Below, in pieces: positions 1 to 64,000 of a stretch of 64,000 nucleotides of DNA (the first letter of the stretch is position 1; every line of letters begins with the position of its first letter). Below the pieces are notes generated by a model. It did not search any database. It had not been told where the DNA came from and was given only the letters and a program-made list of their open reading frames with translations. The position numbers were made by a program, and so were the translations under genes. Source of the stretch: Oscillospiraceae bacterium (GTDB lineage: Bacteria > Bacillota > Clostridia > UMGS1810). The DNA lies in contig JAJXRJ010000006.1 of the NCBI GenBank assembly GCA_021629085.1, positions 6,660 to 70,659 of the forward strand, written 5' to 3'.

Positions 1-617
1 ACAACAACTGGGCTTGGAGCGCAACCTGGTGGAGCGACCCGGTGGTTTTGGGGCACTATCCCGAAGACCGGCTTTCGCTCTACGGGCAGTATTTGCCCAG
101 GCACTATGAAAACGATTTGTCCGACATCTGCCAGCCGCTGGACTTTTACGGCCAGAACATTTACAATGGCTTTGCAGTAAAAGCGGACGAAAACGGGAAT
201 CCGGTACGTCTGCCCCGGCCAGAAGGCTTCCCGCGCACAGCGTGCGGCTGGCCCATCACGCCGCGGGCGATCAAGTGGTGCGCAAAGCACCTGTACGAAC
301 GCTATCAGCTCCCCATTTACATCACTGAAAACGGTATGTCGTGCCACGACGCGGTGTCGCTGGACGGCAAGGTGCACGACCCCAACCGCATCGACTTTTT
401 GCACCGCTATCTGCTGGCGCTTAAAGAAGCGGTGGACGAGGGCGCAAAGGTGGCGGGCTATTTCCAGTGGTCGCTCATGGACAACTTCGAGTGGGCACTG
501 GGCTACAGCGAGCGGTTTGGCTTAATTTATGTGGACTATCCCACAAAGGCGCGCATCATCAAAGACAGCGGCTATTGGTATAAATCGGTCATTGCATCCA
601 ACGGCGCCAATTTATAA
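1..617 (+). CDS. Glycoside hydrolase family 1 beta-glucosidase, C-terminal part (5' end outside window)
   Basis: The frame is open from base 3. The translation has the GH1 nucleophile motif YITENG and the C-terminal WSLMDNFEW...GYSERFGLIYVD signature. ORF-track entry 42..617 is only the part after an internal GTG. Confidence 0.85.
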   Translation, partial: NNWAWSATWWSDPVVLGHYPEDRLSLYGQYLPRHYENDLSDICQPLDFYGQNIYNGFAVKADENGNPVRLPRPEGFPRTACGWPITPRAIKWCAKHLYERYQLPIYITENGMSCHDAVSLDGKVHDPNRIDFLHRYLLALKEAVDEGAKVAGYFQWSLMDNFEWALGYSERFGLIYVDYPTKARIIKDSGYWYKSVIASNGANL

Positions 618-621
618 ATAC

Positions 622-664
622 AAAAAACCGGGGCATCCCAAAAATGGGGCGTCCCGGTTTTTTT
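622..664. terminator. Bidirectional intrinsic terminator between the convergent GH1 and GNAT genes
   Basis: AAAAAACCGGGGCATCCCAAAAATGGGGCGTCCCGGTTTTTTT: a GC-rich inverted repeat flanked by an A-run and a T-run. Confidence 0.7.
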
Positions 665-1217
665 ACACTTCACATTCCAGCTGGCAGTCGCACGGCTCTT
701 TTTCCACGTGCATGGCGTTGGTTTCTTTGGCTTCCACACAGCCCATGGCGCGGTAAAACGCCTGGGTTTCCACAGCGGAGTGCGCCGAAATGTAGAGCTT
801 TTTTGCGCCGTTTTCCTTTGCAAAGGCCTTGGCCTTTTCAAACAGCGCCCGCCCAATGCCGTGCCCGCGCATATCCTGCGACACGTGGATGCTGGATAAA
901 TCCATATATTGCCCGTATCTGCCAAAGCGTGCGCCTTCCACCGAAAAAAACCCTTTGAGCATTCCTCTAAAAAACGCGCCCGTCACCAGGCCCCCCGTTT
1001 GGACGGTGTTTTTCAGGCAGTTTACAAGCGTTTGATAGTCTTCTTTGGTCCAGTCGTCTACAAACGTAATGTCCTTTATCACCCATGTGCCATTTTCCTT
1101 CCGCCAGCACTTCGAAACTTCCTGCCGGCGCACAAAGTGGGAAAACAGCGCGGGGCAAATCTCGTCTTTGCAAAGACTGCGGTATAAAACGGCTGGGATC
1201 CCCTGTTTTCCGCTCAT
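663..1217 (-). CDS. GNAT family N-acetyltransferase
   Basis: 184-aa ORF with an acetyl-CoA-binding-like core (VSQDMRGHGIGRALFEKAKAFAKENG). Its ATG overlaps the stop of the upstream synthetase gene (ATGA). Confidence 0.75.
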   Translation of the reverse strand: MSGKQGIPAVLYRSLCKDEICPALFSHFVRRQEVSKCWRKENGTWVIKDITFVDDWTKEDYQTLVNCLKNTVQTGGLVTGAFFRGMLKGFFSVEGARFGRYGQYMDLSSIHVSQDMRGHGIGRALFEKAKAFAKENGAKKLYISAHSAVETQAFYRAMGCVEAKETNAMHVEKEPCDCQLECEV

Positions 1218-2884
1218 GCCTTTTTGCTGTCCTTTTCCCGCAGCTCCACCCGGCGGATTTTGCCGCTGATGGTTTTGGGAAGCTCGTTTACAAACTCCAC
1301 AATGCGCGGGTATTTATAGGGTGCGGTGGTTTTTTTCACGTGGTTTTGCAGCTCTTTTTTGAGTTCTTCCGACGGCTGATATCCCTTTGCCAGCACAATG
1401 GTGGCCTTTACCACCTGCCCGCGCACCTCGTCGGGCACAGCGGTAATCGCGGTTTCAAACACTGCCGGATGCTCCATCAGTGCGCTCTCCACCTCAAACG
1501 GCCCAATGCGGTAGCCCGAGCTTTTGATCACATCGTCCACCCGGCCCACATACCAGTAAAACCCGTTTTCATCGCACCACGCAAGGTCGCCGGTGTGATA
1601 AAATTTCCCGTCCAGCACGGTTTTGGTCTTTTCCTCGTCAAACAGATAGCTGTCAAACACGCCCACTGGCTTGCCGTCCGTGATGTCAAACACGATTTCG
1701 CCCGTCTGCCCGGGGTCACACACCTCTCCGTCGTCGTTTATGAGATACGCCTTATATCCAGGCGACGGCTTCCCCATGGAACCGGGGTTGGGCTCGTCCC
1801 AGTAATAGGCGGCAAGCGACAGGCCGGATTCCGTCTGCCCAAAGCCCTCATAGAGCTTTTGCCCGGTGGCGGCAAGGAACTGGTTATACACCTCGGGGTT
1901 TAAGGCCTCGCCCGCGGTGGTGCAGTGGGTGAGCGACGAAAGGTCGTAGTTTTTAAGGTCACATTTGATGAAAAACCGGTAGATGGTGGGCGGCGCGCAA
2001 AACGTGGTGATTTTATATTCTTCGATTTTGGAAAGCAAATCCGAAGGCTGGAATTTATCGCTGTAGTCATACACAAATATGCCGGTGCCCGCAATCATCT
2101 GCCCATACAGCTTGCCCCACACCGCCTTGCCCCAGCCGGTGTCCGCAACCGTTAAGTGCAGCCCGTCGTCCACCACATTGTGCCAATATTTGGCCGTGGT
2201 GATGTGCACCAGCGGGTAGTCAAACGTATGCACCACCATCTTGGGCTGGCCGGTGGTGCCGGAGGTAAAATAGAGCAGCATTTTGTCCTTTACCGTGGTA
2301 CCCGCTTCCCCTGTGGGACGGGGAAATACGTCGGATGCAGCCTCCACACCCTTTGTAAACGACGACCAGCCTTCCTTTTCGCCCCGCACCATGGAAAGTG
2401 CGCAGACGCTGGGGGATTCGGGCATGGCGTCCTCAATGTGCTGTGCAATATCGCCCTCGCCGCTTGCCACAATGAGCTTGATTTTTGCGGCGTTGGCACG
2501 GTAGGCCACATCTTTTTTGGTGAGCAGGTGGGTGGCGGGAATGGTGATGGCGCCAATTTTGTGCAGTGCGATAATCGCATACCAGAACTCATAGTGCCGC
2601 TTTAAAATGAGCATGACCATATCGCCCTTTTTTATGCCCAGGCTTTTGAAATAGTTGGCGGTTTTGTTGGTCATTTTAGAAAGCTCGCCATAGGTGATGG
2701 TCTTTTTTTCGCCCTCGTCGTTGCACCACTTGAGCGCAACCTTTTCCGGGCATCTTGCCGCATAGACGTCCACCACGTCAAAGCCAAAATTGAAATTTTT
2801 ATCAAATTTTAATTGATAGTTTTTATAAAAGTCCGCATAGCTTGAAAAATCGGTGCGGACCAAAAATTCATCCAATAAATTCAC
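1214..2884 (-). CDS. AMP-forming acyl-CoA synthetase (medium-chain/ACSM-like AMP-binding enzyme)
   Basis: 556 aa. It has the AMP-binding motif YFTSGTTGQPKMV, a TGD motif (YHTGDLA) and the C-terminal A10 motif PKTISGKIRR. Confidence 0.85.
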   Translation of the reverse strand: MNLLDEFLVRTDFSSYADFYKNYQLKFDKNFNFGFDVVDVYAARCPEKVALKWCNDEGEKKTITYGELSKMTNKTANYFKSLGIKKGDMVMLILKRHYEFWYAIIALHKIGAITIPATHLLTKKDVAYRANAAKIKLIVASGEGDIAQHIEDAMPESPSVCALSMVRGEKEGWSSFTKGVEAASDVFPRPTGEAGTTVKDKMLLYFTSGTTGQPKMVVHTFDYPLVHITTAKYWHNVVDDGLHLTVADTGWGKAVWGKLYGQMIAGTGIFVYDYSDKFQPSDLLSKIEEYKITTFCAPPTIYRFFIKCDLKNYDLSSLTHCTTAGEALNPEVYNQFLAATGQKLYEGFGQTESGLSLAAYYWDEPNPGSMGKPSPGYKAYLINDDGEVCDPGQTGEIVFDITDGKPVGVFDSYLFDEEKTKTVLDGKFYHTGDLAWCDENGFYWYVGRVDDVIKSSGYRIGPFEVESALMEHPAVFETAITAVPDEVRGQVVKATIVLAKGYQPSEELKKELQNHVKKTTAPYKYPRIVEFVNELPKTISGKIRRVELREKDSKKA

Positions 2885-2897
2885 TTTTCACACGCTC

Positions 2898-3455
2898 CTA
2901 GTTTAAGATGATGGCCAAAAATTTTGCACTTTTCCCGCCCATGGCGCGCATGCCATGCGGATAGGCCGAGTTAAAATAAATGGAATCGCCAGGGGTAAGG
3001 CGCTCTTCCTTGCCGTTAATCAAAATGGCAAGCTCGCCCTCTAACACGTAGTTGTACTCCTGCCCGGGGTGGGAATTTTCGTGAACTTCCAAATCCTCGC
3101 CCAGATAGGGCACCTCCACTAAAAAGGGCTCAATTTTCTTGTTGTGGAAGTTATACGCCAAATTGTGATAGCGATACTGCTCACGGCGTTTTACTTCCAA
3201 CCCTTTCCCGTTTTTTACCACCTGGTAAATGTTGAGCTTGGGCGCGTCGCCGGACAAAATTTCCGTCAAATCCACGCCAAACCGGCCCGCTGCCTCATAC
3301 AGCACGCTAATGGGAATGTCCGTGCCGCCCTCTTCATATGCGCGGTAGGTTTCCACCGGTATGTTTAACGACTTTGCCATATCCTCGGCCGAAATCTCCG
3401 AAATCTCCCTCAAATCACGAATTCGCTGGGCAATTAACTGAATTTGTTCCGACAT
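2898..3455 (-). CDS. XRE-family HTH transcriptional regulator with a C-terminal cupin domain
   Basis: 185 aa. N-terminal HTH_3-like segment (IAQRIRDLREISEISAEDMAKSLNIPVETYRAYEEG) and C-terminal cupin-like segment (HENSHPGQEYNYVLEG...FNSAYPHGMRA). It lies 13 nt upstream of the synthetase gene. Confidence 0.8.
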   Translation of the reverse strand: MSEQIQLIAQRIRDLREISEISAEDMAKSLNIPVETYRAYEEGGTDIPISVLYEAAGRFGVDLTEILSGDAPKLNIYQVVKNGKGLEVKRREQYRYHNLAYNFHNKKIEPFLVEVPYLGEDLEVHENSHPGQEYNYVLEGELAILINGKEERLTPGDSIYFNSAYPHGMRAMGGKSAKFLAIILN

Positions 3456-3653
3456 TTTTTGCGCTCCTTTCCAATTAAAAAATGAATTTACTATTTCGTT
3501 TTATCATACCAATTTGACAGGAATTTGTAAAGGGATTTTTGGAAAAAAAGGCAGATTGAACAAAATCGCCCGCACACGCCATTTCTCGTTTGGCGATTTT
3601 TAGTGTACAAAGGCGCGTAAATGGATAAAAATTGAACAACTTGAAAATATGTA

Positions 3654-3682
3654 TTGAAAAATGGAGTTTGATGTATTATAAT
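3654..3682 (+). promoter_or_regulatory. Sigma-A-type promoter for the phosphofructokinase gene
   Basis: TTGAAA (3654-3659), 17-nt spacer, TATAAT (3677-3682). Confidence 0.5.
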
Positions 3683-3724
3683 AAAGGGTAAATGACGCAA
3701 ATTTGGAAAGGAATGGTACACATT

Positions 3725-5008
3725 ATGGCAAAAAATGTAGTTGTATGCCAGTCGGGCGGCCCTACCTCCGTCATCAACAACTCCCTGCGCGGCGTTGTGG
3801 AGGCATGTAAGGCTTATCCGGATGTATTCGGCACTGTATATGGCGGTTTTCACGGTGTTGAGGGCATTTTAAAAGAGGAGCTCATCAATCTTTCCAAGCA
3901 GCCGGCAGAAGAAATTGCCCTGCTTCGGACAACCCCCACTGCGGGATTTATCGGCTCTTGCCGCTATAAGCTCAGAGAGCACAACCAAGAGGATTTTGAG
4001 CGGGTGGTGGAGGTGCTAAAGGCACACAACGTGGGCTACCTGTTCTACATCGGTGGAAACGACTCCATGGACACCGCGAACAAAATCAGCATTTTGGCGC
4101 GCGAAAAAGGGCTGGACCTGGTGGCAACCGGCGTGCCCAAAACCATTGACAATGACGTGGGCGACAGCGAATTTACCATCATTGACCACACCCCGGGCTA
4201 CGGCAGTGTGGCGCGCTACTGGGCAAATATGGTGCAGATGGTCAACGAAGAGAACACCGGCACCTACGGCTCAGGCCCTGTGCTCATTTTGCAGGCCATG
4301 GGCCGCAAAATCGGATATATCCCTGCGGCGGCAAGGCTTGCCGACCCTGACCGCGAAATGCCGCTGCGCATCTATATGGCAGAGTCCAACTACACGCTGG
4401 ACATGATTGCAGACGATGTCAACGACCTGTTAAAACAGCGCGGCCGCGCCATTGTGGTGGTGAGCGAGGGCTTAAACGTGGGCGATTTGGGCGAAACCAA
4501 AGACCAGTTTGGACATGCCCAGTTTGGCGCAAGCCAAATGACCGTGGCGCAAAAAATTGTCAACCACTTAAACGAAGTGGGCCTTTCGGCGCGCGGCAAG
4601 GCAAAGAGCCAGGTTTCAGGCACTGACCAGCGCGGCAATATTATCAATGCGTCGTCGGTGGATTTGGACGAGGCCTACACATTGGGCCAACAGGCAGTTA
4701 AAATTGCGGTGGAAGACGGCAATGGCTACATGTCCACCATTTTGAGAAACCCCGGCAACGTCTACTCTGTCCGCTACGACAAAGTGCCGCTGGAGCTGGT
4801 GGCAAACTCGGAGCGCACCTTCCCCGAGGCGTGGATGAACAAGGAGAAAAACGACGTCACCGACGAATTTATCGCTTATGCAAAGCCGCTTTTGGGCAAC
4901 GACTGGGTGTCTGTGCCGCTGGAAAACGGCAGGATGCGGTTTGCGCGCATGCAGCCCATCTTTGCAGAAAAGAAGCTTGCAAACTACGTGCCGCAGGATT
5001 ACCGGTAA
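3725..5008 (+). CDS. 6-phosphofructokinase, long form with PPi-dependent-type signature residues
   Basis: PFK family (MAKNVVVCQSGGPTSVINN..., IGGNDSMDTA, GVPKTIDNDV). The ATG at 3725 is preferred over the ORF-track start at 3692 because the conserved N-terminus begins there. Confidence 0.85.
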   Translation: MAKNVVVCQSGGPTSVINNSLRGVVEACKAYPDVFGTVYGGFHGVEGILKEELINLSKQPAEEIALLRTTPTAGFIGSCRYKLREHNQEDFERVVEVLKAHNVGYLFYIGGNDSMDTANKISILAREKGLDLVATGVPKTIDNDVGDSEFTIIDHTPGYGSVARYWANMVQMVNEENTGTYGSGPVLILQAMGRKIGYIPAAARLADPDREMPLRIYMAESNYTLDMIADDVNDLLKQRGRAIVVVSEGLNVGDLGETKDQFGHAQFGASQMTVAQKIVNHLNEVGLSARGKAKSQVSGTDQRGNIINASSVDLDEAYTLGQQAVKIAVEDGNGYMSTILRNPGNVYSVRYDKVPLELVANSERTFPEAWMNKEKNDVTDEFIAYAKPLLGNDWVSVPLENGRMRFARMQPIFAEKKLANYVPQDYR

Positions 5009-5012
5009 ATAC

Positions 5013-5053
5013 AAAGAAACCGCACACAGCGTGTTTGATGTGTGCGGTTTTTT
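5013..5053. terminator. Bidirectional intrinsic terminator between the convergent pfk and thiE genes
   Basis: CCGCACACA (5020-5028) pairs with TGTGTGCGG (5039-5047). An A-rich run precedes it and TTTTTT follows. Confidence 0.7.
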
Positions 5054-5682
5054 CATGCGGAAAATATAGATTTCAGCGACCGTGCCGCAGCTGCAATATC
5101 CTTTTGCGCCACCACGGCGGAAACCACGGCAAGCCCGTTGATGCCCGTGCCCAAAAAGCGCGGGGCGGTTTGCTGGTTGATGCCGCCAATCACCACAATG
5201 GGCAGCGCCACTGCCGCACGGATGTGCTTGAGTTCTTCCATGCTCACCAGCTTTGCATCGGTTTTGGTGGCGGTTGCAAACATGGCGCCCACGCCCAAAT
5301 AGTCTGCGCCGTCCTGGGCGGCGCGCAGCGCCTCTTGGGTTGTCTGCACCGAAACGCCCAAAAGCTTGTCCGGCCCCAATATCTTGCGCACGATATTTGC
5401 CGGCAAATCGCTTTGCCCCACGTGCACGCCGTCCGCATCCGCCGCCAGCGCGACGTCCACCCGGTCGTTGATGATGAGCGGCACATGGAAGCGGCTGGTG
5501 ATGCGCTTTATGCGCACGGCCAAATTGTAAAATTCAAGCGCGCTGACATCCTTTTCGCGCAGCTGCACCACCGTGCACCCGCCCACAAGCGCCTGTTCTA
5601 CGCAGTCTTCCAGGGTGCTTGCCGTCATAAGCGCGCGGTCGGTGCAAAGATACAGCGTATAGTCAACAGTCGGTTTCATCAA
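5053..5682 (-). CDS. thiE: Thiamine-phosphate synthase
   Basis: 209 aa with typical ThiE sequence (LYLCTD..., VQLREKD, PLIINDRVDVALA..ADGVHVGQSDL, GVGAMFAT.TK). It overlaps the thiM end by 20 nt. Confidence 0.9.
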   Translation of the reverse strand: MMKPTVDYTLYLCTDRALMTASTLEDCVEQALVGGCTVVQLREKDVSALEFYNLAVRIKRITSRFHVPLIINDRVDVALAADADGVHVGQSDLPANIVRKILGPDKLLGVSVQTTQEALRAAQDGADYLGVGAMFATATKTDAKLVSMEELKHIRAAVALPIVVIGGINQQTAPRFLGTGINGLAVVSAVVAQKDIAAAARSLKSIFSA

Positions 5683-6487
5683 TCTTCACCTTTTTTAAAA
5701 AGAGATCAGAGCAAAGCGTGCTCAGCGCATCAATGATGGCAATGTGGAAGCTGCCTGTGCCGTATTTCACCGCCTGGGGCTCAGCAATCTCGCCTGCAAT
5801 GCCCATACACGCCACGCCGCCCACCGCCGCGGCAAACAAATCGCCGCGCACGCCTGCAAATGCCCCCACAAGCGCGCTGGTCATGCAGCCGGTGCCTGTC
5901 ACTTTGGAGAGGCGGAAGGTGCCGTTTGCAATGCGCGCCACGCGTTTGCCGTCCGAAATGGTGTCAATTTCCCCTGTGATGGCCGCAACGCATCCAAAGG
6001 TGTTGGCCGCCTGCTTTGCAATGCCCACTGCATCAAGGTGCTCATCTTTGTCTGATGCGTCCACGCCCTTGGTGTTGGCCGCGGCGCCGGCAAGAAAGGC
6101 AATTTCCGACAGGTTGCCGCGCAAAATGTCCACGTGGACTTCCTTTAAAATCCGCACCGCACTTTGATTGCGATAGGCCGACGCGCCCGCGCCCACTGGG
6201 TCAAATACCACCGGCACTCCCGCATCGTTCGCTCGTTTCCCCGCCAAAATCATAGATTCCACCGTGCGGGCGTTTAACGTGCCCATGTTTAATACCACAG
6301 CCGACGAAATGGCCGCAATGTCGCCCGCTTCTTCGATGGCGTCCGCCATAATGGGCGAACCGCCAATGGCCAAGATGGCATTTGCCACGTCGTTTACCGT
6401 CACATAATTGGTGATGTTGTGAATGAGCGGCGATATCTTGCGCAAGGTGTCGAGCTGTGCTGCGGATTGCTGTGTGATTGTGTTCAT
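5663..6487 (-). CDS. thiM: Hydroxyethylthiazole kinase
   Basis: 274 aa. ThiM-like sequence (PLIHNITNYVTVNDVANAILAIGGSPIMA..., VVFDPVGAGAS, TGTGCM). Confidence 0.9.
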   Translation of the reverse strand: MNTITQQSAAQLDTLRKISPLIHNITNYVTVNDVANAILAIGGSPIMADAIEEAGDIAAISSAVVLNMGTLNARTVESMILAGKRANDAGVPVVFDPVGAGASAYRNQSAVRILKEVHVDILRGNLSEIAFLAGAAANTKGVDASDKDEHLDAVGIAKQAANTFGCVAAITGEIDTISDGKRVARIANGTFRLSKVTGTGCMTSALVGAFAGVRGDLFAAAVGGVACMGIAGEIAEPQAVKYGTGSFHIAIIDALSTLCSDLFLKKVKIDETDC

Positions 6488-6569
6488 TAAAAAGTCTCTC
6501 CTTTGTCATAGAATTCTGTTCTGTAAGGCCGGATACCCCGGCCAGGGTTATGGGGTGGTGCCCAAATTT

Positions 6570-7886
6570 TTATTTTTTTGTGCAATAAAGCTCCACGCTT
6601 TCGCCGTCCAAAATGCGGTTGGTGGTGCGCAGCGCACACATTTTGCCGCACATGGAGCACGTGTGCCTGTCGCTGGGCGGCGCGCTTTCAAAATACCGCC
6701 GCGCCTTGTCGCCGTCCAGCGCAAGATCAAACATGGCGTCCCAATCGGTGTTGTGCCGGGCGGTTGACATCTGGTTATCCCAGTCGCGCGCGCCGGGGAG
6801 GCCCTTGGCAATGTCCGCCGCGTGCGCCGCAATTTTGCTTGCCACTATCCCTTCGCGTACGTCGTCCAAATCGGGCAGCCGCAGGTGCTCGGCAGGGGTG
6901 ACATAGCACAGAAAATCCGCGCCGTTTGCAGCCGCAATTGCCCCGCCAATGGCGGATGTGATGTGGTCGTAGCCCGGCGCGATATCGGTGACAATGGGCC
7001 CTAACACATAAAACGGTGCGCCGTGGCACAGCCGTTTTTGCATGGCCATGTTTGCCGCAATTTCGCCCATCGCCATGTGCCCCGGCCCTTCCACCATCAC
7101 CTGCACATCCCGCGCCCAGGCGCGTTTGGTGAGGTTGCCCAGCTCAATAAGCTCTGCAATCTGCCCCGCATCTGAGCTGTCGTCAATGCACCCGGGCCGC
7201 AGTGCGTCGCCCAGGCTGATGGTCACGTCGTATTGGTTGAGGATGTCTAACACATCGTCATAGCGTTCAAAAAACGGGTTTTCCTTGCCGTTCATCTCCA
7301 TCCAGGCAAACAGCAGCGAGCCGCCCCGCGACACAATGTTCATGCGCCGGCCAGACCGCCGGAACGCTTCCACCGCCCGGCGGTTGATGCCCGCGTGGAT
7401 GGTCATAAAATCCACGCCCTCTTTGGCGTGCGCCTCCACCACTTTTAAAAAGTCGTCCGCTGTGATGGACGCAAGCTCCTTTTCCAAATATCCAATCGCG
7501 TCGTACATGGGCACAGTGCCAATCATGGCGGGGGATTTTTGGATGAGCGCGGTGCGGAAGGTGTTGGTTTTGCCAAAGTTGCTCAAATCCATAATGGCCT
7601 CCGCGCCGAATTTGAGCGCGAGGTCCACCTTTTGCATCTCCATCTCATAGTCGTTTAAATCGCCCGAAATGCCTAAGTTGACATTGATTTTCGTCTTTAG
7701 CCCTTCGCCCACGCCCTCGGCCGACAGCGCGGTGTGGCAAATGTTTGCGGGAATGGCAACCCGCCCTGCCGCCACGCGTTCGCGCAAAAGCCCGGGGTCT
7801 ATCTTCTCTTTTTGTGCGACTGTCTGCATTTCGGGCGTGATGACGCCCTGCTTGGCCGCTTCCATTTGGGTGTGATATGCTTTCAT
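6570..7886 (-). CDS. thiC: Phosphomethylpyrimidine synthase
   Basis: Radical-SAM ThiC sequence, including the C-terminal CSMCG..C motif. The start MKAYHTQME at 7886 has a GGAG Shine-Dalgarno sequence and overlaps the thiD stop (TGATG). The ORF-track start at 7913 is less likely. Confidence 0.9.
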
Positions 7887-8689
7887 CAAACCTTCTCCTT
7901 TCTTGTAGTCCATTCATACAGCGGGTTTGCCGGGCCGTTGCCGTGCCCAATGGGCAGCCCGTGCAAAATCGCACCGGTAATAAACGTTTTTGCCGCCGCC
8001 ACTGAAGACGGGATGTCCAGGCCGTTTGCCAAATTTGCCGCAATGGCAGAGGACAAAATACACCCCGTACCATGCGTGGCAGCGCTTTGTATGCGCGGCG
8101 CACGAAACGTGGTAAACTGTTTGCCGTCAAACAGCAGGTCACACGCGTCGCCCGCGAGGTGCCCGCCTTTTACAAGCACTGCGCCCGCGCCCATTTGGTG
8201 GATTGCACGCGCGGCGGCGCGCATGTCGTCTTCCGTTTGTATGCGCATGCCGGTTAAACCCTCCGCTTCGGGCAGGTTGGGCGTTACAAGCGACACATGG
8301 GGCAGGATGCAGCGGCAAAAGATATCCGCCATATTGGGCGCGGCAATGGCGCACCCGCCCGCGGTTGCCGCAAGCACCGGGTCGGCCACCACGTGTTTGA
8401 CGCCGTAAAAAGAAAGCGCGTCCGACACCGCCTGTGCCGCCTCCTGATTGGGCAGCAGCCCGATTTTTACCGCATCTACGGAAAAATCCTCCATGACAGC
8501 GCGGATCTGGCTTTGGATGATCTCTTTTGGCATGGCAAACACCGACAGCACGGCCTGCGTATTTTCGGCAATAACGCTGGTGACAGCGCAGGTGCCGTGC
8601 ACGCCGTGGGCCGCAAAGGTTTTTAAATCGGCCTGGATGCCCGCGCCGCCGCCTGCATCCGACCCGGCAATGGCAAGGCAAATGCGCAT
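7886..8689 (-). CDS. thiD: Hydroxymethylpyrimidine/phosphomethylpyrimidine kinase
   Basis: ThiD sequence ([24 protein letters not shown]..., ATHGTGC). The ATG at 8689 was chosen because the ORF-track 5' extension (8690-8833) is occupied by a TPP riboswitch. Confidence 0.9.
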
Positions 8690-8699
8690 AGGATGTTCC

Positions 8700-8830
8700 C
8701 CCCTCAAAAAAACAGCGCCTACGATAAATAGGCGCTGCAAATGGCAATTTTTGCTCCCTACGATCGTGTGAACGAACAGGTTCAAAGGGTCAGGTTTTAC
8801 CTTCTCAACGCTTTTGCGTCCCCCTGCAAA
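8700..8830 (-). promoter_or_regulatory. TPP (THI-box) riboswitch with terminator expression platform
   Basis: The minus strand reads CAGGGGGACGC..GCGUUGAGAAGG..AACCUGACCCUUUGAACCUGUUCGUUCACACGAUCGUAGGGAGC. This contains the conserved UGAGA, ACCCUUUGAACCUG and GUAGGGA elements. It is followed by the hairpin AGCGCCUA/UAGGCGCU (8736-8714) and UUUUUUU. Confidence 0.9.
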
Positions 8831-8847
8831 CATCTGTAATTTTTTAC

Positions 8848-8876
8848 AGTATACTACAAATTTTTCCTGCTGTCAA
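8848..8876 (-). promoter_or_regulatory. Sigma-A-type promoter of the thi operon
   Basis: Minus strand: TTGACA (8876-8871), 17 nt, TATACT (8853-8848), just upstream of the riboswitch. Confidence 0.6.
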
Positions 8877-8913
8877 GACAATGGCCGGCAGTAGGCCGGA
8901 TCCCCTTTCTGTT

Positions 8914-9468
8914 TCAAATTTTAGTCCCATCGGCGTGAAACAGCGGCAGGGGCGCAAGATAGGTAATATCCTTCCGGGATATGGCATCCCCCTCCGCCAG
9001 CACTGCCATTTTCCCTACAATCTCTCCTCCGGCCTGGCAAATCAGCGTTTCTAAGGCGGCTAGGGATTCACCCGTGCTGATAACGTCGTCTACAATCAGC
9101 ACCCGTTTCCCACGCATCTTATCCGCCTCGTCTTTGCCAATGCACAAAATCTGCTGATGGTCTGTGGTAATGGAGTCCACCACTGTGCTGATGACATCTT
9201 TCATATACAGCTTGGGCCCCTTCCGGGCCACAATATAGTCGTTTCGCCCAGCCTGCCGGGCCATTTCATACAGCAGGGGAATCCCTTTAGATTCCGCCGT
9301 TATTAAAATGTCAAAGCCCGGCGCCTGCGCCAAAAGTGCCTGCGCACAGTTTACCGTCAGCTCCACATCGCCAAACATAATGAAAGCGGCAATATAAATG
9401 TCGTCCGCAATTGGGCAAAGGGGCAGACTGCGCGAAAGCCCCGCCACTTCCAGCTGATATTCCATCAT
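8914..9468 (-). CDS. Phosphoribosyltransferase family protein (purine salvage type)
   Basis: 184 aa with the PRPP-binding motif VLIVDDVISTGES. It lies 27 nt downstream of a purine permease gene. Confidence 0.75.
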   Translation of the reverse strand: MMEYQLEVAGLSRSLPLCPIADDIYIAAFIMFGDVELTVNCAQALLAQAPGFDILITAESKGIPLLYEMARQAGRNDYIVARKGPKLYMKDVISTVVDSITTDHQQILCIGKDEADKMRGKRVLIVDDVISTGESLAALETLICQAGGEIVGKMAVLAEGDAISRKDITYLAPLPLFHADGTKI

Positions 9469-9495
9469 TCAAACGCTTCCTTTCCTCCCAGGGGT

Positions 9496-10857
9496 TTACG
9501 CAAAAACCAGGGTGACAATGCGCAGAATGAACAACGCAAAGGAAACCCACATAACCGGATGCACGTCTTTTATTTTGCCTGTGAACACCTTTAAGAGCAC
9601 CCAGGTGATAATTCCATACATAATACCGTTGGCAATCGAATAGGTAAACGGCATCATTACAATTGCCACAAACCCGCCGATGACGTCTGCAATATCGCCG
9701 TCAAAGGTCATTTTTTTCACCGAGCTCATCATCAAAAGGCCTACAAACACCAAAGCCGGTGTGGTGGCAAACCCCGGGATTGCCAGGAAAATGGGCGACA
9801 AGAACAGCGCCAGTGCAAACAATACCGCCGTGGTTACCGCAGTAAGGCCTGTACGTCCGCCCTGGGCAACGCCGGCGCTGCTTTCTACATAGCTGGTTAC
9901 GGTAGAGGTGCCCAGGCAAGCGCCAACCACTGTGCCAACTGCATCCGCCAGCAATGCGCCGCCCGCTTTCGGCAGGTTCCCCTCTTTGTCTAAAAGGTTC
10001 CCTTTGTCGGCCACGCCGATTAACGTGCCGACCGTGTCAAACAAATCTACAAACAGGAAGGAGAATACGATGACCGCAAACTCCAATGCATGGCTTGTCA
10101 CATAGCTGAAATCAAACTGGAATAAATAGGGAGCAGCGGGAATAAAGCTATAGTTTTGGAAGCTGGGGAACAAAGAATAAGCTTCTTTTTCCACATCCAC
10201 CACATACCAGCCGGTCAATTCCGCAATCATGCCCAGAACCCAGGTGGCTAGAATCCCCCAGAGGATGGAGCCAGGCACCTTAAAGTGATGCATAATGCCA
10301 ATGAGCACGAGCCCTACTATGGCCAAAACAAACTGCGGGGAAAGCACATCCCCCATGGCCACTAAGGTGGATGGGTCGCCAATGACAATCCCAGCGCCCT
10401 TTAATCCCACGATGGTAATAAACAACCCTATACCGGCTGTAATGCCCAGCTTTAAGTTGGCCGGGACCTTGTTGACCAGCGTTTCACGGAACTTAAACAG
10501 GGAGAGGATAATGAAAATAATCCCTTCCACCAATACCGCTGTCAAAGCAATCTGCCAGGGATTGCTGATGCCGGCTTCTGCCATGGGGACACAAACAGAA
10601 TACGCAAAATATGCATTTAATCCCATTCCAGAGGCAAGCGCAACTGGATAATTGGCAAAAAACGCCATACACAGGGTGGCCAAAACTGCTGACACTGCCG
10701 TGGCCGTAAAGACCGCGCCCTTGTCCATGCCTGCCGCAGACAGGATAGACGGATTGACTGCCAGGATGTACACCATTGCTAAAAAGGTGGTAATGCCGGC
10801 AATGACCTCTGTTTTGACATTGGTGCCGTGTTCCTTCAGTTTAAAAACCTTTTCCAT
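9496..10857 (-). CDS. NCS2 family nucleobase permease (AzgA/PbuG-like adenine/guanine/hypoxanthine transporter)
   Basis: 453-aa polytopic membrane protein. Its N-terminus (FKLKEHGTNVKTEVIAGITTFLAMVYILAVNP) is typical of the AzgA/PbuG/PbuO clade. Confidence 0.85.
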   Translation of the reverse strand: MEKVFKLKEHGTNVKTEVIAGITTFLAMVYILAVNPSILSAAGMDKGAVFTATAVSAVLATLCMAFFANYPVALASGMGLNAYFAYSVCVPMAEAGISNPWQIALTAVLVEGIIFIILSLFKFRETLVNKVPANLKLGITAGIGLFITIVGLKGAGIVIGDPSTLVAMGDVLSPQFVLAIVGLVLIGIMHHFKVPGSILWGILATWVLGMIAELTGWYVVDVEKEAYSLFPSFQNYSFIPAAPYLFQFDFSYVTSHALEFAVIVFSFLFVDLFDTVGTLIGVADKGNLLDKEGNLPKAGGALLADAVGTVVGACLGTSTVTSYVESSAGVAQGGRTGLTAVTTAVLFALALFLSPIFLAIPGFATTPALVFVGLLMMSSVKKMTFDGDIADVIGGFVAIVMMPFTYSIANGIMYGIITWVLLKVFTGKIKDVHPVMWVSFALFILRIVTLVFA

Positions 10858-11031
10858 ACAAATGCTCCTTATTTATTATTTTTCTCCTATTTTATACTGA
10901 ATGGGAAAGTTTTTCAAGCGGTTTGCGCAAATTTCCCAACTTTTCAGCATTTTACCCAACAAATTTGCAAAACTTTATGGAAAACAGAGAGAAATTTTTA
11001 TCTAGCGCCCGCCTGCTCCCCCCAAAACTTC

Positions 11032-11061
11032 TTGACATTCCTTCTCTGATTATAATATAAT
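11032..11061 (+). promoter_or_regulatory. Sigma-A-type promoter of the glmS transcript
   Basis: TTGACA (11032-11037), 18 nt, TATAAT (11056-11061). Confidence 0.5.
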
Positions 11062-11109
11062 ATAGGATGGGAAAGTAAATATTGGAAAGGAGTTTTTACA
11101 ACCAGATAG

Positions 11110-11290
11110 GAGCGCCAGAACCGTGCAAATTTAAACGGTTGACGAGGTTGGGGAGTATCGAAACATTCGGCGGATGCCCCACGGTGCCTGCACCACCGTA
11201 AAAAGGTCGACAAATCCTCTGCGCAAGCGGTTGCACAAAACGGCCCGGTGTGAAACCCTTTGATTGATTCCCGAATGAAGGGGTGATTTT
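11110..11290 (+). ncRNA. glmS ribozyme: glmS glucosamine-6-phosphate-activated ribozyme
   Basis: AGCGCCAGAACCG...GACGAGG..GGGGAGUAUCGAAACAUUCGGCGGAUGCCCC...CCGUAAAAAGG matches the conserved glmS ribozyme core, with the cleavage site 5' of GCGCC. It lies directly upstream of glmS. Confidence 0.9.
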
Positions 11291-11396
11291 TTTAAGCAAG
11301 GGATTCCATGCGCTTTTTTGGCAACAATAAAAGCATAAAACAAGCATGGTTTTTTTTGCTGTACAACAATCATCAATGAAAGGGAGAATCGGATTT

Positions 11397-13217
11397 ATGT
11401 GCGGCATTGTAGGCTACATCGGCAACACCCCCGCAAAGGACATCCTGCTTTCCGGCCTTGCCCGGCTGGAATACCGGGGATATGACTCAGCGGGCATATC
11501 GGTACTTGAAAACGGTGCAATTACCACCATAAAGGCAAAGGGGCCTTTAAAAAACCTCAAACAAAAGACGAAGGGCGCGGCCCTTTTGGGCACGCTGGGC
11601 ATTGGACACACGCGTTGGGCCACCCATGGCGCGCCGTCAGACGAAAACTGCCATCCGCATCAAAGCGCAAGCGGGCGCATTTCTGTGGTGCACAATGGCA
11701 TTATTGAAAATTATGAAGAATTAAAGACTGCATTGCAAAAAAAGGGTGTCTCATTTGTATCACAAACCGACACCGAGGTGCTGCCGCACCTCATTGAAAC
11801 CTTTTATGAGGGCGATCTCTTAGACGCCGTCATCCGCGCGCTCAATTGCGTGGAGGGCAGCTATGCCCTTGGCGTGATCTGTGCCGACGAGCCCGAAAAA
11901 CTGGTCGCGGTGCGAAAAGACAGCCCGCTCGTTGTGGGGCTTTTAGGGGGCGAATCATTCATTGCGTCTGACATCCCCGCCATTTTGGACAAAACACGGG
12001 ATGTATACCTATTAAATGACGGCGAATTTGCCGTGCTCACAAAAGATGGCGTGACGCTGTGTGACAAGGACAAACAGCCCATTTCGCACAAAGTTTATCA
12101 CGTGACGTTTGACGACACGGCAGCGCAAAAGGGCGGATTTGCGCACTTTATGCTCAAAGAAATCCACGAGCAGCCACAGGCCATCCGCGACACGCTGTTT
12201 GGAAGGCTTGCAAAAAATAAGCGCATCAAATTAGACGGCATCTCACATCGTGACCTTTTAGACATCAACCGCATTTTTATTGTGGCGTGCGGTTCAGCCT
12301 ATCACGCCGGGCTGGTGGGCAAAATTGCCATTGAGCGGCTCTCAGGCGTGCCGGTGGATGTGGATATTGCGTCGGAATTCCGCTACCGCGACCCCATCAT
12401 TGACCAGCATACGCTGCTTATGGTCATCAGCCAATCGGGCGAAACGGCAGACACGCTGGCAGCGCTGCGGCTGGGCAAGGCCCGCGGCTGTAAATCGCTT
12501 GCCATCACCAATGTGGTGGGCAGTACCCTTTCGCGCGAGGCGGATTTTGTGTTTTACACCCACGCCGGGCCGGAAATTGCCGTGGCCTCCACCAAGGCGT
12601 ACATCACCCAACTCATTGCGCTGTATCTGTTTGCGCTGTTTCTTGCGCAAGATCACACCTTTTCCACGCCCGAGCGGCAGGAGGCTCTTAAGGCAGAGCT
12701 TTTAACCCTCGCGGATAAGGTGGAAGAGACGCTTTCGTGCACAGATGTGATGCGGCATATTGCAAACCATGTCTATAAAAAGACCGATATTTTTTATCTG
12801 GGCCGCGGTATGGACTATGCAGTGGCCATGGAGGGGTCGTTAAAGCTCAAGGAAATTTCCTACATCCACTCTGAGCCTTACGCAGGCGGCGAGCTCAAGC
12901 ACGGGCCCATTGCTCTCATTGAGGACGGCACGGTGGTGATTGCAGTGAGCACCAATGAGGATTTGCGCGCGAAGATGGAGTCTAACATCCGGGAAGTGGA
13001 AAGCCGCGGCGCATATGTGGTGGGCATTGTGCCCCGCACATTCGGCTCGGCGGGCAACCGGTTTGACGCGGTGTGCCAGCTGCCCGAAACCGACCCGTTG
13101 TTAACGCCGGTTGTGGCCATTGTGCCCTTGCAGCTGCTTTCCTACTATGTGTCGGCAAAAAAGGGGCTGAGCGTTGACAAACCGCGCAATTTGGCTAAAT
13201 CGGTGACAGTAGAATAA
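11397..13217 (+). CDS. glmS: Glutamine--fructose-6-phosphate aminotransferase (isomerizing)
   Basis: Starts at MCGIVGY, with the N-terminal nucleophile Cys directly after Met. Two SIS domains; C-terminal ...LAKSVTVE. Confidence 0.95.
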   Translation: MCGIVGYIGNTPAKDILLSGLARLEYRGYDSAGISVLENGAITTIKAKGPLKNLKQKTKGAALLGTLGIGHTRWATHGAPSDENCHPHQSASGRISVVHNGIIENYEELKTALQKKGVSFVSQTDTEVLPHLIETFYEGDLLDAVIRALNCVEGSYALGVICADEPEKLVAVRKDSPLVVGLLGGESFIASDIPAILDKTRDVYLLNDGEFAVLTKDGVTLCDKDKQPISHKVYHVTFDDTAAQKGGFAHFMLKEIHEQPQAIRDTLFGRLAKNKRIKLDGISHRDLLDINRIFIVACGSAYHAGLVGKIAIERLSGVPVDVDIASEFRYRDPIIDQHTLLMVISQSGETADTLAALRLGKARGCKSLAITNVVGSTLSREADFVFYTHAGPEIAVASTKAYITQLIALYLFALFLAQDHTFSTPERQEALKAELLTLADKVEETLSCTDVMRHIANHVYKKTDIFYLGRGMDYAVAMEGSLKLKEISYIHSEPYAGGELKHGPIALIEDGTVVIAVSTNEDLRAKMESNIREVESRGAYVVGIVPRTFGSAGNRFDAVCQLPETDPLLTPVVAIVPLQLLSYYVSAKKGLSVDKPRNLAKSVTVE

Positions 13218-13242
13218 AATTTATCATAGAGGAGCGGATTTT

Positions 13243-13866
13243 ATGCGGAAAATAGTGGTTACCATCAGCCGCGAATTTGGCAGTGGCGGCAGGAAAATCG
13301 GCGAACTTCTGGCGCAAAGCCTGGGCATTTCATTTTACGACAAAGCGCTCATTGACATGGCGGCTGAAAAAAGCGGCCTCTCAAAAGAATTTATTGAGAG
13401 CCGCGAGCAACAGATGAATTCCAGCCTCCTCTACATGCTGACCATGAACAATTACTATTCCAACGCCATGCTCTCCAAAGATATCTTGTCCCCGCAAGAC
13501 AGCTTGTTTATCACGCAGGGCAAGCTTATCAAAAGCATTGCCGAAAAGGAGAGCTGTGTGATTGTGGGACGGTGTGCGGACTATATCTTGCGCAAGAGAG
13601 ACGACTGTTTGAATCTCTTTATTTACGCTGACATGGAAAACAAGGTGAAACGCGCCGTAGAGGAATATGGGATTGCGCCTGATAATGCAGAAAATGAGCT
13701 GCGCAAAAACGACAAGGCGCGCGCCACACACTATCACCACTACACCGGCCGCAGCTGGGGAGATGTGCACAACTATCACATGTGCCTTTCTTCCTCGATG
13801 TTGGGTGTGGAAGGCACCGCTGCTATGCTAAAGGCGTATGTCAATAAAATCCGGCTGGACGGATAG
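13243..13866 (+). CDS. Cytidylate kinase-like family protein
   Basis: 207 aa with an N-terminal P-loop-like ISREFGSGGRKIG, typical of the cytidylate-kinase-like (AAA_18/Cytidylate_kin2) family. Confidence 0.65.
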   Translation: MRKIVVTISREFGSGGRKIGELLAQSLGISFYDKALIDMAAEKSGLSKEFIESREQQMNSSLLYMLTMNNYYSNAMLSKDILSPQDSLFITQGKLIKSIAEKESCVIVGRCADYILRKRDDCLNLFIYADMENKVKRAVEEYGIAPDNAENELRKNDKARATHYHHYTGRSWGDVHNYHMCLSSSMLGVEGTAAMLKAYVNKIRLDG

Positions 13867-13879
13867 GGAAAAACGTCTT

Positions 13880-13906
13880 AACCCCCGAATTTTCGGGGGT
13901 TTTTTG
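13880..13906 (+). terminator. Intrinsic terminator after the glmS / kinase-like unit
   Basis: CCCCCGAA (13882-13889) pairs with TTCGGGGG (13892-13899), followed by TTTTTT. Confidence 0.8.
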
Positions 13907-14011
13907 TTTGCCTGAAATTGGATTTGCATAATTTATATATTATATGATATACTTTTGCATATCCAAGGAGCCTTGTGCTTTCTGCACAGCGAGAAAAAGG
14001 GAGGATCGTAT

Positions 14012-15967
14012 ATGCGAAAACTTCTGCTTGTGATGACCCTTCTTCTGACCATCAGTTTTGTCCTTCCCGCATACACGGACGCGGCCATTCCCGCTGCGGA
14101 CGATTTTTTGACCGACATTGACATGCAGTGGTATGAGCCCTATGTGCAGACCCTTTACGACATGGGCGTGTTAAACGGCGACCAGACCCGTGCAAACGGC
14201 GATTCCAATGTGACGCGCGGCGAATTTGTGGCGCTGCTCACCCGTGCGTTTTACAATTTAGAAGGATATGTGGGGGCCACCCACTTCCCCGATGTCAAGC
14301 CCGGCGACCTGTTTTATGAAAACATCTCCATGGCAGCGCAAAACGGGCTGGTGCAAGGGGACAGCGCAGGGCGGTTCAACCGGGATGCGCACATTACGCG
14401 CGAAGAGATTGTGCTGATTGTAAGCCGGCTGCTAAGAGACAAACCTGCGGATGGCAGCGTTTCTTTTTCCGACATTAAAAAGAACTATCCCTACCGCACC
14501 GAGCTTGCACGGGCGGTGTCGCTTGGCGTGATAACCGGCTATGATGACAACACGTTTCGCCCCTATCAAAACGCCACCCGCGCCGAGAGCGCCGTGATGA
14601 TTTTAAATGCGTTTTCGGTTTACGGGTCCAAAGGGACAGACACGGAAGTGCTGCAGTTTGCGGAAAACTACTTTGCCAACGACCGGCGGGATCCAGCTTC
14701 CAATTTAGATTCTGCAACTGGTACTGAGGCAAAGGATATCAAATACCGCGATGAGATTTTGAAGTTTATCGCCGCGCAGGGTGCGTCCGTGCAAAAAAAC
14801 ACATCCGGCGTGCAATTTACCCTACAGGAGCAGACCAATAACACCGCAACCGTTTTGGCCCGCTTTGCCACCAGCCACACAGTGCAGTATGCCGGCGGCG
14901 AACAAAAGACGCGCAGCTATGACGGTGAAACCACGCTGTATCTGTTAAAACGCGCGGGCTACTGGAAGGTGTACCGCACAGATGCACATTTGAAGGTACG
15001 CGGGAAAATTAACCTTACCTGGGAGGTATTCCAAAACCCGCCTGATTATGCGCCGGACGGGGTGAATGTAATTTCCCCCACCTGGTATGAGCTCATTGCA
15101 GACAACAGCTTCCCAAACGCGCCGGTGGTGTATTCCGATTCGTCCACCACCATCCGTTTGACTGACAAGGCCAATCAAAAATATTTGGACTATGTGAGAA
15201 ACAACGGATATGATTTGTGGATTGCCTACCGCAACGATTTTAACACGCACAACACCCGCAAATTTATGAGCAGTGCAGACGCGCGCATCCATGCGGTGAA
15301 GCTTGTCATTCAGGGCGTGCTTAAAACGCGTGCAGACGGCATCAATATGGACTTTGAAAACATGCTGGACCGCGACGTTTACACCCGGCATGTAAAGGAA
15401 ATTGCGCTTGCCATGCGCGAACTGGGCCTTGTGACCAGTGTGGACATCAACAAATATGAAAAGACAGGCGGCTCGTGGTCGCTGTGCTTTGACCGGGACG
15501 CAATTGACCGTGTGGCGGACTACTCTGTTGTGATGGCATACGACCAATATGGCACATTCAGCACAAGTGCAGGGCCGGTTGCCGGGCTTTCGTGGGTGCG
15601 CGGCGTGGTACAAAATGTGCTGCGCGAGGTTGCGCCCGAGCGTCTGGTTTTGGGCGTGCCCTTCTACGTGCGGGTTTGGCAGGAGCAAAACGGCAAGGTG
15701 GTAAAAACGTCCGCAGTGAGCATGGAGCGCGCCGCACAGCTCATCCGTGAAAACAACGGCCAAATTTCCTACAACAGCACGGACGGGCAGGACGTGGCCA
15801 CTTGGAAGAGCGGCAACACCACGTATAAAGTGTGGATTGAAGATGCGGCGTCCATTTCACGTAAAGCAGCGCTCATCAAAGAATACGGCCTGGCGGGCGT
15901 TGCTTCCTGGCGGCGCGGCTTTGAAACGTCAGACATTTGGCAGACGCTAATCAACAGCCTATCATAA
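14012..15967 (+). CDS. Secreted SLH-domain glycoside hydrolase family 18 protein (YaaH/YdhD-like peptidoglycan hydrolase)
   Basis: The ATG at 14012 has a GGGAGG Shine-Dalgarno sequence and gives a signal peptide (MRKLLLVMTLLLTISFVLPAYT). Three SLH-like repeats follow, then a GH18 domain with motif DGINMDFE. Confidence 0.8.
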   Translation: MRKLLLVMTLLLTISFVLPAYTDAAIPAADDFLTDIDMQWYEPYVQTLYDMGVLNGDQTRANGDSNVTRGEFVALLTRAFYNLEGYVGATHFPDVKPGDLFYENISMAAQNGLVQGDSAGRFNRDAHITREEIVLIVSRLLRDKPADGSVSFSDIKKNYPYRTELARAVSLGVITGYDDNTFRPYQNATRAESAVMILNAFSVYGSKGTDTEVLQFAENYFANDRRDPASNLDSATGTEAKDIKYRDEILKFIAAQGASVQKNTSGVQFTLQEQTNNTATVLARFATSHTVQYAGGEQKTRSYDGETTLYLLKRAGYWKVYRTDAHLKVRGKINLTWEVFQNPPDYAPDGVNVISPTWYELIADNSFPNAPVVYSDSSTTIRLTDKANQKYLDYVRNNGYDLWIAYRNDFNTHNTRKFMSSADARIHAVKLVIQGVLKTRADGINMDFENMLDRDVYTRHVKEIALAMRELGLVTSVDINKYEKTGGSWSLCFDRDAIDRVADYSVVMAYDQYGTFSTSAGPVAGLSWVRGVVQNVLREVAPERLVLGVPFYVRVWQEQNGKVVKTSAVSMERAAQLIRENNGQISYNSTDGQDVATWKSGNTTYKVWIEDAASISRKAALIKEYGLAGVASWRRGFETSDIWQTLINSLS

Positions 15968-16003
15968 AAAAGGAAAGCGCCTTTTTCCATTCTGATAAAA
16001 ATC

Positions 16004-16040
16004 AAAAACCGCGAAAGGTTTCTATCTTTCGCGGTTTTTT
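16004..16040. terminator. Bidirectional intrinsic terminator between the GH18 gene and serS
   Basis: AAAAA, then CCGCGAAAG (16009-16017) pairing with CTTTCGCGG (16026-16034), then TTTTTT. Confidence 0.75.
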
Positions 16041-16099
16041 ACTGTTTATCATTTTTTGCATTATCTTGCACAAGATAATACAAAATCTTGTGCAAGATT

Positions 16100-17368
16100 T
16101 TATCGGATAATGTCGGTTCCCATATAAGGACGAAGAACTTCGGGCACCGTTACAGTTCCATCTGCATTTTGGTAGTTTTCCAAAATGGCTGCCACAGTCC
16201 TGCCCACCGCAACGCCGCTGCCGTTTAATGTATGCACAAACTGCGGTTTGTCTTTCGGGCTTTTGCGATATTTGATGTTGGCCCGGCGCGCTTGGAAATC
16301 CTCAAAATTGGAGCAGGAAGAGATTTCTACAAACCGACCGTAGCTGGGCATCCACACTTCTATATCATATTTCATAGCTGCGGTAAAGCCAAGATCGCCC
16401 ACACAGATTTTTACCACACGATAGGGCAACTTGAGCAGCTGCAGCACACGTTCTGCGTCGTTGGTCAGCTTTTCCAGCTCCTCATAGGAGTGCTCTGGCT
16501 CGACAAATTTTACCAGCTCCACCTTGTTAAACTGATGCTGGCGAATCAGGCCGCGCGTATCCTTTCCGGCAGAGCCTGCCTCCGCCCGGAAGCATGCGGA
16601 ATAGGCCACATGCTTGATGGGAAGCTGATTGCCATCCAAAATTTCATCGCGATACATATTGGTCACCGGAACTTCCGCAGTGGGGATCAGGAAGTAATCG
16701 GTGTTCATCACCTTAAATGCATCCTCTTCAAATTTCGGCAGTTGCCCGGTGCCCACCATACTGCGCCGGTGCACCATATACGGCGGGAAAATTTCAGTGT
16801 AGCCATGCTGTTCGGTGTGTGTGTTTAAGAAAAAGTTGATGATGGAACGTTCCAGCCGCGCACCCTGCCCCCGATAAAAGGTAAACCGGGTGCCGGTCAC
16901 CTTCCCGGCGGTGGGTGCATCCAAAATATTGAGATCCGCACCAATGTCCCAATGTGCTTTGGGTGCAAAGTCAAACGTTGTGGGCGTTAAAAACCGCCGG
17001 ATTTCCACATTATCCTCATCGGTATCCCCATCTGGCACGGTTTCATTGGGCAGATTGGGGATGGTCATCATCAAATTTTGCAGTTTTTCCTCCAAATCCC
17101 GCACTTTTTCATCGTATTCTTTAATGGAATCAGAAAGTTTTTTCATCTCTTCAAAAATGCCGGAAACGTCTTTTCCCTCTTTTTTCAGCACAGGAATCTG
17201 CTTGCTTTGCTGGTTTTGTGCATTTTTGAGCTGTTCCACTTCATATAAAAGCTCCCGGCGTGCGTTATCCAGCGCCAGAACCGCGTCAATATCCACAGTT
17301 TCTTTCCGTCTTGCAAGAGCAGCTTTCACTTTTTCTGTCTCTTGACGAATCAATTTGATGTCCAACAT
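16100..17368 (-). CDS. serS: Serine--tRNA ligase
   Basis: 422 aa with an N-terminal coiled-coil arm (MLDIKLIRQ...) and a class II core ([15 protein letters not shown]..., [12 protein letters not shown]). Confidence 0.95.
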
Positions 17369-17396
17369 CTTAAAAACTCCTTTGTGATAAATTTGG

Positions 17397-17837
17397 TCAG
17401 CTTAATATTAGATCATACAAATAGCGTTGCAGCACACTGAAACTGTCAGTGTTCATCTCCGCCAGCAAAGCACGCGCTTCGGAAACCTTCCCTTCCCGGT
17501 ACAAATCATATGCCTGCATGAGCAGTGCATCATATTCACTGTTGCCTGCCAATGCAGCCACAGCTTGGGTTTCCTCCAATTTTTTTGTCGTGTCGGCAAG
17601 CAGTGCAGACGCAGCTTCCAACTCTTTTTTCAGCATTTCATTTTCCTCGGTGAGCTGGCTCACACTTGAGCGCATCCCTCGTATGTTTTCTTCGTTTTCC
17701 TTTTGAATATTATTTTGTGTGAAAAACGCAAAGACAATCAAAATAAGAGCGAAAGAAAACAGGATCCCTGTGTAAATCCACAAAAACTTTGTGTTTTTCT
17801 TCATGGTATTTTGGCCCGGGGCACCCCCGGCGTCCAT
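17397..17837 (-). CDS. Single-pass membrane protein with a C-terminal coiled-coil region (function unknown)
   Basis: Contains one TM segment ([22 protein letters not shown]) followed by a heptad-rich region. The start is uncertain. ATG 17837 follows AAGGAGG but with very short spacing; ATG 17804 (MKKNTKF) is the alternative. The ORF-track start at 17912 would read through a parS site. Confidence 0.55.
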
Positions 17838-17868
17838 AGCCTCCTTCCCAAATGGCAATGTTCCACGT

Positions 17869-17884
17869 GGAACAATTTTCACAT
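17869..17884. other. parS: parS centromere-like site
   Basis: TGTTCCACGTGGAACA is a perfect 16-bp palindrome matching the Firmicute parS consensus TGTTNCACGTGAAACA at 15 of 16 positions. Confidence 0.85.
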
Positions 17885-18008
17885 TTTTAAAAATTCTTCT
17901 TGTCCTGTCCAAATTTTGCCGTTGCTTAGGTTTTCTTGTTTTTTATAAAATCATACCAGGTGATTTCTTAAAATGCGGCATACGGCAATTTTAAAGCCCG
18001 GTTTTTTC

Positions 18009-18860
18009 TCAAATATTTAGAATTTTTCCAATTCGTTCCAAATCATCGGGCGAATAATATTCAATTTCAATCTTTCCCTTTTTCTTTCCGCGCGAAATGG
18101 TCACTTTGGTGCCCAAAACAGAGGAGGCACGTTTTTCAAAATCTGCAAATGCAAGCCTGACGTTTAAATCTTCTTCCGGCGCAGTACGGCGTGGTTTTTC
18201 ATCTGCCTTTATCATGCGTTCCAAATCGCGCACCGTAAGCCCGCTTTCGATTGCCAATTTCCCAAACATCAGCTGTTTTCCCTTATCTTGGCAGGAGAGC
18301 AGCACTTTGGCGTGTCCCACACTCAACGACCCTTGCTCTAATGCAGCAATCAACGCATCGGGCAGCGCCAACAAGCGCAGTGCGTTTGCTACAACAGGCC
18401 GGCTTTTGCTCACTTTTGCAGCAATTTCCTCTTGTGTGAGATGGAATTCCTGCAAAAGCCGTTGATACCCGCGCGCTTCTTCTATGGGATTCAAATCTTG
18501 CCGCTGTAGATTTTCAATCAGTGCAATTTCATGTATTTTTTGTGCATCTAAATTGCGCACCATGGCCGGAATGGTCTTCATCCCTGCCATTTTTGCCGCA
18601 CGCCAACGGCGTTCCCCGGCCACAATGCGGTAAAACCCGTTTTCCTGCCGCACCACTAAAATGGGGGACAAAACGCCGTGCTCTTTGATAGAATCTGCCA
18701 ATTCTTCCAAGGATTGTTCATCAAAATTTTGCCGCGGCTGGTGTTTGTTGGGTTCTATTTCCATCAGTTTGAGCTCCACCACCGCATCTGTCTGCGAAAG
18801 ATCGGTTTCCGCTTCTGAAATAAGCGAGCTCAGGCCCTTTCCCAGTCCTTTTTTTGCCAA
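18009..18860 (-). CDS. parB: Chromosome partitioning protein ParB (Spo0J)
   Basis: 283 aa with ParB boxes (PILVV...YRIVAGERRWRAAKMAG), an HTH segment and a C-terminal dimerisation region. Confidence 0.92.
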   Translation of the reverse strand: MAKKGLGKGLSSLISEAETDLSQTDAVVELKLMEIEPNKHQPRQNFDEQSLEELADSIKEHGVLSPILVVRQENGFYRIVAGERRWRAAKMAGMKTIPAMVRNLDAQKIHEIALIENLQRQDLNPIEEARGYQRLLQEFHLTQEEIAAKVSKSRPVVANALRLLALPDALIAALEQGSLSVGHAKVLLSCQDKGKQLMFGKLAIESGLTVRDLERMIKADEKPRRTAPEEDLNVRLAFADFEKRASSVLGTKVTISRGKKKGKIEIEYYSPDDLERIGKILNI

Positions 18861-18863
18861 AAC

Positions 18864-19646
18864 CTATTCCTCCTTTCCCCAATTCCGATTCTTTTTCGCC
18901 ACTTCTTTGGCAAGGCTTAAATATCCTTCCGCACCCCTGGAGTGGCGGTCGTAAATATTGATAGGCTGCCCATAGCTGGGCGCCTCGCTCAGCCGCACAT
19001 TGCGCGGGATGACCGATGCATACACCTTATCGGGGTAAAACCGCTTCACCTCGTCTGCCACCTGGATAGACAGATTGGTGCGCCCATCGAACATGGTGAG
19101 CAGCACGCCTTCAATATCCAGCGCCGCATTTAGCCCTTTTTTCACTTGCCGCACTGTACGGATAAGCTGGCTGAGCCCTTCAAGCGCATAATATTCGCAC
19201 TGAATTGGGATTAAAATCGTATCTGCGCATACAAAGGCATTGAGCGTAAGCAATCCCAGCGACGGCGGGCAGTCAATGATGATATAGTCATAGTCCCCTT
19301 TGACGTTTGCAATTGCTTCTTTTAAAATCATTTCCCGTTTATTTTGACTCACCAACTCAATTTCTGCGCCCGCGAGCTCAATATTGGACGGGCAAATCCA
19401 TAAATTTTGAAATCCAGTGTCCCGCACAGCCTCCGCAACTGACATCTGATTGATTAATACGTCGTAAACCGTTGCATCATCTTTCAAAAGTTCCACACCC
19501 ACGCCGCTTGTCGCGTTGCCTTGCGGGTCAAAATCCACCAGCAATACGCGTTTTTTTAACGTGCCCAGCGCTGCGCTCAAGTTAATGGCCGTGGTTGTTT
19601 TGCCCACGCCGCCTTTTTGATTTGCCACCGCAATACATTTTCCCAT
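18864..19646 (-). CDS. parA: Chromosome partitioning ATPase ParA (Soj)
   Basis: Start at MGKCIAVANQKGGVGKTT (deviant Walker A) at 19646. The ORF-track 5' extension to 19817 has no homology-like content. Confidence 0.92.
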   Translation of the reverse strand: MGKCIAVANQKGGVGKTTTAINLSAALGTLKKRVLLVDFDPQGNATSGVGVELLKDDATVYDVLINQMSVAEAVRDTGFQNLWICPSNIELAGAEIELVSQNKREMILKEAIANVKGDYDYIIIDCPPSLGLLTLNAFVCADTILIPIQCEYYALEGLSQLIRTVRQVKKGLNAALDIEGVLLTMFDGRTNLSIQVADEVKRFYPDKVYASVIPRNVRLSEAPSYGQPINIYDRHSRGAEGYLSLAKEVAKKNRNWGKEE

Positions 19647-19740
19647 GCATCTGCCTCTTTTCCTCTGTTTTGCAGGCTTGTCCGTCCGGCTGATTGACAC
19701 AAGTTTTCCACACCGGGCACCTGTGAGAAATCGCAGCATA

Positions 19741-19802
19741 ATAAAAACAAGACCGGACAGCGCCCCAGCGATTCCACTCGCTGCACCTATGGTGGTCTTG
19801 TT
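19741..19802 (-). terminator. Probable intrinsic terminator of the gyrB-gyrA-thioesterase unit (compound hairpin)
   Basis: On the minus strand, AACAAGACC (19802-19794) pairs perfectly over 9 bp with GGUCUUGUU (19754-19746). It encloses an inner 6-bp hairpin, CAGCGA/UCGCUG (plus-strand 19766-19771 / 19778-19783), and is followed by UUUAUUAU. Confidence 0.5.
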
Positions 19803-19820
19803 CCTATTATAACACAAAAA

Positions 19821-19836
19821 TGTTCCATGTGGAACA
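19821..19836. other. parS: parS centromere-like site (one central mismatch)
   Basis: TGTTCCATGTGGAACA differs from the 17869 copy only at the central CG>TG position. It lies 25 nt downstream of the thioesterase stop, upstream of parA. Confidence 0.75.
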
Positions 19837-19861
19837 TTTTTTGTAAATTTTTATAAAAATT

Positions 19862-20353
19862 TTAAAACCCTTCACTTCGCCGATGGTTGCGCAGCTCCCG
19901 GCGGCGTTTCGCCGCTTCCCATTCCGCCTTTTCCTGGTCATTGGAAAGAATAAGCGGCGGCACTTCTACAGGCTTTCCCGCACCGTCAATGGCGACCATC
20001 ACCACATAGGCACGATTGACATTCCGGCGCATCCCGCTTAAATTTTCCACATAGGTGTCCACCCGAACTTCCATAGAAGTCCTGCCAACATAGGTGATAC
20101 GGCCTTCCAGCACCAATGCATCATTGCTGTATGCGCCCGATTTAAATACCAAATTATCCACTGCCGCGGTTGTCACATTATAACCGCTATGCCGGCGTGC
20201 AGTAACGGCTGCCACCACATCAATCCATTCCATCAGTTTCCCGCCAAACAGCCGTCCAGCGCCGTTGATGTGCGGCGGCATTAAAATTTGAATTTGTTCT
20301 GTGCACGAATCTTCCACTGTTTTTCCCTGTTTTTCCGCCTGCTGCATACGCAT
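19862..20353 (-). CDS. Acyl-CoA thioesterase (hotdog fold, YciA/BFIT-like)
   Basis: MRMQQAEK... start at 20353 with a GGAGG Shine-Dalgarno sequence, 10 nt after the gyrA stop. Hotdog-thioesterase sequence (HINGAGRLFGGKLMEWIDVVAAVTARRH...VGRTSMEV). Confidence 0.8.
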   Translation of the reverse strand: MRMQQAEKQGKTVEDSCTEQIQILMPPHINGAGRLFGGKLMEWIDVVAAVTARRHSGYNVTTAAVDNLVFKSGAYSNDALVLEGRITYVGRTSMEVRVDTYVENLSGMRRNVNRAYVVMVAIDGAGKPVEVPPLILSNDQEKAEWEAAKRRRELRNHRRSEGF

Positions 20354-20363
20354 GCCTCCATTT

Positions 20364-22826
20364 TTATGCCTGCGGCGCCTCTTCTGCCGCTTGTTCCTCC
20401 GCTTCGTCCTCTTCTTCCCGCTCTGTGCGCGTAATGGACACCACTTTGACGTCGTCATCCAGCCGCATGACGCGTACGCCCTGCGTAGCACGCCCAAAGG
20501 TGCTGATTTCCTGCACAGCCGTGCGGATAATGATGCCGTCTGAGGTAATCATCATCACATCGTCATCCTCTGTCACCACATCCATGCCCGCAATATCGCC
20601 GGTTTTATCCGTAATGCGGTAGCCAGTAACGCCTTTTCCGCCGCGGTTTTGTACTTTAAATTCCGAAAGCGATGTCTTTTTGCCATAACCGCTCTCTGTC
20701 ACTGTGAGCAACGTGGCATCATCTTGACATAAACTTGCACCCACAACGACATCCCCGTCGTTTAAGTTGATGCCGCGCACGCCGCCTGCACCCCGGCCCA
20801 TGGGCCGCACATCCGTTTCATTAAAGCGGATACACATGCCTTTTTTGGTGCCCAAAATCAGGTCGTTCTTGCCGTCTGTGAGCTCCACCTTGATAAGCTC
20901 GTCGCCCTCGCGCAGCCCAATGGCAATGAGCCCGCCCTTGCGCGCGGTGTCATAATCGGTGAGCGCCGTCTTTTTCACCACACCGTTTTTGGTCACCATA
21001 GTTAAATATTTCCCATCTTCGAAGTCTTTTAACGGAATGAGCGCAGTTATTTTTTCACCGTTTTCAATGGGCAGCAAGTTGACAATGGCCGTGCCTTTTG
21101 CCTGCCGGCCCGCCTCTGGGATCTGATAGGTTTTGAGCTTATACATCCGGCCGAGATTGGTGAAGAATAAGATATAATTATGGGTGGACGTAACAAACAG
21201 GGTTTCCACAAAGTCTTCGTCCCGCGTGCTTAAGCCAGAAATCCCCCGGCCGCCGCGGTGCTGCGTTTTATAAGTGGATGCGGGCAGACGCTTGATGTAG
21301 CCAAAATGCGTCATGGTCACCACGTTGTCCTCTTCTTCAATCAAATCTTCAATGTCAATTTCGTCCATACTCATGGTGATTTCGGTACGGCGTTCATCCC
21401 CGTATTTTTCCTTAATCTCCAGCAGTTCCTCTTTGATGATGTGAAGCACCTTATGTTCATCCGCAAGGATTTCCTTGTATTCTTCAATCTGCTTTAACAG
21501 TTGTGCATATTCTGTCTCAATCTTTTCTTTTTCAAGCCCCTGCAATCTTGCCAGGCGCATGTCCAAAATGGCCTGTGCCTGGATTTCAGAAAACCCAAAC
21601 CGCTCCATTAAACGGGGCTTTGCGTCGTTATATGCCGCGCGGATGATACGGATGATTTCGTCAATATTGTCCAGCGCAATTTTTAACCCCTCTAAAATAT
21701 GCGCACGCGCTTCCGCCTTTTTTAAGTCAAACTGTGTACGCCGCACAATGACCTGCTCTTGGAACGCGATGTAATTGTCCAAAATTTCGCGCAAATTTAG
21801 CACCTTTGGCTGATTGTCCACCAGCGCCAGCAAAATCACGCCAAACGATTCCTGCATTTGGCTGAATTTGTAAAGCTGGTTGAGCACCACATTTGCGTTG
21901 GCATCGCGCTTTAATTCAATGACCACGCGCATACCGTCGCGGTCCGATTCGTCGCGCAAATCTGAAATGCCTTCCACCCGTTTTTCCTTGACCAAATCGG
22001 CAATGCGCTCTAAAAGCCGCGCCTTGTTGACCTGATAGGGAAGCTCGGTCACCACAATGCGCTCGCGGTCATTGCCCATGGTTTCAATTTCCGCCCGTGC
22101 GCGCACCACAATTTTGCCGCGCCCGGTGGTGTATGCCCGGTGAATGCCTGCTGTCCCCATAATGATACCATAAGTGGGGAAGTCCGGCCCTTTGATGTAT
22201 GAAATGAGCTCGTCAATGGTAATTTCCGGGTTGTCAATTACAGCAATTACGCCGTTTATCACCTCGGTGAGGTTGTGGGGCGGGATGTTTGTCGCCATGC
22301 CGACCGCAATGCCCGAAGATCCGTTGACCAAAAGGCTCGGGATGCGGGAGGGGAGCACAACCGGTTCCTTTAACCGCTCGTCAAAGTTCGGCATAAAGTC
22401 GACCGTTTCTTTATCAATGTCGCGCAGCATGAGCATCGCAATTTTTGACATGCGCGCCTCGGTATAACGGTAGGCGGCCGCTGTGTCCCCGTCCACCGAA
22501 CCAAAGTTTCCATGCCCGTCAATTAATGGATAGCGCAGGGAAAAGTCCTGTGCCATGCGGACTAAGCTGTCATAGACTGCCGCGTCGCCGTGGGGATGAT
22601 ACCGGCCCAGCACGTCGCCAACCGTGGTGGCACACTTGCGGTAGGGCTTGTCTGGCGTAAAGCCATCCTCGTTCATAGTATACAAAATGCGCCGGTGCAC
22701 AGGCTTTAATCCGTCCCGCACATCGGGCAGCGCACGGCCCACAATGACGCTCATGGAATACGCAATGTAGGATTTTTTCATCTCCCGGCTGATTTCAACC
22801 GGTATAATCTTCTCGTTTTGTGCCAT
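20364..22826 (-). CDS. gyrA: DNA gyrase subunit A
   Basis: 820 aa with an N-terminal AYSMSVIVGRALPDVRDGLKPVHRR, the active-site region YHPHGD and a C-terminal beta-pinwheel repeat region with an acidic tail. Confidence 0.97.
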   Translation of the reverse strand: MAQNEKIIPVEISREMKKSYIAYSMSVIVGRALPDVRDGLKPVHRRILYTMNEDGFTPDKPYRKCATTVGDVLGRYHPHGDAAVYDSLVRMAQDFSLRYPLIDGHGNFGSVDGDTAAAYRYTEARMSKIAMLMLRDIDKETVDFMPNFDERLKEPVVLPSRIPSLLVNGSSGIAVGMATNIPPHNLTEVINGVIAVIDNPEITIDELISYIKGPDFPTYGIIMGTAGIHRAYTTGRGKIVVRARAEIETMGNDRERIVVTELPYQVNKARLLERIADLVKEKRVEGISDLRDESDRDGMRVVIELKRDANANVVLNQLYKFSQMQESFGVILLALVDNQPKVLNLREILDNYIAFQEQVIVRRTQFDLKKAEARAHILEGLKIALDNIDEIIRIIRAAYNDAKPRLMERFGFSEIQAQAILDMRLARLQGLEKEKIETEYAQLLKQIEEYKEILADEHKVLHIIKEELLEIKEKYGDERRTEITMSMDEIDIEDLIEEEDNVVTMTHFGYIKRLPASTYKTQHRGGRGISGLSTRDEDFVETLFVTSTHNYILFFTNLGRMYKLKTYQIPEAGRQAKGTAIVNLLPIENGEKITALIPLKDFEDGKYLTMVTKNGVVKKTALTDYDTARKGGLIAIGLREGDELIKVELTDGKNDLILGTKKGMCIRFNETDVRPMGRGAGGVRGINLNDGDVVVGASLCQDDATLLTVTESGYGKKTSLSEFKVQNRGGKGVTGYRITDKTGDIAGMDVVTEDDDVMMITSDGIIIRTAVQEISTFGRATQGVRVMRLDDDVKVVSITRTEREEEDEAEEQAAEEAPQA

Positions 22827-22860
22827 AATCTAAAGTTCCTTTCTGCCGAAAGCGCATATG

Positions 22861-24798
<1,938 letters not shown>

Positions 24799-24810
24799 TC
24801 ATAACTCTAT

Positions 24811-24832
24811 TTAAAACGGCAAACCCTTGCCG
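24811..24832 (-). terminator. Intrinsic terminator/attenuator between the DUF370 gene and gyrB
   Basis: The minus strand reads CGGCAA-GGGU-UUGCCG followed by UUUUAAAU. Confidence 0.5.
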
Positions 24833-24839
24833 GAAATGC

Positions 24840-25106
24840 CTAATATTCTTTCATTTGCGCACGTTTTAGAAGCGTTGATGCCGCAATGGGAGAGATATAG
24901 AGCACCGTTTTGCCGCCCGTTTCGCAAAGTACATACGACTTGGGCAGGTTTTCCATATCCACATTCACCACATTGTCCCGCATTTGCTCTGTTTTTAAAA
25001 ATTCCTTTGTGATGTTGGACAAAGAGGTGCTCTCCATGTCCATAATGGCCAAAATTTCTTCCTTTGCCACCACCAAATCGCCGCCAATGTGCAAAAACAT
25101 TACCAT
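24840..25106 (-). CDS. DUF370 domain protein (RemB/YaaB-like)
   Basis: About 86-88 aa (MFLHIGGDLVVAKEEILAIMD...ISPIAASTLLKRAQ) in the conserved recF-gyrB position occupied by B. subtilis yaaB/remB. The start is 25106 or 25100. Confidence 0.8.
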   Translation of the reverse strand: MVMFLHIGGDLVVAKEEILAIMDMESTSLSNITKEFLKTEQMRDNVVNVDMENLPKSYVLCETGGKTVLYISPIAASTLLKRAQMKEY

Positions 25107-26182
25107 TCCTCCAAAAATGCCTGCGCGTTTTTTATGTGATACAGCCGTTTGTCTGCGCCCATACTATTTTGTACGCGCTCTGTGCAGGTGATAAACACCT
25201 GCCGCCCTTTGATTTTTTCCAATAGATACGACCGCCGTGCATCGTCCAGTTCGCTTGTGATGTCGTCCAGGAGCAGTACGGGATATTCCCCTGTCAGGCT
25301 TTTGATGACTTCGCTTTCCGCAATTTTTAACGCAATCACCAAGCTTCGCTGCTGCCCCTGCGAACCATAAAGCTTCCCGCTTTTTTGATTGATGGTCCAC
25401 AAAAAATCGTCGCGGTGCGGGCCGATTAAACACATACGCATTTCTAACTCGCGCCGTTTGTGCAGGTTGAGCGCCTCGTACACCGCATCTTTTTTATCCG
25501 CATCCTCTTTCACAGAGGGAAGATAGGTGAGCGCAAGCTGCTCTTTGCCGCCCGAAAGCTCTAGCATGGATTCGCGTGCAAATGGTTCTAATGCGTTTAG
25601 CATACGCCTTCTGTAAGACGCAATCACCGCTGCGTACTCTGAAAGCCTTTCATTCCAAATGTCAAATATCGCGTCGTCTTTTGTGCCGCTTTTTAAATAG
25701 GCATTTTTTTGCTTGAGCGCTTTAAAATAAGCCATTAAGCTTTTAAAATACACTGGGTAGAGCGAACTTAAAAATGCGTCTAAAAACTGCCGCCGCATGC
25801 CAGGCCCGCTCTTTACCAGGCTTAAGTGCTCTGGTGTGAAAATGACGGCCTTTAGCACCCCTACAAGCTCGCTTAACCGCTCAAGGCCAATGCCGTTTAA
25901 CAGCACGCGCTTGGTATCATCCAAAAAAATCTGCACCGTCTGGCCGCGCCCGCCTGCCAAAAACGACGCGCCAAGCTCCGCCCTTTTTTCGCCAAACAAA
26001 ATGACTTCCCGATCTTTCGCACCGCGATAGGATTTCCCGTTGCAAAAAAAATACAGCGCTTCAATGATGTTGGTTTTGCCTTGACCGTTTGCGCCGTAAA
26101 ACACGTTTGCGCCTGCGCCGAATGAAAGGGAAAGCTCGGCATAGTTCCTAAAATTAGTAAGATGCATAGATTCGATTTTCAT
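25100..26182 (-). CDS. recF: DNA replication and repair protein RecF
   Basis: 360 aa with the Walker A motif GANGQGKTNIIEA, the signature SQGQQRSL and the Walker B motif VLLLDD. Confidence 0.95.
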   Translation of the reverse strand: MKIESMHLTNFRNYAELSLSFGAGANVFYGANGQGKTNIIEALYFFCNGKSYRGAKDREVILFGEKRAELGASFLAGGRGQTVQIFLDDTKRVLLNGIGLERLSELVGVLKAVIFTPEHLSLVKSGPGMRRQFLDAFLSSLYPVYFKSLMAYFKALKQKNAYLKSGTKDDAIFDIWNERLSEYAAVIASYRRRMLNALEPFARESMLELSGGKEQLALTYLPSVKEDADKKDAVYEALNLHKRRELEMRMCLIGPHRDDFLWTINQKSGKLYGSQGQQRSLVIALKIAESEVIKSLTGEYPVLLLDDITSELDDARRSYLLEKIKGRQVFITCTERVQNSMGADKRLYHIKNAQAFLEEW

Positions 26183-26406
26183 GCGCTCAAAACCTTGATA
26201 CGCACGGGCGCATCTTGGATGCCGTGCACCTCTACCAAATCGCCTGGGTACACCTTTTTCCCGCGCTTTACTTCCACTTCGCCGTTATATCGAACCAATC
26301 CCTGCAAAATGAGCTGCTTTGCATCAACGCCATTTTGGGAAATACCGGAAAATTTCAACAGCTGGTCGAGCTTGATAAATGGGGTTTTAATTGCAATGGT
26401 CTCCAT
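26179..26406 (-). CDS. yaaA: S4-domain RNA-binding protein YaaA
   Basis: 75 aa with an S4-like fold sequence (IKLDQLLKFSGISQNGVDAKQLILQGLVRYNGEVEVKRGKKVYPGD). It is in the conserved dnaN-recF position, with an ATGA overlap with recF. Confidence 0.85.
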   Translation of the reverse strand: METIAIKTPFIKLDQLLKFSGISQNGVDAKQLILQGLVRYNGEVEVKRGKKVYPGDLVEVHGIQDAPVRIKVLSA

Positions 26407-26418
26407 AGTTTCACCCTT

Positions 26419-27522
26419 TTAACGCTTGATTTGCCGCGGAAGCACCAAATAGAGGTATTGGTCCCCCTCTGAAGGAATCACCACGCAGGGCGATTTTTCA
26501 TCGTTAAATTCCATCACCAGCTCGTCGTCTTCCACTGCTTTTATGGTGTCTAGTAAAAATTTGATACCCAGCCCGATTTCCAAATTGCCGCCTTCATGGA
26601 AAACGGCAAGCTCTTCGTGGAAATTCCCCATTTTAGAGTAGCAGTCCACATGCAGAGCGCCGCCTTCTACTTTTAAAATGACCGGCAGCCGCGTGTCGTC
26701 ATAGTTGATGATAATCGCTGCACGTTCCACGGTTTGGGTGAACATCCTTCTATCTACCTTCACACGGATGGGATTGTTTGCCGGAATAAAGTGCGAATAG
26801 CTGATGTATTCGCCGCCCATGACGGGAGTGATCATACAAAAATTGTCAAATTCAAACATGGCATTGTTGCCCGAAAGCTTTATCACAACCGGCGTTTCAT
26901 CGTCGTTTAACACTTTCATCACTTCGTTTAAAATACGGCCCTTTAAAATAAAGTCAAACTGCTCGCCGCAGCCCTTTATGGCATGGCGGCGGATGGCCAG
27001 GCGGAACCCGTCAATGGCCACCAGTTTGGCAGAGTCATTGTCAATTTCAAATTTCACGCCGGTTAAAATGGGCCGGCTTTCGTCTGCGGCAACGGCAAAC
27101 ACGGTGTCGCGCACAATCTGTTTGAACTCTACTGACGGCATGGAGATTTCATGTTCGCCGTCAATGCGGTTTATTTCAGGATATTCTGACGCCGGCATGC
27201 CCATAATGTGAAATTTGTTGTTTTTGGTGTATATATAGGCTTCGTCTTTTTCGTTGACCTCAAAATGAATGACGCCCGCTTCTGATTTCCGCAAAATGTC
27301 AAATAAAATCCGCGCGTCCAGCACTGTTTCACCATGCTCTGAAATTTCTGCATCCATGTCACAGGCAATAGAAAGCTCTAAATTGGTGGACATTAGGCGC
27401 AAATTGTCATATGCGCAAAGCTTGATGCCCTTTAAAATCTCCATGCTGGAAGAGGGGGCAGTGGCTTTTGATACGTTGTTAACCGCGCTTAATAGTACAT
27501 CTTTGTCACAGTGAAATTTCAT
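26419..27522 (-). CDS. dnaN: DNA polymerase III beta subunit (sliding clamp)
   Basis: 367 aa (MKFHCDKDVLLSAVNNVSKA...), with three-domain clamp length and a conserved C-terminus (...YLVLPRQIKR). Confidence 0.95.
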   Translation of the reverse strand: MKFHCDKDVLLSAVNNVSKATAPSSSMEILKGIKLCAYDNLRLMSTNLELSIACDMDAEISEHGETVLDARILFDILRKSEAGVIHFEVNEKDEAYIYTKNNKFHIMGMPASEYPEINRIDGEHEISMPSVEFKQIVRDTVFAVAADESRPILTGVKFEIDNDSAKLVAIDGFRLAIRRHAIKGCGEQFDFILKGRILNEVMKVLNDDETPVVIKLSGNNAMFEFDNFCMITPVMGGEYISYSHFIPANNPIRVKVDRRMFTQTVERAAIIINYDDTRLPVILKVEGGALHVDCYSKMGNFHEELAVFHEGGNLEIGLGIKFLLDTIKAVEDDELVMEFNDEKSPCVVIPSEGDQYLYLVLPRQIKR

Positions 27523-28555
27523 AGGTTCCGTTTTCCTTTCTTAAAAGCCTGTAAACATTGGTGCAGGCCATTTTTCCTTCTTTTGTCATCACCATTACAT
27601 AAAAACAGTTCATCGCGTGGAACTGTGTGGATAAATCAAATGTGATTTCTGTTAAAATATCGTCCGTTTCGTTTTTGGAAAACGCCGTACGGGTATCCGT
27701 TAACACAAATACCCGGTTGACCGGCGAGCATTTGATGGTCAAAAGGCCATCCTCATAAAAAAGTTCGTGAAAAGTAGCGCCGGTGGACGCATAGGTTTTC
27801 TTTTGCTCCATGGCACGGATGATGCCGTCATAAGAAAATTCGTCCGCTGCAATCATGGTATAGCCGATGCCTTGCTCTTTTTCGCCGTGATTGTCGTCTG
27901 CCGCTACGCATACTAAATGCTTCCCTGCGCGCACCATCTGTTTCCATTCATAGGGGGCAAAGCCACAGTTTTGCATGGCCGAGCCGCTGTTGTAAATCTC
28001 CATGCCCCAAAGGCCTTCTAAACCAGTAAATTCGTTCAAATCCTGCAGTGACCACTGTGGATGGTTGTAGCACACCAAAAATCCGGATTCATTTGCAAGC
28101 TTGATCACATGGTTTGCATATTCTAAGCTGTAGCTGCGGGTTTCAATGGGCGGTTTGTAGTTTAAGGAGTGCGGGTCGACACCTTGTTTCTTTAAATTGT
28201 TGCACAAATATGGGTCGTCGGGATTAAATGCGATATGACAGGTGTTGTTGGGGTCTTTTGCATATAAATTTAGGTGATAGGTTTTTAAATAGTTGTAAGT
28301 ACGCTCCCTTGTTTTTTCCTCTGTGATGGAAAGCTCATACGACGTGATTGCAATAAATTCATCATCTGTCAAATCATTGTGGCTAAGAAGGTATTCATGG
28401 TCGGTAAACGCAACCACATGATACCCTTTTTCTTTATAAGCCGCTTTTATTTCTTCAGGCGTAAACTTCCCGTCTGAAAACGTGGTGTGACAGTGTAGGT
28501 TTGCCTTGTAATAGGGTTTTTCGTTTGTAATTAAAACTTGCTTCACCGCATCCAT
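27506..28555 (-). CDS. PHP (polymerase and histidinol phosphatase) family metal-dependent phosphoesterase
   Basis: 349 aa with PHP motifs LHCHTTFSDG (HxH), AFTDHE, YNHP and AADDNHG. Its last 17 nt overlap the dnaN start. The start may be ATG 28555 (Shine-Dalgarno sequence abuts it) or GTG 28546 (better spacing). Confidence 0.8.
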   Translation of the reverse strand: MDAVKQVLITNEKPYYKANLHCHTTFSDGKFTPEEIKAAYKEKGYHVVAFTDHEYLLSHNDLTDDEFIAITSYELSITEEKTRERTYNYLKTYHLNLYAKDPNNTCHIAFNPDDPYLCNNLKKQGVDPHSLNYKPPIETRSYSLEYANHVIKLANESGFLVCYNHPQWSLQDLNEFTGLEGLWGMEIYNSGSAMQNCGFAPYEWKQMVRAGKHLVCVAADDNHGEKEQGIGYTMIAADEFSYDGIIRAMEQKKTYASTGATFHELFYEDGLLTIKCSPVNRVFVLTDTRTAFSKNETDDILTEITFDLSTQFHAMNCFYVMVMTKEGKMACTNVYRLLRKENGTYEISL

Positions 28556-28808
28556 CCCCTTTATTTAATAAATATATACATAATTTATTTTTCAGAAGCA
28601 GTTATAATAGCAGCTGTTGAAAACTTGGATAACCCATTGCATCCCCTGCTATTTTGCTTTTTCTGGCTGTGGCTCATTTTTGTATAATTTGCGTTCACAA
28701 TCCACAAAACCCACAAGAGGAGTATGTTGGGACCATTAAAAAAATTTTTCCACACAAAATACACAGGCTGGTTATCCAGGTATCCACAAAAAGCTTGTGG
28801 ATAACAAA
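28556..28808. other. oriC: oriC, downstream module: DnaA-box cluster plus AT-rich unwinding-type region
   Basis: DnaA boxes: TGTGGATAA 28796-28804 (perfect), GTATCCACA 28780-28788, TTATCCAGG 28772-28780, TTTTCCACA 28746-28754, AATCCACA 28699-28706, TTGGATAAC 28625-28633. AT-rich block TTATTTAATAAATATATACATAATTTATTTTT at 28561-28592. Confidence 0.8.
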
Positions 28809-30140
28809 TTACTGATGTTTGATATTTTTTACAATATCGTCCACTAAATTTTTAATGGTAATGTCAGATGCATAGTCATTTTCAATTTTACTGACGCCGT
28901 GCAGCACCGTGGTGTGGTCGCGCCCTCCCAAAACCTGTCCGATTTTGGGGTAAGAAAGGTCAGTGAGCTCGCGGATGATATACATGGCAATTTGGCGGGG
29001 ATAGGCAATCTCTTTGGTTTTGCGCGCACTTTTTAAGGAGTTTTCGCGTAAATTAAAATGTTTTTCCACCGCATCAATAATCCGTTCCGGCGTGATGACG
29101 TTGTTTTTAACCAAATTAAAATCTTTGAGCGCCTCTTCTGCCATAGCGACGCTCACCGGCTTTCCCTCCAGGCCGCGCATCACAATGAGCTTCTTGATTG
29201 CGCCTTCCAGTTCCCGGATATTGGAGGTAATTTTCCCCGCAATAAATTTTAATACCTCGTCGTCCACTGTGAAATGAAATTGTTCCGCTTTTTGTTTCAA
29301 AATGGCAGCCCTGGTTTCAAAATCGGGTGGCTGGATGTCCACAATCAGCCCGCTTTCGAACCGGGTGCGCAGCCGTCCTTCTAAGGTATGCAGCTCTTTG
29401 GGAGGCCGGTCGCTGGAAATGATAATCTGTTTGTTTGCCAGATACAGCGTATTAAAGGTGTGGAAAAATTCCTCTTCACTGCTGGTTTTCCCCGCAATAA
29501 ACTGGATATCATCAATCATCAAAACATCAATGGTGCGGTATTTGTTGCGGAATTCCTCGTTTTTTTGCTCACGGATAGAGTTGATCAGCTCGTTGGTAAA
29601 CTGCTCGCTGGAGACGTACATCACCTTTTTTTCGGGATAGATGGAAAGCACCTGGTTGCCAATGGCATTCATCAGATGGGTTTTTCCCAGCCCCACGCCG
29701 CCGTAAATAAAAAACGGGTTGTAGAGGATGGACGGCGCTTCCGACACTGCCATAGCGGCCGCATGTGCAAATTTGTTGGAATTGCCGATTACATAAGTAT
29801 CAAACGTGTATTGCGGATTTAAATAGGCGGTTTTGGGGGATGTTTCTTTTTGCGGCATTTCTGAAAACAGCGGATCTGCCTGCGGCACTGTTTCCCCCTC
29901 TACCACTACGGTTAGGGAGATATCGCGCCCTAAAACCAGATAGAGCGCATTTTTCACCAAGTCGCGGTATCGTTCTAACAGCATGGTTTTGTTAAACACG
30001 TACGGCACTTCCAGCACAATTTCATGTTCAGAAATAGAAAGAGGCCGGATGGTTTTAATCCAGGTATTAAATGCGACAGGCGGCAGTTCTTCTTCTAAAA
30101 TTTGAATGGCCTCGGGCCAAACATGCAACAGGTCTTCCAT
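28809..30140 (-). CDS. dnaA: Chromosomal replication initiator protein DnaA
   Basis: AAA+ Walker A (GGVGLGKTHL), DnaA signature and a C-terminal HTH (DHTTVLHG). Start MEDLLHVW at 30140 has a GGAGA Shine-Dalgarno sequence and aligns with typical Firmicute DnaA N-termini. The ORF-track start at 30173 is possible. Confidence 0.95.
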   Translation of the reverse strand: MEDLLHVWPEAIQILEEELPPVAFNTWIKTIRPLSISEHEIVLEVPYVFNKTMLLERYRDLVKNALYLVLGRDISLTVVVEGETVPQADPLFSEMPQKETSPKTAYLNPQYTFDTYVIGNSNKFAHAAAMAVSEAPSILYNPFFIYGGVGLGKTHLMNAIGNQVLSIYPEKKVMYVSSEQFTNELINSIREQKNEEFRNKYRTIDVLMIDDIQFIAGKTSSEEEFFHTFNTLYLANKQIIISSDRPPKELHTLEGRLRTRFESGLIVDIQPPDFETRAAILKQKAEQFHFTVDDEVLKFIAGKITSNIRELEGAIKKLIVMRGLEGKPVSVAMAEEALKDFNLVKNNVITPERIIDAVEKHFNLRENSLKSARKTKEIAYPRQIAMYIIRELTDLSYPKIGQVLGGRDHTTVLHGVSKIENDYASDITIKNLVDDIVKNIKHQ

Positions 30141-30199
30141 GGTTTTCTCCATTCTTGCATTGTAATGAACCAAAAATTACACAAATCATAGATAAAATT

Positions 30200-30300
30200 C
30201 GGTTTTTTATCAGGTTATCCACAAAGTTATCCACTAAAACAGTACTTTTTGTGGATAATTTGTTAAGCGATTATAGAAATTTATACAGATATATCATAAC
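30200..30300. other. oriC: oriC, upstream module: DnaA-box cluster in the dnaA promoter region
   Basis: TTATCCACA 30215-30223 (perfect), TTATCCACT 30227-30235 and TGTGGATAA 30250-30258 (perfect), followed by AT-rich sequence. Confidence 0.8.
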
Positions 30301-30370
30301 AGATTTTCACATTTTTTTCAAGCGTTCCCACAAAAAAACTGCAATTTTATATGCAAACGGCAAAAAAACG

Positions 30371-30400
30371 TTGACAAACCCCCAATATATACAGTATAGT
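30371..30400 (+). promoter_or_regulatory. Sigma-A-type promoter of tRNA-Arg
   Basis: TTGACA (30371-30376), 18 nt, TATAGT (30395-30400), about 30 nt upstream of the tRNA. Confidence 0.5.
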
Positions 30401-30430
30401 ATACGGTGTTAGGAAATTTGGAATCTATTT

Positions 30431-30507
30431 GCGCCCATAGCTCAGCAGGATAGAGCGACCGCCTCCTAAGCGGTAGGCCGGAGGTTCGAATCCTCTTGGG
30501 CGCGCCA
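30431..30507 (+). tRNA. trnR-CCU: tRNA-Arg (anticodon CCU), CCA encoded
   Basis: Hand-folded cloverleaf. Acceptor GCGCCCA/TGGGCGC, D stem GCTC/GAGC, anticodon stem ACCGC/GCGGT with loop CTCCTAA (anticodon CCT), T arm GGAGG-TTCGAAT-CCTCT, discriminator G plus CCA. Confidence 0.9.
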
Positions 30508-30704
30508 GTCGAGTGCCTCGACGCGCAAGTCGCGTTCGGGGTTTTTGCTTTATTACGGCTTTGCGCTCGCGTTTAAGGCGGGTATCTTTTTGCGAGTTAT
30601 GCGTATTCAGCGCAGGGACACCTGTTTCTCGTAAATTTGTATGATAAATGCGATTCCAACAAGAAAGACAATATTTTTTCATTAATTTCTCCTACTTTTT
30701 ATTT

Positions 30705-30777
30705 ATGACATCTAGCAAATGTCATTTTTGTTCTTATTTTAACATATAATAGCTCTAATGACAAGCATAAAATGTCA
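30705..30777. promoter_or_regulatory. Two operator-like inverted repeats (TGACA-N9-TGTCA) around the XRE gene promoter
   Basis: ATGACAT-N7-ATGTCAT at 30705-30725 and ATGACA-N8-ATGTCA at 30758-30777. They flank a TATAAT at 30745-30750, and the second abuts the AAGGAG Shine-Dalgarno sequence of the XRE gene. Confidence 0.5.
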
Positions 30778-30788
30778 AGGAGTTCTCC

Positions 30789-31037
30789 ATGTATAAAAAT
30801 AGAAATCAGGATGGAACGTGCAACCTTTGCGGAAAAAAGATTACTGCGCTCAGAAAATCAATGAATCCAAAGGTTTCGCAAAATAAATTAGCGAAAAAAT
30901 TACAACTAATTGGAATTGATTTAGATAAAAATGCAATTCAAAGAATTGAAAGTGGAAAACGATTTGTGACAGATATTGAGTTAAATGCATTTGCAAAAAT
31001 ATTTTGTGTCACAGTAGATGCGTTATTAAAAGAATGA
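30789..31037 (+). CDS. Small XRE/Cro-C1 family HTH transcriptional regulator
   Basis: 82 aa with an HTH_3-like core (ITALRKSMNPKVSQNKLAKKLQLIGIDLDKNAIQRIESGKR). AAGGAG Shine-Dalgarno sequence 6 nt upstream. The context is very AT-rich. Confidence 0.75.
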   Translation: MYKNRNQDGTCNLCGKKITALRKSMNPKVSQNKLAKKLQLIGIDLDKNAIQRIESGKRFVTDIELNAFAKIFCVTVDALLKE

Positions 31038-31038
31038 G

Positions 31039-31065
31039 ACGGCGCTTTTTAAGCGCCGTTTTTTA
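31039..31065 (+). terminator. Intrinsic terminator after the XRE gene
   Basis: ACGGCGCTT (31039-31047) pairs with AAGCGCCGT (31051-31059), followed by TTTTTT. Confidence 0.8.
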
Positions 31066-31194
31066 TGTTTATGATATATTTTGTAAAACGAAGGAAATTT
31101 GAAAAAAGGTGTGTTCCATTTTCCCGGATAAAACTGCCAAAGCTATAGATCAGCCCCTTTCTAAAGCCGCAAACGCCTGGTGTAAACATTGCTA

Positions 31195-31224
31195 TTTACA
31201 AATTGCCCCAGGATGTGGTATACT
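31195..31224 (+). promoter_or_regulatory. Sigma-A-type promoter (extended -10) of eda
   Basis: TTTACA (31195-31200), 18 nt ending in TGG, TATACT (31219-31224). Confidence 0.45.
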
Positions 31225-31272
31225 ATATAAAATTTGTTATTTTGTAAATTGTTTGGAAAGGAAGTAAGAGAT

Positions 31273-31920
31273 ATGGACAAACACACAGTGATTTCTAAAA
31301 TTAAAGACGCGGGAATTGTTGCCGTGGTGCGGGCAGAAAACGGCGAATCGGCGCGTAAAATATCGGATGCATGCTTAGAGGGCGGCGTGCCGGCGGTGGA
31401 AATGACCTTTACCGTGCCGGGCGCGCACAAGGTGATTGAAGAGCTTGCAAGGGTGTATCAAAACGGCGAGATGATTCTTGGCGCGGGCACGGTTTTGGAT
31501 GCGGAAACGGCGCGGATTGCCATTTTGTCCGGTGCGCAGTACATTGTAAGCCCCTATTACGACGAGGCCACCGTGCGGCTGTGTAACCGCTATGCCGTTC
31601 CCTGCATGCCGGGCGTCATGACCATTGCAGACGTTGTAAAGGCGCTGGAAATGGGTGTGGACATCATCAAACTGTTCCCGGGCGACGCATTTGGCCCCGG
31701 CATGGTCAAAGCCATCAAAGGCCCTATCCCGCAGGCAAACATCATGCCCACCGGCGGCGTGGATGTCAACAATGTTGCACAGTGGATTAAAGCCGGCGTA
31801 GTGGCAGTCGGCGCGGGCGGCGCGCTCACAGCGGGCGCAAAAACCGGCGATTACGGATTAATTACTGAAACTGCCAAAAAATTTGTAGAAAACATTAAAA
31901 ACGCGCGGGCAAAAAAATAA
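31273..31920 (+). CDS. eda: 2-dehydro-3-deoxyphosphogluconate / 4-hydroxy-2-oxoglutarate aldolase
   Basis: KDPG aldolase sequence (GIVAVVRAE..., GGVPAVEMTFT, GAGTVLD, PGVMT..E, KLFPG). Start MDKHTVI at 31273. Confidence 0.85.
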   Translation: MDKHTVISKIKDAGIVAVVRAENGESARKISDACLEGGVPAVEMTFTVPGAHKVIEELARVYQNGEMILGAGTVLDAETARIAILSGAQYIVSPYYDEATVRLCNRYAVPCMPGVMTIADVVKALEMGVDIIKLFPGDAFGPGMVKAIKGPIPQANIMPTGGVDVNNVAQWIKAGVVAVGAGGALTAGAKTGDYGLITETAKKFVENIKNARAKK

Positions 31921-31985
31921 GCATTCCGGGTTTTTTATAAAATACGGTTGATTTCAGGAAAGCATGTGGGAAAGGGAAGAATACT

Positions 31986-33071
31986 ATGGCAAAAGAAGAA
32001 CGGAAAATTGCGTCGGATAAAGTTGCCTCAGCAGCCAGGGACGGCAAGGAAGCGGCCATTTCTGAGGCGCTGCGGCAAATTGAAAAAACGTTTGGCCAGG
32101 GCTCTGTGATGCGGCTGGGCGATGCGCCCATGCGGGAAGTGGATGTGGTGCCCACCGGCGCGCTGAGCTTGGATGCGGCGCTGGGCATTGGCGGAATCCC
32201 CCGCGGGCGCGTGACAGAAATCTATGGGCCGGAGTCGTCTGGTAAAACCACTGTGTCGCTGCACATCATTGCAGAGGCGCAAAAGCTGGGCGGCGAAGTG
32301 GCGTTTATTGACGCGGAGCACGCGCTGGATCCGCACTATGCCAAAAAACTGGGAGTGGATGTAGACCGGCTGATTGTGTCCCAGCCCGACGCGGGCGAGG
32401 ACGCGCTCGAAATCACCGAGGCGCTTGCGCGCAGCAACGCGTTTGACGTCATTGTCATTGACTCGGTGGCGGCATTGGTGCCGCGTGCCGAAATTGCGGG
32501 CGTGATGGGCGATTCGCATGTGGGATTGCACGCGCGGCTCATGAGCCAGGCGCTGCGCAAGCTCACGGGTGTGATCAACAAGAGCAATACCGCCGTCATT
32601 TTTATCAACCAAATCCGTGAAAAAGTGGGCGTCATCTATGGAAATCCAGAGGTGACCACCGGCGGCCGCGCGCTCAAATTCTATTCTTCCATCCGGATTG
32701 AAGTGCGCCGCGGCGAGCCCATCAAGGACGGCACGTCCATCATTGGCAACCGGACGCGGGTGAAAGTGGTAAAAAATAAAATGGCACCGCCCTTTAAGGA
32801 TGCGGAGTTTGACATCATGTACGGCGAGGGCATTTCCAAAGAGGGCTGTGTGCTGGACATGGCAGTGGAATATGACATCATCCAAAAGAGCGGCTCGTGG
32901 TTTTCCTACAATGGCAACCGGCTGGGCCAGGGCCGCGATAAGGTAAAGGAATATATGAAGGAGCATCCGGACTTTTTAGAAGAAGTGACGAAAAAAGTGC
33001 GCGACTATCATCGGGAGAAAACCGAACCGGCCGGGGAAGGAATGCCAGATGCGCCGGGTGCGGCGGAATAA
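31986..33071 (+). CDS. recA: Recombinase RecA
   Basis: 361 aa ([11 protein letters not shown], Walker [27 protein letters not shown]). Confidence 0.97.
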
Positions 33072-33074
33072 TCC

Positions 33075-33698
33075 ATGAAGGTGACAGACATCCGCGCACA
33101 GGCGCACCATCACGACCGCGTTTCGGTGTATCTTGACAAAAAATATGCCTTTTCACTGGAAATGACCGATGCGCTGCAATTTGGATTAAAAATTGGCATG
33201 GAGTTAACAGAAGAAGACGTGGCGCGCATGCAGGAGCAAGGCGATTTTGGGAAAGCGCGTGCGGCGGCGTTGGAGGTAATTGCAAGAAAAGCGGTCACCA
33301 AGAAGTGCCTTTGTGATATGCTCAAAAAACGCGGCTACAATGCGGATATTGTGGATGCGGTAACATCCGATCTTTTTTTGTTAGGCTATCTTGACGATGC
33401 GGCCTTTGCCATTCGCTACGCCCAGGATGCGGCGGAAATCAAGCGGCACGGGCCGCTTCGGATTGCTCAGGATTTGCAAAAAAAAGGCGTGCAGAAAGCC
33501 GATATTGATGCGGCCATTGCCGCTATTGACTTTGAAAACAACGGGGAAATCCAGGCGCTTTTAACCCAAAAATTTCGGGGCGCGGATTTTCACGATCAAA
33601 AAATGAGGCAAAAGGCCTTTCGGTTCCTGGCGTATCGGGGATACACGCCGGGCCAGATTTATGCGGCCTTGGGGGGATACAGGGATTGTGAAGAATAA
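33075..33698 (+). CDS. recX: Recombination regulator RecX
   Basis: 207-aa helical-repeat protein immediately downstream of recA. RecX-like repeats (LGYLDDAAFAIRYAQ..., ALRFLAYRGY). Confidence 0.8.
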   Translation: MKVTDIRAQAHHHDRVSVYLDKKYAFSLEMTDALQFGLKIGMELTEEDVARMQEQGDFGKARAAALEVIARKAVTKKCLCDMLKKRGYNADIVDAVTSDLFLLGYLDDAAFAIRYAQDAAEIKRHGPLRIAQDLQKKGVQKADIDAAIAAIDFENNGEIQALLTQKFRGADFHDQKMRQKAFRFLAYRGYTPGQIYAALGGYRDCEE

Positions 33699-35022
33699 AG
33701 TTGGGTTCGTGTCGCTTGGATGCGCGAAAAATTTGACCGATACCGAAACCATGCTGGCAATTTTGGAAAAGGCGGGCTGGGCCATTACGCAAGACCCGGC
33801 GGATGCGGATGCCATTGTGGTAAACACCTGCGCGTTTATTGATTCTGCCAAGGAGGAATCGATAAACGCGGTTTTGGATATGGCACAGTATAAAAAGCAG
33901 AAATTAAACTATTTGATTGTAGCAGGCTGCCTTTCCCAGCGCTACAAAGAACAGGTGTTGGAGGAATTCCCCGAGGCGGACGCGGTGGTTGGCGTAAACG
34001 ACTACGGCGAAATTGCGCGGGTGCTGGAGGAACTAAAAAGCGGGAACCGCCCGGTTTTGGTGCGGGACTGCGATGCGCACGAAACAAGGAACCTTCCGCG
34101 GAAACTGACCACGCCAAGCCACTATGCGTATTTAAAAATTGCGGACGGGTGCGACAACCACTGTACCTACTGCATCATTCCCAAGCTGCGCGGGCGTTAT
34201 GAAAGCCGGCGGGAGGACGATATTGTAAAAGAAGCTGAACAGATGGCCAAACAGGGCGTAAAAGAGCTCATTTTGGTGGCGCAGGATACGGCGTATTACG
34301 GCCGCGACGGCGATGGGGATTTGCCCAGGCTGCTTAGGCGGCTGAGCGAAATTCCCGGCATTGCGTGGATCCGCATGCAGTATTGTTATCCCGAACACAT
34401 CTCGGATGCGCTTATTTTGGAGATGGCACAAAACAAAAAGATTGTGCCCTATCTTGACATGCCCATCCAGCATGTGAGCGACAGCGTACTAAAGCGCATG
34501 GGGCGCAAAAGCCGGAAAGCCGAGCTTTTGGCACTTATAAAAGCTTTGCGCGAAAAAGTCCCGGGCATTGTGCTGCGCACCTCGCTCATTGTGGGGTTCC
34601 CCGGCGAAACGGAGGCGGAATTTTTAGAACTTGTCGATTTTTTGCGTACGGTTTCGCTTGACAAAGTGGGCGTTTTCCCCTATTCTAGAGAAGAAGGCAC
34701 TGCGGCATATGCTATGGACGGCCAGGTGGCAGAGACGGTCAAGAAACAGCGGTATGAAACGCTGATGGCGGTGCAAAAAGAAGTGTCGCAGAAGATCAAC
34801 CAAAAAAAAATCGGTACCCTGATGCCCGTTATCATTGAGGGCTACGATTGGGAAAACCTGTGCTATGTGGGCCGGACCTACGGCGATACGCCCGAAGTGG
34901 ACGGTGCGGCCTACGTTTACAGCGCCAGCGAATTGGAGATCGGCGGCATTGTGTCCATGCGCGTGCTGGAGGCTGGCGACTATGACGTAACAGGAGAGGT
35001 GCAAGATGAATCTTCCAAATAA
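33688..35022 (+). CDS. rimO: Ribosomal protein S12 methylthiotransferase RimO
   Basis: N-terminal (V/M)KNKVGFVSLGCAKNLTDTE, radical-SAM CDNHCTYC and a C-terminal TRAM domain. GTG 33688 is preferred because it fits the RimO N-terminus. The ORF-track ATG 33661 would overlap recX by 38 nt. Confidence 0.85.
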   Translation: MKNKVGFVSLGCAKNLTDTETMLAILEKAGWAITQDPADADAIVVNTCAFIDSAKEESINAVLDMAQYKKQKLNYLIVAGCLSQRYKEQVLEEFPEADAVVGVNDYGEIARVLEELKSGNRPVLVRDCDAHETRNLPRKLTTPSHYAYLKIADGCDNHCTYCIIPKLRGRYESRREDDIVKEAEQMAKQGVKELILVAQDTAYYGRDGDGDLPRLLRRLSEIPGIAWIRMQYCYPEHISDALILEMAQNKKIVPYLDMPIQHVSDSVLKRMGRKSRKAELLALIKALREKVPGIVLRTSLIVGFPGETEAEFLELVDFLRTVSLDKVGVFPYSREEGTAAYAMDGQVAETVKKQRYETLMAVQKEVSQKINQKKIGTLMPVIIEGYDWENLCYVGRTYGDTPEVDGAAYVYSASELEIGGIVSMRVLEAGDYDVTGEVQDESSK

Positions 35023-35575
35023 AATCACTGTGTTTCGTATTTTGCTCATCCCATTTTTTATGATTGTGCTCATGCTGCAAACGTCGCGGCTGTTTTTTGT
35101 CCCGCCCATTTACTGCAACATCTTGGCGGCTGTCATCTTTGCAGTGGCCGCGGCCACTGACGGGGTGGACGGATATTTGGCGCGCAAAAATAACCAGGTG
35201 ACGGATTTGGGCAAATTTTTAGACCCCATTGCGGATAAACTACTGGTGGCGACGGCGCTTATTTGCCTGGTGGAACTGCAGCGCATTCCGGCGTGGATGG
35301 CCATCATTATCATTGCGCGCGAGTTCATTGTAACAGGCCTCCGCATTGTCGCCATTTCTGAGGGCGTGGTAATCGCCGCGGAAATGACCGGAAAAATTAA
35401 AACCGTCATACAAATTATTGCAACTGTGGTGGCGCTGGTATTTTACGGCGAAACATTCGATTTGTTCGGCGTGTCAATCGCCAAAATCGCCATGTGCATC
35501 GCCACTTTGTTCACCATTTATTCCGGCGTGGTCTACATGACCAAAAACTGGAATTTGGTGATCAATTCCAAATAA
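35006..35575 (+). CDS. pgsA: CDP-diacylglycerol--glycerol-3-phosphate 3-phosphatidyltransferase
   Basis: 189 aa with the CDP-alcohol phosphotransferase motif DGVDGYLARK...GKFLDPIADK. Confidence 0.92.
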   Translation: MNLPNKITVFRILLIPFFMIVLMLQTSRLFFVPPIYCNILAAVIFAVAAATDGVDGYLARKNNQVTDLGKFLDPIADKLLVATALICLVELQRIPAWMAIIIIAREFIVTGLRIVAISEGVVIAAEMTGKIKTVIQIIATVVALVFYGETFDLFGVSIAKIAMCIATLFTIYSGVVYMTKNWNLVINSK

Positions 35576-35587
35576 GGAGCTTCCCAT

Positions 35588-37396
35588 ATGGCAGAAAAGC
35601 AAACCAACATCCGGAATTTTTGTATTATCGCCCATATCGACCATGGCAAATCCACACTGGCCGACCGCATGCTGGAGCTTTGCGGCGTGCTCACCCAGCG
35701 CGAAATGCAGGACCAGGTGTTAGACAATATGGATTTGGAGCGCGAAAAGGGGATTACCATAAAAGCGCGGGCGGTCAAGCTCGCTTACAAGGCGGACGAC
35801 GGGCAGGAATACACTTTAAATCTCATTGACACGCCGGGACACGTGGACTTTAACTACGAGGTGTCACGCAGCTTAGCCGCGTGCGAAGGTGCGGTGCTGG
35901 TGGTGGACGCGGCGCAGGGCATTGAGGCGCAGACACTGGCAAACACCTACCTTGCGGTAGATCACAATTTGGAGCTGGTGCCGGTCATCAACAAAATCGA
36001 CCTTCCCAGCGCGCGGCCCGACGCGGTAAAAGCTGAAATTGAAGATATCATTGGCATTGAAGCGCAAAACGCACCGCTCATTTCGGCCAAAAACGGCCAG
36101 AATATCAAGGCGGTGCTGGAAGCGGTGGTAAAGCAGGTACCGCCGCCTGCGGGCGACGAACATGCGCCGCTTGCCGCGCTCATTTTCGATTCCTATTACG
36201 ACGCCTATAAAGGGGTCATTGTATATGTCCGGGTGCGGGACGGGAAGGTTTCTCCCGGCGACTCCATCCGGTTTATGGCGACGGATAAATGTTTTGATGT
36301 AGTGGAGGTGGGATACCTTTCCCCAAACGGCACCATCCCTTCAAAATCGCTGCAGGCAGGCGAGGTAGGCTACATTGCCGCCAGCATTAAAAATGTGCGG
36401 GACGCCCGGGTGGGCGACACCGTTACGCTGGTGGACGGCGGGACAAGCACACCGCTTCCCGGCTATAAAAAGGTAAATCCCATGGTGTTTTCGGGCGTTT
36501 ATCCGGCCGACGGCGCAAAATATCCCGATTTGCGCGATGCGCTGGAAAAGCTGCAGTTAAACGACGCATCCTTAACCTTTGAGCCCGAAACCTCACTGGC
36601 CTTAGGGTTTGGGTTCCGGTGCGGCTTTTTAGGGCTTTTGCACATGGAAATCATCCAGGAACGGCTGGAGCGGGAATACAACCTCGATTTGGTCACCACC
36701 GCGCCCAGCGTGGTGTACCATGTCATCAAAACCAACGGTGAGAAAATTTCCATTGACAACCCCACCAACCTGCCGCCCGCGCAGGAGATTGACTATATGG
36801 AAGAGCCGGTGGTGGCGGCCGACATCATGGTGCCCACCGAATTTATCGGAAACATCATGGAGCTGTGCCAGGACCGGCGCGGGGTTTACAAGGACATGCA
36901 GTATATTGACGACACGCGCGTGAGCCTGCACTACGACTTGCCGCTCAACGAAATCATCTACGACTTTTTCGATGCGTTAAAATCGCGCACCAAGGGCTAC
37001 GCCTCGTTTGACTACGAACTAAAGGGCTATAAAAAATCCAACCTGGTAAAGCTCGACATGCTCTTAAACGGCGAAATGGTGGACGCGCTCTCCATGATTG
37101 TACACGCCGACAAGGCGTACGCGCGCGGCCGGCGTATTGCCGAAAAGCTCAAAGAGGCCATTCCGCGCCAGCTGTTTGAGGTGCCCATCCAGGCGGCCAT
37201 CGGCGGGAAGATTATTGCGCGGGAAACTGTAAAAGCCATGCGCAAGGATGTTTTGGCCAAGTGCTACGGCGGCGATATCACGCGCAAAAAGAAGCTTTTG
37301 GAAAAGCAAAAAGAGGGCAAAAAGCGCATGCGCCAGGTGGGCACGGTGGAGGTGCCGCAAGAGGCGTTTATGTCGGTGTTAAAGCTGGATGAATAA
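35588..37396 (+). CDS. lepA: Translation elongation factor 4
   Basis: 602 aa ([33 protein letters not shown]) with the LepA-specific C-terminal domain. Confidence 0.97.
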
Positions 37397-37414
37397 AAGG
37401 AAGGGTTTTATAAG

Positions 37415-38524
37415 ATGACCGGGCTTTATGTGCACATCCCGTTTTGTGAGAGCAAATGCCGCTACTGTGGGTTTTTCTCCTGCAGCGGCATTTTTTATAT
37501 GCAAAAAGACTACTTTGCCGCCCTGCGCCGGCATGTATCCGCGCTCCCCAAAGAAAAACTGGACACTGTTTACCTGGGCGGCGGCACGCCGTCGGCTGTG
37601 GATGCGGCGCACATTGGCGTGCTTTTGGATCATATCCGGAACCATTTTAGCACAAGCGGTGAAATGGAATGTACCATTGAAATTAACCCCGCATCGGCCA
37701 CCAAAGACAAGCTTGCCGCTTACCGGGCGTTTGGCATAAACCGCGTAAGCATCGGCGCGCAGAGCTTTTTGGATGCCGAACTTGCGTTTTTGGGCCGCCG
37801 GCACCGGGCGGCAGACATTATTTCCTGCGTGGAGGACGTGCGGGCGGCCGGGTTTTCCAATGTGAGCCTCGACCTCATCTACGGCCTGCCAGGCCAGTCG
37901 GTTTCAGATTTCAGCAAAAGCGTGGACAGACTGCTAACGCTTTCACCCGAACACGTGTCGTGCTACGGGCTTTCGTTTGAGCCGGGCACGCCGCTTTTTT
38001 CCGATTTGAACGCGGGCAAATTTGCGGCGCTTTCGGACGACCTCTATTTTGAACAGTATGAATATTTGCGAAAAACGCTTGCGGCGCACGGCTATGAGCA
38101 CTATGAAATTTCAAACTTTGCGCGGCCGGGCCGCCGATCTCTGCACAACCAAATCTATTGGCGCGCTGAGCCCTACTATGCCGTGGGCGCGGGCGCATCG
38201 GCCTATTTTGACGGGGTGCGCCGCACCTATACGCCGGATGTGCCAGACTATATCAAACATCCGCTTAAAGAGAGTGAGAAAGAAACCGTCGATCGATCCG
38301 GGCAGATGAGCGAGGCGGTCCTCTTAGGCTTGCGGCTGCTCACAGACGGCGTGGACACGGCAGCGTTTGCCGCGCGGTTTGGAAGGGATATTTTTGATGT
38401 TTTTGGGAAAGAATTGGAAAAGCACCAAAAAAACGGCCTGCTCCTATACAAAAACGGCCGGTTGCTGCTTACCGAGCGGGCATACTATATCAGCAACTAT
38501 GTGCTCTGTGACTTTGTGCGTTAG
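37415..38524 (+). CDS. hemW: Radical SAM family heme chaperone HemW (HemN-like)
   Basis: LYVHIPFCESKCRYCGF CxxxCxxC motif. 369 aa, in the conserved lepA-hemW-hrcA position. Confidence 0.88.
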   Translation: MTGLYVHIPFCESKCRYCGFFSCSGIFYMQKDYFAALRRHVSALPKEKLDTVYLGGGTPSAVDAAHIGVLLDHIRNHFSTSGEMECTIEINPASATKDKLAAYRAFGINRVSIGAQSFLDAELAFLGRRHRAADIISCVEDVRAAGFSNVSLDLIYGLPGQSVSDFSKSVDRLLTLSPEHVSCYGLSFEPGTPLFSDLNAGKFAALSDDLYFEQYEYLRKTLAAHGYEHYEISNFARPGRRSLHNQIYWRAEPYYAVGAGASAYFDGVRRTYTPDVPDYIKHPLKESEKETVDRSGQMSEAVLLGLRLLTDGVDTAAFAARFGRDIFDVFGKELEKHQKNGLLLYKNGRLLLTERAYYISNYVLCDFVR

Positions 38525-38577
38525 CACTGTTCACAGAAAGTTTACAAATTTGCTGGTAAAATTTATTAAAAATGCCC

Positions 38578-38606
38578 TTGACAAACAAAATAAATCGTGG
38601 TATTTT
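38578..38606 (+). promoter_or_regulatory. Sigma-A-type promoter of the hrcA-grpE-dnaK-dnaJ operon
   Basis: TTGACA (38578-38583), 17 nt ending in TGG, TATTTT (38601-38606), directly upstream of CIRCE. Confidence 0.55.
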
Positions 38607-38613
38607 ATATTTG

Positions 38614-38640
38614 TTAGCACTGAGAGGCTTAGAGTGCTAA
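38614..38640 (+). promoter_or_regulatory. CIRCE: CIRCE operator (HrcA binding site)
   Basis: TTAGCACTG-AGAGGCTTA-GAGTGCTAA matches the consensus TTAGCACTC-N9-GAGTGCTAA with one mismatch. Confidence 0.92.
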
Positions 38641-38671
38641 AACTAAAACTTGGAAAGGGGCGGATGGAACC

Positions 38672-39706
38672 ATGGAACTGAGTGAACGCAAACGGCGCAT
38701 TTTGCGCGCGGTTGTGGACGACTATATCCGCACTGCAGAACCGGTGGGTTCCTCCTATATTTTAAACCAACATAAATTTGGCATCAGCTCAGCCACGATT
38801 CGCAACGAAATGGCAGACTTGGAAGAGCAGGGCTACCTTGACAAGCCCCACACCTCTGCCGGACGTGTGCCGTCGCTGTTGGGCTACCGCGTATATGTGG
38901 ATGAGCTCATGCAGCAGTATACCCTCACCATGCGGGAAATTGCCCTCATGCGCGAGGCGCTCTCCAAGCGGTATTTAGAGCTGGGGAATATTGTAAACGA
39001 TATTTCCAACACCATTTCGCACTTAACCAACCTCACCACACTGGTTTCCACCCCTGTGGCCAAGGCCAACCGGCTTAAAAGCATCCGGTTTGTGCCCATT
39101 GACGATGTGAGCTTTGTGATGCTTTTAGTCACAAGCGAGGGCGTGGTGAAAAACACCACGATCCGCGCAAAAACGCCGGTGGATGCACAGATCTTAGAGC
39201 GGCTGGGAAACTACTTAAACAACGTGTTTTCTGACACAGAGCTTTCGTCTATTACAAAAGAGGCGTTAGATTCGCAAAAAGAAATGATCCCCATGGCGGA
39301 TGACCTCATCACCCCCATTTTTGACTACCTCTACCGCGCAACGCATGCGCTTTCGGGATTTGACGTCATCCACTGCGGCGAAAACAGCATTTTTGATTAT
39401 CCCGAATTTCAAAGTGTGGAGCGCACCAAAGGCTTTTTTGAATTGCTGCGGCATATGGATAAAGACATCATCCAAAGCGCGCTTTCTGAATCCAGCGGTA
39501 CAGTCAGCATTTTAATGGGGGACGACAACCCGCGCTTAAAAGAGCTGGGACTGAGCGTTGTGCTTTCCAAATACAGCATAGACGGCAAGGGAAACGGCGG
39601 TATTGCCATCATTGGCCCGGCGCGGATGGACTATCCCAGAGTGGTGGCCATGCTGGACTTTTTGTCCGATAATCTGCACAAATACTTAAACGATAGCGAG
39701 GAATGA
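38672..39706 (+). CDS. hrcA: Heat-inducible transcription repressor HrcA
   Basis: 344 aa (MELSERKRRILRAVVDDYIRTAEPVGS...), upstream of grpE. Confidence 0.95.
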   Translation: MELSERKRRILRAVVDDYIRTAEPVGSSYILNQHKFGISSATIRNEMADLEEQGYLDKPHTSAGRVPSLLGYRVYVDELMQQYTLTMREIALMREALSKRYLELGNIVNDISNTISHLTNLTTLVSTPVAKANRLKSIRFVPIDDVSFVMLLVTSEGVVKNTTIRAKTPVDAQILERLGNYLNNVFSDTELSSITKEALDSQKEMIPMADDLITPIFDYLYRATHALSGFDVIHCGENSIFDYPEFQSVERTKGFFELLRHMDKDIIQSALSESSGTVSILMGDDNPRLKELGLSVVLSKYSIDGKGNGGIAIIGPARMDYPRVVAMLDFLSDNLHKYLNDSEE

Positions 39707-40281
39707 CAATCATGAGCAAAAAAAAGCAGGCGGATACGCCGGAAAAGGAAACCGCTGCGGCGGATACCACGCCTGAAACGGCATCCGCTGCGGATGTACA
39801 AACAGAGGAGGCGCCCGATGCGGCAAATCCAGACCTTTTGCAGACGCTTGAAGAGAAGGAAACAGAATTAAAAGAACAGGCGGATAAATATTTGCGGCTT
39901 TTGGCGGAATACGACAACTTCAAAAAACGCACTGCGCGCGAAAAAGAGTCCATCTACATTGATGCGGCGGGCGACGCCATTTTGGCGCTGCTGCCAGTGC
40001 TTGACAACCTTGAGCGCGCACTGGATACAAAGGATGAAAAAGAAAGCCCGCTTTACAAGGGATTAGAACTGGTGTATAAGCAGGCAAAGGAAACCTTTTT
40101 GAAGCTGGGCGTCAAAGAGACTCCGGCGGTGGGTGAAGAATTCAACCCTGAGCTGCACAATGCGGTGATGCATATAGAAGATGATACCGTCACCGAAAAC
40201 ACCATTGTGGAGCAGTTTCAGAAGGGATATACGTATCAGGGCAAAGTGCTGCGGTACAGCATGGTAAAAGTGGCAAACTAA
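39703..40281 (+). CDS. grpE: Nucleotide exchange factor GrpE
   Basis: 192 aa with an acidic N-terminal region and GrpE core (YLRLLAEYDNFKKRT..., FNPELHNAV). ATGA overlap with hrcA. Confidence 0.95.
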   Translation: MTIMSKKKQADTPEKETAAADTTPETASAADVQTEEAPDAANPDLLQTLEEKETELKEQADKYLRLLAEYDNFKKRTAREKESIYIDAAGDAILALLPVLDNLERALDTKDEKESPLYKGLELVYKQAKETFLKLGVKETPAVGEEFNPELHNAVMHIEDDTVTENTIVEQFQKGYTYQGKVLRYSMVKVAN

Positions 40282-42144
<1,863 letters not shown>

Positions 42145-42157
42145 GAACCCATTAAAA

Positions 42158-42190
42158 AACAGCAAGGGCATTTTGGCCCTTGCTTGTTTG
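42158..42190 (+). terminator. Intrinsic terminator/attenuator between dnaK and dnaJ
   Basis: AGCAAGGGC (42161-42169) pairs with GCCCTTGCT (42176-42184), followed by TGTTTG. Confidence 0.55.
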
Positions 42191-42238
42191 CGCAAATGTG
42201 GGGCGCCGACACTATCAATAGAAGCGGAGTAAACATGT

Positions 42239-43384
42239 ATGGCGGAAAAACGAGATTATTATGAGGTCCTGGGCGTGCCGCGCGGCGCGTCGGACGATGA
42301 AATTAAAAAAGCATACCGCAAGCTTGCCAAAAAATACCACCCGGATGTCAACCAGGGCAACCCCGATGCCGAGGCCAAGTTTAAAGAGGTCAACGAGGCC
42401 TATGAGGTGCTGGGCGATTCGGGCAAGCGTGCGAAATACGACCAGTTTGGCCATGCGGCGTTTGAGCAGGGCGGCGCAGGCGCGGGCGGATTTGGCGGGT
42501 TTGGCGGCGGATTTGGCGATATCGATTTGAACGATTTGTTCGGCTCCTTTTTCGGCGGCGGGTTTGGCGGCCGCGGGCGCAATAAAAATGCGCCCAGAAA
42601 GGGTGCGGATGTGTCGGAATCGGTGGTGCTCACCTTTGAAGAAGCGGCGTTTGGCACCAAAAAGCAGATCAAGATCTACCGTGTGGAAGACTGTGACGCG
42701 TGCGGCGGCAAAGGCACCAAGGACGCCTCTGGCAAGAAGCAGTGCCCGGCCTGCGGCGGCACCGGCGAGGTGCGCAATGTCACCAACACCATCATGGGGC
42801 AGATGGTCAACGTCACCACCTGCCGCAACTGCGGCGGCACGGGCACCATTATCACAAACCCATGCTCCAAATGCCGCGGCCGCGGCAAGGTGAAGCGCCC
42901 GCGCACAGTGGAGGTGAAAATCCCCGCCGGTATTGACAATGGCGAAACCATTGCACTGCGGGGGTTGGGTGACCACGGCGTAAACGGCGGGCCCAAAGGC
43001 GACCTTTTGGTGACGGTGTCCATCAAGCGGCACGCCATCTTTGAGCGCCGGGGCACCGATGTGTATTGTACTGTGCCCATCACGTTTGTGCAGGCCGCGC
43101 TGGGCGGTACTATTTTGGTGCCCACGCTGGACGGCAAGGTGGAGCACCAAATCCCCGAGGGCACGCAAACCGGCACCAGCTTCAAGCTGCGCGGCAAGGG
43201 CATTCCCAACATCCGCACCGGCGTGCGGGGCGATGAAATTTTAAAAGTAGAGGTGGAAGTGCCCCAGCACATGACAAGCGAGCAAAAGCAGGCGCTCAAA
43301 AAGTTTGGCGAACTCACCAACGATGCCAATTACAAGTCACAAAAGGGCTTTTTTGAAAAAATGAAGGATTCTTTGGGCCTTTGA
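42239..43384 (+). CDS. dnaJ: Molecular chaperone DnaJ
   Basis: 381 aa with a J domain (DYYEVLGV...HPD), a G/F-rich linker and four CxxCxGxG zinc-finger repeats. Confidence 0.97.
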
Positions 43385-43395
43385 TACGGCGAATA

Positions 43396-43436
43396 ATTAA
43401 TAACCCTCGTCCACACCGGACGGGGGTTATTTTTTA
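43396..43436. terminator. Bidirectional intrinsic terminator between the convergent dnaJ and ribU genes
   Basis: TAATAACCCTCGTCC-ACACC-GGACGGGGGTTATTTTTT. Confidence 0.75.
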
Positions 43437-43443
43437 TATAAAT

Positions 43444-44103
43444 TTAAATCACGCCCTGCAGCACCAGCACCAGCAATACGATGGATGCAAGAATGAGCAG
43501 GGATACCAAAATCACACCCACGCTGACGCGCCCCTGGGCGGGTACGCCGTCGCGCTTTGGCAGCAGGTTGGCCCGCCGGAGGCCGTTGACCAGCGGCTTG
43601 TAGAGCAGCATGGTGATGGCGGCGTTTAATGTGCTCTTTATGAGGTTAAACGGCAAAAATCCCGGCAGCAGCATGGCCGCCACAGCCTCGCGCGGATAGT
43701 TTAAATACAGCGGCGTGATAAAATAGTTCCACAAAAGCATCACCAGCGTCATGAGCACCACGCCCGCCAAAAGCCCCAAAACCGCGCCCTTTTGTGTGCG
43801 GTTTTTTTTGTATATTGCAGCGGCCGTGCACGCAAATGCGCAAGTGGAAAGCACGTTCATCAAAAGCCCAATGGGCCCTGTGTCGCTCACGGTGAGCATT
43901 TCCACCACCGAAACCACCAGAGAGATGAAAAACGCCGCCATAGGCCCAAACAGGAACCCACCGATGGTGATAACCACGTCTTTGGGGTCGTATTTTAAAA
44001 AACCCACTGCGGGAACAAGCGGGATGCGCCCCACCATCATCACAAGATAGGAGAGCGCACACAGCGCCGCCAAGGTTGTGAGTGTTTTCGTTTTGTTTTG
44101 CAT
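43444..44103 (-). CDS. ribU: ECF transporter S component for riboflavin (RibU-like)
   Basis: Start MQNKTK at 44103; the ORF-track extension to 44313 is the riboswitch. Multi-TM protein with RibU-like segments (LKYDPKDVVITIGGFLFGP, FLPFNLIKS), preceded by an FMN riboswitch. Confidence 0.8.
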   Translation of the reverse strand: MQNKTKTLTTLAALCALSYLVMMVGRIPLVPAVGFLKYDPKDVVITIGGFLFGPMAAFFISLVVSVVEMLTVSDTGPIGLLMNVLSTCAFACTAAAIYKKNRTQKGAVLGLLAGVVLMTLVMLLWNYFITPLYLNYPREAVAAMLLPGFLPFNLIKSTLNAAITMLLYKPLVNGLRRANLLPKRDGVPAQGRVSVGVILVSLLILASIVLLVLVLQGVI

Positions 44104-44132
44104 AAAAATTACCCCCTTAAATTTTATTTGCA

Positions 44133-44168
44133 AATAAAAACGGCTGAAAAACAAAGGTTCTTCAGCCG
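44133..44168 (-). terminator. Terminator stem of the FMN riboswitch expression platform
   Basis: The minus strand reads CGGCUGAA-N12-UUCAGCCG followed by UUUUUAUUU, 30 nt upstream of the ribU start. Confidence 0.75.
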
Positions 44169-44204
44169 CATTTTGCGAAAATCCCCGGCCTTTTCCCGCG
44201 TGGG

Positions 44205-44330
44205 AAAAAGCCCTGCCTTTTCTCATCCAGACTGTACTGTCGGTTTTGGAATTGCACCAAATCCTGCGCAAATTTTGCGCTCGCGGACTGTCACCGCCGG
44301 TCGGGAATTGCACCCTGCCCCAAAGACACC
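44205..44330 (-). promoter_or_regulatory. FMN riboswitch (RFN element)
   Basis: The minus strand reads CUUUGGGGCAGGGUGCAAUUCCCGACCGGCGGUGACAGUCCGCGAGCGC...GGUGCAAUUCCAAAACCGACAGUACAGUCUGGAUGAGAAAAGG. This contains the conserved RFN blocks. Confidence 0.92.
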
Positions 44331-44355
44331 TGTTATGAAATTTTGAAAAAATTGA

Positions 44356-45375
44356 TTACCGCTGCACCCGGCCTGAGCCGTCGCCGCCCATGAGCGCCTT
44401 TACCTCAGAAACGGTCACTTCGTTAAAATCGTGCTCAATGGTGTGCTTGAGCGCCGAAGCGGCCACTGCAAATTCAATGGCATCCTGATTGGAATACCCT
44501 TCTGACAGCGCATAAATCAGCCCGCCGCCAAACGAATCGCCGCCGCCCACCCGGTCCACAATGTGAATCAGGTAGTTTTTAGAGAAGAAATATTCGCCAT
44601 CTTTGTAGAGCATGGCGGCCCAGTTGTTGTCGTTTGCCGAAATGCTGCCCCGCAGCGTGATGGCCACGGTGGGAATGGAAAACCGCTCAGAAAGGGTTTT
44701 TGCCACTTCTTTGTAGCCCTCGTGCGACAGCTTGCCGCCGGTGATATTGGTGTTTTTGGCTTTTATGCCAAACACTTTTTCACAATCCTCCTCATTGGCA
44801 ATGGCCACGTCCACATAGGGCATCAACTCGCCCATCACCTGGCCAGCCTTTTCGCTGGTCCACAGGTTTTTGCGGAAGTTTAAGTCACAGCTTACCGTCA
44901 CACCCTTTGCCTTGGCGGTTTTCACCGCATCGAAACAGATGGCTGCCGCGTTGTCGCTCAGCGCCGGCGTGATGCCGGTAAAGTGAAACCACGCTGCGCC
45001 GTCTAAAATGGCGTTCCAGTCAAAGTCGCCCGGCTCTGCCATGGAAATGGACGAATATTTGCGGTCGTAAATGACCTTAGAAGCCCGCTGTGCCGCGCCC
45101 TTTTCCACAAAATACAGACCCAGACGCTCGCCGCCAAACACCACGTCTGACACGTCCACATCGTGCGCTTTTAGGCTGCGCAATGCAGATTTGGAAAGGT
45201 CATTGTCCGGAAGCTTTGTGACAAACGCCGCGTCCTTGCCGTAGTTTGCCAGCGAAACTGCCACGTTGGCCTCGCCGCCGCCAAAGGAAAGTTCCATGGC
45301 CTCCGACTGCACAAACCGCTGATACCCCATGGGGTTTAACCGCCCCATGATTTCTCCGAAGCAAACAAATTTCAT
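44356..45375 (-). CDS. kdgK: 2-dehydro-3-deoxygluconokinase (PfkB family sugar kinase)
   Basis: 339 aa, KdgK-like (MKFVCFGEIMGRLNP..., GGGEANVAV, C-terminal DRVGGGDSFGGG). Confidence 0.8.
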   Translation of the reverse strand: MKFVCFGEIMGRLNPMGYQRFVQSEAMELSFGGGEANVAVSLANYGKDAAFVTKLPDNDLSKSALRSLKAHDVDVSDVVFGGERLGLYFVEKGAAQRASKVIYDRKYSSISMAEPGDFDWNAILDGAAWFHFTGITPALSDNAAAICFDAVKTAKAKGVTVSCDLNFRKNLWTSEKAGQVMGELMPYVDVAIANEEDCEKVFGIKAKNTNITGGKLSHEGYKEVAKTLSERFSIPTVAITLRGSISANDNNWAAMLYKDGEYFFSKNYLIHIVDRVGGGDSFGGGLIYALSEGYSNQDAIEFAVAASALKHTIEHDFNEVTVSEVKALMGGDGSGRVQR

Positions 45376-45402
45376 ATGTATATTCTGTCCTTTCTAAATA
45401 AG

Positions 45403-45915
45403 TTATACAAAGAGGGAAAATCCCGGCATCCGCATTAAATAGAGGATGCTGCCTAAAATAAGCCCCAGTGATACAAGTGCAAACAGCAGCAAAATAACTG
45501 CCAAAACCGGACGCTTGGGCTGCTTTTCACTGCGTTTTAAGGTGTGGTATAAAAAGCTGCCCACCCAGTAAACTGCCGTGGCCGCCACCGCAATCCACAC
45601 AGCCAGGTTAGCCGGCGGGAAGTTGACGCCGTGCAGGTAGTAAAAGCACACTGAAAACACAAAGGAAAGCATGGCGTATTCTGCCAGATAGTAATTTTTT
45701 TTGAGCGCCATGAAAGAAAACACCACGCCCAAAACCCAGCTCACAATGGAAAGCGTCATCATGGCGTTATAGGCAAACAAAATGCCGGACACGTTTTTGT
45801 TAAACGTGTTGTAAACAAAAAACAGAAGGGAGAACAGCGCCAGCGAAATGACGGTTGCCACCAGGCACGCATTGGTATGATACTGCTTTGCCGCCTTGTT
45901 TGTTTGACTGCTCAT
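45403..45915 (-). CDS. Integral membrane protein, function unknown (about 5 TM segments)
   Basis: 170-aa hydrophobic ORF with a 4-nt overlap with rsmE upstream and 27 nt before kdgK. I recognise no motif. Confidence 0.6.
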   Translation of the reverse strand: MSSQTNKAAKQYHTNACLVATVISLALFSLLFFVYNTFNKNVSGILFAYNAMMTLSIVSWVLGVVFSFMALKKNYYLAEYAMLSFVFSVCFYYLHGVNFPPANLAVWIAVAATAVYWVGSFLYHTLKRSEKQPKRPVLAVILLLFALVSLGLILGSILYLMRMPGFSLFV

Positions 45916-46688
45916 AAAATCTTATCTCCTTTTTTGGATGAGGTTACCGGCTCCCAGCCGCCCAGTTCATATAACAGCACGGACAACACTGCCGCGCCCG
46001 CCGTTTCGGTGCGCAAAATGCGCGGGCCGAGCGACACCAGAGACCATCCGTGGTTTTTCGCAAATTCCGCTTCTTTTGGATCAAACCCGCCTTCCGGGCC
46101 AATAAAAACTGCCGCGGTTTTAGGCGTTTTTTGAAGCAGCACAGGTTTTAGCGAATGTGCGCGGTCCTCTTCATAGGGGAATAGCTTTAAATCACAGCCT
46201 TCCGCGTCTAAAACCGCCTGTTCAAACGGCAAAATCCCGCTCACTTCGGGCAAAATGCCCCGGCCGCACTGCTTGGCCGCCTCGTGTGCAATTTTTTGCC
46301 AGCGCATGCACTTTTTTTGCCCGTCTTTGGGCCTTGCCACCACCCGGCGGGTGTCCACCGGCACAATGCGGCAAACGCCCAGCTCCACACAGCGCTTCAC
46401 AATGCCGTCCATCTTGTCCGACTTGGGCAGCCCCTGATAGAGCGTTACTGCTGTTTCCGGCTCTGCGTCCGCGCGGCGTACTTCTTTTACCGAAAGCAAA
46501 ACTGCACTGCGGCCTGCCGATACAATTTCGCACACATAGTCGTTTTGCGCCCCGTCGCACACGGTCACACAGTCGCCGGCACAAAGCCGCAGAACCGATG
46601 TGATGTGCACGGCATCCGGCCCGGTAATTTCCACACGGCCGTTTAAAAATGCCGCAGGGTCTGCAAAAAACCGATGCAAAAAAGCCAC
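45912..46688 (-). CDS. rsmE: 16S rRNA (uracil1498-N3)-methyltransferase RsmE
   Basis: 258 aa with an N-terminal PUA-like segment (HRFF...HITSVLR) and a C-terminal SPOUT motif (IGPEGGF...LGPRILRTETA). Confidence 0.88.
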   Translation of the reverse strand: MAFLHRFFADPAAFLNGRVEITGPDAVHITSVLRLCAGDCVTVCDGAQNDYVCEIVSAGRSAVLLSVKEVRRADAEPETAVTLYQGLPKSDKMDGIVKRCVELGVCRIVPVDTRRVVARPKDGQKKCMRWQKIAHEAAKQCGRGILPEVSGILPFEQAVLDAEGCDLKLFPYEEDRAHSLKPVLLQKTPKTAAVFIGPEGGFDPKEAEFAKNHGWSLVSLGPRILRTETAGAAVLSVLLYELGGWEPVTSSKKGDKIL

Positions 46689-46774
46689 CTCCGTTTGGTT
46701 TCAAACCGCATGAGCCTATTATAGCACAAAAAGGCACGGCAAATCAAGGGATTTTTCATTTTTTTCCACAGCAC

Positions 46775-46811
46775 AAAAAAAGCGGGCATCCCCAAAAAGG
46801 GGACTGCCCGC
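46775..46811 (-). terminator. Intrinsic terminator after the 632-aa secreted protein gene
   Basis: The minus strand reads GCGGGCAGUCCCC-UUUUU-GGGGAUGCCCGC followed by UUUUUUU. Confidence 0.8.
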
Positions 46812-46834
46812 ACATGCGGCAGACAAAAAGGGAT

Positions 46835-48733
46835 TTAAAGGGCGGAATTGGAAAAGAAGATGATATCTATTGCTTTTCCATTGTATGATTTGACCAGGGC
46901 ATAGGTGTCGTCATCAATCCAAAATTCCGGCGAAAATCGGAAATTCCGTTCGGTTCCAGTAAACTGATAGACATTGGCGCCTGCAAATGAAAAGGTCTGC
47001 AAATTACTTGTACTGGGGGTTTTAGACACCTCTGAGAATACTTCCAGCGCAAATGTCTTTGCTGTGCTTTCCTGCACTTTCCCAAAATAATACGCGTCTT
47101 CCCGCGCTGTTTCGGCGTGCCGGCCTGCAAAGTCTGGGTCAAAGGAAAACCATGGCTGGCCGGATGAGAAGGCCATAATACCTACAGGAAGATACTGTTT
47201 CACGAAATCTTCGCTGGTAATCGCCATAAACACCGAACCTGCATCAAAAAAAGTAGAAAGGCCATCTGGCTGGGAGTCTTTGGAAACGATCAGCTGTTGC
47301 TGCGGTTCGCAGTTTTTTAACGTCTCCAGGAGATAGATTTCATCATTAGATTCACCAAGTGCCATTGTCCGGCCGTTTACGACGTACAGCGGTGCGTCAA
47401 ATGGAATGTCTGAGATGCCTTCTGCCCGGAACGCAGCAATGCGGCCATAGATGTCGATATAAAATATGCCGGTGGCAGTGAGGTAAATCTCATTTTTCCC
47501 CAATAGGAGCCGCTCATTATAAAATGGATATTTTTGTCCCCCAATGGTAACAACTGTCGAGTTTTCAGTGTCATCGTACACCTCGACCTCGCCTGTAATC
47601 GTTGCATCTTTGCGCACAATTGCGCGCCAGATTTTTCCGCCCGGCGTGCCGACAGCACACAGCAAATCATCTGATTTAAGCGCAGACGGCGAAAGGATAT
47701 TCCGGTCTTCGTCAACAAAAATTGCGTCCGCCTGCGGAAGGGGAAGTGAAAGCGCTCCCTCTGCCGACTGCAGTGTTATCAAATCGGCGTCTGCCGAAGA
47801 GACCAGGTAGTTTTTGGAATCCTCCGCCAAAATCAGTTCGTATTGGCCGTCGCCTTCTGCGTCTACACAGGTGAAATACGAAAACAGGATGTTTATATCA
47901 TCCAGGCTGGGAACTGGTTGATAGTCATATAAAATGGTATGGTCCAAAGCGATAGGGATCGTAGTAGGCTGGGAATCGTCTGCCGCAAAGTATTGCAGCT
48001 CGGTAAGCGGATTTTGGTATGGCTCTAAAGCAATCCCTTGAAATTTCGCCACAGCGCAGGTGGGGAGAAAATACAAAAGCTGGTTTTGTTCCTGAAGATA
48101 AAATTTCCCGCTTTGCCCCAAAAGGTCGGAATAGTCGCGCTGGGGCTGTATAATCTGTTGCACGTCTTGGCCGCCTGCCGTGTCAAACGCGACAGTCAAT
48201 TCACGAACGTTGCTGGGGGCATGGCCGTTTAGGCCGACAAATTGATTGGCCACAAGCGTTCCGGTTTTTACCGCCACACCGTAGCGGTCAAAAAGGCTTG
48301 GAATTTCCACTGCTGCGCCTGGCGCAATTTGCAGCTTCGGCATGAGCGGTACCAGCGAGCTTGCCTCAAAAAGATAAATTTGTGTCACAACCGGCTCGTC
48401 CGTCTGTGGGACATTCAGCGACATGGGAAGTGTCTCAGAGCCTTGTATTGTAAATGTTTTTGCATCCGCCGCTAAAAGTGCGCCGCTTTCTTTGCCTTTT
48501 GCTGCAAGCACCACCGTGTAGTCACCGCTGCAAAAGGCGGCAGTTTCTACCAGAAGGTCTGTTGTTGCACCGGAGGCGACAATGTTTCCGGGAACTTTTG
48601 GAAAGACCCCTTCAATCACTGCGGCGGGCAAGTTTTTCTGCGGCTGTGATGAAATCGCCAGGGTGGGAACTGCGGGGAGCAGCAGGAAAATGGCCAACAG
48701 CCACGCAACTTGTTTCCGCAAGGTTCGCATCAT
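46835..48733 (-). CDS. Large secreted protein of unknown function
   Basis: Start MMRTLRKQVAWLLAIFLLLPAVPTLAISS (signal peptide) at 48733. 632 aa with no motif I recognise. It has its own terminator. Confidence 0.7.
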   Translation of the reverse strand: MMRTLRKQVAWLLAIFLLLPAVPTLAISSQPQKNLPAAVIEGVFPKVPGNIVASGATTDLLVETAAFCSGDYTVVLAAKGKESGALLAADAKTFTIQGSETLPMSLNVPQTDEPVVTQIYLFEASSLVPLMPKLQIAPGAAVEIPSLFDRYGVAVKTGTLVANQFVGLNGHAPSNVRELTVAFDTAGGQDVQQIIQPQRDYSDLLGQSGKFYLQEQNQLLYFLPTCAVAKFQGIALEPYQNPLTELQYFAADDSQPTTIPIALDHTILYDYQPVPSLDDINILFSYFTCVDAEGDGQYELILAEDSKNYLVSSADADLITLQSAEGALSLPLPQADAIFVDEDRNILSPSALKSDDLLCAVGTPGGKIWRAIVRKDATITGEVEVYDDTENSTVVTIGGQKYPFYNERLLLGKNEIYLTATGIFYIDIYGRIAAFRAEGISDIPFDAPLYVVNGRTMALGESNDEIYLLETLKNCEPQQQLIVSKDSQPDGLSTFFDAGSVFMAITSEDFVKQYLPVGIMAFSSGQPWFSFDPDFAGRHAETAREDAYYFGKVQESTAKTFALEVFSEVSKTPSTSNLQTFSFAGANVYQFTGTERNFRFSPEFWIDDDTYALVKSYNGKAIDIIFFSNSAL

Positions 48734-48877
48734 AAAAAAGCACCCTTTCTTTTGGAAATTTTCTAAAAAAATTCCATTTTTCTTTATTGTATACGAATGA
48801 AAGTGAATTGTAAATAGACAATACGGAATATTTATGCGAATAAAGCTACATATTATTAAATAAAATTCAAAAAGTGC

Positions 48878-48905
48878 TTGCAATTTAAAAAAAAAAGAGT
48901 ATAAT
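48878..48905 (+). promoter_or_regulatory. Sigma-A-type promoter of argC-argB
   Basis: TTGCAA (48878-48883), 16 nt, TATAAT (48900-48905). Confidence 0.5.
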
Positions 48906-48952
48906 GGAACAAGAACCGGTGTATAGATGCGCTATAGAAAGGATGAACGAAA

Positions 48953-49996
48953 ATGGCAATACGAGCAGGCGTTTTAGGCGCCACCGGCTATGCCGGCATA
49001 GAAACCGTGCGGATTCTCTCCACCCATCCGGAGGTGGAGCTCACCACTGTGGTTTCCAAAAGTTTTGCGGGAAAGCCTATAAGCGAGGTGTATCCCAGCC
49101 TAAGCCGTGTGGTGGATTTGGTGTGCGAGGAAATAGACGTGGAGAAAATTGCAAAAACTTGTGACGTGGTGTTTACCGCACTGCCCCACGGCGCGTCCAA
49201 GGAAATCATTCCAAAGCTGTATGACGCAGGGCTTTGTGTGATTGATTTAAGCGGCGATTTCCGCTATAACGACCCCGCGGTGTATGAGCAGTGGTATGGT
49301 GCGCCCCACAGCGCGCCCGAGCTTATGCAAAAGGCGGTGTACGGCCTTTGCGAGCTGCACAGGGATGACATTGCAAACACCCGCATTGTGGGCAACCCCG
49401 GGTGTTACACAACCTGTTCCATTTTGGCGCTGGCGCCGCTTTTAAGCTATGGCGCGGCCGACCACAAAAACATCATTATCGACGCAAAATCCGGCGTGAC
49501 GGGCGCGGGACGCACCACGGTTTTGGACTACAGCTTTTGCGAGTGCACGGAAAATATGCGGGCGTATAAAATCGCCACCCACCGGCACACGTCAGAAATT
49601 GAGCAGGAGCTGTCCCTTTTGGCAAATGACGACATTTTGGTGTCGTTTACGCCGCATTTGGTGCCCTTAAAGCGCGGCATTTTGGCCACCTGCTATGCAA
49701 ACCTTTCGGGCACATACACCGAAGAGGATTTATTGAAGATGTACCATGAATTTTACAAGGGCGAATATTTCGTGCGCGTGCTGCCACTGGGCAGCCTGCC
49801 TGAAACCAATCACGTGGCGGGCAGCAATTTTATCGATATCGGCTTAAAACTGGACAAGCGCTTAAACCGTGTGGTGGTGGTGAGCGCCATTGACAATCTC
49901 ATCAAAGGCGCGGCGGGCCAGGCCGTGCAAAATATGAATATCCTGTTTGGCTTGGACGAAACGGCAGGACTTGCAAATGGAGGGTTTTATTTATAA
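48953..49996 (+). CDS. argC: N-acetyl-gamma-glutamyl-phosphate reductase
   Basis: 347 aa (GATGYAGIE, active-site NPGCYTT). Confidence 0.95.
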
Positions 49997-50874
49997 TGGA
50001 TGCATATATGCAGCAGCTCATTCAAAAGGCGGGTATTTTAGTAGATGCGCTGCCCTACATACAGCGGCTCAACAAAAAGACAGTGGTCATCAAATACGGC
50101 GGCAACGCCATGATCAACGAAGACCTCAAAAAGAGTGTGACAGAGGATATCACGCTTCTAAAATTTGTGGGCATCAACCCCGTGATTGTGCATGGCGGCG
50201 GGCCGGACATCTCAGAGGCGCTTAAGGCCTACGGCATCAAAAGCGAGTTTGTAAACGGCCTGCGGGTGACCGATGAGAGCACCATGCGGGTGGCGCAGAT
50301 GGTTTTGGTGGGCAAAACCAACAAAGAAATTGTGTCGCTTTTAAACGCCAAGGGCGGCAAGGCCATTGGGCTGTGCGGCTTAGACGGGCGGCTCATCCAA
50401 TGCAAAAAGCTTGAAATGCCGGGCGCGGATTTGGGGTTTGTGGGCGAGATTGTGAAGGTGGATGCCAAGGTGATTAACCTTCTTACCGCCGACGAATACA
50501 TCCCGGTCATTGCACCTGTGGGCGTGGACGAATTTGGGCAGAGCTACAACATCAACGCCGACACGGTTGCCGCCGAGGTGGCAAAGGCGCTTAAGGCGGA
50601 AAAGCTGATGTATTTAACCGATGTGGAAGGCGTGAAGGACGTGGACGGCAACGTCATTTTTGCCATGAAAGCGGACGATGTGGAGAAAAACATTGAAAAC
50701 GGCGTCATATCAGGCGGCATGATCCCCAAGGTGCGCAGCTGCAAAGAGGCGGTGGAGCACGGGGTCAAACGGGTGCACATCATAGACGGGCGCATCCTGC
50801 ACGCCATTTTGCTTGAAATTTTCACCAAAAGCGGCATTGGCACTATGATTGCGGGCGATGTGATCAAAGATTGA
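49996..50874 (+). CDS. argB: Acetylglutamate kinase
   Basis: 292 aa ([22 protein letters not shown]). TAATG overlap with argC. Confidence 0.95.
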
Positions 50875-50886
50875 GGAGGCGGTTTT

Positions 50887-51780
50887 GTGGAGCACAAACG
50901 ACCGGGCGATTCCAACCATATCACACGGGCGTATTTTGATTCCCTGCTGCTTGAATTCCGGCAGTTTGGCGCAGGCGTGCCAAACACCGCGCTGACCCTT
51001 TTTGGAGAGGAATTTTCCACGCCGGTCATGATGGCGGCGCTTTCGCATCTTGACAAGTGCCGTGAAAACGGCATGGTGGAAATGGCAAAGGGCGCGCAGG
51101 CCGCAGGCGCAGTGATGTGGGCCGGCATGGGGGATGATGCGGAGCTTGCGGCGGTTTGTAGAACAGGCGCAAAGACCGTGAAAATTATAAAACCCTATGC
51201 GGACAATGATTTGATTTTTAGAAAAATTGAGCATGCAAAGCAGTGCGGTGTGCTGGCGGTGGGGATGGATATTGACCATGCATTTAACAAGGCCGGGCAG
51301 CCCGACACAGTGCTGGGCTTTTCTATGTCGCCAAAAAGTGCGGCCGAAATACGCGCATTTATTGATGCGGCGGACGACGTACCCTTTGTGATAAAAGGGG
51401 TTTTGAGTGTGCGCGATGCCGTGCTGTGCGCCGAGGCAGGCGCAGGGGGCATTGTGGTGTCCCACCACCATGGCATATTGGACTACGCCGTGCCGCCCTT
51501 ACTGGTGCTGCCGGACATTGCAAAGGCCCTTGCGGGCAGCGGCGTGGCGATTTTTGTGGACTGCGGCGTGGAAAGCGGGATCGATGTGATGAAAGCGCTG
51601 GCGCTGGGGGCCACGGCGGTTTCGGTGGGCCGGGCTGTGATGGAGCCGCTAAAAGCGGCGGGCGCAGCCGGCGTGAAAGAGATGGTAACCCGCATGACGG
51701 ATGAGCTCCGGGGGGCGATGGCACGTACGGCGTCATCCGATTTGGCACATATTGACCCCACTGTCATTTGGAAAAGATAA
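50887..51780 (+). CDS. FMN-dependent alpha-hydroxy-acid dehydrogenase family (FMN_dh-like) TIM-barrel protein, short and divergent
   Basis: GTG start with a GAGGAGG Shine-Dalgarno sequence. 297 aa. The family resemblance is in FGEEFSTPVMMAAL, VIKGV and GAGGIVVSHHHG...FVDCGVESG.DV.KALALGA.AV.VGR. Confidence 0.65.
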   Translation: MEHKRPGDSNHITRAYFDSLLLEFRQFGAGVPNTALTLFGEEFSTPVMMAALSHLDKCRENGMVEMAKGAQAAGAVMWAGMGDDAELAAVCRTGAKTVKIIKPYADNDLIFRKIEHAKQCGVLAVGMDIDHAFNKAGQPDTVLGFSMSPKSAAEIRAFIDAADDVPFVIKGVLSVRDAVLCAEAGAGGIVVSHHHGILDYAVPPLLVLPDIAKALAGSGVAIFVDCGVESGIDVMKALALGATAVSVGRAVMEPLKAAGAAGVKEMVTRMTDELRGAMARTASSDLAHIDPTVIWKR

Positions 51781-51784
51781 AAAA

Positions 51785-51828
51785 AGCGGCATTCGTGCAA
51801 AGGATATGTGCACGGTGCCGCTTTTTTA
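51785..51828 (+). terminator. Intrinsic terminator after the FMN_dh-like gene
   Basis: AGCGGCA..CGTGCA-N9-TGCACG..TGCCGCT forms a long hairpin followed by TTTTTT. Confidence 0.75.
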
Positions 51829-51833
51829 TCTTG

Positions 51834-51867
51834 GGAAAACCGGCTTGGAATCCGTTTTCCAAGCCGG
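51834..51867 (-). terminator. Intrinsic terminator after cimA (end of the aro-leuA-cimA operon)
   Basis: The minus strand reads CCGGCUUGGAA-AACGGA-UUCCAAGCCGG followed by UUUUCCC. Confidence 0.75.
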
Positions 51868-51874
51868 GGATATT

Positions 51875-53446
51875 TTATTCCTTTTCTGAGTCCTTGATGA
51901 TCTTATATTCCAGCGAATCCACCAGCGCAATCCAGCTGGCCTTTAAAATGTCGCTTGATACCCCCACTGTGGTCCAGCGGTCCGCGCCGTCTGTGGATTC
52001 GATGAGCACGCGCACAGTGGACGCAGTGGCGTCCTGGTCAATCACGCGCACTTTGTAGTCTAAAAGCTTTACATCCGCAATCTGTGGATAAAACACTTCC
52101 ATGGCCTTTCTGAGCGCCTTGTCCAGCGCGTTCACCGGGCCGTTTCCCTCTTCGGCGGTAATTTCGTCCCGCCCGTCCACCCGGATGCTGATGAGCGCAG
52201 TGGTTAAGTTGTCCTTGCCCACACTCTCCTGCTCGCTTAAAATGCGGAACCGGTTTAGGGCAAACACGGGGTTGTATTTTCCGATAATTTTCCGGATGAC
52301 AAGCTCCACGCTGCCCTCCGCCCCCTCAAACTGATAGCCGCGCCGTTCCAGCTCTTTCAGGCGCTTGGTGATGGCCGCAATGTCCGGGCTGTCTTTTTGA
52401 ATATCAAGGTCGGGGAACAGCGCCTGCACTTTGTTAAACACCGCCGCCTTGCCGCTCACCTCGGAAACCAGAAGCTGCCGGCGGTTGCCCACTGCTTCCG
52501 GAGCGACGTGTTCAAATGAACGGGGCATTTTGCACACCGCGTCAATGTGCATGCCGCCCTTGTGTGCAAAGGCGTTTTTGCCCACATAGGGCGCGCCGTC
52601 CGGCAGAGCGAGGTTGGCCGTGTCCGCAATATACCGGCTTGCCGCCGTAAGCTTTTTTAGCCGCGGGCCAATCACGTCCATCCCCATCCGGGTTTGCAGG
52701 TTGCCAATTACCGTGGCAAGGTTGGCGTTGCCGCACCGTTCGCCGCACCCGGTAAAGGTGCCCTGCACCTGTGTTGCGCCCGCGCGCACTGCCATTACGC
52801 TGTTTGCCACCGCCATGCCGCAGTCGTCGTGGCAGTGGATGCCCACCATTTTGCCGTATTTTTGCACCACAAACGAGACTGCGTCAAACACCTCGTCTGG
52901 CAGCGCCGCGCCGTTGGTGTCGCACAGCACAATGGCATCCGCGCCCGCCCAATAGGCAGCCTCCAGCGATTTTAACGCGTATTCGCGGTTTTTCTGATAC
53001 CCGTCAAAAAAATGCTCCGCATCAAAGATGACGGTTTTTTGGTGCTCCTTTAAATAGCAGATGGTATCGTAAATCATGTTGAGGTTTTCATAGAGCGGGG
53101 CCTGCAAAATGTGCTCTACGTGAAAGTCCCACGCCTTGCCAAACACGCTTACCACGTCGGTTTGCGCGCGCAAAAGATTTTTTACGCCTGCATCGCGCGA
53201 AACCGCGCCGCCCGCCCGCCGGGTGCTGCCAAAGGCCACCAGCTTGGCATTTTTTAACGAGAGCGACGCTGCCCGCTCAAAAAAATCGAGGTCTTTGGGG
53301 TTGGACGCAGGGTTTCCCGCTTCAATATAGGCCACGCCCACGTCGTCTAACGCCTTGGCAATCTTTAATTTGTCCTCCACCGAAAGGCTGATGCCCCCGG
53401 TCTGAACGCCCTCGCGCAGCGTACAGTCAAACAGTGAAATGTTCAT
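51875..53446 (-). CDS. cimA: (R)-citramalate synthase (LeuA/HMGL family)
   Basis: 523 aa. N-terminus LFDCTLREGVQTGGISLSVEDKLKIAKALDDVGVAYIEAGNPASNPKDLDFF is typical of the CimA clade, with a C-terminal LeuA-dimer regulatory domain. Confidence 0.75.
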   Translation of the reverse strand: MNISLFDCTLREGVQTGGISLSVEDKLKIAKALDDVGVAYIEAGNPASNPKDLDFFERAASLSLKNAKLVAFGSTRRAGGAVSRDAGVKNLLRAQTDVVSVFGKAWDFHVEHILQAPLYENLNMIYDTICYLKEHQKTVIFDAEHFFDGYQKNREYALKSLEAAYWAGADAIVLCDTNGAALPDEVFDAVSFVVQKYGKMVGIHCHDDCGMAVANSVMAVRAGATQVQGTFTGCGERCGNANLATVIGNLQTRMGMDVIGPRLKKLTAASRYIADTANLALPDGAPYVGKNAFAHKGGMHIDAVCKMPRSFEHVAPEAVGNRRQLLVSEVSGKAAVFNKVQALFPDLDIQKDSPDIAAITKRLKELERRGYQFEGAEGSVELVIRKIIGKYNPVFALNRFRILSEQESVGKDNLTTALISIRVDGRDEITAEEGNGPVNALDKALRKAMEVFYPQIADVKLLDYKVRVIDQDATASTVRVLIESTDGADRWTTVGVSSDILKASWIALVDSLEYKIIKDSEKE

Positions 53447-53467
53447 GTTTGCGCCCCCTTTTTGAAA

Positions 53468-54973
53468 TTATGCGTCCGCGGCAAGCTTGTTCACCGCGTC
53501 GAGATATGCGTGAATGCTCGCCTCGATAATGTCGGTGCTAAGGCCCTTGCCCTTCACAATTTTCCCGTCAAATTTTAACTGCACCCGCGCTTCGCCCAGC
53601 GCGTCCACGCCCTGGGTGATGGAGCGGATGGAGTAGTCGTCTAACACAGCGCCAATGCCGGTGAGCTTGTTGATGGCGCGAAACGCCGCATCCACCGGGC
53701 CGTCGCCAATGGCGACATCCTCAATTTCGCGGCCGTTTTCCAAAAGCCGCAAAATGGCGGTACTGGTGATGGTGTTTCCCACATTTATCACAAACCGCTT
53801 GAGCTTGTAGGTTTCTTCTACGGCGGAGAGCTTGTTTTGCACCAATGCCTCTAAGTCGCGCTCGGTGATATCTTTTTTCTTGTCGCACAGCGCTTTAAAT
53901 TTTAAAAACAGCTCGTCTTCTTCCGCTTCTGACACCTCGTGCCCGTTTTCCAACAGCCAGCTTTTAAACGCGTGCCGGCCCGAGTGCTTGCCCAGCACAA
54001 TGCCGCTCTCCTTATAGCCCACGTCCTCCGGGCGGATAATCTCATAGGTTTCGCGCTTGGCCATCACGCCGTGCTGGTGAATGCCCGCCTCGTGCAGAAA
54101 TGCGTTTTTGCCCACAATGGCTTTGTTTGCCTGCACAAATGAGCCGGTCACCGCGCTCACCAGCCTTGAGGCCGGGATGATTTGCTTGGTGTTGATATTG
54201 GTGTCCGCGCCGTATAGATCCCCGCGCACCCGCAGCGCCATGACAATTTCTTCCATAGAGGCGTTGCCCGCCCGCTCGCCAATGCCGTTTATGGTGCACT
54301 CCACCTGGTCTGCACCTGCCTTGATGGCCGCAAGCGAAGCGGCGGTGGCAAGCCCCAGATCGTTGTGGCAGTGCACCGAAAGCACTGCCTGGGAGATGTT
54401 TGGCACCCGGCGTTTGACCTCTGATACCAGCGCGCCGAATTCTTCGGGCAGCATATAGCCCACGGTGTCGGGGATGTTGATGGTGGTTGCGCCCGCAGAA
54501 ATGGCGCGCGTGAGCACCCGGCTTAAAAAGTCTATGTCGCTGCGCGATGCGTCCTCTGCCGAAAACTCCACATCGGACACAAATTGCCTGGCGTATGCAA
54601 CCATCTGTGCCGCCAGCCGCTCCACCTCGTCCGGCGTCATGCGCAGCTTGTATTCCATGTGCAGCGGCGAGGTGGCCAAAAACAGGTGGATCCGCGGTTT
54701 TTGCGCGTGCTTTACCGCCTCGTAGGCCAAATCGATGTCCTGTTTGGAACAGCGCGAAAGGCTTGCCACAGTGGAGGTTTTTAAAATTTTGGAAATTTCC
54801 TGCACTGCACAAAAATCGCCTTTGGACGACGCGGCAAAGCCGGCCTCAATCACGTCAACGCCCAGTTTTTCCAGCTGCCGCGCCACCTGCAGCTTTTCTT
54901 TTAAGCTCATTGTGCAGCCCGGCGACTGTTCGCCGTCGCGCAGCGTGGTATCAAAAATTCGAATGGTTCGCAT
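53468..54973 (-). CDS. leuA: 2-isopropylmalate synthase
   Basis: Start [19 protein letters not shown] at 54973 with a GGGGGA Shine-Dalgarno sequence, 13 nt after the aroK stop. HCHNDLGLA motif and a C-terminal regulatory domain. Confidence 0.9.
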
Positions 54974-54986
54974 AAAAAAGTCCCCC

Positions 54987-55517
54987 TTATGGTTTGAGCG
55001 GCCAGCCCGGCTTGCCGGATAAAATGGATGAGAGAAGATGATAGAGCGCATTTGCCGCATCGTCTTTTGCGCCGGTATTTACAAGGATGTGGTCGGCGCT
55101 TTCGCGGTAGCGGGCGATGCGTTCTTCATAGAGGGCAAACACCCGCTCGTCCCCCCCTTTTAAAAGCGGCCGGTTTTTGAGCTCGGAATTTTTCAGAATC
55201 TGTGCAGGCGGCGTGTCGATAAACACCACTGTGCCGGATTTTTTCATGAGTTCCACATTTTTCGGCCGCAATATGATTCCCCCGCCGGTGGATACCAAAA
55301 GCCGGTCCTTGTGGGACAAGTCGATCAGCGCCTGGGTTTCCAGATCGCGGAAATACGCCTCGCCGCGGGTTTTAAAGATGTCTGGCACCGTGCGCCGCTG
55401 CTTTTCGGTGATATAGTGGTCGGTGTCGATAAATTCTAAGCCCAGCCGTTCAGACAGCATCACGCCCAGCGTGGTTTTGCCGCTGCCCGGCATGCCGGTA
55501 AGGTAAACGTTATGCAT
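54987..55517 (-). CDS. aroK: Shikimate kinase
   Basis: 176 aa, Walker A GMPGSGKTT, STGGG motif. Confidence 0.9.
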   Translation of the reverse strand: MHNVYLTGMPGSGKTTLGVMLSERLGLEFIDTDHYITEKQRRTVPDIFKTRGEAYFRDLETQALIDLSHKDRLLVSTGGGIILRPKNVELMKKSGTVVFIDTPPAQILKNSELKNRPLLKGGDERVFALYEERIARYRESADHILVNTGAKDDAANALYHLLSSILSGKPGWPLKP

Positions 55518-55959
55518 GCCTGCCTCCGCCCAAACGGTCTATCAGCGCGTCAATGGCCATGCGGTAGCCAAATGCGCCAAAGCCCGCAATCTGCCCAATG
55601 CACGCGGGCGCGACCACCGATGTCCGCCGAAATTCCTCCCTTGCGTGGACATTGGACAAATGAATCTCCACACACGGGAGGGGCACTGATTTGACCGCGT
55701 CAAAAATGGCGTAGCTGTAGTGCGTGTATGCGCCCGGGTTTAGCAGGATGCCGTCAAAGTGTTCAAAATAGGCGCGGTGGATGGCGTCTACAATGCCGCC
55801 CTCGTGATTGGTTTGCACAAATTCCACCTCTGCGCCCTGTTTTTCTGCGTAAGCCGCAATGCCTGCTGTAAGTGTGTCATAGGAGTCCTTCCCATACACG
55901 CCCGGCTCGCGCACACCCAGCAAATTTAAATTCGGCCCGTGAATGACCATCAGTTTCAT
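55510..55959 (-). CDS. aroQ: Type II 3-dehydroquinate dehydratase
   Basis: 149 aa (VIHGPNLNLLGVREP..YG, QTNHEG, INPGAYTHYS, EIHLSN). Confidence 0.93.
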   Translation of the reverse strand: MKLMVIHGPNLNLLGVREPGVYGKDSYDTLTAGIAAYAEKQGAEVEFVQTNHEGGIVDAIHRAYFEHFDGILLNPGAYTHYSYAIFDAVKSVPLPCVEIHLSNVHAREEFRRTSVVAPACIGQIAGFGAFGYRMAIDALIDRLGGGRHA

Positions 55960-56735
55960 TGCTCGTTCACCTCGTGATAAATTTTTTCAATGGCTTGCCT
56001 GTCGGTTTCGGTCTTGTTCCAAATGGCCTGGGAGCGGATGCCCTGCGCCACCAGCATATAAAGCCCGTTTACCGCTGTGAGCCCCTGCAGGGCCGCCTGC
56101 TTTAACAAAAGCGTCTGCCTGGGGTTGTAGATGAGGTCCATCACCTGCAAAAAGTGCAGCTCGCCCGCTATCGGGCAGGCGTTTTGGTTTGGATACATGC
56201 CGCACGGCGTGGCGTTGATTAAAAGGTCGCCCGAAAGATATGCGTCATAGCGTTTGGCAGCACATCCCAAATGCTCGGTTTTTTCGCGTGAGACAAATAA
56301 AATGTCTGCCGCGCCCAAATGCCGGCACACCGCCCACACCGCGCGGGACGCCCCGCCTGTGCCCAAAATGACCACCCGCTTTCCCAAAACCGAAATGCCA
56401 AACCGTTCAAAGGTTGCCAAAAGCCCGTAAAAATCGGTGTTGTACCCAATGCGCCTGCCGTTTTCAAACGCAATGGTGTTCACTGCGCCAATCTCTTTTG
56501 CCTCAGGCGCGATTTCGTGCAGGTGCTCCATCACCGAAAGCTTATAGGGGATGGTGACGTTTATCCCATCGTATCCCGCGTTTAAAATCGCCTCAAATTC
56601 GCGGTCAAAGCTGCCGCGCGCAATCGCTAGAAGCTCGTAGCGCGCGTCCATTTCCGCAATGTCAAAATAGCGGTTGTGGATGGGCGCGGACAGCGAATGG
56701 CCCAGCTTTTCGCCAATGAGCGCAAACCGTTTCAT
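55956..56735 (-). CDS. aroE: Shikimate dehydrogenase
   Basis: Start MKRFALIGEKLGHSLSAPIHN at 56735, with an ATGA overlap with the pheA stop. GTGGASRAV NADP motif. The ORF-track start at 56828 overlaps pheA. Confidence 0.9.
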   Translation of the reverse strand: MKRFALIGEKLGHSLSAPIHNRYFDIAEMDARYELLAIARGSFDREFEAILNAGYDGINVTIPYKLSVMEHLHEIAPEAKEIGAVNTIAFENGRRIGYNTDFYGLLATFERFGISVLGKRVVILGTGGASRAVWAVCRHLGAADILFVSREKTEHLGCAAKRYDAYLSGDLLINATPCGMYPNQNACPIAGELHFLQVMDLIYNPRQTLLLKQAALQGLTAVNGLYMLVAQGIRSQAIWNKTETDRQAIEKIYHEVNEQ

Positions 56736-57829
56736 TTTTCCGCCCCCTTGTAGCAGCCCAAAAATTTTAAACGGTTGACGTGTGCGCGAAGCTCTAAAAG
56801 CGCGTCCTTTCCCGGGCCGTCTGTCCACACATTCCCGGCAAAGTCGATGAAAAACAGGTAGGAAAACGGCATTTGCTTGTCAGGGCGGGATTCAATTTTT
56901 AGGAGGTTTACATGGTGCTTGGCAAAAATTTCGAGGATCCGGAACAGTTCTCCCGCCTTGTGGTCAATGGAAACCACCACGCTGGTTTTGTCCGCTGTAT
57001 CCGAAATTTCCTCCGCCTTTCCCATTACAATAAATTTGGTAATGTTTGTGAGGTTGGAATTGATGTTTGCCGCAAGCACTGTGAGCCCATACGCGGCTGC
57101 CGCGCCCATTCCCGCCACCGCCGCAATGTCCCTTTTGCCGCTCTCTGCCACAAATTTTGCGCTCATGGCGGTGTTGTGATAGGGGATTTTTTGCGCATGC
57201 AGGGTGTTTAGAAATTCACGGCACTGCATAAGCGCCTGCGGGTGGGAGTACACCTTTGTGATATCCGAAATCTTGGCGCCTTCTGCCGCAAGCAAATGCT
57301 GGTGCACGGGAAGAAAGAGCTCCCCCACAATGTAGAGGTCGTATTTTAACACCAGGTCGTATACGTCGGTCACCGGGCCGGTAGTGGAATTTTCAAATGG
57401 GATTACCGCATAGTCCGCCTGCCCGTTTAGCACCGCGCGAAACACCTCTTCCATGGTGTCAAACCCAATGGCGTCCGCCGCGCCCAAAGCGTCTGCATAT
57501 GTGCGCGCCGCCTCGTGCGAAAAGCTTCCCGCCGCGCCTAAGTAGGAAAGGGTTTTTACCGTCTTGGTGCGGTCGGCCTGATAGCGCCGGCTGATGCGCA
57601 TGACCGACTCATAAAAATCGCGCGCATAGGGGGCAAGCGATTTGTCCAAAAGCCGCTCTGCCACGCCGTCCAGCACCTGCTGTTCACGTGCGGCGTTTAA
57701 AATGGGGATATTGTTCTTTGCCTTGTAGTCGCCCACGCGCCCAGAGACCGCCATGCGCGCTTCAAACAGGCGAAGCATCTCTTTGTCCAGCGCGTCAATT
57801 TCTTCGCGCAAAAGTTTTAGCGTATCCAT
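56732..57829 (-). CDS. pheA: Bifunctional chorismate mutase / prephenate dehydratase (P-protein)
   Basis: 365 aa with an N-terminal CM_2 domain (LREEIDALDKEMLRLFEARM), a PDT domain and a C-terminal ACT domain (ESRP motif IESRPDK). Confidence 0.88.
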   Translation of the reverse strand: MDTLKLLREEIDALDKEMLRLFEARMAVSGRVGDYKAKNNIPILNAAREQQVLDGVAERLLDKSLAPYARDFYESVMRISRRYQADRTKTVKTLSYLGAAGSFSHEAARTYADALGAADAIGFDTMEEVFRAVLNGQADYAVIPFENSTTGPVTDVYDLVLKYDLYIVGELFLPVHQHLLAAEGAKISDITKVYSHPQALMQCREFLNTLHAQKIPYHNTAMSAKFVAESGKRDIAAVAGMGAAAAYGLTVLAANINSNLTNITKFIVMGKAEEISDTADKTSVVVSIDHKAGELFRILEIFAKHHVNLLKIESRPDKQMPFSYLFFIDFAGNVWTDGPGKDALLELRAHVNRLKFLGCYKGAEK

Positions 57830-58903
57830 TTAGTTCCCTCCCAGCATGTCAAGCACCGCCAGCCCGGCCGCCGCCTCCAGCGCTGCCGCGGCGCGGGGCA
57901 CAATGCAGCAGTCGTGCCTGCCTTTTAATGTTAATTGCGTGTCTTTTTTGGAAAGCACGTCCACAGTGTCCTGCGTCTGAAAGATAGACGGCGTGGGCTT
58001 TATGGCCACGCGGCACACCACAGGCATGCCGTTTGTAATGCCGCCCAAAATGCCGCCGTTGTTATTGGTGCGGGTTTTTACCGTGCCGCCGTCCATGTAA
58101 TACGCGTCATTTGCGTCAAACCCGGTCATTTTTGCAATGCCAAAGCCTGCGCCAAACTCCACGCCCTTTACCGCGGGCACCGAAAACAGCATGGCGGAAA
58201 GCCGGCTTTCCACCGAGCCAAAAAACGGGTCGCCAATGCCTGCGCCAACGCCGTCTATGATAAGCTCTACTACGCCGCCGACCGAGTTTTTGTCCGCCGC
58301 TGCCGCTTTGATGACGTCCAGCATCCGCGTTTTTAACGCGTTATCCAGAACGGGGAATTCGCTCTTTCTAAGCGTGTCAAACAGCGCGCCGTCCAAAGGC
58401 GTTCCCAAAAGGCTTTCGCCTGTGACGTCGCCAATGGACAAAATATGGGAACACACCCGGACCCCTCGCGCCTGCAAGAGTTGAAGGGCCAAGGCTCCCG
58501 CAAACACCAGCGGCGCGGTGAGCCGGCCGGAAAAGTGCCCGCCGCCGCGGTAGTCGGCGTTCCCGCCGTATTTCACATAGGCCGGGTAGTCGGCGTGGCC
58601 CGGGCGCATGCACCGTTTTAGGTCGTCATAGTGAGCGCTTTTGGTGTCGTTATTGCGGATGAGAAACGCCAGCGGCGCGCCGTTGGTTTTGCCTTCAAAC
58701 AGCCCGCTCAAAATTTCATAAGCGTCGCTCTCCGCGCGCGGCGTGGCGTAAACCGCCCGGTGGTTGCGGCGTTTTAAATAGCCGTCAATATGGGAAAAAT
58801 CAGGCGAAAACCCGGCGGGCAGCCCGCCCAGCACGCCGCCGATGGCAGGCCCGTGCGATTCGCCGAATATGGTAAATGTAATGTTTTTGCCAAAGGTATT
58901 CAT
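57830..58903 (-). CDS. aroC: Chorismate synthase
   Basis: Start MNTFGKNITFTIFGESHGPAIG at 58903, with an ATGA overlap with the aroA stop. GRHDCCIVPRA motif. Confidence 0.93.
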   Translation of the reverse strand: MNTFGKNITFTIFGESHGPAIGGVLGGLPAGFSPDFSHIDGYLKRRNHRAVYATPRAESDAYEILSGLFEGKTNGAPLAFLIRNNDTKSAHYDDLKRCMRPGHADYPAYVKYGGNADYRGGGHFSGRLTAPLVFAGALALQLLQARGVRVCSHILSIGDVTGESLLGTPLDGALFDTLRKSEFPVLDNALKTRMLDVIKAAAADKNSVGGVVELIIDGVGAGIGDPFFGSVESRLSAMLFSVPAVKGVEFGAGFGIAKMTGFDANDAYYMDGGTVKTRTNNNGGILGGITNGMPVVCRVAIKPTPSIFQTQDTVDVLSKKDTQLTLKGRHDCCIVPRAAAALEAAAGLAVLDMLGGN

Positions 58904-60168
58904 CGTGTGCCGCCTTTCATGGAGGATACAAACGGGGCAAAGTCGGTATAAAACGTGGGGTATGATTTTTCCACGCACTTCGGGTCCAGCAAGGTGACGG
59001 GCCCGTCCGCCACCGTGGCCGCCGCACAGAGCATCATGGCAATGCGGTGGTCGTTAAAGGTTTCTGCACGGCACCCCAAAAAATGCGTCCCGCCCAAAAT
59101 GGTGATGGTGTTTTCATCTGCAAAGGCCTCTGCGCCCAGGCTTTTTAATGTGGAGAGGGTGGACAAGACCCGGTCGCTCTCCTTTACGCGAAGCCTGGAT
59201 GTGCCGGTGAGCACGCTTTTGCCCTTTGCCGCCGCGCACACCAGCGCCAAAATGGGCGCAATGTCCGGGCAGTTGGAAACGTCAAATATGCCGCCTGTAA
59301 GAGAAGCATGCTGGGCCGTTACCACACCGTCGGCCTGTGCAATCTGCCCGCCCATGGCCTTAAAAAAATCCAGCACCGCGGCGTCGCCCTGTTTGGAATG
59401 GATTCTAAGGCCGGAAATGACGGCCCTGCCGCCGAGCACCCCCGCCGCGGCAAACACTGCCGCCTGGGAGTAGTCGCCCTCCACCTGCGTGTCGGGCAGG
59501 CGGTAGGTTTGGTTTCCCGGAATATAAAATTTCTGATATTGGTCGTGGAGGATGGTGATGCCGCTGTTTTTCAGCACGTCCAGCGTGATATCCACATAGG
59601 GCCGCGACAACAGCGGCGTGGTGAGGGTGAGGGTGGAGTCGCGCTGTGCAAGCGGCAGGGCGTAGAGCATACCGGTGATGTATTGCGAGCTCACGTCGCC
59701 TGCCATTTTGTAGTCGCCGCCGCAAAGCCTGCCCGTAAGCGTCAGGCCGCTGCCCGGCGTGTAGCGGTAAGAAACACCCGCCTGGTCAAACAGGGAAAGA
59801 TATGCGTCAATGGGCCGCCGAAGCAAAGACGCCCGCCCGGTGATGTGCGCACGCACGCCCAAAACCGCGAGGATGGGGATGAGAAACCGCAGGGTAGAGC
59901 CCGACTCGCCGCAGTCAAACACGTCTGTGCCCGGCACACCGCCGCCGCACACCGTCACCGCGCGCGCCTCTTTTTTTACTGCCGCGCCCAGGCCCGAAAG
60001 GCAGTCAAGCGTGGCTAAGATATCCTTTGAAAACAATACATTTTGGATGCGCACCGGTGTTTTTCCCAGCGCGGCCGAAAGCAGATAGCGGTGGGAATAC
60101 GATTTGGAGGGCGGCGCACTCACCGCCGCGTCAAACCCGCTCTTTTTGGTGACGGTCAAAGTTTCCAT
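58900..60168 (-). CDS. aroA: 3-phosphoshikimate 1-carboxyvinyltransferase (EPSP synthase)
   Basis: Start METLTVTKK...PPSKSYSHRYLL at 60168, overlapping the aroB end by 13 nt. LRVKESDR and NDHRIAMM motifs. The ORF-track start at 60462 lies inside aroB. Confidence 0.93.
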   Translation of the reverse strand: METLTVTKKSGFDAAVSAPPSKSYSHRYLLSAALGKTPVRIQNVLFSKDILATLDCLSGLGAAVKKEARAVTVCGGGVPGTDVFDCGESGSTLRFLIPILAVLGVRAHITGRASLLRRPIDAYLSLFDQAGVSYRYTPGSGLTLTGRLCGGDYKMAGDVSSQYITGMLYALPLAQRDSTLTLTTPLLSRPYVDITLDVLKNSGITILHDQYQKFYIPGNQTYRLPDTQVEGDYSQAAVFAAAGVLGGRAVISGLRIHSKQGDAAVLDFFKAMGGQIAQADGVVTAQHASLTGGIFDVSNCPDIAPILALVCAAAKGKSVLTGTSRLRVKESDRVLSTLSTLKSLGAEAFADENTITILGGTHFLGCRAETFNDHRIAMMLCAAATVADGPVTLLDPKCVEKSYPTFYTDFAPFVSSMKGGTR

Positions 60169-61211
60169 AACAGGTTCTCCTCTTTTGGCAGCTTGAGCAG
60201 CGCCGCCTTCCCAATTTTTTCCAATATCACATACGAAATGGTGTTGGTGCCGCTCTTTTTGTCCAGCGCCAAAATGGGTTCTCCCTCTGCGCGCGGCACT
60301 GCACAGCCGCCTGTGTCGTCCGGCAGGCCGTATTTTTTGAGCACTGCCAAAAGTGCATCCAGCGTGCCCGGCGCGGTGCGGCCCATAGCTTCGGTGACAC
60401 GGGTGATGCGCGCCATACCTGCCGCCACTGCCTGCCCGTGGGAGTAGGTTTGATAGTTGCAATAGCGCTCCAGCACGTGGCCATAGGTGTGCCCGAAGTT
60501 TAAGAGCATGCGCTTGCCTGTGTCAAATTCGTCCGCTTCCACCGCCTGCCGTTTTAAATCCACACAGCAAAAAATCACTTCGTCCAGCTGTTTGCGGACG
60601 TCCTCTTTTAACAGCCGGCCAAATAGCTTTGCGTCATAAATTGCGCCGTATTTAATCACTTCCGCCATGCCGCACGCAAATTCCTCTTTTGGCAGCGTGC
60701 CAAGAAGGAGCGGGTCAATGAGCACCCGGCAGGGCGCGTAAAAGGAACCCACTAAATTTTTCCCTTCCGGCAGGTCAATGGCGGTTTTTCCGCCCACGCT
60801 GCTGTCCACCTGGGAGAGCAGCGTGGTGGGAATCCCAATGTATTTGACGCCCCGCAGATAGATGGAGGCCGCAAACGCGGTGATATCGCCGCAAACGCCG
60901 CCGCCAAACGCTGCAACGTAGTCCTTCCTGGAAAGCTTTGCAGCGGCAAACGCCGATAGGATGCGGAACAGCCACGCCTCGCACTTGGTGGGCTCGCCGG
61001 GGGGCAGCAGCAGGGTCTTATAGCGCACGTTTGCGGCGGCAAGCTCGTTTTGCAGGCGTTTCCCGTGATGGGCATAGGCGGTTTGGTCCGCCACCAAAAA
61101 GAGGGTTGCATCCCCCACCACGCGTTTGATTTCACTGCCCGCCCGCAGCAGCAGGCCGTTTTCCACGGTAATGTTATATGCGCCGTTTGACGCCTTCACC
61201 GTAAGCTCCAC
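60156..61211 (-). CDS. aroB: 3-dehydroquinate synthase
   Basis: 351 aa (FGGGVCGDITAFAASIY.RG, PTTLLSQVDSSVGGKT, HTYGHVLE). Confidence 0.93.
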   Translation of the reverse strand: MELTVKASNGAYNITVENGLLLRAGSEIKRVVGDATLFLVADQTAYAHHGKRLQNELAAANVRYKTLLLPPGEPTKCEAWLFRILSAFAAAKLSRKDYVAAFGGGVCGDITAFAASIYLRGVKYIGIPTTLLSQVDSSVGGKTAIDLPEGKNLVGSFYAPCRVLIDPLLLGTLPKEEFACGMAEVIKYGAIYDAKLFGRLLKEDVRKQLDEVIFCCVDLKRQAVEADEFDTGKRMLLNFGHTYGHVLERYCNYQTYSHGQAVAAGMARITRVTEAMGRTAPGTLDALLAVLKKYGLPDDTGGCAVPRAEGEPILALDKKSGTNTISYVILEKIGKAALLKLPKEENLLWKL

Positions 61212-61230
61212 TTAAAAACCCCTCCTAACA

Positions 61231-62247
61231 TCAACCCAGCGTCTTTTCTTCCAGTGCGAGAAGCGCTTTCACCGACTGCATCAAATGGTCAAACCGCTCG
61301 GGCTTGATGGACTCCTCGCCGTCGCACAGCGCGGTTTCGGGACTATTGTGTACTTCTACCATCATGCCGTCCGCGCCCGACACCGCGGCGCACTTCGCCA
61401 TGGGCTCCACCAGCCGCCAGCTCCCGGTGGCGTGGCTGGGATCCACAATCACAGGAAGATGTGTGAGCCGCTTTAACACCGGCACCGCGCTCAAATCCAG
61501 GGTGTTTCTGGTTTGGGTTTCAAAGGTGCGGATGCCGCGTTCGCACAAAATCACCGCTTCGTTGCCCTCGCTCATGATGTATTCCGCCGCCATAAGCAGC
61601 TCTTCAATGGTGGCTGAAAGGCCGCGTTTTAAAAGGATGGGCTTGTCAACCTTGCCCACTGCCTTTAAAAGCTCAAAATTTTGCATGTTGCGCGCGCCCA
61701 CCTGGATGATGTCGGTGTATTTGCAAATGGTGTCCAGCGCGTCACAGCTCATCACCTCGGTCACAATGGGCAGCCCCGTGGCGTTTCTCGCCTTGGCCAA
61801 AAGCTTTAAGCCATCCAGTCCCATGCCCTGGAACGAATAGGGCGAGGTGCGGGGCTTGAACGCGCCGCCGCGCAATATGGTTGCGCCGCTCTGCTTGACC
61901 GCGCGCGCAATGCCCACCACCTGCTCTTCACTCTCCACCGAGCACGGCCCGGCCATCACGGCAAAGTGCCCGCCGCCAATTTTGGTGCCGCACACATCCA
62001 CCACCGTGTCGTCGGGGTGGAACATCCGGCCGGCCATTTTATAGGGGGAGGACACGCGCAGCACTTTTTCCACGCCGGCCAGGTTTGCAAGCGTGTTTTC
62101 GTTGATACTGCCCACGTCGCCAATCAGCCCCAATACCGTCTGCTGGGTGCCGTAGCAGGGGTGGATTTCCACGCCCTGGGCGGTGATCACTTCTTCAATT
62201 TTTGCATATTGCTCCTCAGTGTAGCCTTGTTTTAAAATGACAATCAC
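61231..62247 (-). CDS. aroF: 3-deoxy-7-phosphoheptulonate (DAHP) synthase, type I-beta
   Basis: 338 aa, GTG start with an AGGAGG Shine-Dalgarno sequence. N-terminal ferredoxin-like extension (MIVILKQGY...) and a KDO8PS-like core (AGPCSVES, RGGAFKPRTSPYSFQG, DPSH). Confidence 0.9.
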   Translation of the reverse strand: MIVILKQGYTEEQYAKIEEVITAQGVEIHPCYGTQQTVLGLIGDVGSINENTLANLAGVEKVLRVSSPYKMAGRMFHPDDTVVDVCGTKIGGGHFAVMAGPCSVESEEQVVGIARAVKQSGATILRGGAFKPRTSPYSFQGMGLDGLKLLAKARNATGLPIVTEVMSCDALDTICKYTDIIQVGARNMQNFELLKAVGKVDKPILLKRGLSATIEELLMAAEYIMSEGNEAVILCERGIRTFETQTRNTLDLSAVPVLKRLTHLPVIVDPSHATGSWRLVEPMAKCAAVSGADGMMVEVHNSPETALCDGEESIKPERFDHLMQSVKALLALEEKTLG

Positions 62248-62282
62248 TAAAAAAACCTCCTGCGATTTTATGAAAATAAAAA

Positions 62283-62311
62283 ACGGAATCCATTTTGTAA
62301 ATGATTTCCGT
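62283..62311 (-). terminator. Leader terminator hairpin upstream of aroF
   Basis: The minus strand reads ACGGAAAUC-AUUUACAAAAU-GGAUUCCGU followed by UUUUUAUUUU, 35 nt upstream of the aroF GTG. Confidence 0.55.
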
Positions 62312-62496
62312 CATTTTTCCGATACGTTTCACTGCAAAAACAGCGCGCAAAGCTCAGCACTCATTTACAATTGAATTTTTCCATGCATAATAGCCCAGGC
62401 CAAACAGGTCTAGGCTGTTAATAAAGAAAAATTGTACGTTGAATGCCGGTTTTCGCATGCGGATTGGTTCCCTTCCGTTTCAATTGTGAAATACTT
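62312..62496 (-). promoter_or_regulatory. Structured 5' leader of the aro operon (unclassified riboswitch/attenuator candidate)
   Basis: 13-bp closing helix: 62492-62479 pairs with 62375-62363, with one bulged C. Internal hairpin at 62416-62392. A 10-nt segment (62370-62361) is perfectly complementary to 62304-62295 inside the terminator. Confidence 0.45.
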
Positions 62497-62502
62497 TTTT
62501 CC

Positions 62503-62531
62503 ATTATAAAGCACAAAGGTCAATTTGTCAA
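62503..62531 (-). promoter_or_regulatory. Perfect consensus sigma-A promoter of the aro operon
   Basis: Minus strand: TTGACA (62531-62526, inside the last codons of thrC), exactly 17 nt, TATAAT (62508-62503). Confidence 0.7.
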
Positions 62532-64000
62532 GAAATTTTTTGTCGCGAAAAACAGCTGGTCTTTTTCGTAAGCTGCATCAAAACGGGCAGGCTTTTGTTT
62601 TAAGTCTTTTAATGCCGCGGGGATGGGTTGGCCGCTCACCTTTTCCAACCGGTCCAAAAGCGCAAATTCGTCTGCATCCAATGCCGCTTCCGGCCCGGCA
62701 ATGGCGGTGAGCACACTCTCGTTAAATTTATATGGATTGGCGGTGGAGGCGATGATGGTTTTGGTTTTGTCGCCCGTTTCATCCACATAGCGGTCGTAGA
62801 CAAATTTGGCCACCGCGGTGTGCGTATCCATCAGATACGCGTCTGATGTAAAGGTATTTGCGATTGCCGCCTTTGTCTCTTGGTCGGTGGCAAAGCCGGC
62901 ATAGAATGTGCTGTTAAGCGCTTGCTTTATTGTTTGCGGCACCGTGTAGCGCCCGGTTGCCTTTAGCTGCTCCATCAAGCCGCGCACCAGCTTGTCGTCC
63001 CGCCCGGATGCCAAAAACAAAAACCGCTCCAAATTGCTGGAGATGAGAATGTCCATAGACGGCGAGATGGTGGTGAAAAATGTGCGGTTTTTATCATACA
63101 CCCCGGTGTTTATAAAGTCGGTCAGCACGTTATTTTGGTTGGACGCGCAAATGAGCTTGTGTACGGGAAGGCCCATCTGTTTGGCGTAATAGGCCGCCAA
63201 AATGTTGCCGAAATTCCCGGTGGGCACCACAATGTTCACCGCTTCGCCGGATGCGATTTCGCCGTTTCTGAAAAGGTCGGCATAGGCGGCGATGTAATAG
63301 ACGATTTGCGGCGCCAGCCTGCCCCAGTTGATGGAGTTGGCGGACGAAAACAGGCAGTTTGCCTTTGCGGCCTCTTTGGCGCAGTCGGGATTCCCAAAAA
63401 TCTGCTTCACGCCGGTTTGCGCGTCGTCAAAGTTGCCGCGCACCGCCGCCACGCCCACATTGGCCCCCTCCTGGGTGGTCATTTGCAGCTTTTGAATGGC
63501 AGAAACCCCGTCTTTTGGGTAAAACACCAAAATTTTGGTGCCCGGCACATCGGAAAAGCCCGCCAGCGCGGCCTTGCCTGTGTCGCCTGACGTGGCGACC
63601 AAAATGAGGATATCCTTTTTCTCGCCCGATTTTTTTACCGCGCGGGTGAGCAGATGGGGCAAAATCTGCAGCGCCATATCTTTAAACGCGCAGGTCGGCC
63701 CGTGCCACAGCTCCAGCACATAGGCCGTATCATTGAGCTTATAGACCGGGGCCACCGAATCTGAGCCGAATTTTTCTTTGGAATACGCACTGTCTGCGCA
63801 GTCTTGCAGCTCGTCGTAGGAATAGTCGGTCAAATACATGCTCAGGATGCGCGCTGCAAGGACGCTGTAGGGCATTTTTGCGAGCTCTGGAAAGTCGGCT
63901 GTGCGCAGCTTTGGGATTTCACAGGGCACAAACAGCCCGCCGTCCGGCGCAATGCCGGTCATAATCGCATGCGCGGAGGAAACGCGCAAATCTTTGTTCC
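62520..64000 (-). CDS. thrC: Threonine synthase (5' end outside window)
   Basis: PLP-dependent ThrC sequence (GGLFVP, CAFKDMALQ, ATSGDTGKA). The frame stays open upstream of the ORF-track TTG start (..NKDLRVSSAHAIM..), so a few N-terminal codons lie beyond base 64000. Confidence 0.9.
   Translation of the reverse strand, partial: NKDLRVSSAHAIMTGIAPDGGLFVPCEIPKLRTADFPELAKMPYSVLAARILSMYLTDYSYDELQDCADSAYSKEKFGSDSVAPVYKLNDTAYVLELWHGPTCAFKDMALQILPHLLTRAVKKSGEKKDILILVATSGDTGKAALAGFSDVPGTKILVFYPKDGVSAIQKLQMTTQEGANVGVAAVRGNFDDAQTGVKQIFGNPDCAKEAAKANCLFSSANSINWGRLAPQIVYYIAAYADLFRNGEIASGEAVNIVVPTGNFGNILAAYYAKQMGLPVHKLICASNQNNVLTDFINTGVYDKNRTFFTTISPSMDILISSNLERFLFLASGRDDKLVRGLMEQLKATGRYTVPQTIKQALNSTFYAGFATDQETKAAIANTFTSDAYLMDTHTAVAKFVYDRYVDETGDKTKTIIASTANPYKFNESVLTAIAGPEAALDADEFALLDRLEKVSGQPIPAALKDLKQKPARFDAAYEKDQLFFATKNFLTN

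Follow-up and report, generated by a model that had tools for sequence, protein, structure and literature searches.

A stand-alone PHP-family phosphoesterase gene between oriC and dnaN in an Oscillospiraceae bacterium is probably a lineage-specific insertion into the dnaA operon

Background

The replication origins of Bacillus subtilis and Clostridioides difficile are bipartite, with oriC1 on one side of dnaA and oriC2, which includes the DnaA-trio and the unwinding element (DUE), between dnaA and dnaN, and the gene context of this Firmicute origin is rnpA-rpmH-dnaA-dnaN (PMC7561715). The locus described here differs in that an additional gene lies next to dnaN. A sequence-only reading of the window, the 64,000-nucleotide stretch of Oscillospiraceae DNA that was analyzed, had reported a 349-codon open reading frame with PHP motifs between dnaA/oriC and dnaN, and its coordinates, 27506-28555 on the minus strand, were confirmed. 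Two proposals had been attached to this stand-alone PHP-family phosphoesterase gene, either that its product is a replisome-associated nuclease or phosphatase, or that the gene is a horizontally acquired insertion into oriC.

Results

The longest open reading frame for dnaA (28809-30173, minus strand) encoded 454 residues, 443 in the database call, and the product matched the Pfam models Bac_DnaA (241.9 bits), Bac_DnaA_C and DnaA_N. The dnaN gene (26419-27522, minus strand; 367 residues) encoded a protein with the three beta-clamp domains in Pfam and was single copy, with one match in the whole genome. Upstream of dnaA, a pattern search located the three DnaA boxes of oriC1 (30215-30258; box starts at 30215, 30227 and 30250), two of them perfect and one with a single mismatch, and promoter-like sites for dnaA were found on the minus strand at 30321-30270. 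Downstream of dnaA, the pattern search and the comparison with relatives defined the oriC2 cluster (28615-28804), with one perfect box (28796-28804), two that deviate by a single mismatch (28780-28788 and 28746-28754) and the degenerate boxes GTTATCCAAG/TTTTCAACA at 28615-28632. These boxes were collinear with a pair of boxes found in the relatives ahead of a triplet repeat and the unwinding element. They were followed by a triplet run, GCTGCTATTATAACTGCTTCTG (28593-28614, minus strand), that appeared DnaA-trio-like by eye and from its position only; its counterparts in the relatives, CTACTGCTACTACTA and TATTATTACTATTATTA, also identified by eye, separated the final DnaA boxes from the AT-rich block. 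The corresponding block here, the probable DUE, is the AT-rich segment that had been noticed earlier at the start of the PHP gene, and it was found to occupy 32 nt (28561-28592) with 3% G+C (97% A+T), a gap of 5 nt remaining between it and the ATG at 28555. The equivalent block in the relatives was directly 5' of the dnaN ribosome-binding site. As far as the DUE, oriC2 was intact and collinear with that of the relatives, and the place of the dnaN start was taken by the PHP start. The window as a whole contained 32 DnaA boxes with at most one mismatch, compared to 10.6 expected, and the cumulative GC skew formed a plateau at its minimum (about -4.3 to -4.4) between positions of roughly 27 and 30 kb.

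The ATG at 28555 abuts the Shine-Dalgarno sequence, whereas a GTG at 28546 lies 9 nt past the AGGGG Shine-Dalgarno and is for this reason the likelier start of the PHP gene, giving a protein of 346 residues, the same length as the database gene call (P0002). The PHP barrel extended over approximately residues 13-260 and was followed by a C-terminal beta-sandwich at about residues 262-349. At the other end of the gene, the PHP stop, which ends at 27506, and the dnaN ATG at 27522 overlapped by 17 nt (27506-27522, minus strand), exactly as previously noted, and a weak dnaN Shine-Dalgarno, AAAGGAAAA (27531-27539), was inside the PHP gene. The tail beyond the invariant Ala330 was 19 residues long, compared to 11-12 residues in most homologues, so that 7-8 extra C-terminal codons account for the overlap. 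No promoter-like site on the minus strand was detected between dnaA and the PHP gene or between the PHP gene and dnaN, nor was there a strong terminator-like site in the dnaA-PHP intergenic region or at the PHP-dnaN junction. The lack of a separating promoter or strong terminator makes it likely that the PHP gene is transcribed within the dnaA operon.

All of the PHP motifs listed by the sequence-only reading were present, LHCHTTFSDG (residues 20-29), AFTDHE (49-54), YNHP (163-166) and DDNHG (220-224), and the Pfam PHP model (PF02811) matched residues 20-77 with 31.7 bits, above the gathering cut-off of 26.4. An alignment of 45 sequences, including the query, showed that His21, His23, Asp28, His53, Glu74, His165, Asp220, Asp221 and His223 were invariant, and these residues are taken here to be metal ligands by analogy with solved PHP enzymes. 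The AlphaFold model (pLDDT 94.9) was a distorted (beta/alpha)7 barrel that could be superimposed on six stand-alone PHP structures with Z scores of 15-20 over 180-203 residues. The closest match was BVU_3505 (3e38.pdb; Z 20.2, 202 residues, rmsd 2.7), also a two-domain protein of about 340 residues, with an alignment that spanned model residues 10-322, and the next was TM0559 (2anu.pdb; Z 19.8, 186 residues, rmsd 2.4). The sequence profile of the PHP family also matched 3e38 (E 2e-05) and 2anu (E 1.7e-04). Both are structural-genomics entries for predicted PHP-like metal-dependent phosphoesterases with only 18-21% identity to the PHP protein, and their titles carry no assigned substrate, so the match names the fold and class, not the function. 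The best NCBIfam match was NF038032, CehA/McbA (E 1e-18, in two stretches, the better at residues 136-262), at 67.8 bits below the curated cut-off of 80 and hence a resemblance without membership. One homologue (P0108) bears the NCBI name CehA/McbA family metallohydrolase, and ESM Atlas clusters labelled "PHP domain-containing" and "CehA/McbA" matched the model with TM scores of 0.77-0.89; for clusters with the CehA/McbA name, the scores were 0.74-0.79 when normalized by the query and 0.87-0.91 by the cluster model. The CehA/McbA name derives from carbaryl hydrolases; nothing in the analysis of the PHP protein pointed to carbaryl as a substrate.

Other PHP proteins were more distant. RNase AM/TrpH and the 3',5'-nucleoside bisphosphate phosphatases (7ug9, 9etk, 2yb1 and 3o0f) have the same stand-alone barrel (Z 14.8-17.0) and share the N-terminal HxH...SDG motif with the PHP protein, but they lack the C-terminal beta-sandwich, and their sequences align at the N-terminal motif only; the corresponding NCBIfam models scored 27-31 bits against cut-offs of 375-400 and aligned with just the first 40 residues or so. 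The PHP domains of Pol III alpha, PolC and PolX have the superfamily fold and the metal-binding motifs in common with the protein but matched it with Z scores of only 11-12, compared to about 20 for the stand-alone BVU_3505/TM0559-like type to which it was assigned. Unlike the polymerase PHPs, the 349-residue protein consists of barrel and beta-sandwich alone with no polymerase fusion, and the NCBIfam scores, 33.5 against a cut-off of 426 for PolX and 13 against 1002 for Pol III alpha, place it outside the polymerase families. EndoQ, which is characterized by additional domains of its own beside the PHP core and by recognition of DNA lesions, gave a Z score of 17.0, with only 203 of its approximately 400 residues aligned at 14-15% identity, and no EndoQ-named model was among the NCBIfam matches with E values up to 0.1. 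PADLOC defence-system models gave no match. The PHROGs matches, one family of phage DNA polymerases and one of unknown function, were generic (about 32 bits, residues 17-102) and covered only the first half of the core, and were not taken as a sign of phage origin. As judged from its sequence and model, the PHP gene is predicted to encode an intact stand-alone PHP-superfamily metal-dependent phosphoesterase that is probably active, and its product is a member of a large, multi-copy gut Clostridia family (BVU_3505/TM0559-like, labelled "CehA/McbA-like").

In the relatives, from the same family and class, dnaA was directly upstream of dnaN in all 25 that could be assessed, with a gap of approximately 150-750 bp, compared to 1286 bp here, and none of the 25 intervals contained a PHP match. 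The homologues themselves were scattered. No dnaA, dnaN, yaaA or recF gene was found near any of 11 loci in the relatives (1.5 kb flanks) or near any of the top 80 loci from a set of 185,579 species genomes (4 kb flanks), a total of 91 loci with no linkage to the origin or to dnaN. The 82 same-strand neighbours of homologues belonged to 115 different Pfam families, of which GH43 (6), DEAD helicase (4), and GH2, MFS and ABC (3 each) were the most common, so that the neighbourhoods were a heterogeneous mixture of glycoside hydrolases, transporters, housekeeping genes and tandem paralogues, the latter at 12 of the 80 loci. Carbohydrate-utilisation loci were considered as a common setting, but glycoside hydrolases or sugar transporters made up only about one fifth of the neighbours, a weak hint. 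Among the genomes compared, the position between the putative DUE and dnaN was unique to this one, which holds a single copy of the PHP family.

The closest homologue of the PHP protein was 41-44% identical. Since the closest relative of DnaA among 5.8 billion proteins was itself only 65% identical, the low identity of the PHP homologues reflects a poorly sampled lineage, one with no close relative among sequenced genomes. No starred clade in the PHP tree included the PHP protein, the nearest rows were a tandem pair from unclassified Clostridia (SH-aLRT 93), and no donor was assigned to the gene. The PHP branch was long, 1.0 compared to a median of 0.33, a length that may stem from altered function or from sparse sampling.

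The G+C content of the PHP gene was 43.0%, lower than that of dnaN (46.2%), dnaA (45.8%) and the genome (49.5%). Its description as AT-rich was correct in direction but overstated: the G+C content was at the 5.7th percentile of long open reading frames, but GC3 and codon usage were at the 15th and 24th percentiles, respectively, so that the composition is only mildly atypical. Three strain differences were found within the gene, all of them synonymous and in the third position. A 208-nt contig from one public run (X1; 27367-27574) spanned the PHP/dnaN junction with no differences, and a 151-nt contig from another (X2; 28517-28667) spanned the oriC/PHP junction; run X1 may be the source sample, and X2 is from another study. 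The exact junction sequence had no matches in JGI metagenome contigs. The PHP gene is real and maintained.

The perfect DnaA box reported within the 3' end of the PHP gene, TTATCCACA (27626-27634, minus strand), was verified; it lies in the PHP coding sequence 104 nt upstream of the dnaN start and corresponds to the codons for Asp-Leu-Ser-Thr, residues 307-310. Phe-Asp-Leu-(Ser/Asn) is typical of the PHP family at this position and, consequently, coding constraints may by themselves have produced the box. There are 41 perfect boxes in the genome, about one per 52 kb, so roughly 2% of 1-kb genes would be expected to contain one by chance, and the box might for this reason be functional, but a single perfect box is weak evidence.

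Discussion

The interpretation that best accounts for these results, and that probably holds, is that a known-family PHP phosphoesterase was inserted into the dnaA operon in this lineage, an accident of gene order with no dedicated replication role. The inserted segment, about 1.03 kb with one gene, would have entered exactly between the oriC2 unwinding element and the dnaN start, so that the PHP gene, instead of dnaN as usual, now directly follows the DUE. As the anatomy of the locus suggests, the gene would then most likely be co-transcribed as part of the dnaA-dnaN-yaaA-recF-gyrB operon, and the extra C-terminal codons, about eight, that reach into dnaN may couple dnaN translation to that of the PHP gene. 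The enzyme itself most likely hydrolyzes a small phosphate ester. The second of the earlier proposals was borne out in part: the comparison with relatives supports an insertion, whether by horizontal transfer or by a move from elsewhere in the genome, but the gene is not inside oriC, as it sits between an intact oriC2 and dnaN. A search of the flanks for the repeats of a transposition or target-site duplication gave only short, low-identity matches of the chance type, and no transposase or integrase open reading frame was found beside the gene.

Alternatively, the position may have been selected without a role in the replisome, a metabolic enzyme being kept near oriC for gene dosage and for growth-coupled, DnaA-regulated expression, with an internal box that might also tune dnaN. 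The gene is intact, all of the ligands are retained, the differences between strains are synonymous, it is the sole copy of the family in the genome, and the perfect DnaA box is at its 3' end, all of which speak for a selected arrangement. However, the box codons encode the family-typical Phe-Asp-Leu-Ser motif, and the arrangement was seen in no other lineage compared, which gives no indication that it was selected repeatedly. Selected placement is therefore considered unlikely.

A role as replisome accessory, in which the protein would be produced together with DnaN, bind to it and serve at the clamp as a proofreading nuclease, pyrophosphatase or repair endonuclease, is very improbable. Archaeal EndoQ binds the PCNA clamp and offers a precedent for a clamp-linked PHP nuclease, and the PHP gene overlaps dnaN, sits in the dnaA operon, contains a perfect DnaA box, and encodes a fold that is common to the Pol III alpha, PolC and PolX domains and to EndoQ, an endonuclease acting on DNA lesions. 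On the other hand, the arrangement was found in this genome alone, the family is scattered beside unrelated genes, the nearest structures are stand-alone phosphoesterases rather than polymerase PHP domains, and the PolX and Pol III alpha scores are far below their cut-offs. A regular-expression scan of the PHP protein for the clamp-binding peptides QL[SD]LF and QLxLxL found none. Such a peptide was sought as an accessible segment, typically part of a flexible terminus or linker; the only loose matches, QVLIT (residues 6-10, in a beta-strand) and QDLNEF (residues 171-176, inside the barrel), were both in ordered regions of high pLDDT, and the glutamine of QDLNEF is conserved across the PHP family. 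Several observations thus count against the nuclease or phosphatase proposed by the sequence-only reading, 1) none of the 91 homologue loci was linked to the origin, 2) all 25 relatives lacked a PHP gene in the interval, 3) the composition was only mildly unusual and 4) no clamp-binding motif was found. It would likewise be most surprising if the protein, like archaeal EndoQ with PCNA, had been co-opted to act with the clamp in replication or repair, kept stoichiometric with DnaN by translational coupling and, together with DnaN, placed under DnaA control by the internal box.

A chimeric metagenome join, by which an unrelated gene would have come to separate dnaA from dnaN, might be suspected in a draft genome of 82 contigs (93.6% completeness) from the absence of a close homologue, but this is largely refuted already, as the PHP frame overlaps an intact dnaN start by 17 nt, the short contigs from runs X1 and X2 span both junctions, and the codon usage is inside the range of the genome.

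If the PHP gene is an ordinary insertion, the spacer between the DUE and dnaN tolerates an unrelated gene and the locus otherwise matters little. It would nevertheless bear on automated origin prediction, in which dnaA and dnaN are assumed to be adjacent, and on the amount of spacing that an operon running from the DUE to dnaN can absorb, and it points to a large, structurally well-defined PHP family in gut Clostridia, often with several copies per genome. Only binding of the enzyme to the clamp, or an action on DNA, would make the locus truly interesting.

The origin can be compared directly with those of B. subtilis and C. difficile. As in these organisms, clusters of DnaA boxes flank dnaA on both sides, and a triplet run, trio-like by eye, and an AT-rich block lie downstream of it. 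The gene order rnpA-rpmH-dnaA-dnaN was not found at this locus; rpmH is on contig C26 instead of upstream of dnaA, where its place is taken by a tRNA-Arg gene and recA/recX. The other difference is the PHP gene itself, which in this genome stands between the probable DUE and dnaN.

Gene organization of the dnaA-dnaN region

Analysis of ORFs and Pfam matches placed dnaA (28809-30173), the 349-codon PHP gene (27506-28555), dnaN (26419-27522), a small S4-domain gene of the yaaA type (26179-26406), recF (25100-26182) and gyrB (22861-24771) on the minus strand. Translation showed that the PHP ORF was open throughout, with zero internal stops, and that all four motifs quoted in the sequence-only reading, LHCHTTFSDG, AFTDHE, YNHP and DDNHG, were present. 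The 17 nt overlap with dnaN was as claimed, the PHP start was preceded by an AT-rich block of 32 nt with 3% G+C (28561-28592), and a perfect DnaA box (27626-27634) was located within the gene, with the dnaN ATG 104 nt further on. The observation was confirmed, subject to three corrections concerning the start codon, the degree of AT-richness and the weight of the DnaA box.

The ATG at 28555 directly abutted an AGGGG Shine-Dalgarno sequence, while a GTG at 28546, 9 nt after it, was the probable start codon. The database gene call for the protein, 346 aa, has the length expected from this GTG. The gene was only mildly AT-rich: its G+C content of 43.0% (5.7th percentile among long ORFs) compares with a genome value of 49.5% and with 46.2% in dnaN and 45.8% in dnaA. 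GC3 fell in the 15th and codon usage in the 24th percentile. There were 41 perfect DnaA boxes genome-wide, about 1 per 52 kb, versus the approximately 17 predicted from base composition, and the chance of at least one in a given 1-kb gene was about 2%. The box at 27626-27634 codes for D-L-S-T, and F-D-L-(S/N) was common at that position across PHP homologues. The fifth perfect box of the window (TTATCCACA) was far from oriC, at 52083-52091 on the minus strand.

Upstream of dnaA, the canonical rnpA-rpmH-dnaA context was absent from 30174-33698, which contained tRNA-Arg(CCT) (30431-30507, plus strand), an AT-rich stretch of 30-35% G+C (30600-31200) that includes an 82-codon ORF without a Pfam match (30789-31037, plus strand), a KDPG/KHG aldolase gene (31234-31920), recA (31986-33071) and recX (33075-33698). 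The rpmH gene was found on another contig of the same genome, C26, near 39081. With rpmH elsewhere, other genes upstream and the PHP gene downstream, the origin region is rearranged on both sides of dnaA.

Comparison with relatives

Among relatives from the same family and class, dnaN was located in 40, and 29 of the loci were fetched and searched with dnaA, PHP, yaaA and recF. The position of the PHP gene between dnaA and dnaN was not conserved. In all 25 loci with upstream sequence, dnaA ended approximately 150-750 bp before dnaN with no PHP match between them, while the distance in the window was 1286 bp. In one distant relative (locus L042 of genome G040), dnaN started unusually far from the dnaA match, at about 745 bp, and the interval had no PHP match.

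Most of the spacers from eight relatives inspected by eye led from DnaA boxes through a triplet run and an AT-rich block to a ribosome-binding site, with the ATGAAA of dnaN next, as reported for clostridia including C. difficile (PMC7561715). The window matched this standard Firmicute plan through the AT-rich block, where the PHP start then took the place of dnaN. Because the replacement follows the block directly, the insert approximates the gene alone, about 1.03 kb, and leaves oriC2, the DnaA-box cluster and AT-rich block downstream of dnaA, intact.

Four public metagenome runs of gut or faecal origin, from three studies, yielded Logan contigs that covered the region in part and at low depth. 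A 208 nt contig from run X1 (27367-27574, 0 differences) spanned the PHP/dnaN junction and a 151 nt contig from run X2 (28517-28667) spanned the oriC/PHP junction. The three listed strain differences within the gene, at 28349, 28367 and 28496, were all synonymous third-position changes. These data speak for purifying selection and make a chimeric join less likely; the support is real but modest, because X1 may be the source sample. Over the tRNA-Arg gene (30438-30497) the summed contig depth was very high (150-930) in all four runs, which reflects tRNA conservation across many organisms, not the abundance of this genome.

Identity of the PHP protein

The protein matched the Pfam PHP model at 31.7 bits (threshold 26.4), and its best NCBIfam match, the CehA/McbA metallohydrolase domain, scored 67.8 bits, under the cut-off of 80. 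The NCBIfam models for PolX, Pol III alpha, RNase AM and pAp-phosphatase were far under their cut-offs and matched only the first ~40-90 residues, the stretch containing the HxH..SDG motif. In an alignment of 45 sequences including the query, His21, His23, Asp28, His53, Glu74, His165, Asp220, Asp221 and His223 were invariant, so that the PHP-type metal site is complete. In a confident AlphaFold model (pLDDT 94.9, pTM 0.93), a barrel was followed by a β-sandwich from about residue 262. The structural neighbours were 3e38 (BVU_3505, Z 20.2), 2anu (TM0559, Z 19.8), BAD_1165 and EndoQ (both Z 17.0), RNase AM (Z 15.8-15.9) and the PHP domains of Pol III alpha, PolC and PolX (Z 10-12), and ESM Atlas clusters annotated as PHP domain-containing or CehA/McbA gave TM scores of 0.74-0.89 normalized by query. 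A PADLOC search had zero matches. Taken together, the family matches, metal site, model and structural neighbours identify the protein as a stand-alone PHP phosphoesterase that is intact, presumably catalytically active, and part of an uncharacterised subfamily. A polymerase-type PHP domain was ruled out by the Z scores of 10-12 and by the polymerase models falling far under their cut-offs.

The best match among 5.8 billion proteins had 41-44% identity, an unremarkable value since the DnaA of the window also had no relative above 65%; the lineage is poorly sampled. Genomes G008, G013, G022 and G023 each had three to five full-length copies and the window's genome one, while none was present in G003 and G015 (genus g4), from the genera with the closest DnaN. 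Linkage of homologues to dnaA or dnaN was not found: dnaA, dnaN, yaaA and recF were near none of 11 PHP loci in relatives and none of the best 80 loci from a set of 185,579 species genomes. Close to these homologues and on the same strand were 82 neighbouring genes, which represented 115 different Pfam families, among them GH43 (6), DEAD helicases (4), GH2, MFS, ABC ATPase and pseudouridine synthase (3 each), and lacto-N-biose phosphorylase, PTS EIIC, EF-Ts and Tex (2 each), with no conserved partner gene. Carbohydrate-active and sugar-transport genes made up about one fifth of the neighbours, a weak hint as to the substrate. Tandem paralogues occurred at 12 of the 80 loci, and tandem duplicates or triplicates were frequent in the family (L046, L047, L052, L056, L058, L059, L076, L082, L093, L098, L118 and L119). 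In a maximum-likelihood tree the protein had a long end branch (1.0 versus a median of 0.33) and no well-supported sister, so the tree would name no source for the gene, whether by transfer or by relocation. The family comprises expanding, uncharacterised enzymes of gut Clostridia for which a substrate screen is worthwhile.

Expression and possible function

A consensus scan of the minus strand placed promoter-like sites ahead of dnaA (30321-30270), but neither the dnaA-PHP spacer nor the PHP-dnaN junction contained a promoter-like or a terminator-like site; every weak terminator-like hairpin was within coding sequence. With no such sites separating them, the PHP gene should be transcribed within the dnaA operon, like dnaN in other Firmicutes. 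The PHP tail past the invariant Ala330 was 19 aa, compared to 11-12 aa in most homologues, so that the 7-8 or so extra codons cross both the weak dnaN Shine-Dalgarno sequence (AAAGGAAAA, within the PHP coding sequence) and the dnaN ATG. This overlap seems to be incidental to how tightly the two genes are joined, an anatomy that could nevertheless result in translational coupling.

The sequence-only reading considered that the protein could be a replisome-associated nuclease or phosphatase co-expressed with the clamp, but its co-option as a clamp-coupled replisome factor is very improbable. EndoQ, whose similarity to the protein (Z 17) is limited to the PHP core, partners with PCNA, and this is a precedent, not evidence. 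A regex scan of the protein found neither clamp-binding peptide, QL[SD]LF or QLxLxL, and the motif check gave only two loose matches, QVLIT (residues 6-10) and QDLNEF (residues 171-176), both in ordered secondary structure. Moreover, the Gln of QDLNEF is conserved across the PHP family, which is unlinked to dnaN. The gene is a further member of a known enzyme family that has come to lie at an unusual place, seemingly by accident.

The locus has a bipartite origin of the same type as those of B. subtilis and C. difficile. The canonical gene context of that origin is broken twice in this lineage, 1) by the PHP gene, which lies between the probable DNA unwinding element and dnaN, and 2) by the location of rpmH on a different contig.

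Follow-up and report, generated by a model that had tools for sequence, protein, structure and literature searches.

In the pheL and trpL leaders of the E. coli pheA and trp operons, attenuation follows a 1:2/2:3/3:4 logic, in which the regulatory codons are situated in segment 1 and a ribosome at the stop codon covers segment 2. Leader-peptide attenuation was long held to be mainly proteobacterial and actinobacterial, with T-boxes doing the job in Firmicutes (PMC1262725, PMC2965389), and leader peptides and T-boxes are known to replace one another (PMC2965389). For Phe/Tyr leaders in front of aroF, the searchable literature yielded precedents from Corynebacterium and Acholeplasma only, and no described example from Clostridia. 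In C. glutamicum, aroR encodes a Phe-Tyr-Phe leader peptide before aroF; read-through is raised by ribosome stalling, and a response to Phe limitation has been reported (Neshat et al. 2014, as summarized in PMC11802643). The second precedent, uORFC-13-1, was predicted by comparative genomics and occurs solely upstream of aroF. It is described as a promoter and an RBS, a uORF that contains Phe codons, an additional paired substructure, and an intrinsic terminator next to it, and its 24 representatives stem from Acholeplasma and from environmental sequences (Brewer et al. 2021, PMC8632094).

Here, the leader of an aroF operon was analyzed in a stretch of 64,000 nt from an Oscillospiraceae bacterium, in the following called the window. 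The leader is very probably a classical ribosome-mediated (leader-peptide) transcription attenuator of the aroF-aroB-aroA-aroC-pheA-aroE-aroQ-aroK operon, which most likely senses charged tRNA-Phe and might also sense charged tRNA-Tyr and tRNA-Trp. The gene order in the window is thrC, followed by aroF, aroB, aroA, aroC, pheA (CM-PDT), aroE, aroQ, aroK, and leuA, which bears out the shikimate operon that had been proposed in an earlier sequence-only reading of this DNA. All leader features are located on the minus strand, as is aroF, the first gene under leader control (DAHP synthase, NF006421, 502 bits; 61231-62260 including its own SD motif GGAGG at 62260-62256, with a GTG start at 62247). 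The perfect sigma-70-type promoter that had been read at 62531-62503, TTGACA-17-TATAAT, was confirmed with matches at 12 of 12 consensus positions. Its -35 box is situated within the final codons of thrC, the ORF of which (62520-63989) overlaps this box, and transcription is predicted to start near 62496. Similar promoters, TTGACA-N16-17-TATAAT/TATAGT, are present at the equivalent position in four related lineages (L162, L164, L166, and L169).

The claim that the leader does not contain a usable leader peptide turned out to be wrong. An ORF of 34 codons plus TGA extends from an ATG at 62458 to the TGA at 62354 and encodes MRKPAFNVQFFFINSLDLFGLGYYAWKNSIVNEC; homologous ORFs exist in the same four relatives. 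The SD-like motif GGAAGGG (62470-62476) is located 11 nt 5' of the leader ATG, and in the relatives GGAG, AAGGA, or GAGG is found 9-11 nt before the ATG. The spacing of 11 nt in the window is long, and this feature counts against reading the leader as a leader-peptide attenuator. Eight of the 34 residues of the peptide are aromatic, and FFF, YY, and W are all present. The three Phe codons UUU UUC UUU (codons 10-12, 62431-62423) are proposed to be the main regulatory codons, and the first aromatic run begins at codon 10 or 11 in all four relatives. A second aromatic codon group, Tyr-Tyr-Ala-Trp (UAU UAU GCA UGG), is found at 62392-62381, and ribosome stalling at these codons may also be regulatory. 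The window peptide reaches a maximum of 4 aromatic residues per 8-residue stretch, compared to 5-8 in most relatives. Within the family of aromatic mini-ORFs described below, the leader of the window is therefore one of the weak ones.

Folding of the whole leader yielded -70.7 kcal/mol, compared to -53.4 ± 4.1 kcal/mol for shuffles (z = -4.2). In the MFE fold, segment 1 (62448-62425), which comprises codons 4-12 including the Phe run, forms the 5' arm of a 1:2 stem, and segment 2 (62382-62355) forms the 3' arm. The stem consists of the helices 62448-40:62363-55, 62439-37:62369-67, and 62433-25:62382-74, and the pairing of the 5' half of the ORF with segment 2 in the window is strong (-34.0 versus -16.3 ± 3.4 kcal/mol, z = -5.2). 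Segment 2 contains element B, UUGUAAAUGA (62370-62361), and the leader stop codon (62356-62354) begins 5 nt 3' of B. A conserved hairpin is nested in the 1:2 stem. Its core at 62416-62392, AGCCUAGACC-UGUUU-GGCCUGGGCU, had been noticed before, and the MFE fold widens it to 62420-62388 with -13.5 kcal/mol.

Segments 3 and 4 form an intrinsic terminator hairpin (62312-62282, -10.7 kcal/mol) that is followed by UUUUUUAUUUU, with the U-tract at 62283-62273. A simple terminator scan did not pick up this hairpin, probably because of an internal A.A mismatch. Element C (UCAUUUACAA, 62304-62295) covers the inner 5' arm and the loop of the terminator and extends to the first base of the 3' arm. B is a perfect complement of C over 10 nt, and the B:C duplex is more stable than those of shuffles (-12.3 versus -7.6 kcal/mol, z = -2.3). 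In the window, this antiterminator (2:3) and the terminator exclude each other. Both the terminator with element C and the antiterminator complementarity had been seen in the sequence-only reading, and both hold. The folds also contain a small hairpin at 62345-62330 (helix 62345-40:62335-30), which is part of a window-only insertion between the leader stop and the terminator that appears as a gap in every relative of the alignment. As judged from these predicted helices, the leader conforms to the 1:2/2:3/3:4 logic of ribosome-mediated attenuation.

The following course of events is proposed, in which translation of the ORF, the order in which the helices fold, the footprints of the ribosome, and the effective amino acid (Phe, Tyr, or Trp) are inferred. 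Transcription would begin near 62496, and a ribosome would translate the leader ORF (62458-62354). With an ample supply of charged tRNA-Phe, and perhaps also of charged tRNA-Tyr and tRNA-Trp, the ribosome would reach the stop codon, and its footprint would cover B; after release of the ribosome, segment 1 would re-pair with segment 2. With B either covered or re-paired, C would be free, the terminator would form, and transcription would end before aroF. When Phe-tRNA is scarce, the ribosome would stall on the UUU UUC UUU codons in segment 1 and block formation of the 1:2 stem. B would then be free and could pair with C as soon as C emerges, the B:C helix would block the inner half of the terminator, and RNA polymerase would read into the operon.

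Folds in which the ribosome was represented by masking did not yield uniform results. For L164, B was paired with segment 1 when no ribosome was present, C was its partner at all 7 positions when the ribosome was stalled at the first aromatic run, and it was covered when the ribosome was at the stop codon. The L162 leader likewise switched cleanly. In the unmasked MFE fold of the window, B was paired with the Phe-codon segment and not with element A (AUUUCACAAUUGAA, 62492-62479), a window-specific sequence that is complementary to 62375-62363 and that was folded into a small local hairpin (62491-87 with 62482-78). When the Phe codons were masked (the P-site was placed at 62430, 1 nt off 62431, which did not materially alter the masks), B was paired in the equilibrium folds of the window with A or with other AU-rich partners, and not with C. 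Enforcing B:C required 3.8 kcal/mol above the MFE in the absence of a ribosome, 1.0-1.7 kcal/mol in 4 of 6 ribosome-masked states, and 4.2-4.6 kcal/mol in the other 2. B:C is not the MFE pairing in the masked states of the window because A and the other AU-rich partners compete for B, and therefore the switch of the window would rest on kinetics or on the occlusion of A.

The latter is central to a variant of the leader-peptide attenuator that we regard as unlikely, in which A was added in this lineage as an anti-antiterminator, and read-through would need not only a Phe stall but also that A is occluded, for instance when a following ribosome initiates at the ATG one ribosome-length behind. 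The argument is based on the footprint of the 30S subunit: A is situated at -34 to -21 relative to the leader ATG, directly 5' of the SD motif, and codon 10, the first of the Phe run, is about one ribosome footprint away from the start codon. In the relatives, the first aromatic runs likewise start at codons 10-11. Masking of only the Phe-stalled ribosome did indeed result in an MFE fold with B paired to A. However, A is not conserved and may represent a chance complementarity around the palindrome CAAUUG, and masking of A still did not lead to an MFE fold with B:C. Quite unlikely is also a two-signal attenuator, for which the lineage would have gained a second input on top of the leader peptide. 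A is isoenergetic with C as a partner of B and closes the domain with the ORF, as the P1 of the earlier reading, and something other than the stalled ribosome could stabilize or occlude it, such as a ribosome at initiation, a small ligand, or a protein.

The conservation of the leader was analyzed with the upstream regions of related aroF genes. A word-index protein search led to AroF relatives with 68-72% identity, and their contigs were the source of the useful alignment. Genome and metagenome scans with AroF gave identities of 56-64% among the matches listed, and an exact look-up of the AroF protein of the window (P0001) returned no record. One further relative (P0002/L161) was close by bit score, but it was set aside as an internally repeated contig without a usable upstream region.

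The four closest lineages (L162, L164, L166, and L169; AroF 69-72% identical) have a homologous leader that could be aligned. Both the ORF, with its conservation, and the three alternative helices, with their conservation or covariation, were shown in this analysis. For the consensus structure of 1:2, nested hairpin, and terminator, 93.5% of the cells were paired and 11 pairs showed compensatory changes, and none of 500 shuffles equaled this pairing and covariation. The values were 95.8% and 2 pairs for the nested hairpin, and 98.3% and 4 pairs for the terminator. For B:C, 98% of the cells were paired and one pair was compensatory, with G-C in the window and A-U elsewhere; most B:C pairs were invariant rather than covarying because only four independent close lineages contributed. 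The core of B, (G/A)UAAAUGAG, is invariant across all relatives, whatever the reading frame, and B is conserved as RNA, while the aromatic runs are conserved as codons. When near-identical variants were compared, third codon positions accounted for 5 of the 6 substitutions within the ORF, and 4 substitutions were synonymous. The aromatic runs, the third-position substitutions, and the retained start codon and SD motif indicate a codon-like conservation of the ORF region.

In contrast to B:C and the nested hairpin, the pairing of A with B did not pass the comparison with the relatives. Only 56% of the cells were paired, versus 23-47% in slid controls, and a search for a counterpart in the four related lineages was negative, with p values of 0.23-0.75 in the duplex tests. 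A broader automated UTR test gave apparent A:B matches for L164 and L169, which were discarded, as the sequence flanking B had paired with the untranscribed -10 box. After three tests, A:B was rejected as a conserved P1 stem. Of the earlier proposal, the complementarity of 62492-62479 with 62375-62363 remains, but the pairing of B that is conserved is the one with the Phe-codon region of the leader ORF and not the one with A. Element A may be a fortuitous or a lineage-specific competitor for B.

These results also bear on a translation-independent, riboswitch-like RNA, in which a ligand, a protein, or a tRNA would stabilize the domain closed by A:B and thereby free C for the terminator. Several observations fit this reading, which we consider very improbable. 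The A:B duplex in the window is nominally stronger than chance (-13.1 versus -7.0 ± 2.3 kcal/mol in shuffles, p about 0.01-0.06), A:B and B:C are mutually exclusive and as isolated duplexes isoenergetic (-13.1 and -13.2 kcal/mol), and the enclosed domain holds a conserved hairpin and matches no known family. However, A:B has no counterpart in the related lineages, the supposed domain is an ORF that is conserved codon-wise, and the unmasked MFE fold pairs B with the Phe-codon segment instead of A. Furthermore, no aptamer-like conserved unpaired core was seen; the conserved single-stranded stretches are the aromatic codons. What had looked like an aptamer domain is most likely the 1:2 stem, including its nested hairpin, of a classical ribosome-mediated attenuator. 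Accordingly, the terminating attenuator of the aro operon with an exclusive B:C pairing, as claimed at the outset, was retained, whereas the proposed undescribed sensor of a ligand, protein, or tRNA was not, since the aromatic-rich peptide is conserved as an ORF.

The comparisons with known RNA families were negative throughout, in agreement with the earlier reading, which had found no known class, T-box, or TRAP repeats. At the gathering score, Rfam gave no relevant match in the whole window, and a permissive scan (E <= 10) of 62150-62650 gave only chance-level matches to unrelated families, with E values of 0.6-10. The amino-acid leader families of Rfam (Phe_leader, Trp_leader, leu/phe leader, and others) did not match even at E <= 10, and the T-box model RF00230 did not match at the gathering score, nor at E <= 10 in 62150-62650. 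No Rfam aptamer matched that could have indicated the core of a metabolite riboswitch, and the conserved region is the ORF. The leader contains just 4 GAG/UAG triplets in 255 nt and no run of at least 5 TRAP-type (G/U)AG repeats. An Rfam scan of 20 related loci also did not reveal a leader family. The aromatic leader family is absent from Rfam 15, and, as far as the scans of the window and the 20 loci indicate, uORFC-13-1 is apparently not included either. The mechanism is most likely an ordinary one, in a version that is widespread in Clostridia and uncatalogued in Rfam.

The distribution of the family was quantified with aromatic mini-ORFs, which were defined by an ATG start, 5 or more aromatic residues in a stretch of 8, and a position no more than 300 nt upstream of aroF. 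They were found at 92 of 152 related loci, compared to none in antisense and one in shuffled sequences. When any start codon was allowed, the numbers were 100 of 150 loci, versus 8 and 5 in the controls. A terminator was present between the mini-ORF and aroF in 91 of 98 distinct examples, at a median distance of 35 nt past the stop codon. The 3' end of the ORF is complementary to the 5' arm of the terminator (mean of -14.0 versus -10.1 kcal/mol in shuffles; z < -1.64 in 48% of the loci), and the median span of this pairing is -24 to 0 relative to the stop codon. Overall, a leader ORF rich in Phe and Tyr together with a terminator is found at about two thirds of the aroF loci sampled. The labels of the source records are Lachnospiraceae, Oscillospiraceae, Ruminococcus, Christensenellaceae, Clostridium magnum, Veillonella, Phascolarctobacterium, and others, and the family spans Clostridia and Negativicutes, with mixed Phe/Tyr runs dominating. 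Roughly 25 loci were picked up by nhmmer. At four loci (L013, L026, L069, and L093), the T-box covariance model detected a T-box directly upstream of aroF.

That the ORF serves to make a small hydrophobic peptide with a function of its own, or that it stays untranslated, with the terminator as a constitutive partial terminator or an sRNA end without amino-acid sensing, is hardly conceivable: the leader peptide is hydrophobic, and premature termination with no assigned mechanism has been reported for the C. difficile aroF 5' UTR (10.1101/2020.08.10.244764), but the peptides of the different loci are conserved almost only in F/Y runs (on average 5.4 F, 4.8 Y, and 0.3 W), their lengths vary between about 14 and over 50 aa, the 3' ends of the ORFs are systematically complementary to the terminator, and the element is tied to aroF regardless of the gene upstream.

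The leader-peptide attenuator replaces the tempting reading as an orphan riboswitch by a conventional mechanism that can be tested. Cataloguing the family would improve the annotation of gut anaerobes, in which these mini-ORFs are currently uncalled or labeled as hypothetical, and it would offer a simple handle on the regulation of aromatic amino acids in these organisms.

In comparison with the known systems, T-box leaders before aroF share the position, the gene, the output of terminator versus antiterminator, and tRNA charging as the variable. They differ in that uncharged tRNA is bound directly and no ORF is involved, and the window has no T-box match. The family of the window differs from uORFC-13-1, as compared by verbal description, in its occurrence in Clostridia and Negativicutes and in the predominance of mixed Phe/Tyr runs. 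With aroR-aroF, it has in common a short ORF with Phe/Tyr codons directly upstream of a DAHP-synthase operon. However, aroR belongs to Actinobacteria, it contains only the Phe-Tyr-Phe motif, and no sequence or structural homology was found; the ORF of the window is much longer and rich in aromatic codons, and it has a hairpin nested in the 1:2 stem. The E. coli pheL and trpL leaders belong to another phylum, and compared to them, the window has a longer ORF, a conserved nested hairpin, and a mixture of Phe, Tyr, and Trp codons. The logic of alternative hairpins and the placement of the regulatory codons and of the stop codon are alike in the E. coli leaders and in the window.

The leader of about 250 nt between thrC and aroF is very probably a ribosome-mediated Phe/Tyr(/Trp) attenuator that operates by a known mechanism. 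On the minus strand, the thrC stop codon is followed by the promoter, the leader, and the GGAGG-N8-GTG of aroF at 62247. The promoter (TTGACA-17-TATAAT, 62531-62503) matches the consensus at 12 of 12 positions, and NCBIfam assignments gave the gene order thrC / aroF aroB aroA aroC pheA (CM-PDT) aroE aroQ aroK leuA, confirming the perfect promoter and the downstream shikimate operon proposed in the sequence-only reading. The same reading had found no usable leader peptide, and this turned out to be incorrect. A 34-codon ORF with an ATG start is present at 62458-62354 of the minus strand (translation MRKPAFNVQFFFINSLDLFGLGYYAWKNSIVNEC), and an SD-like GGAAGGG is located 11 nt 5' of the ATG. Eight of the 34 residues are aromatic, with three tandem Phe codons at 62431-62423 and Tyr-Tyr-Ala-Trp codons at 62392-62381. 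As the operon makes the common aromatic precursor and the Phe branch, an aromatic-rich ORF fits the expected leader peptide.

The structural observation made earlier is largely correct. The hairpin at 62416-62392, the pairing of element B (62370-62361, at the 3' end of the ORF) with element C (62304-62295), and the terminator (62312-62282, followed by UUUUUUAUUUU) could all be read in the minus-strand sequence. C comprises the inner 5' arm and the loop of the terminator. The whole leader folded with -70.7 kcal/mol, compared to -53.4 +/- 4.1 kcal/mol for dinucleotide shuffles (z = -4.2). In the ribosome-free MFE structure, 62448-40 pairs with 62363-55, 62439-37 with 62369-67, and 62433-25 with 62382-74, enclosing a hairpin at 62420-62388. 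Pairing of the ORF 5' half with segment 2 amounted to -34.0 versus -16.3 +/- 3.4 kcal/mol for shuffles (z = -5.2). These helices and this energy place the Phe codons in segment 1 and B in segment 2. The leader stop codon (62356-54) starts 5 nt past B, and therefore, a terminating ribosome, given its presumed footprint, would cover B. The leader has the 1:2 / 2:3 / 3:4 arrangement of classical attenuation, segments 3 and 4 being the terminator. The window carries a 21-nt insertion (62330-62350), 3' of the leader stop and 5' of the terminator, that is found in none of the aligned relatives and folds as a small hairpin (62345-40 with 62335-30).

No Rfam family matched the leader at the gathering score in a scan of the whole window, and none matched at E <= 10 over 62150-62650, with no leader family among the results. 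This had been anticipated by the sequence-only reading for 62248-62531, as had the lack of TRAP-type triplet repeats in the leader. The whole-window scan also returned an FMN riboswitch (44211-44331, minus strand), a glmS ribozyme (11100-11256, plus), a TPP riboswitch (8738-8835, minus), and a tRNA (30431-30504, plus), all of them ordinary.

Among the matches listed, 160 loci with AroF relatives of 56-64% identity were collected from species-representative genomes and metagenomes. Mini-ORFs were required to start with ATG, to have 5 or more aromatic residues within a stretch of 8, and to lie at most 300 nt upstream of aroF. They were present on the sense strand in 92 of 152 loci, compared to none on the antisense strand and one in shuffled regions. 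When GTG/TTG starts and 350 nt were allowed, the number was 100 of 150 loci, versus 8 and 5 in the controls. Typical peptides are MKKVFNYYFYNFYFFRPY, MNKLFATAYYYYFFSREKR, and MKLNGFYFYGYYFFEPIS, and the mean composition is 5.4 Phe, 4.8 Tyr, and 0.3 Trp. With 4 aromatic residues per 8, the window peptide ranks low among them. A hairpin of <= -6 kcal/mol and a T-run were found between the ORF and aroF for 91 of 98 distinct mini-ORFs, at a median of 35 nt past the stop. The last ~25 nt of the ORFs are complementary to the terminator 5' arm (mean -14.0 versus -10.1 kcal/mol for shuffles), with z < -1.64 in 48% and z < -2.33 in 28% of loci. In the peptides of these loci, a loose F-A-(A/N)-(E/A) motif directly precedes the first aromatic run (F at position -4 in 34/96, A at -3 in 35/96), and in the close family of the window this run begins at codon 10-11. 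Motif and run position could reflect a nascent-peptide effect, RNA pairing, or second-ribosome spacing.

The nearest AroF proteins are 68-72% identical (contigs L162/163, L164/165/169-171, and L166/167), and all of these contigs carry a leader that can be aligned with that of the window. The common layout includes a similar promoter, an SD, an ORF (MAHLLLTAVYFFSFSLGFYFFCPGLFAYKNCIGCLDK in L162, MINHLNFATEYFYFISLGFIFYIYFAGYFACEKFNSCKLINEI in L164, MSNRLSFATEYYYYFSLGYYFAGYFACNKLNSCKVINEG in L166), an invariant (G/A)UAAAUGAG at the ORF 3' end, and a terminator containing CUCAUUUA(C/U). The upstream genes vary (peptidase S8, ispD, others), showing that the leader travels with aroF. Operon content after aroF also varies, with a polysaccharide deacetylase in L166 and prephenate dehydrogenase followed by aroB in L172-L174, so that similar leaders control different gene sets. 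An extra spacer of ~60 nt (…AAACUCGGCCCGCGCAAUUAAAAUU…) separates the terminator from the aroF SD in L164, L169, and L170, and is absent from the window, L162, and L166. L166 has a 6S RNA (5311-5494, plus strand) downstream of the aroF locus. In a further locus, L161 (JARCCX010066626.1), the gene at 79-1800 encodes a 573-aa "AroF" (P0002) with two DAHP_synth_1 matches and internal DNA repeats, suggestive of mis-assembly or of a fused gene call.

In the RNAalifold consensus, the ORF 5' half, including the first aromatic run, pairs with the ORF 3' end, in which B lies. This stem encloses a conserved hairpin, and the terminator is separate. Paired cells made up 93.5%, versus 35-48% with slid partners, and compensatory changes occurred at 11 consensus pairs, a number reached by 0 of 500 shuffles. 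For B:C, 98% of cells were paired; 7 of 9 pairs are invariant, and a G-C pair of the window is A-U in all other aligned sequences. B is kept as RNA across reading frames, GAU AAA UGA in L162 and AUA AAU GAG in the others. Unlike B, the aromatic runs are conserved as codons, and 5 of 6 ORF substitutions between near-identical variants are at third codon positions. Of the helices proposed from sequence, B:C and the nested hairpin are conserved upstream of the relatives' aroF, and A:B is not.

The A:B pairing (62492-62479 in the 5' UTR with 62375-62363, minus strand) had been proposed as P1. The complementarity exists in the window, at -13.1 versus -7.0 +/- 2.3 kcal/mol (p ~0.01-0.06, depending on the assumed transcription start), and was matched by 18% of shuffles in a wider test. 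None of four related lineages showed a comparable pairing of the 5' UTR with B (p 0.23-0.75), and only 56% of the alignment cells were paired, versus 23-47% in slid controls. A:B was therefore rejected as part of the conserved mechanism.

Folding with a ribosome mask of ~27 nt was applied to L164, and the modeled states behave as the attenuator model predicts. B was predicted to pair with segment 1 without a ribosome. In the predictions, a stall at the first aromatic run shifted B to C (7 of 7 positions), and a ribosome at the stop covered B. In the window, with a Phe-stalled ribosome masked, the equilibrium fold pairs B with A and not with C, and B takes other AU-rich partners when A is masked too. 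The insertion (62330-62350) competes for B in some masked folds. Enforced B:C lies 1.0-1.7 kcal/mol above the MFE in 4 of 6 masked states, 4.2-4.6 kcal/mol in the other 2, and 3.8 kcal/mol without a ribosome; the isolated duplexes are isoenergetic (A:B -13.1, B:C -13.2 kcal/mol). As the masked folds disfavor B:C, antitermination in the window would have to rest on folding order or on occlusion of A. A immediately precedes the SD. With the Phe run beginning at codon 10, a ribosome stalled there would be about one ribosome from the start, and a second ribosome could initiate behind it and occlude A. Alternatively, the attenuator of the window lineage may be leaky or weak. It is very improbable that element A supplies this lineage with a second input.

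Of the earlier interpretation, the terminator/antiterminator attenuator stands, whereas the sensor is replaced by the aromatic-rich leader ORF and P1 is lost with the unconserved A:B. The trpL and pheL attenuators are textbook examples of the leader-peptide mechanism, and the window element would share this mechanism without matching any Rfam leader family. Panina et al. 2003 reportedly treated aromatic regulation in low-GC Gram-positives. The window attenuator appears to belong to a broad, uncatalogued family; the literature searched, which was incompletely covered, yielded no description of such a Phe/Tyr family for Clostridia or Negativicutes. His leader peptides of Bacilli were the first "regular" leader peptides reported in Firmicutes (PMC2965389), and the C. 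difficile aroF 5' UTR shows unexplained premature termination (10.1101/2020.08.10.244764). The aroR leader peptide of Corynebacterium glutamicum, with Phe-Tyr-Phe, responds to Phe limitation and precedes aroF, as does the ORF in the window (PMC11802643 for aroR). The Acholeplasma uORFC-13-1 motif, a predicted uORF with Phe codons and a terminator upstream of aroF (PMC8632094), resembles the window leader by this verbal description. In 4 of 20 aroF loci in which no aromatic mini-ORF is present, a T-box occupies exactly the position of the leader directly upstream of aroF (L013, 2696-2945; L026, 2686-2941; L069, 2664-2924; L093, 2235-2467). Thus, two sensor types replace each other at this site, and the alternation of T-box and leader peptide before aroF represents a known sensor-exchange pattern.
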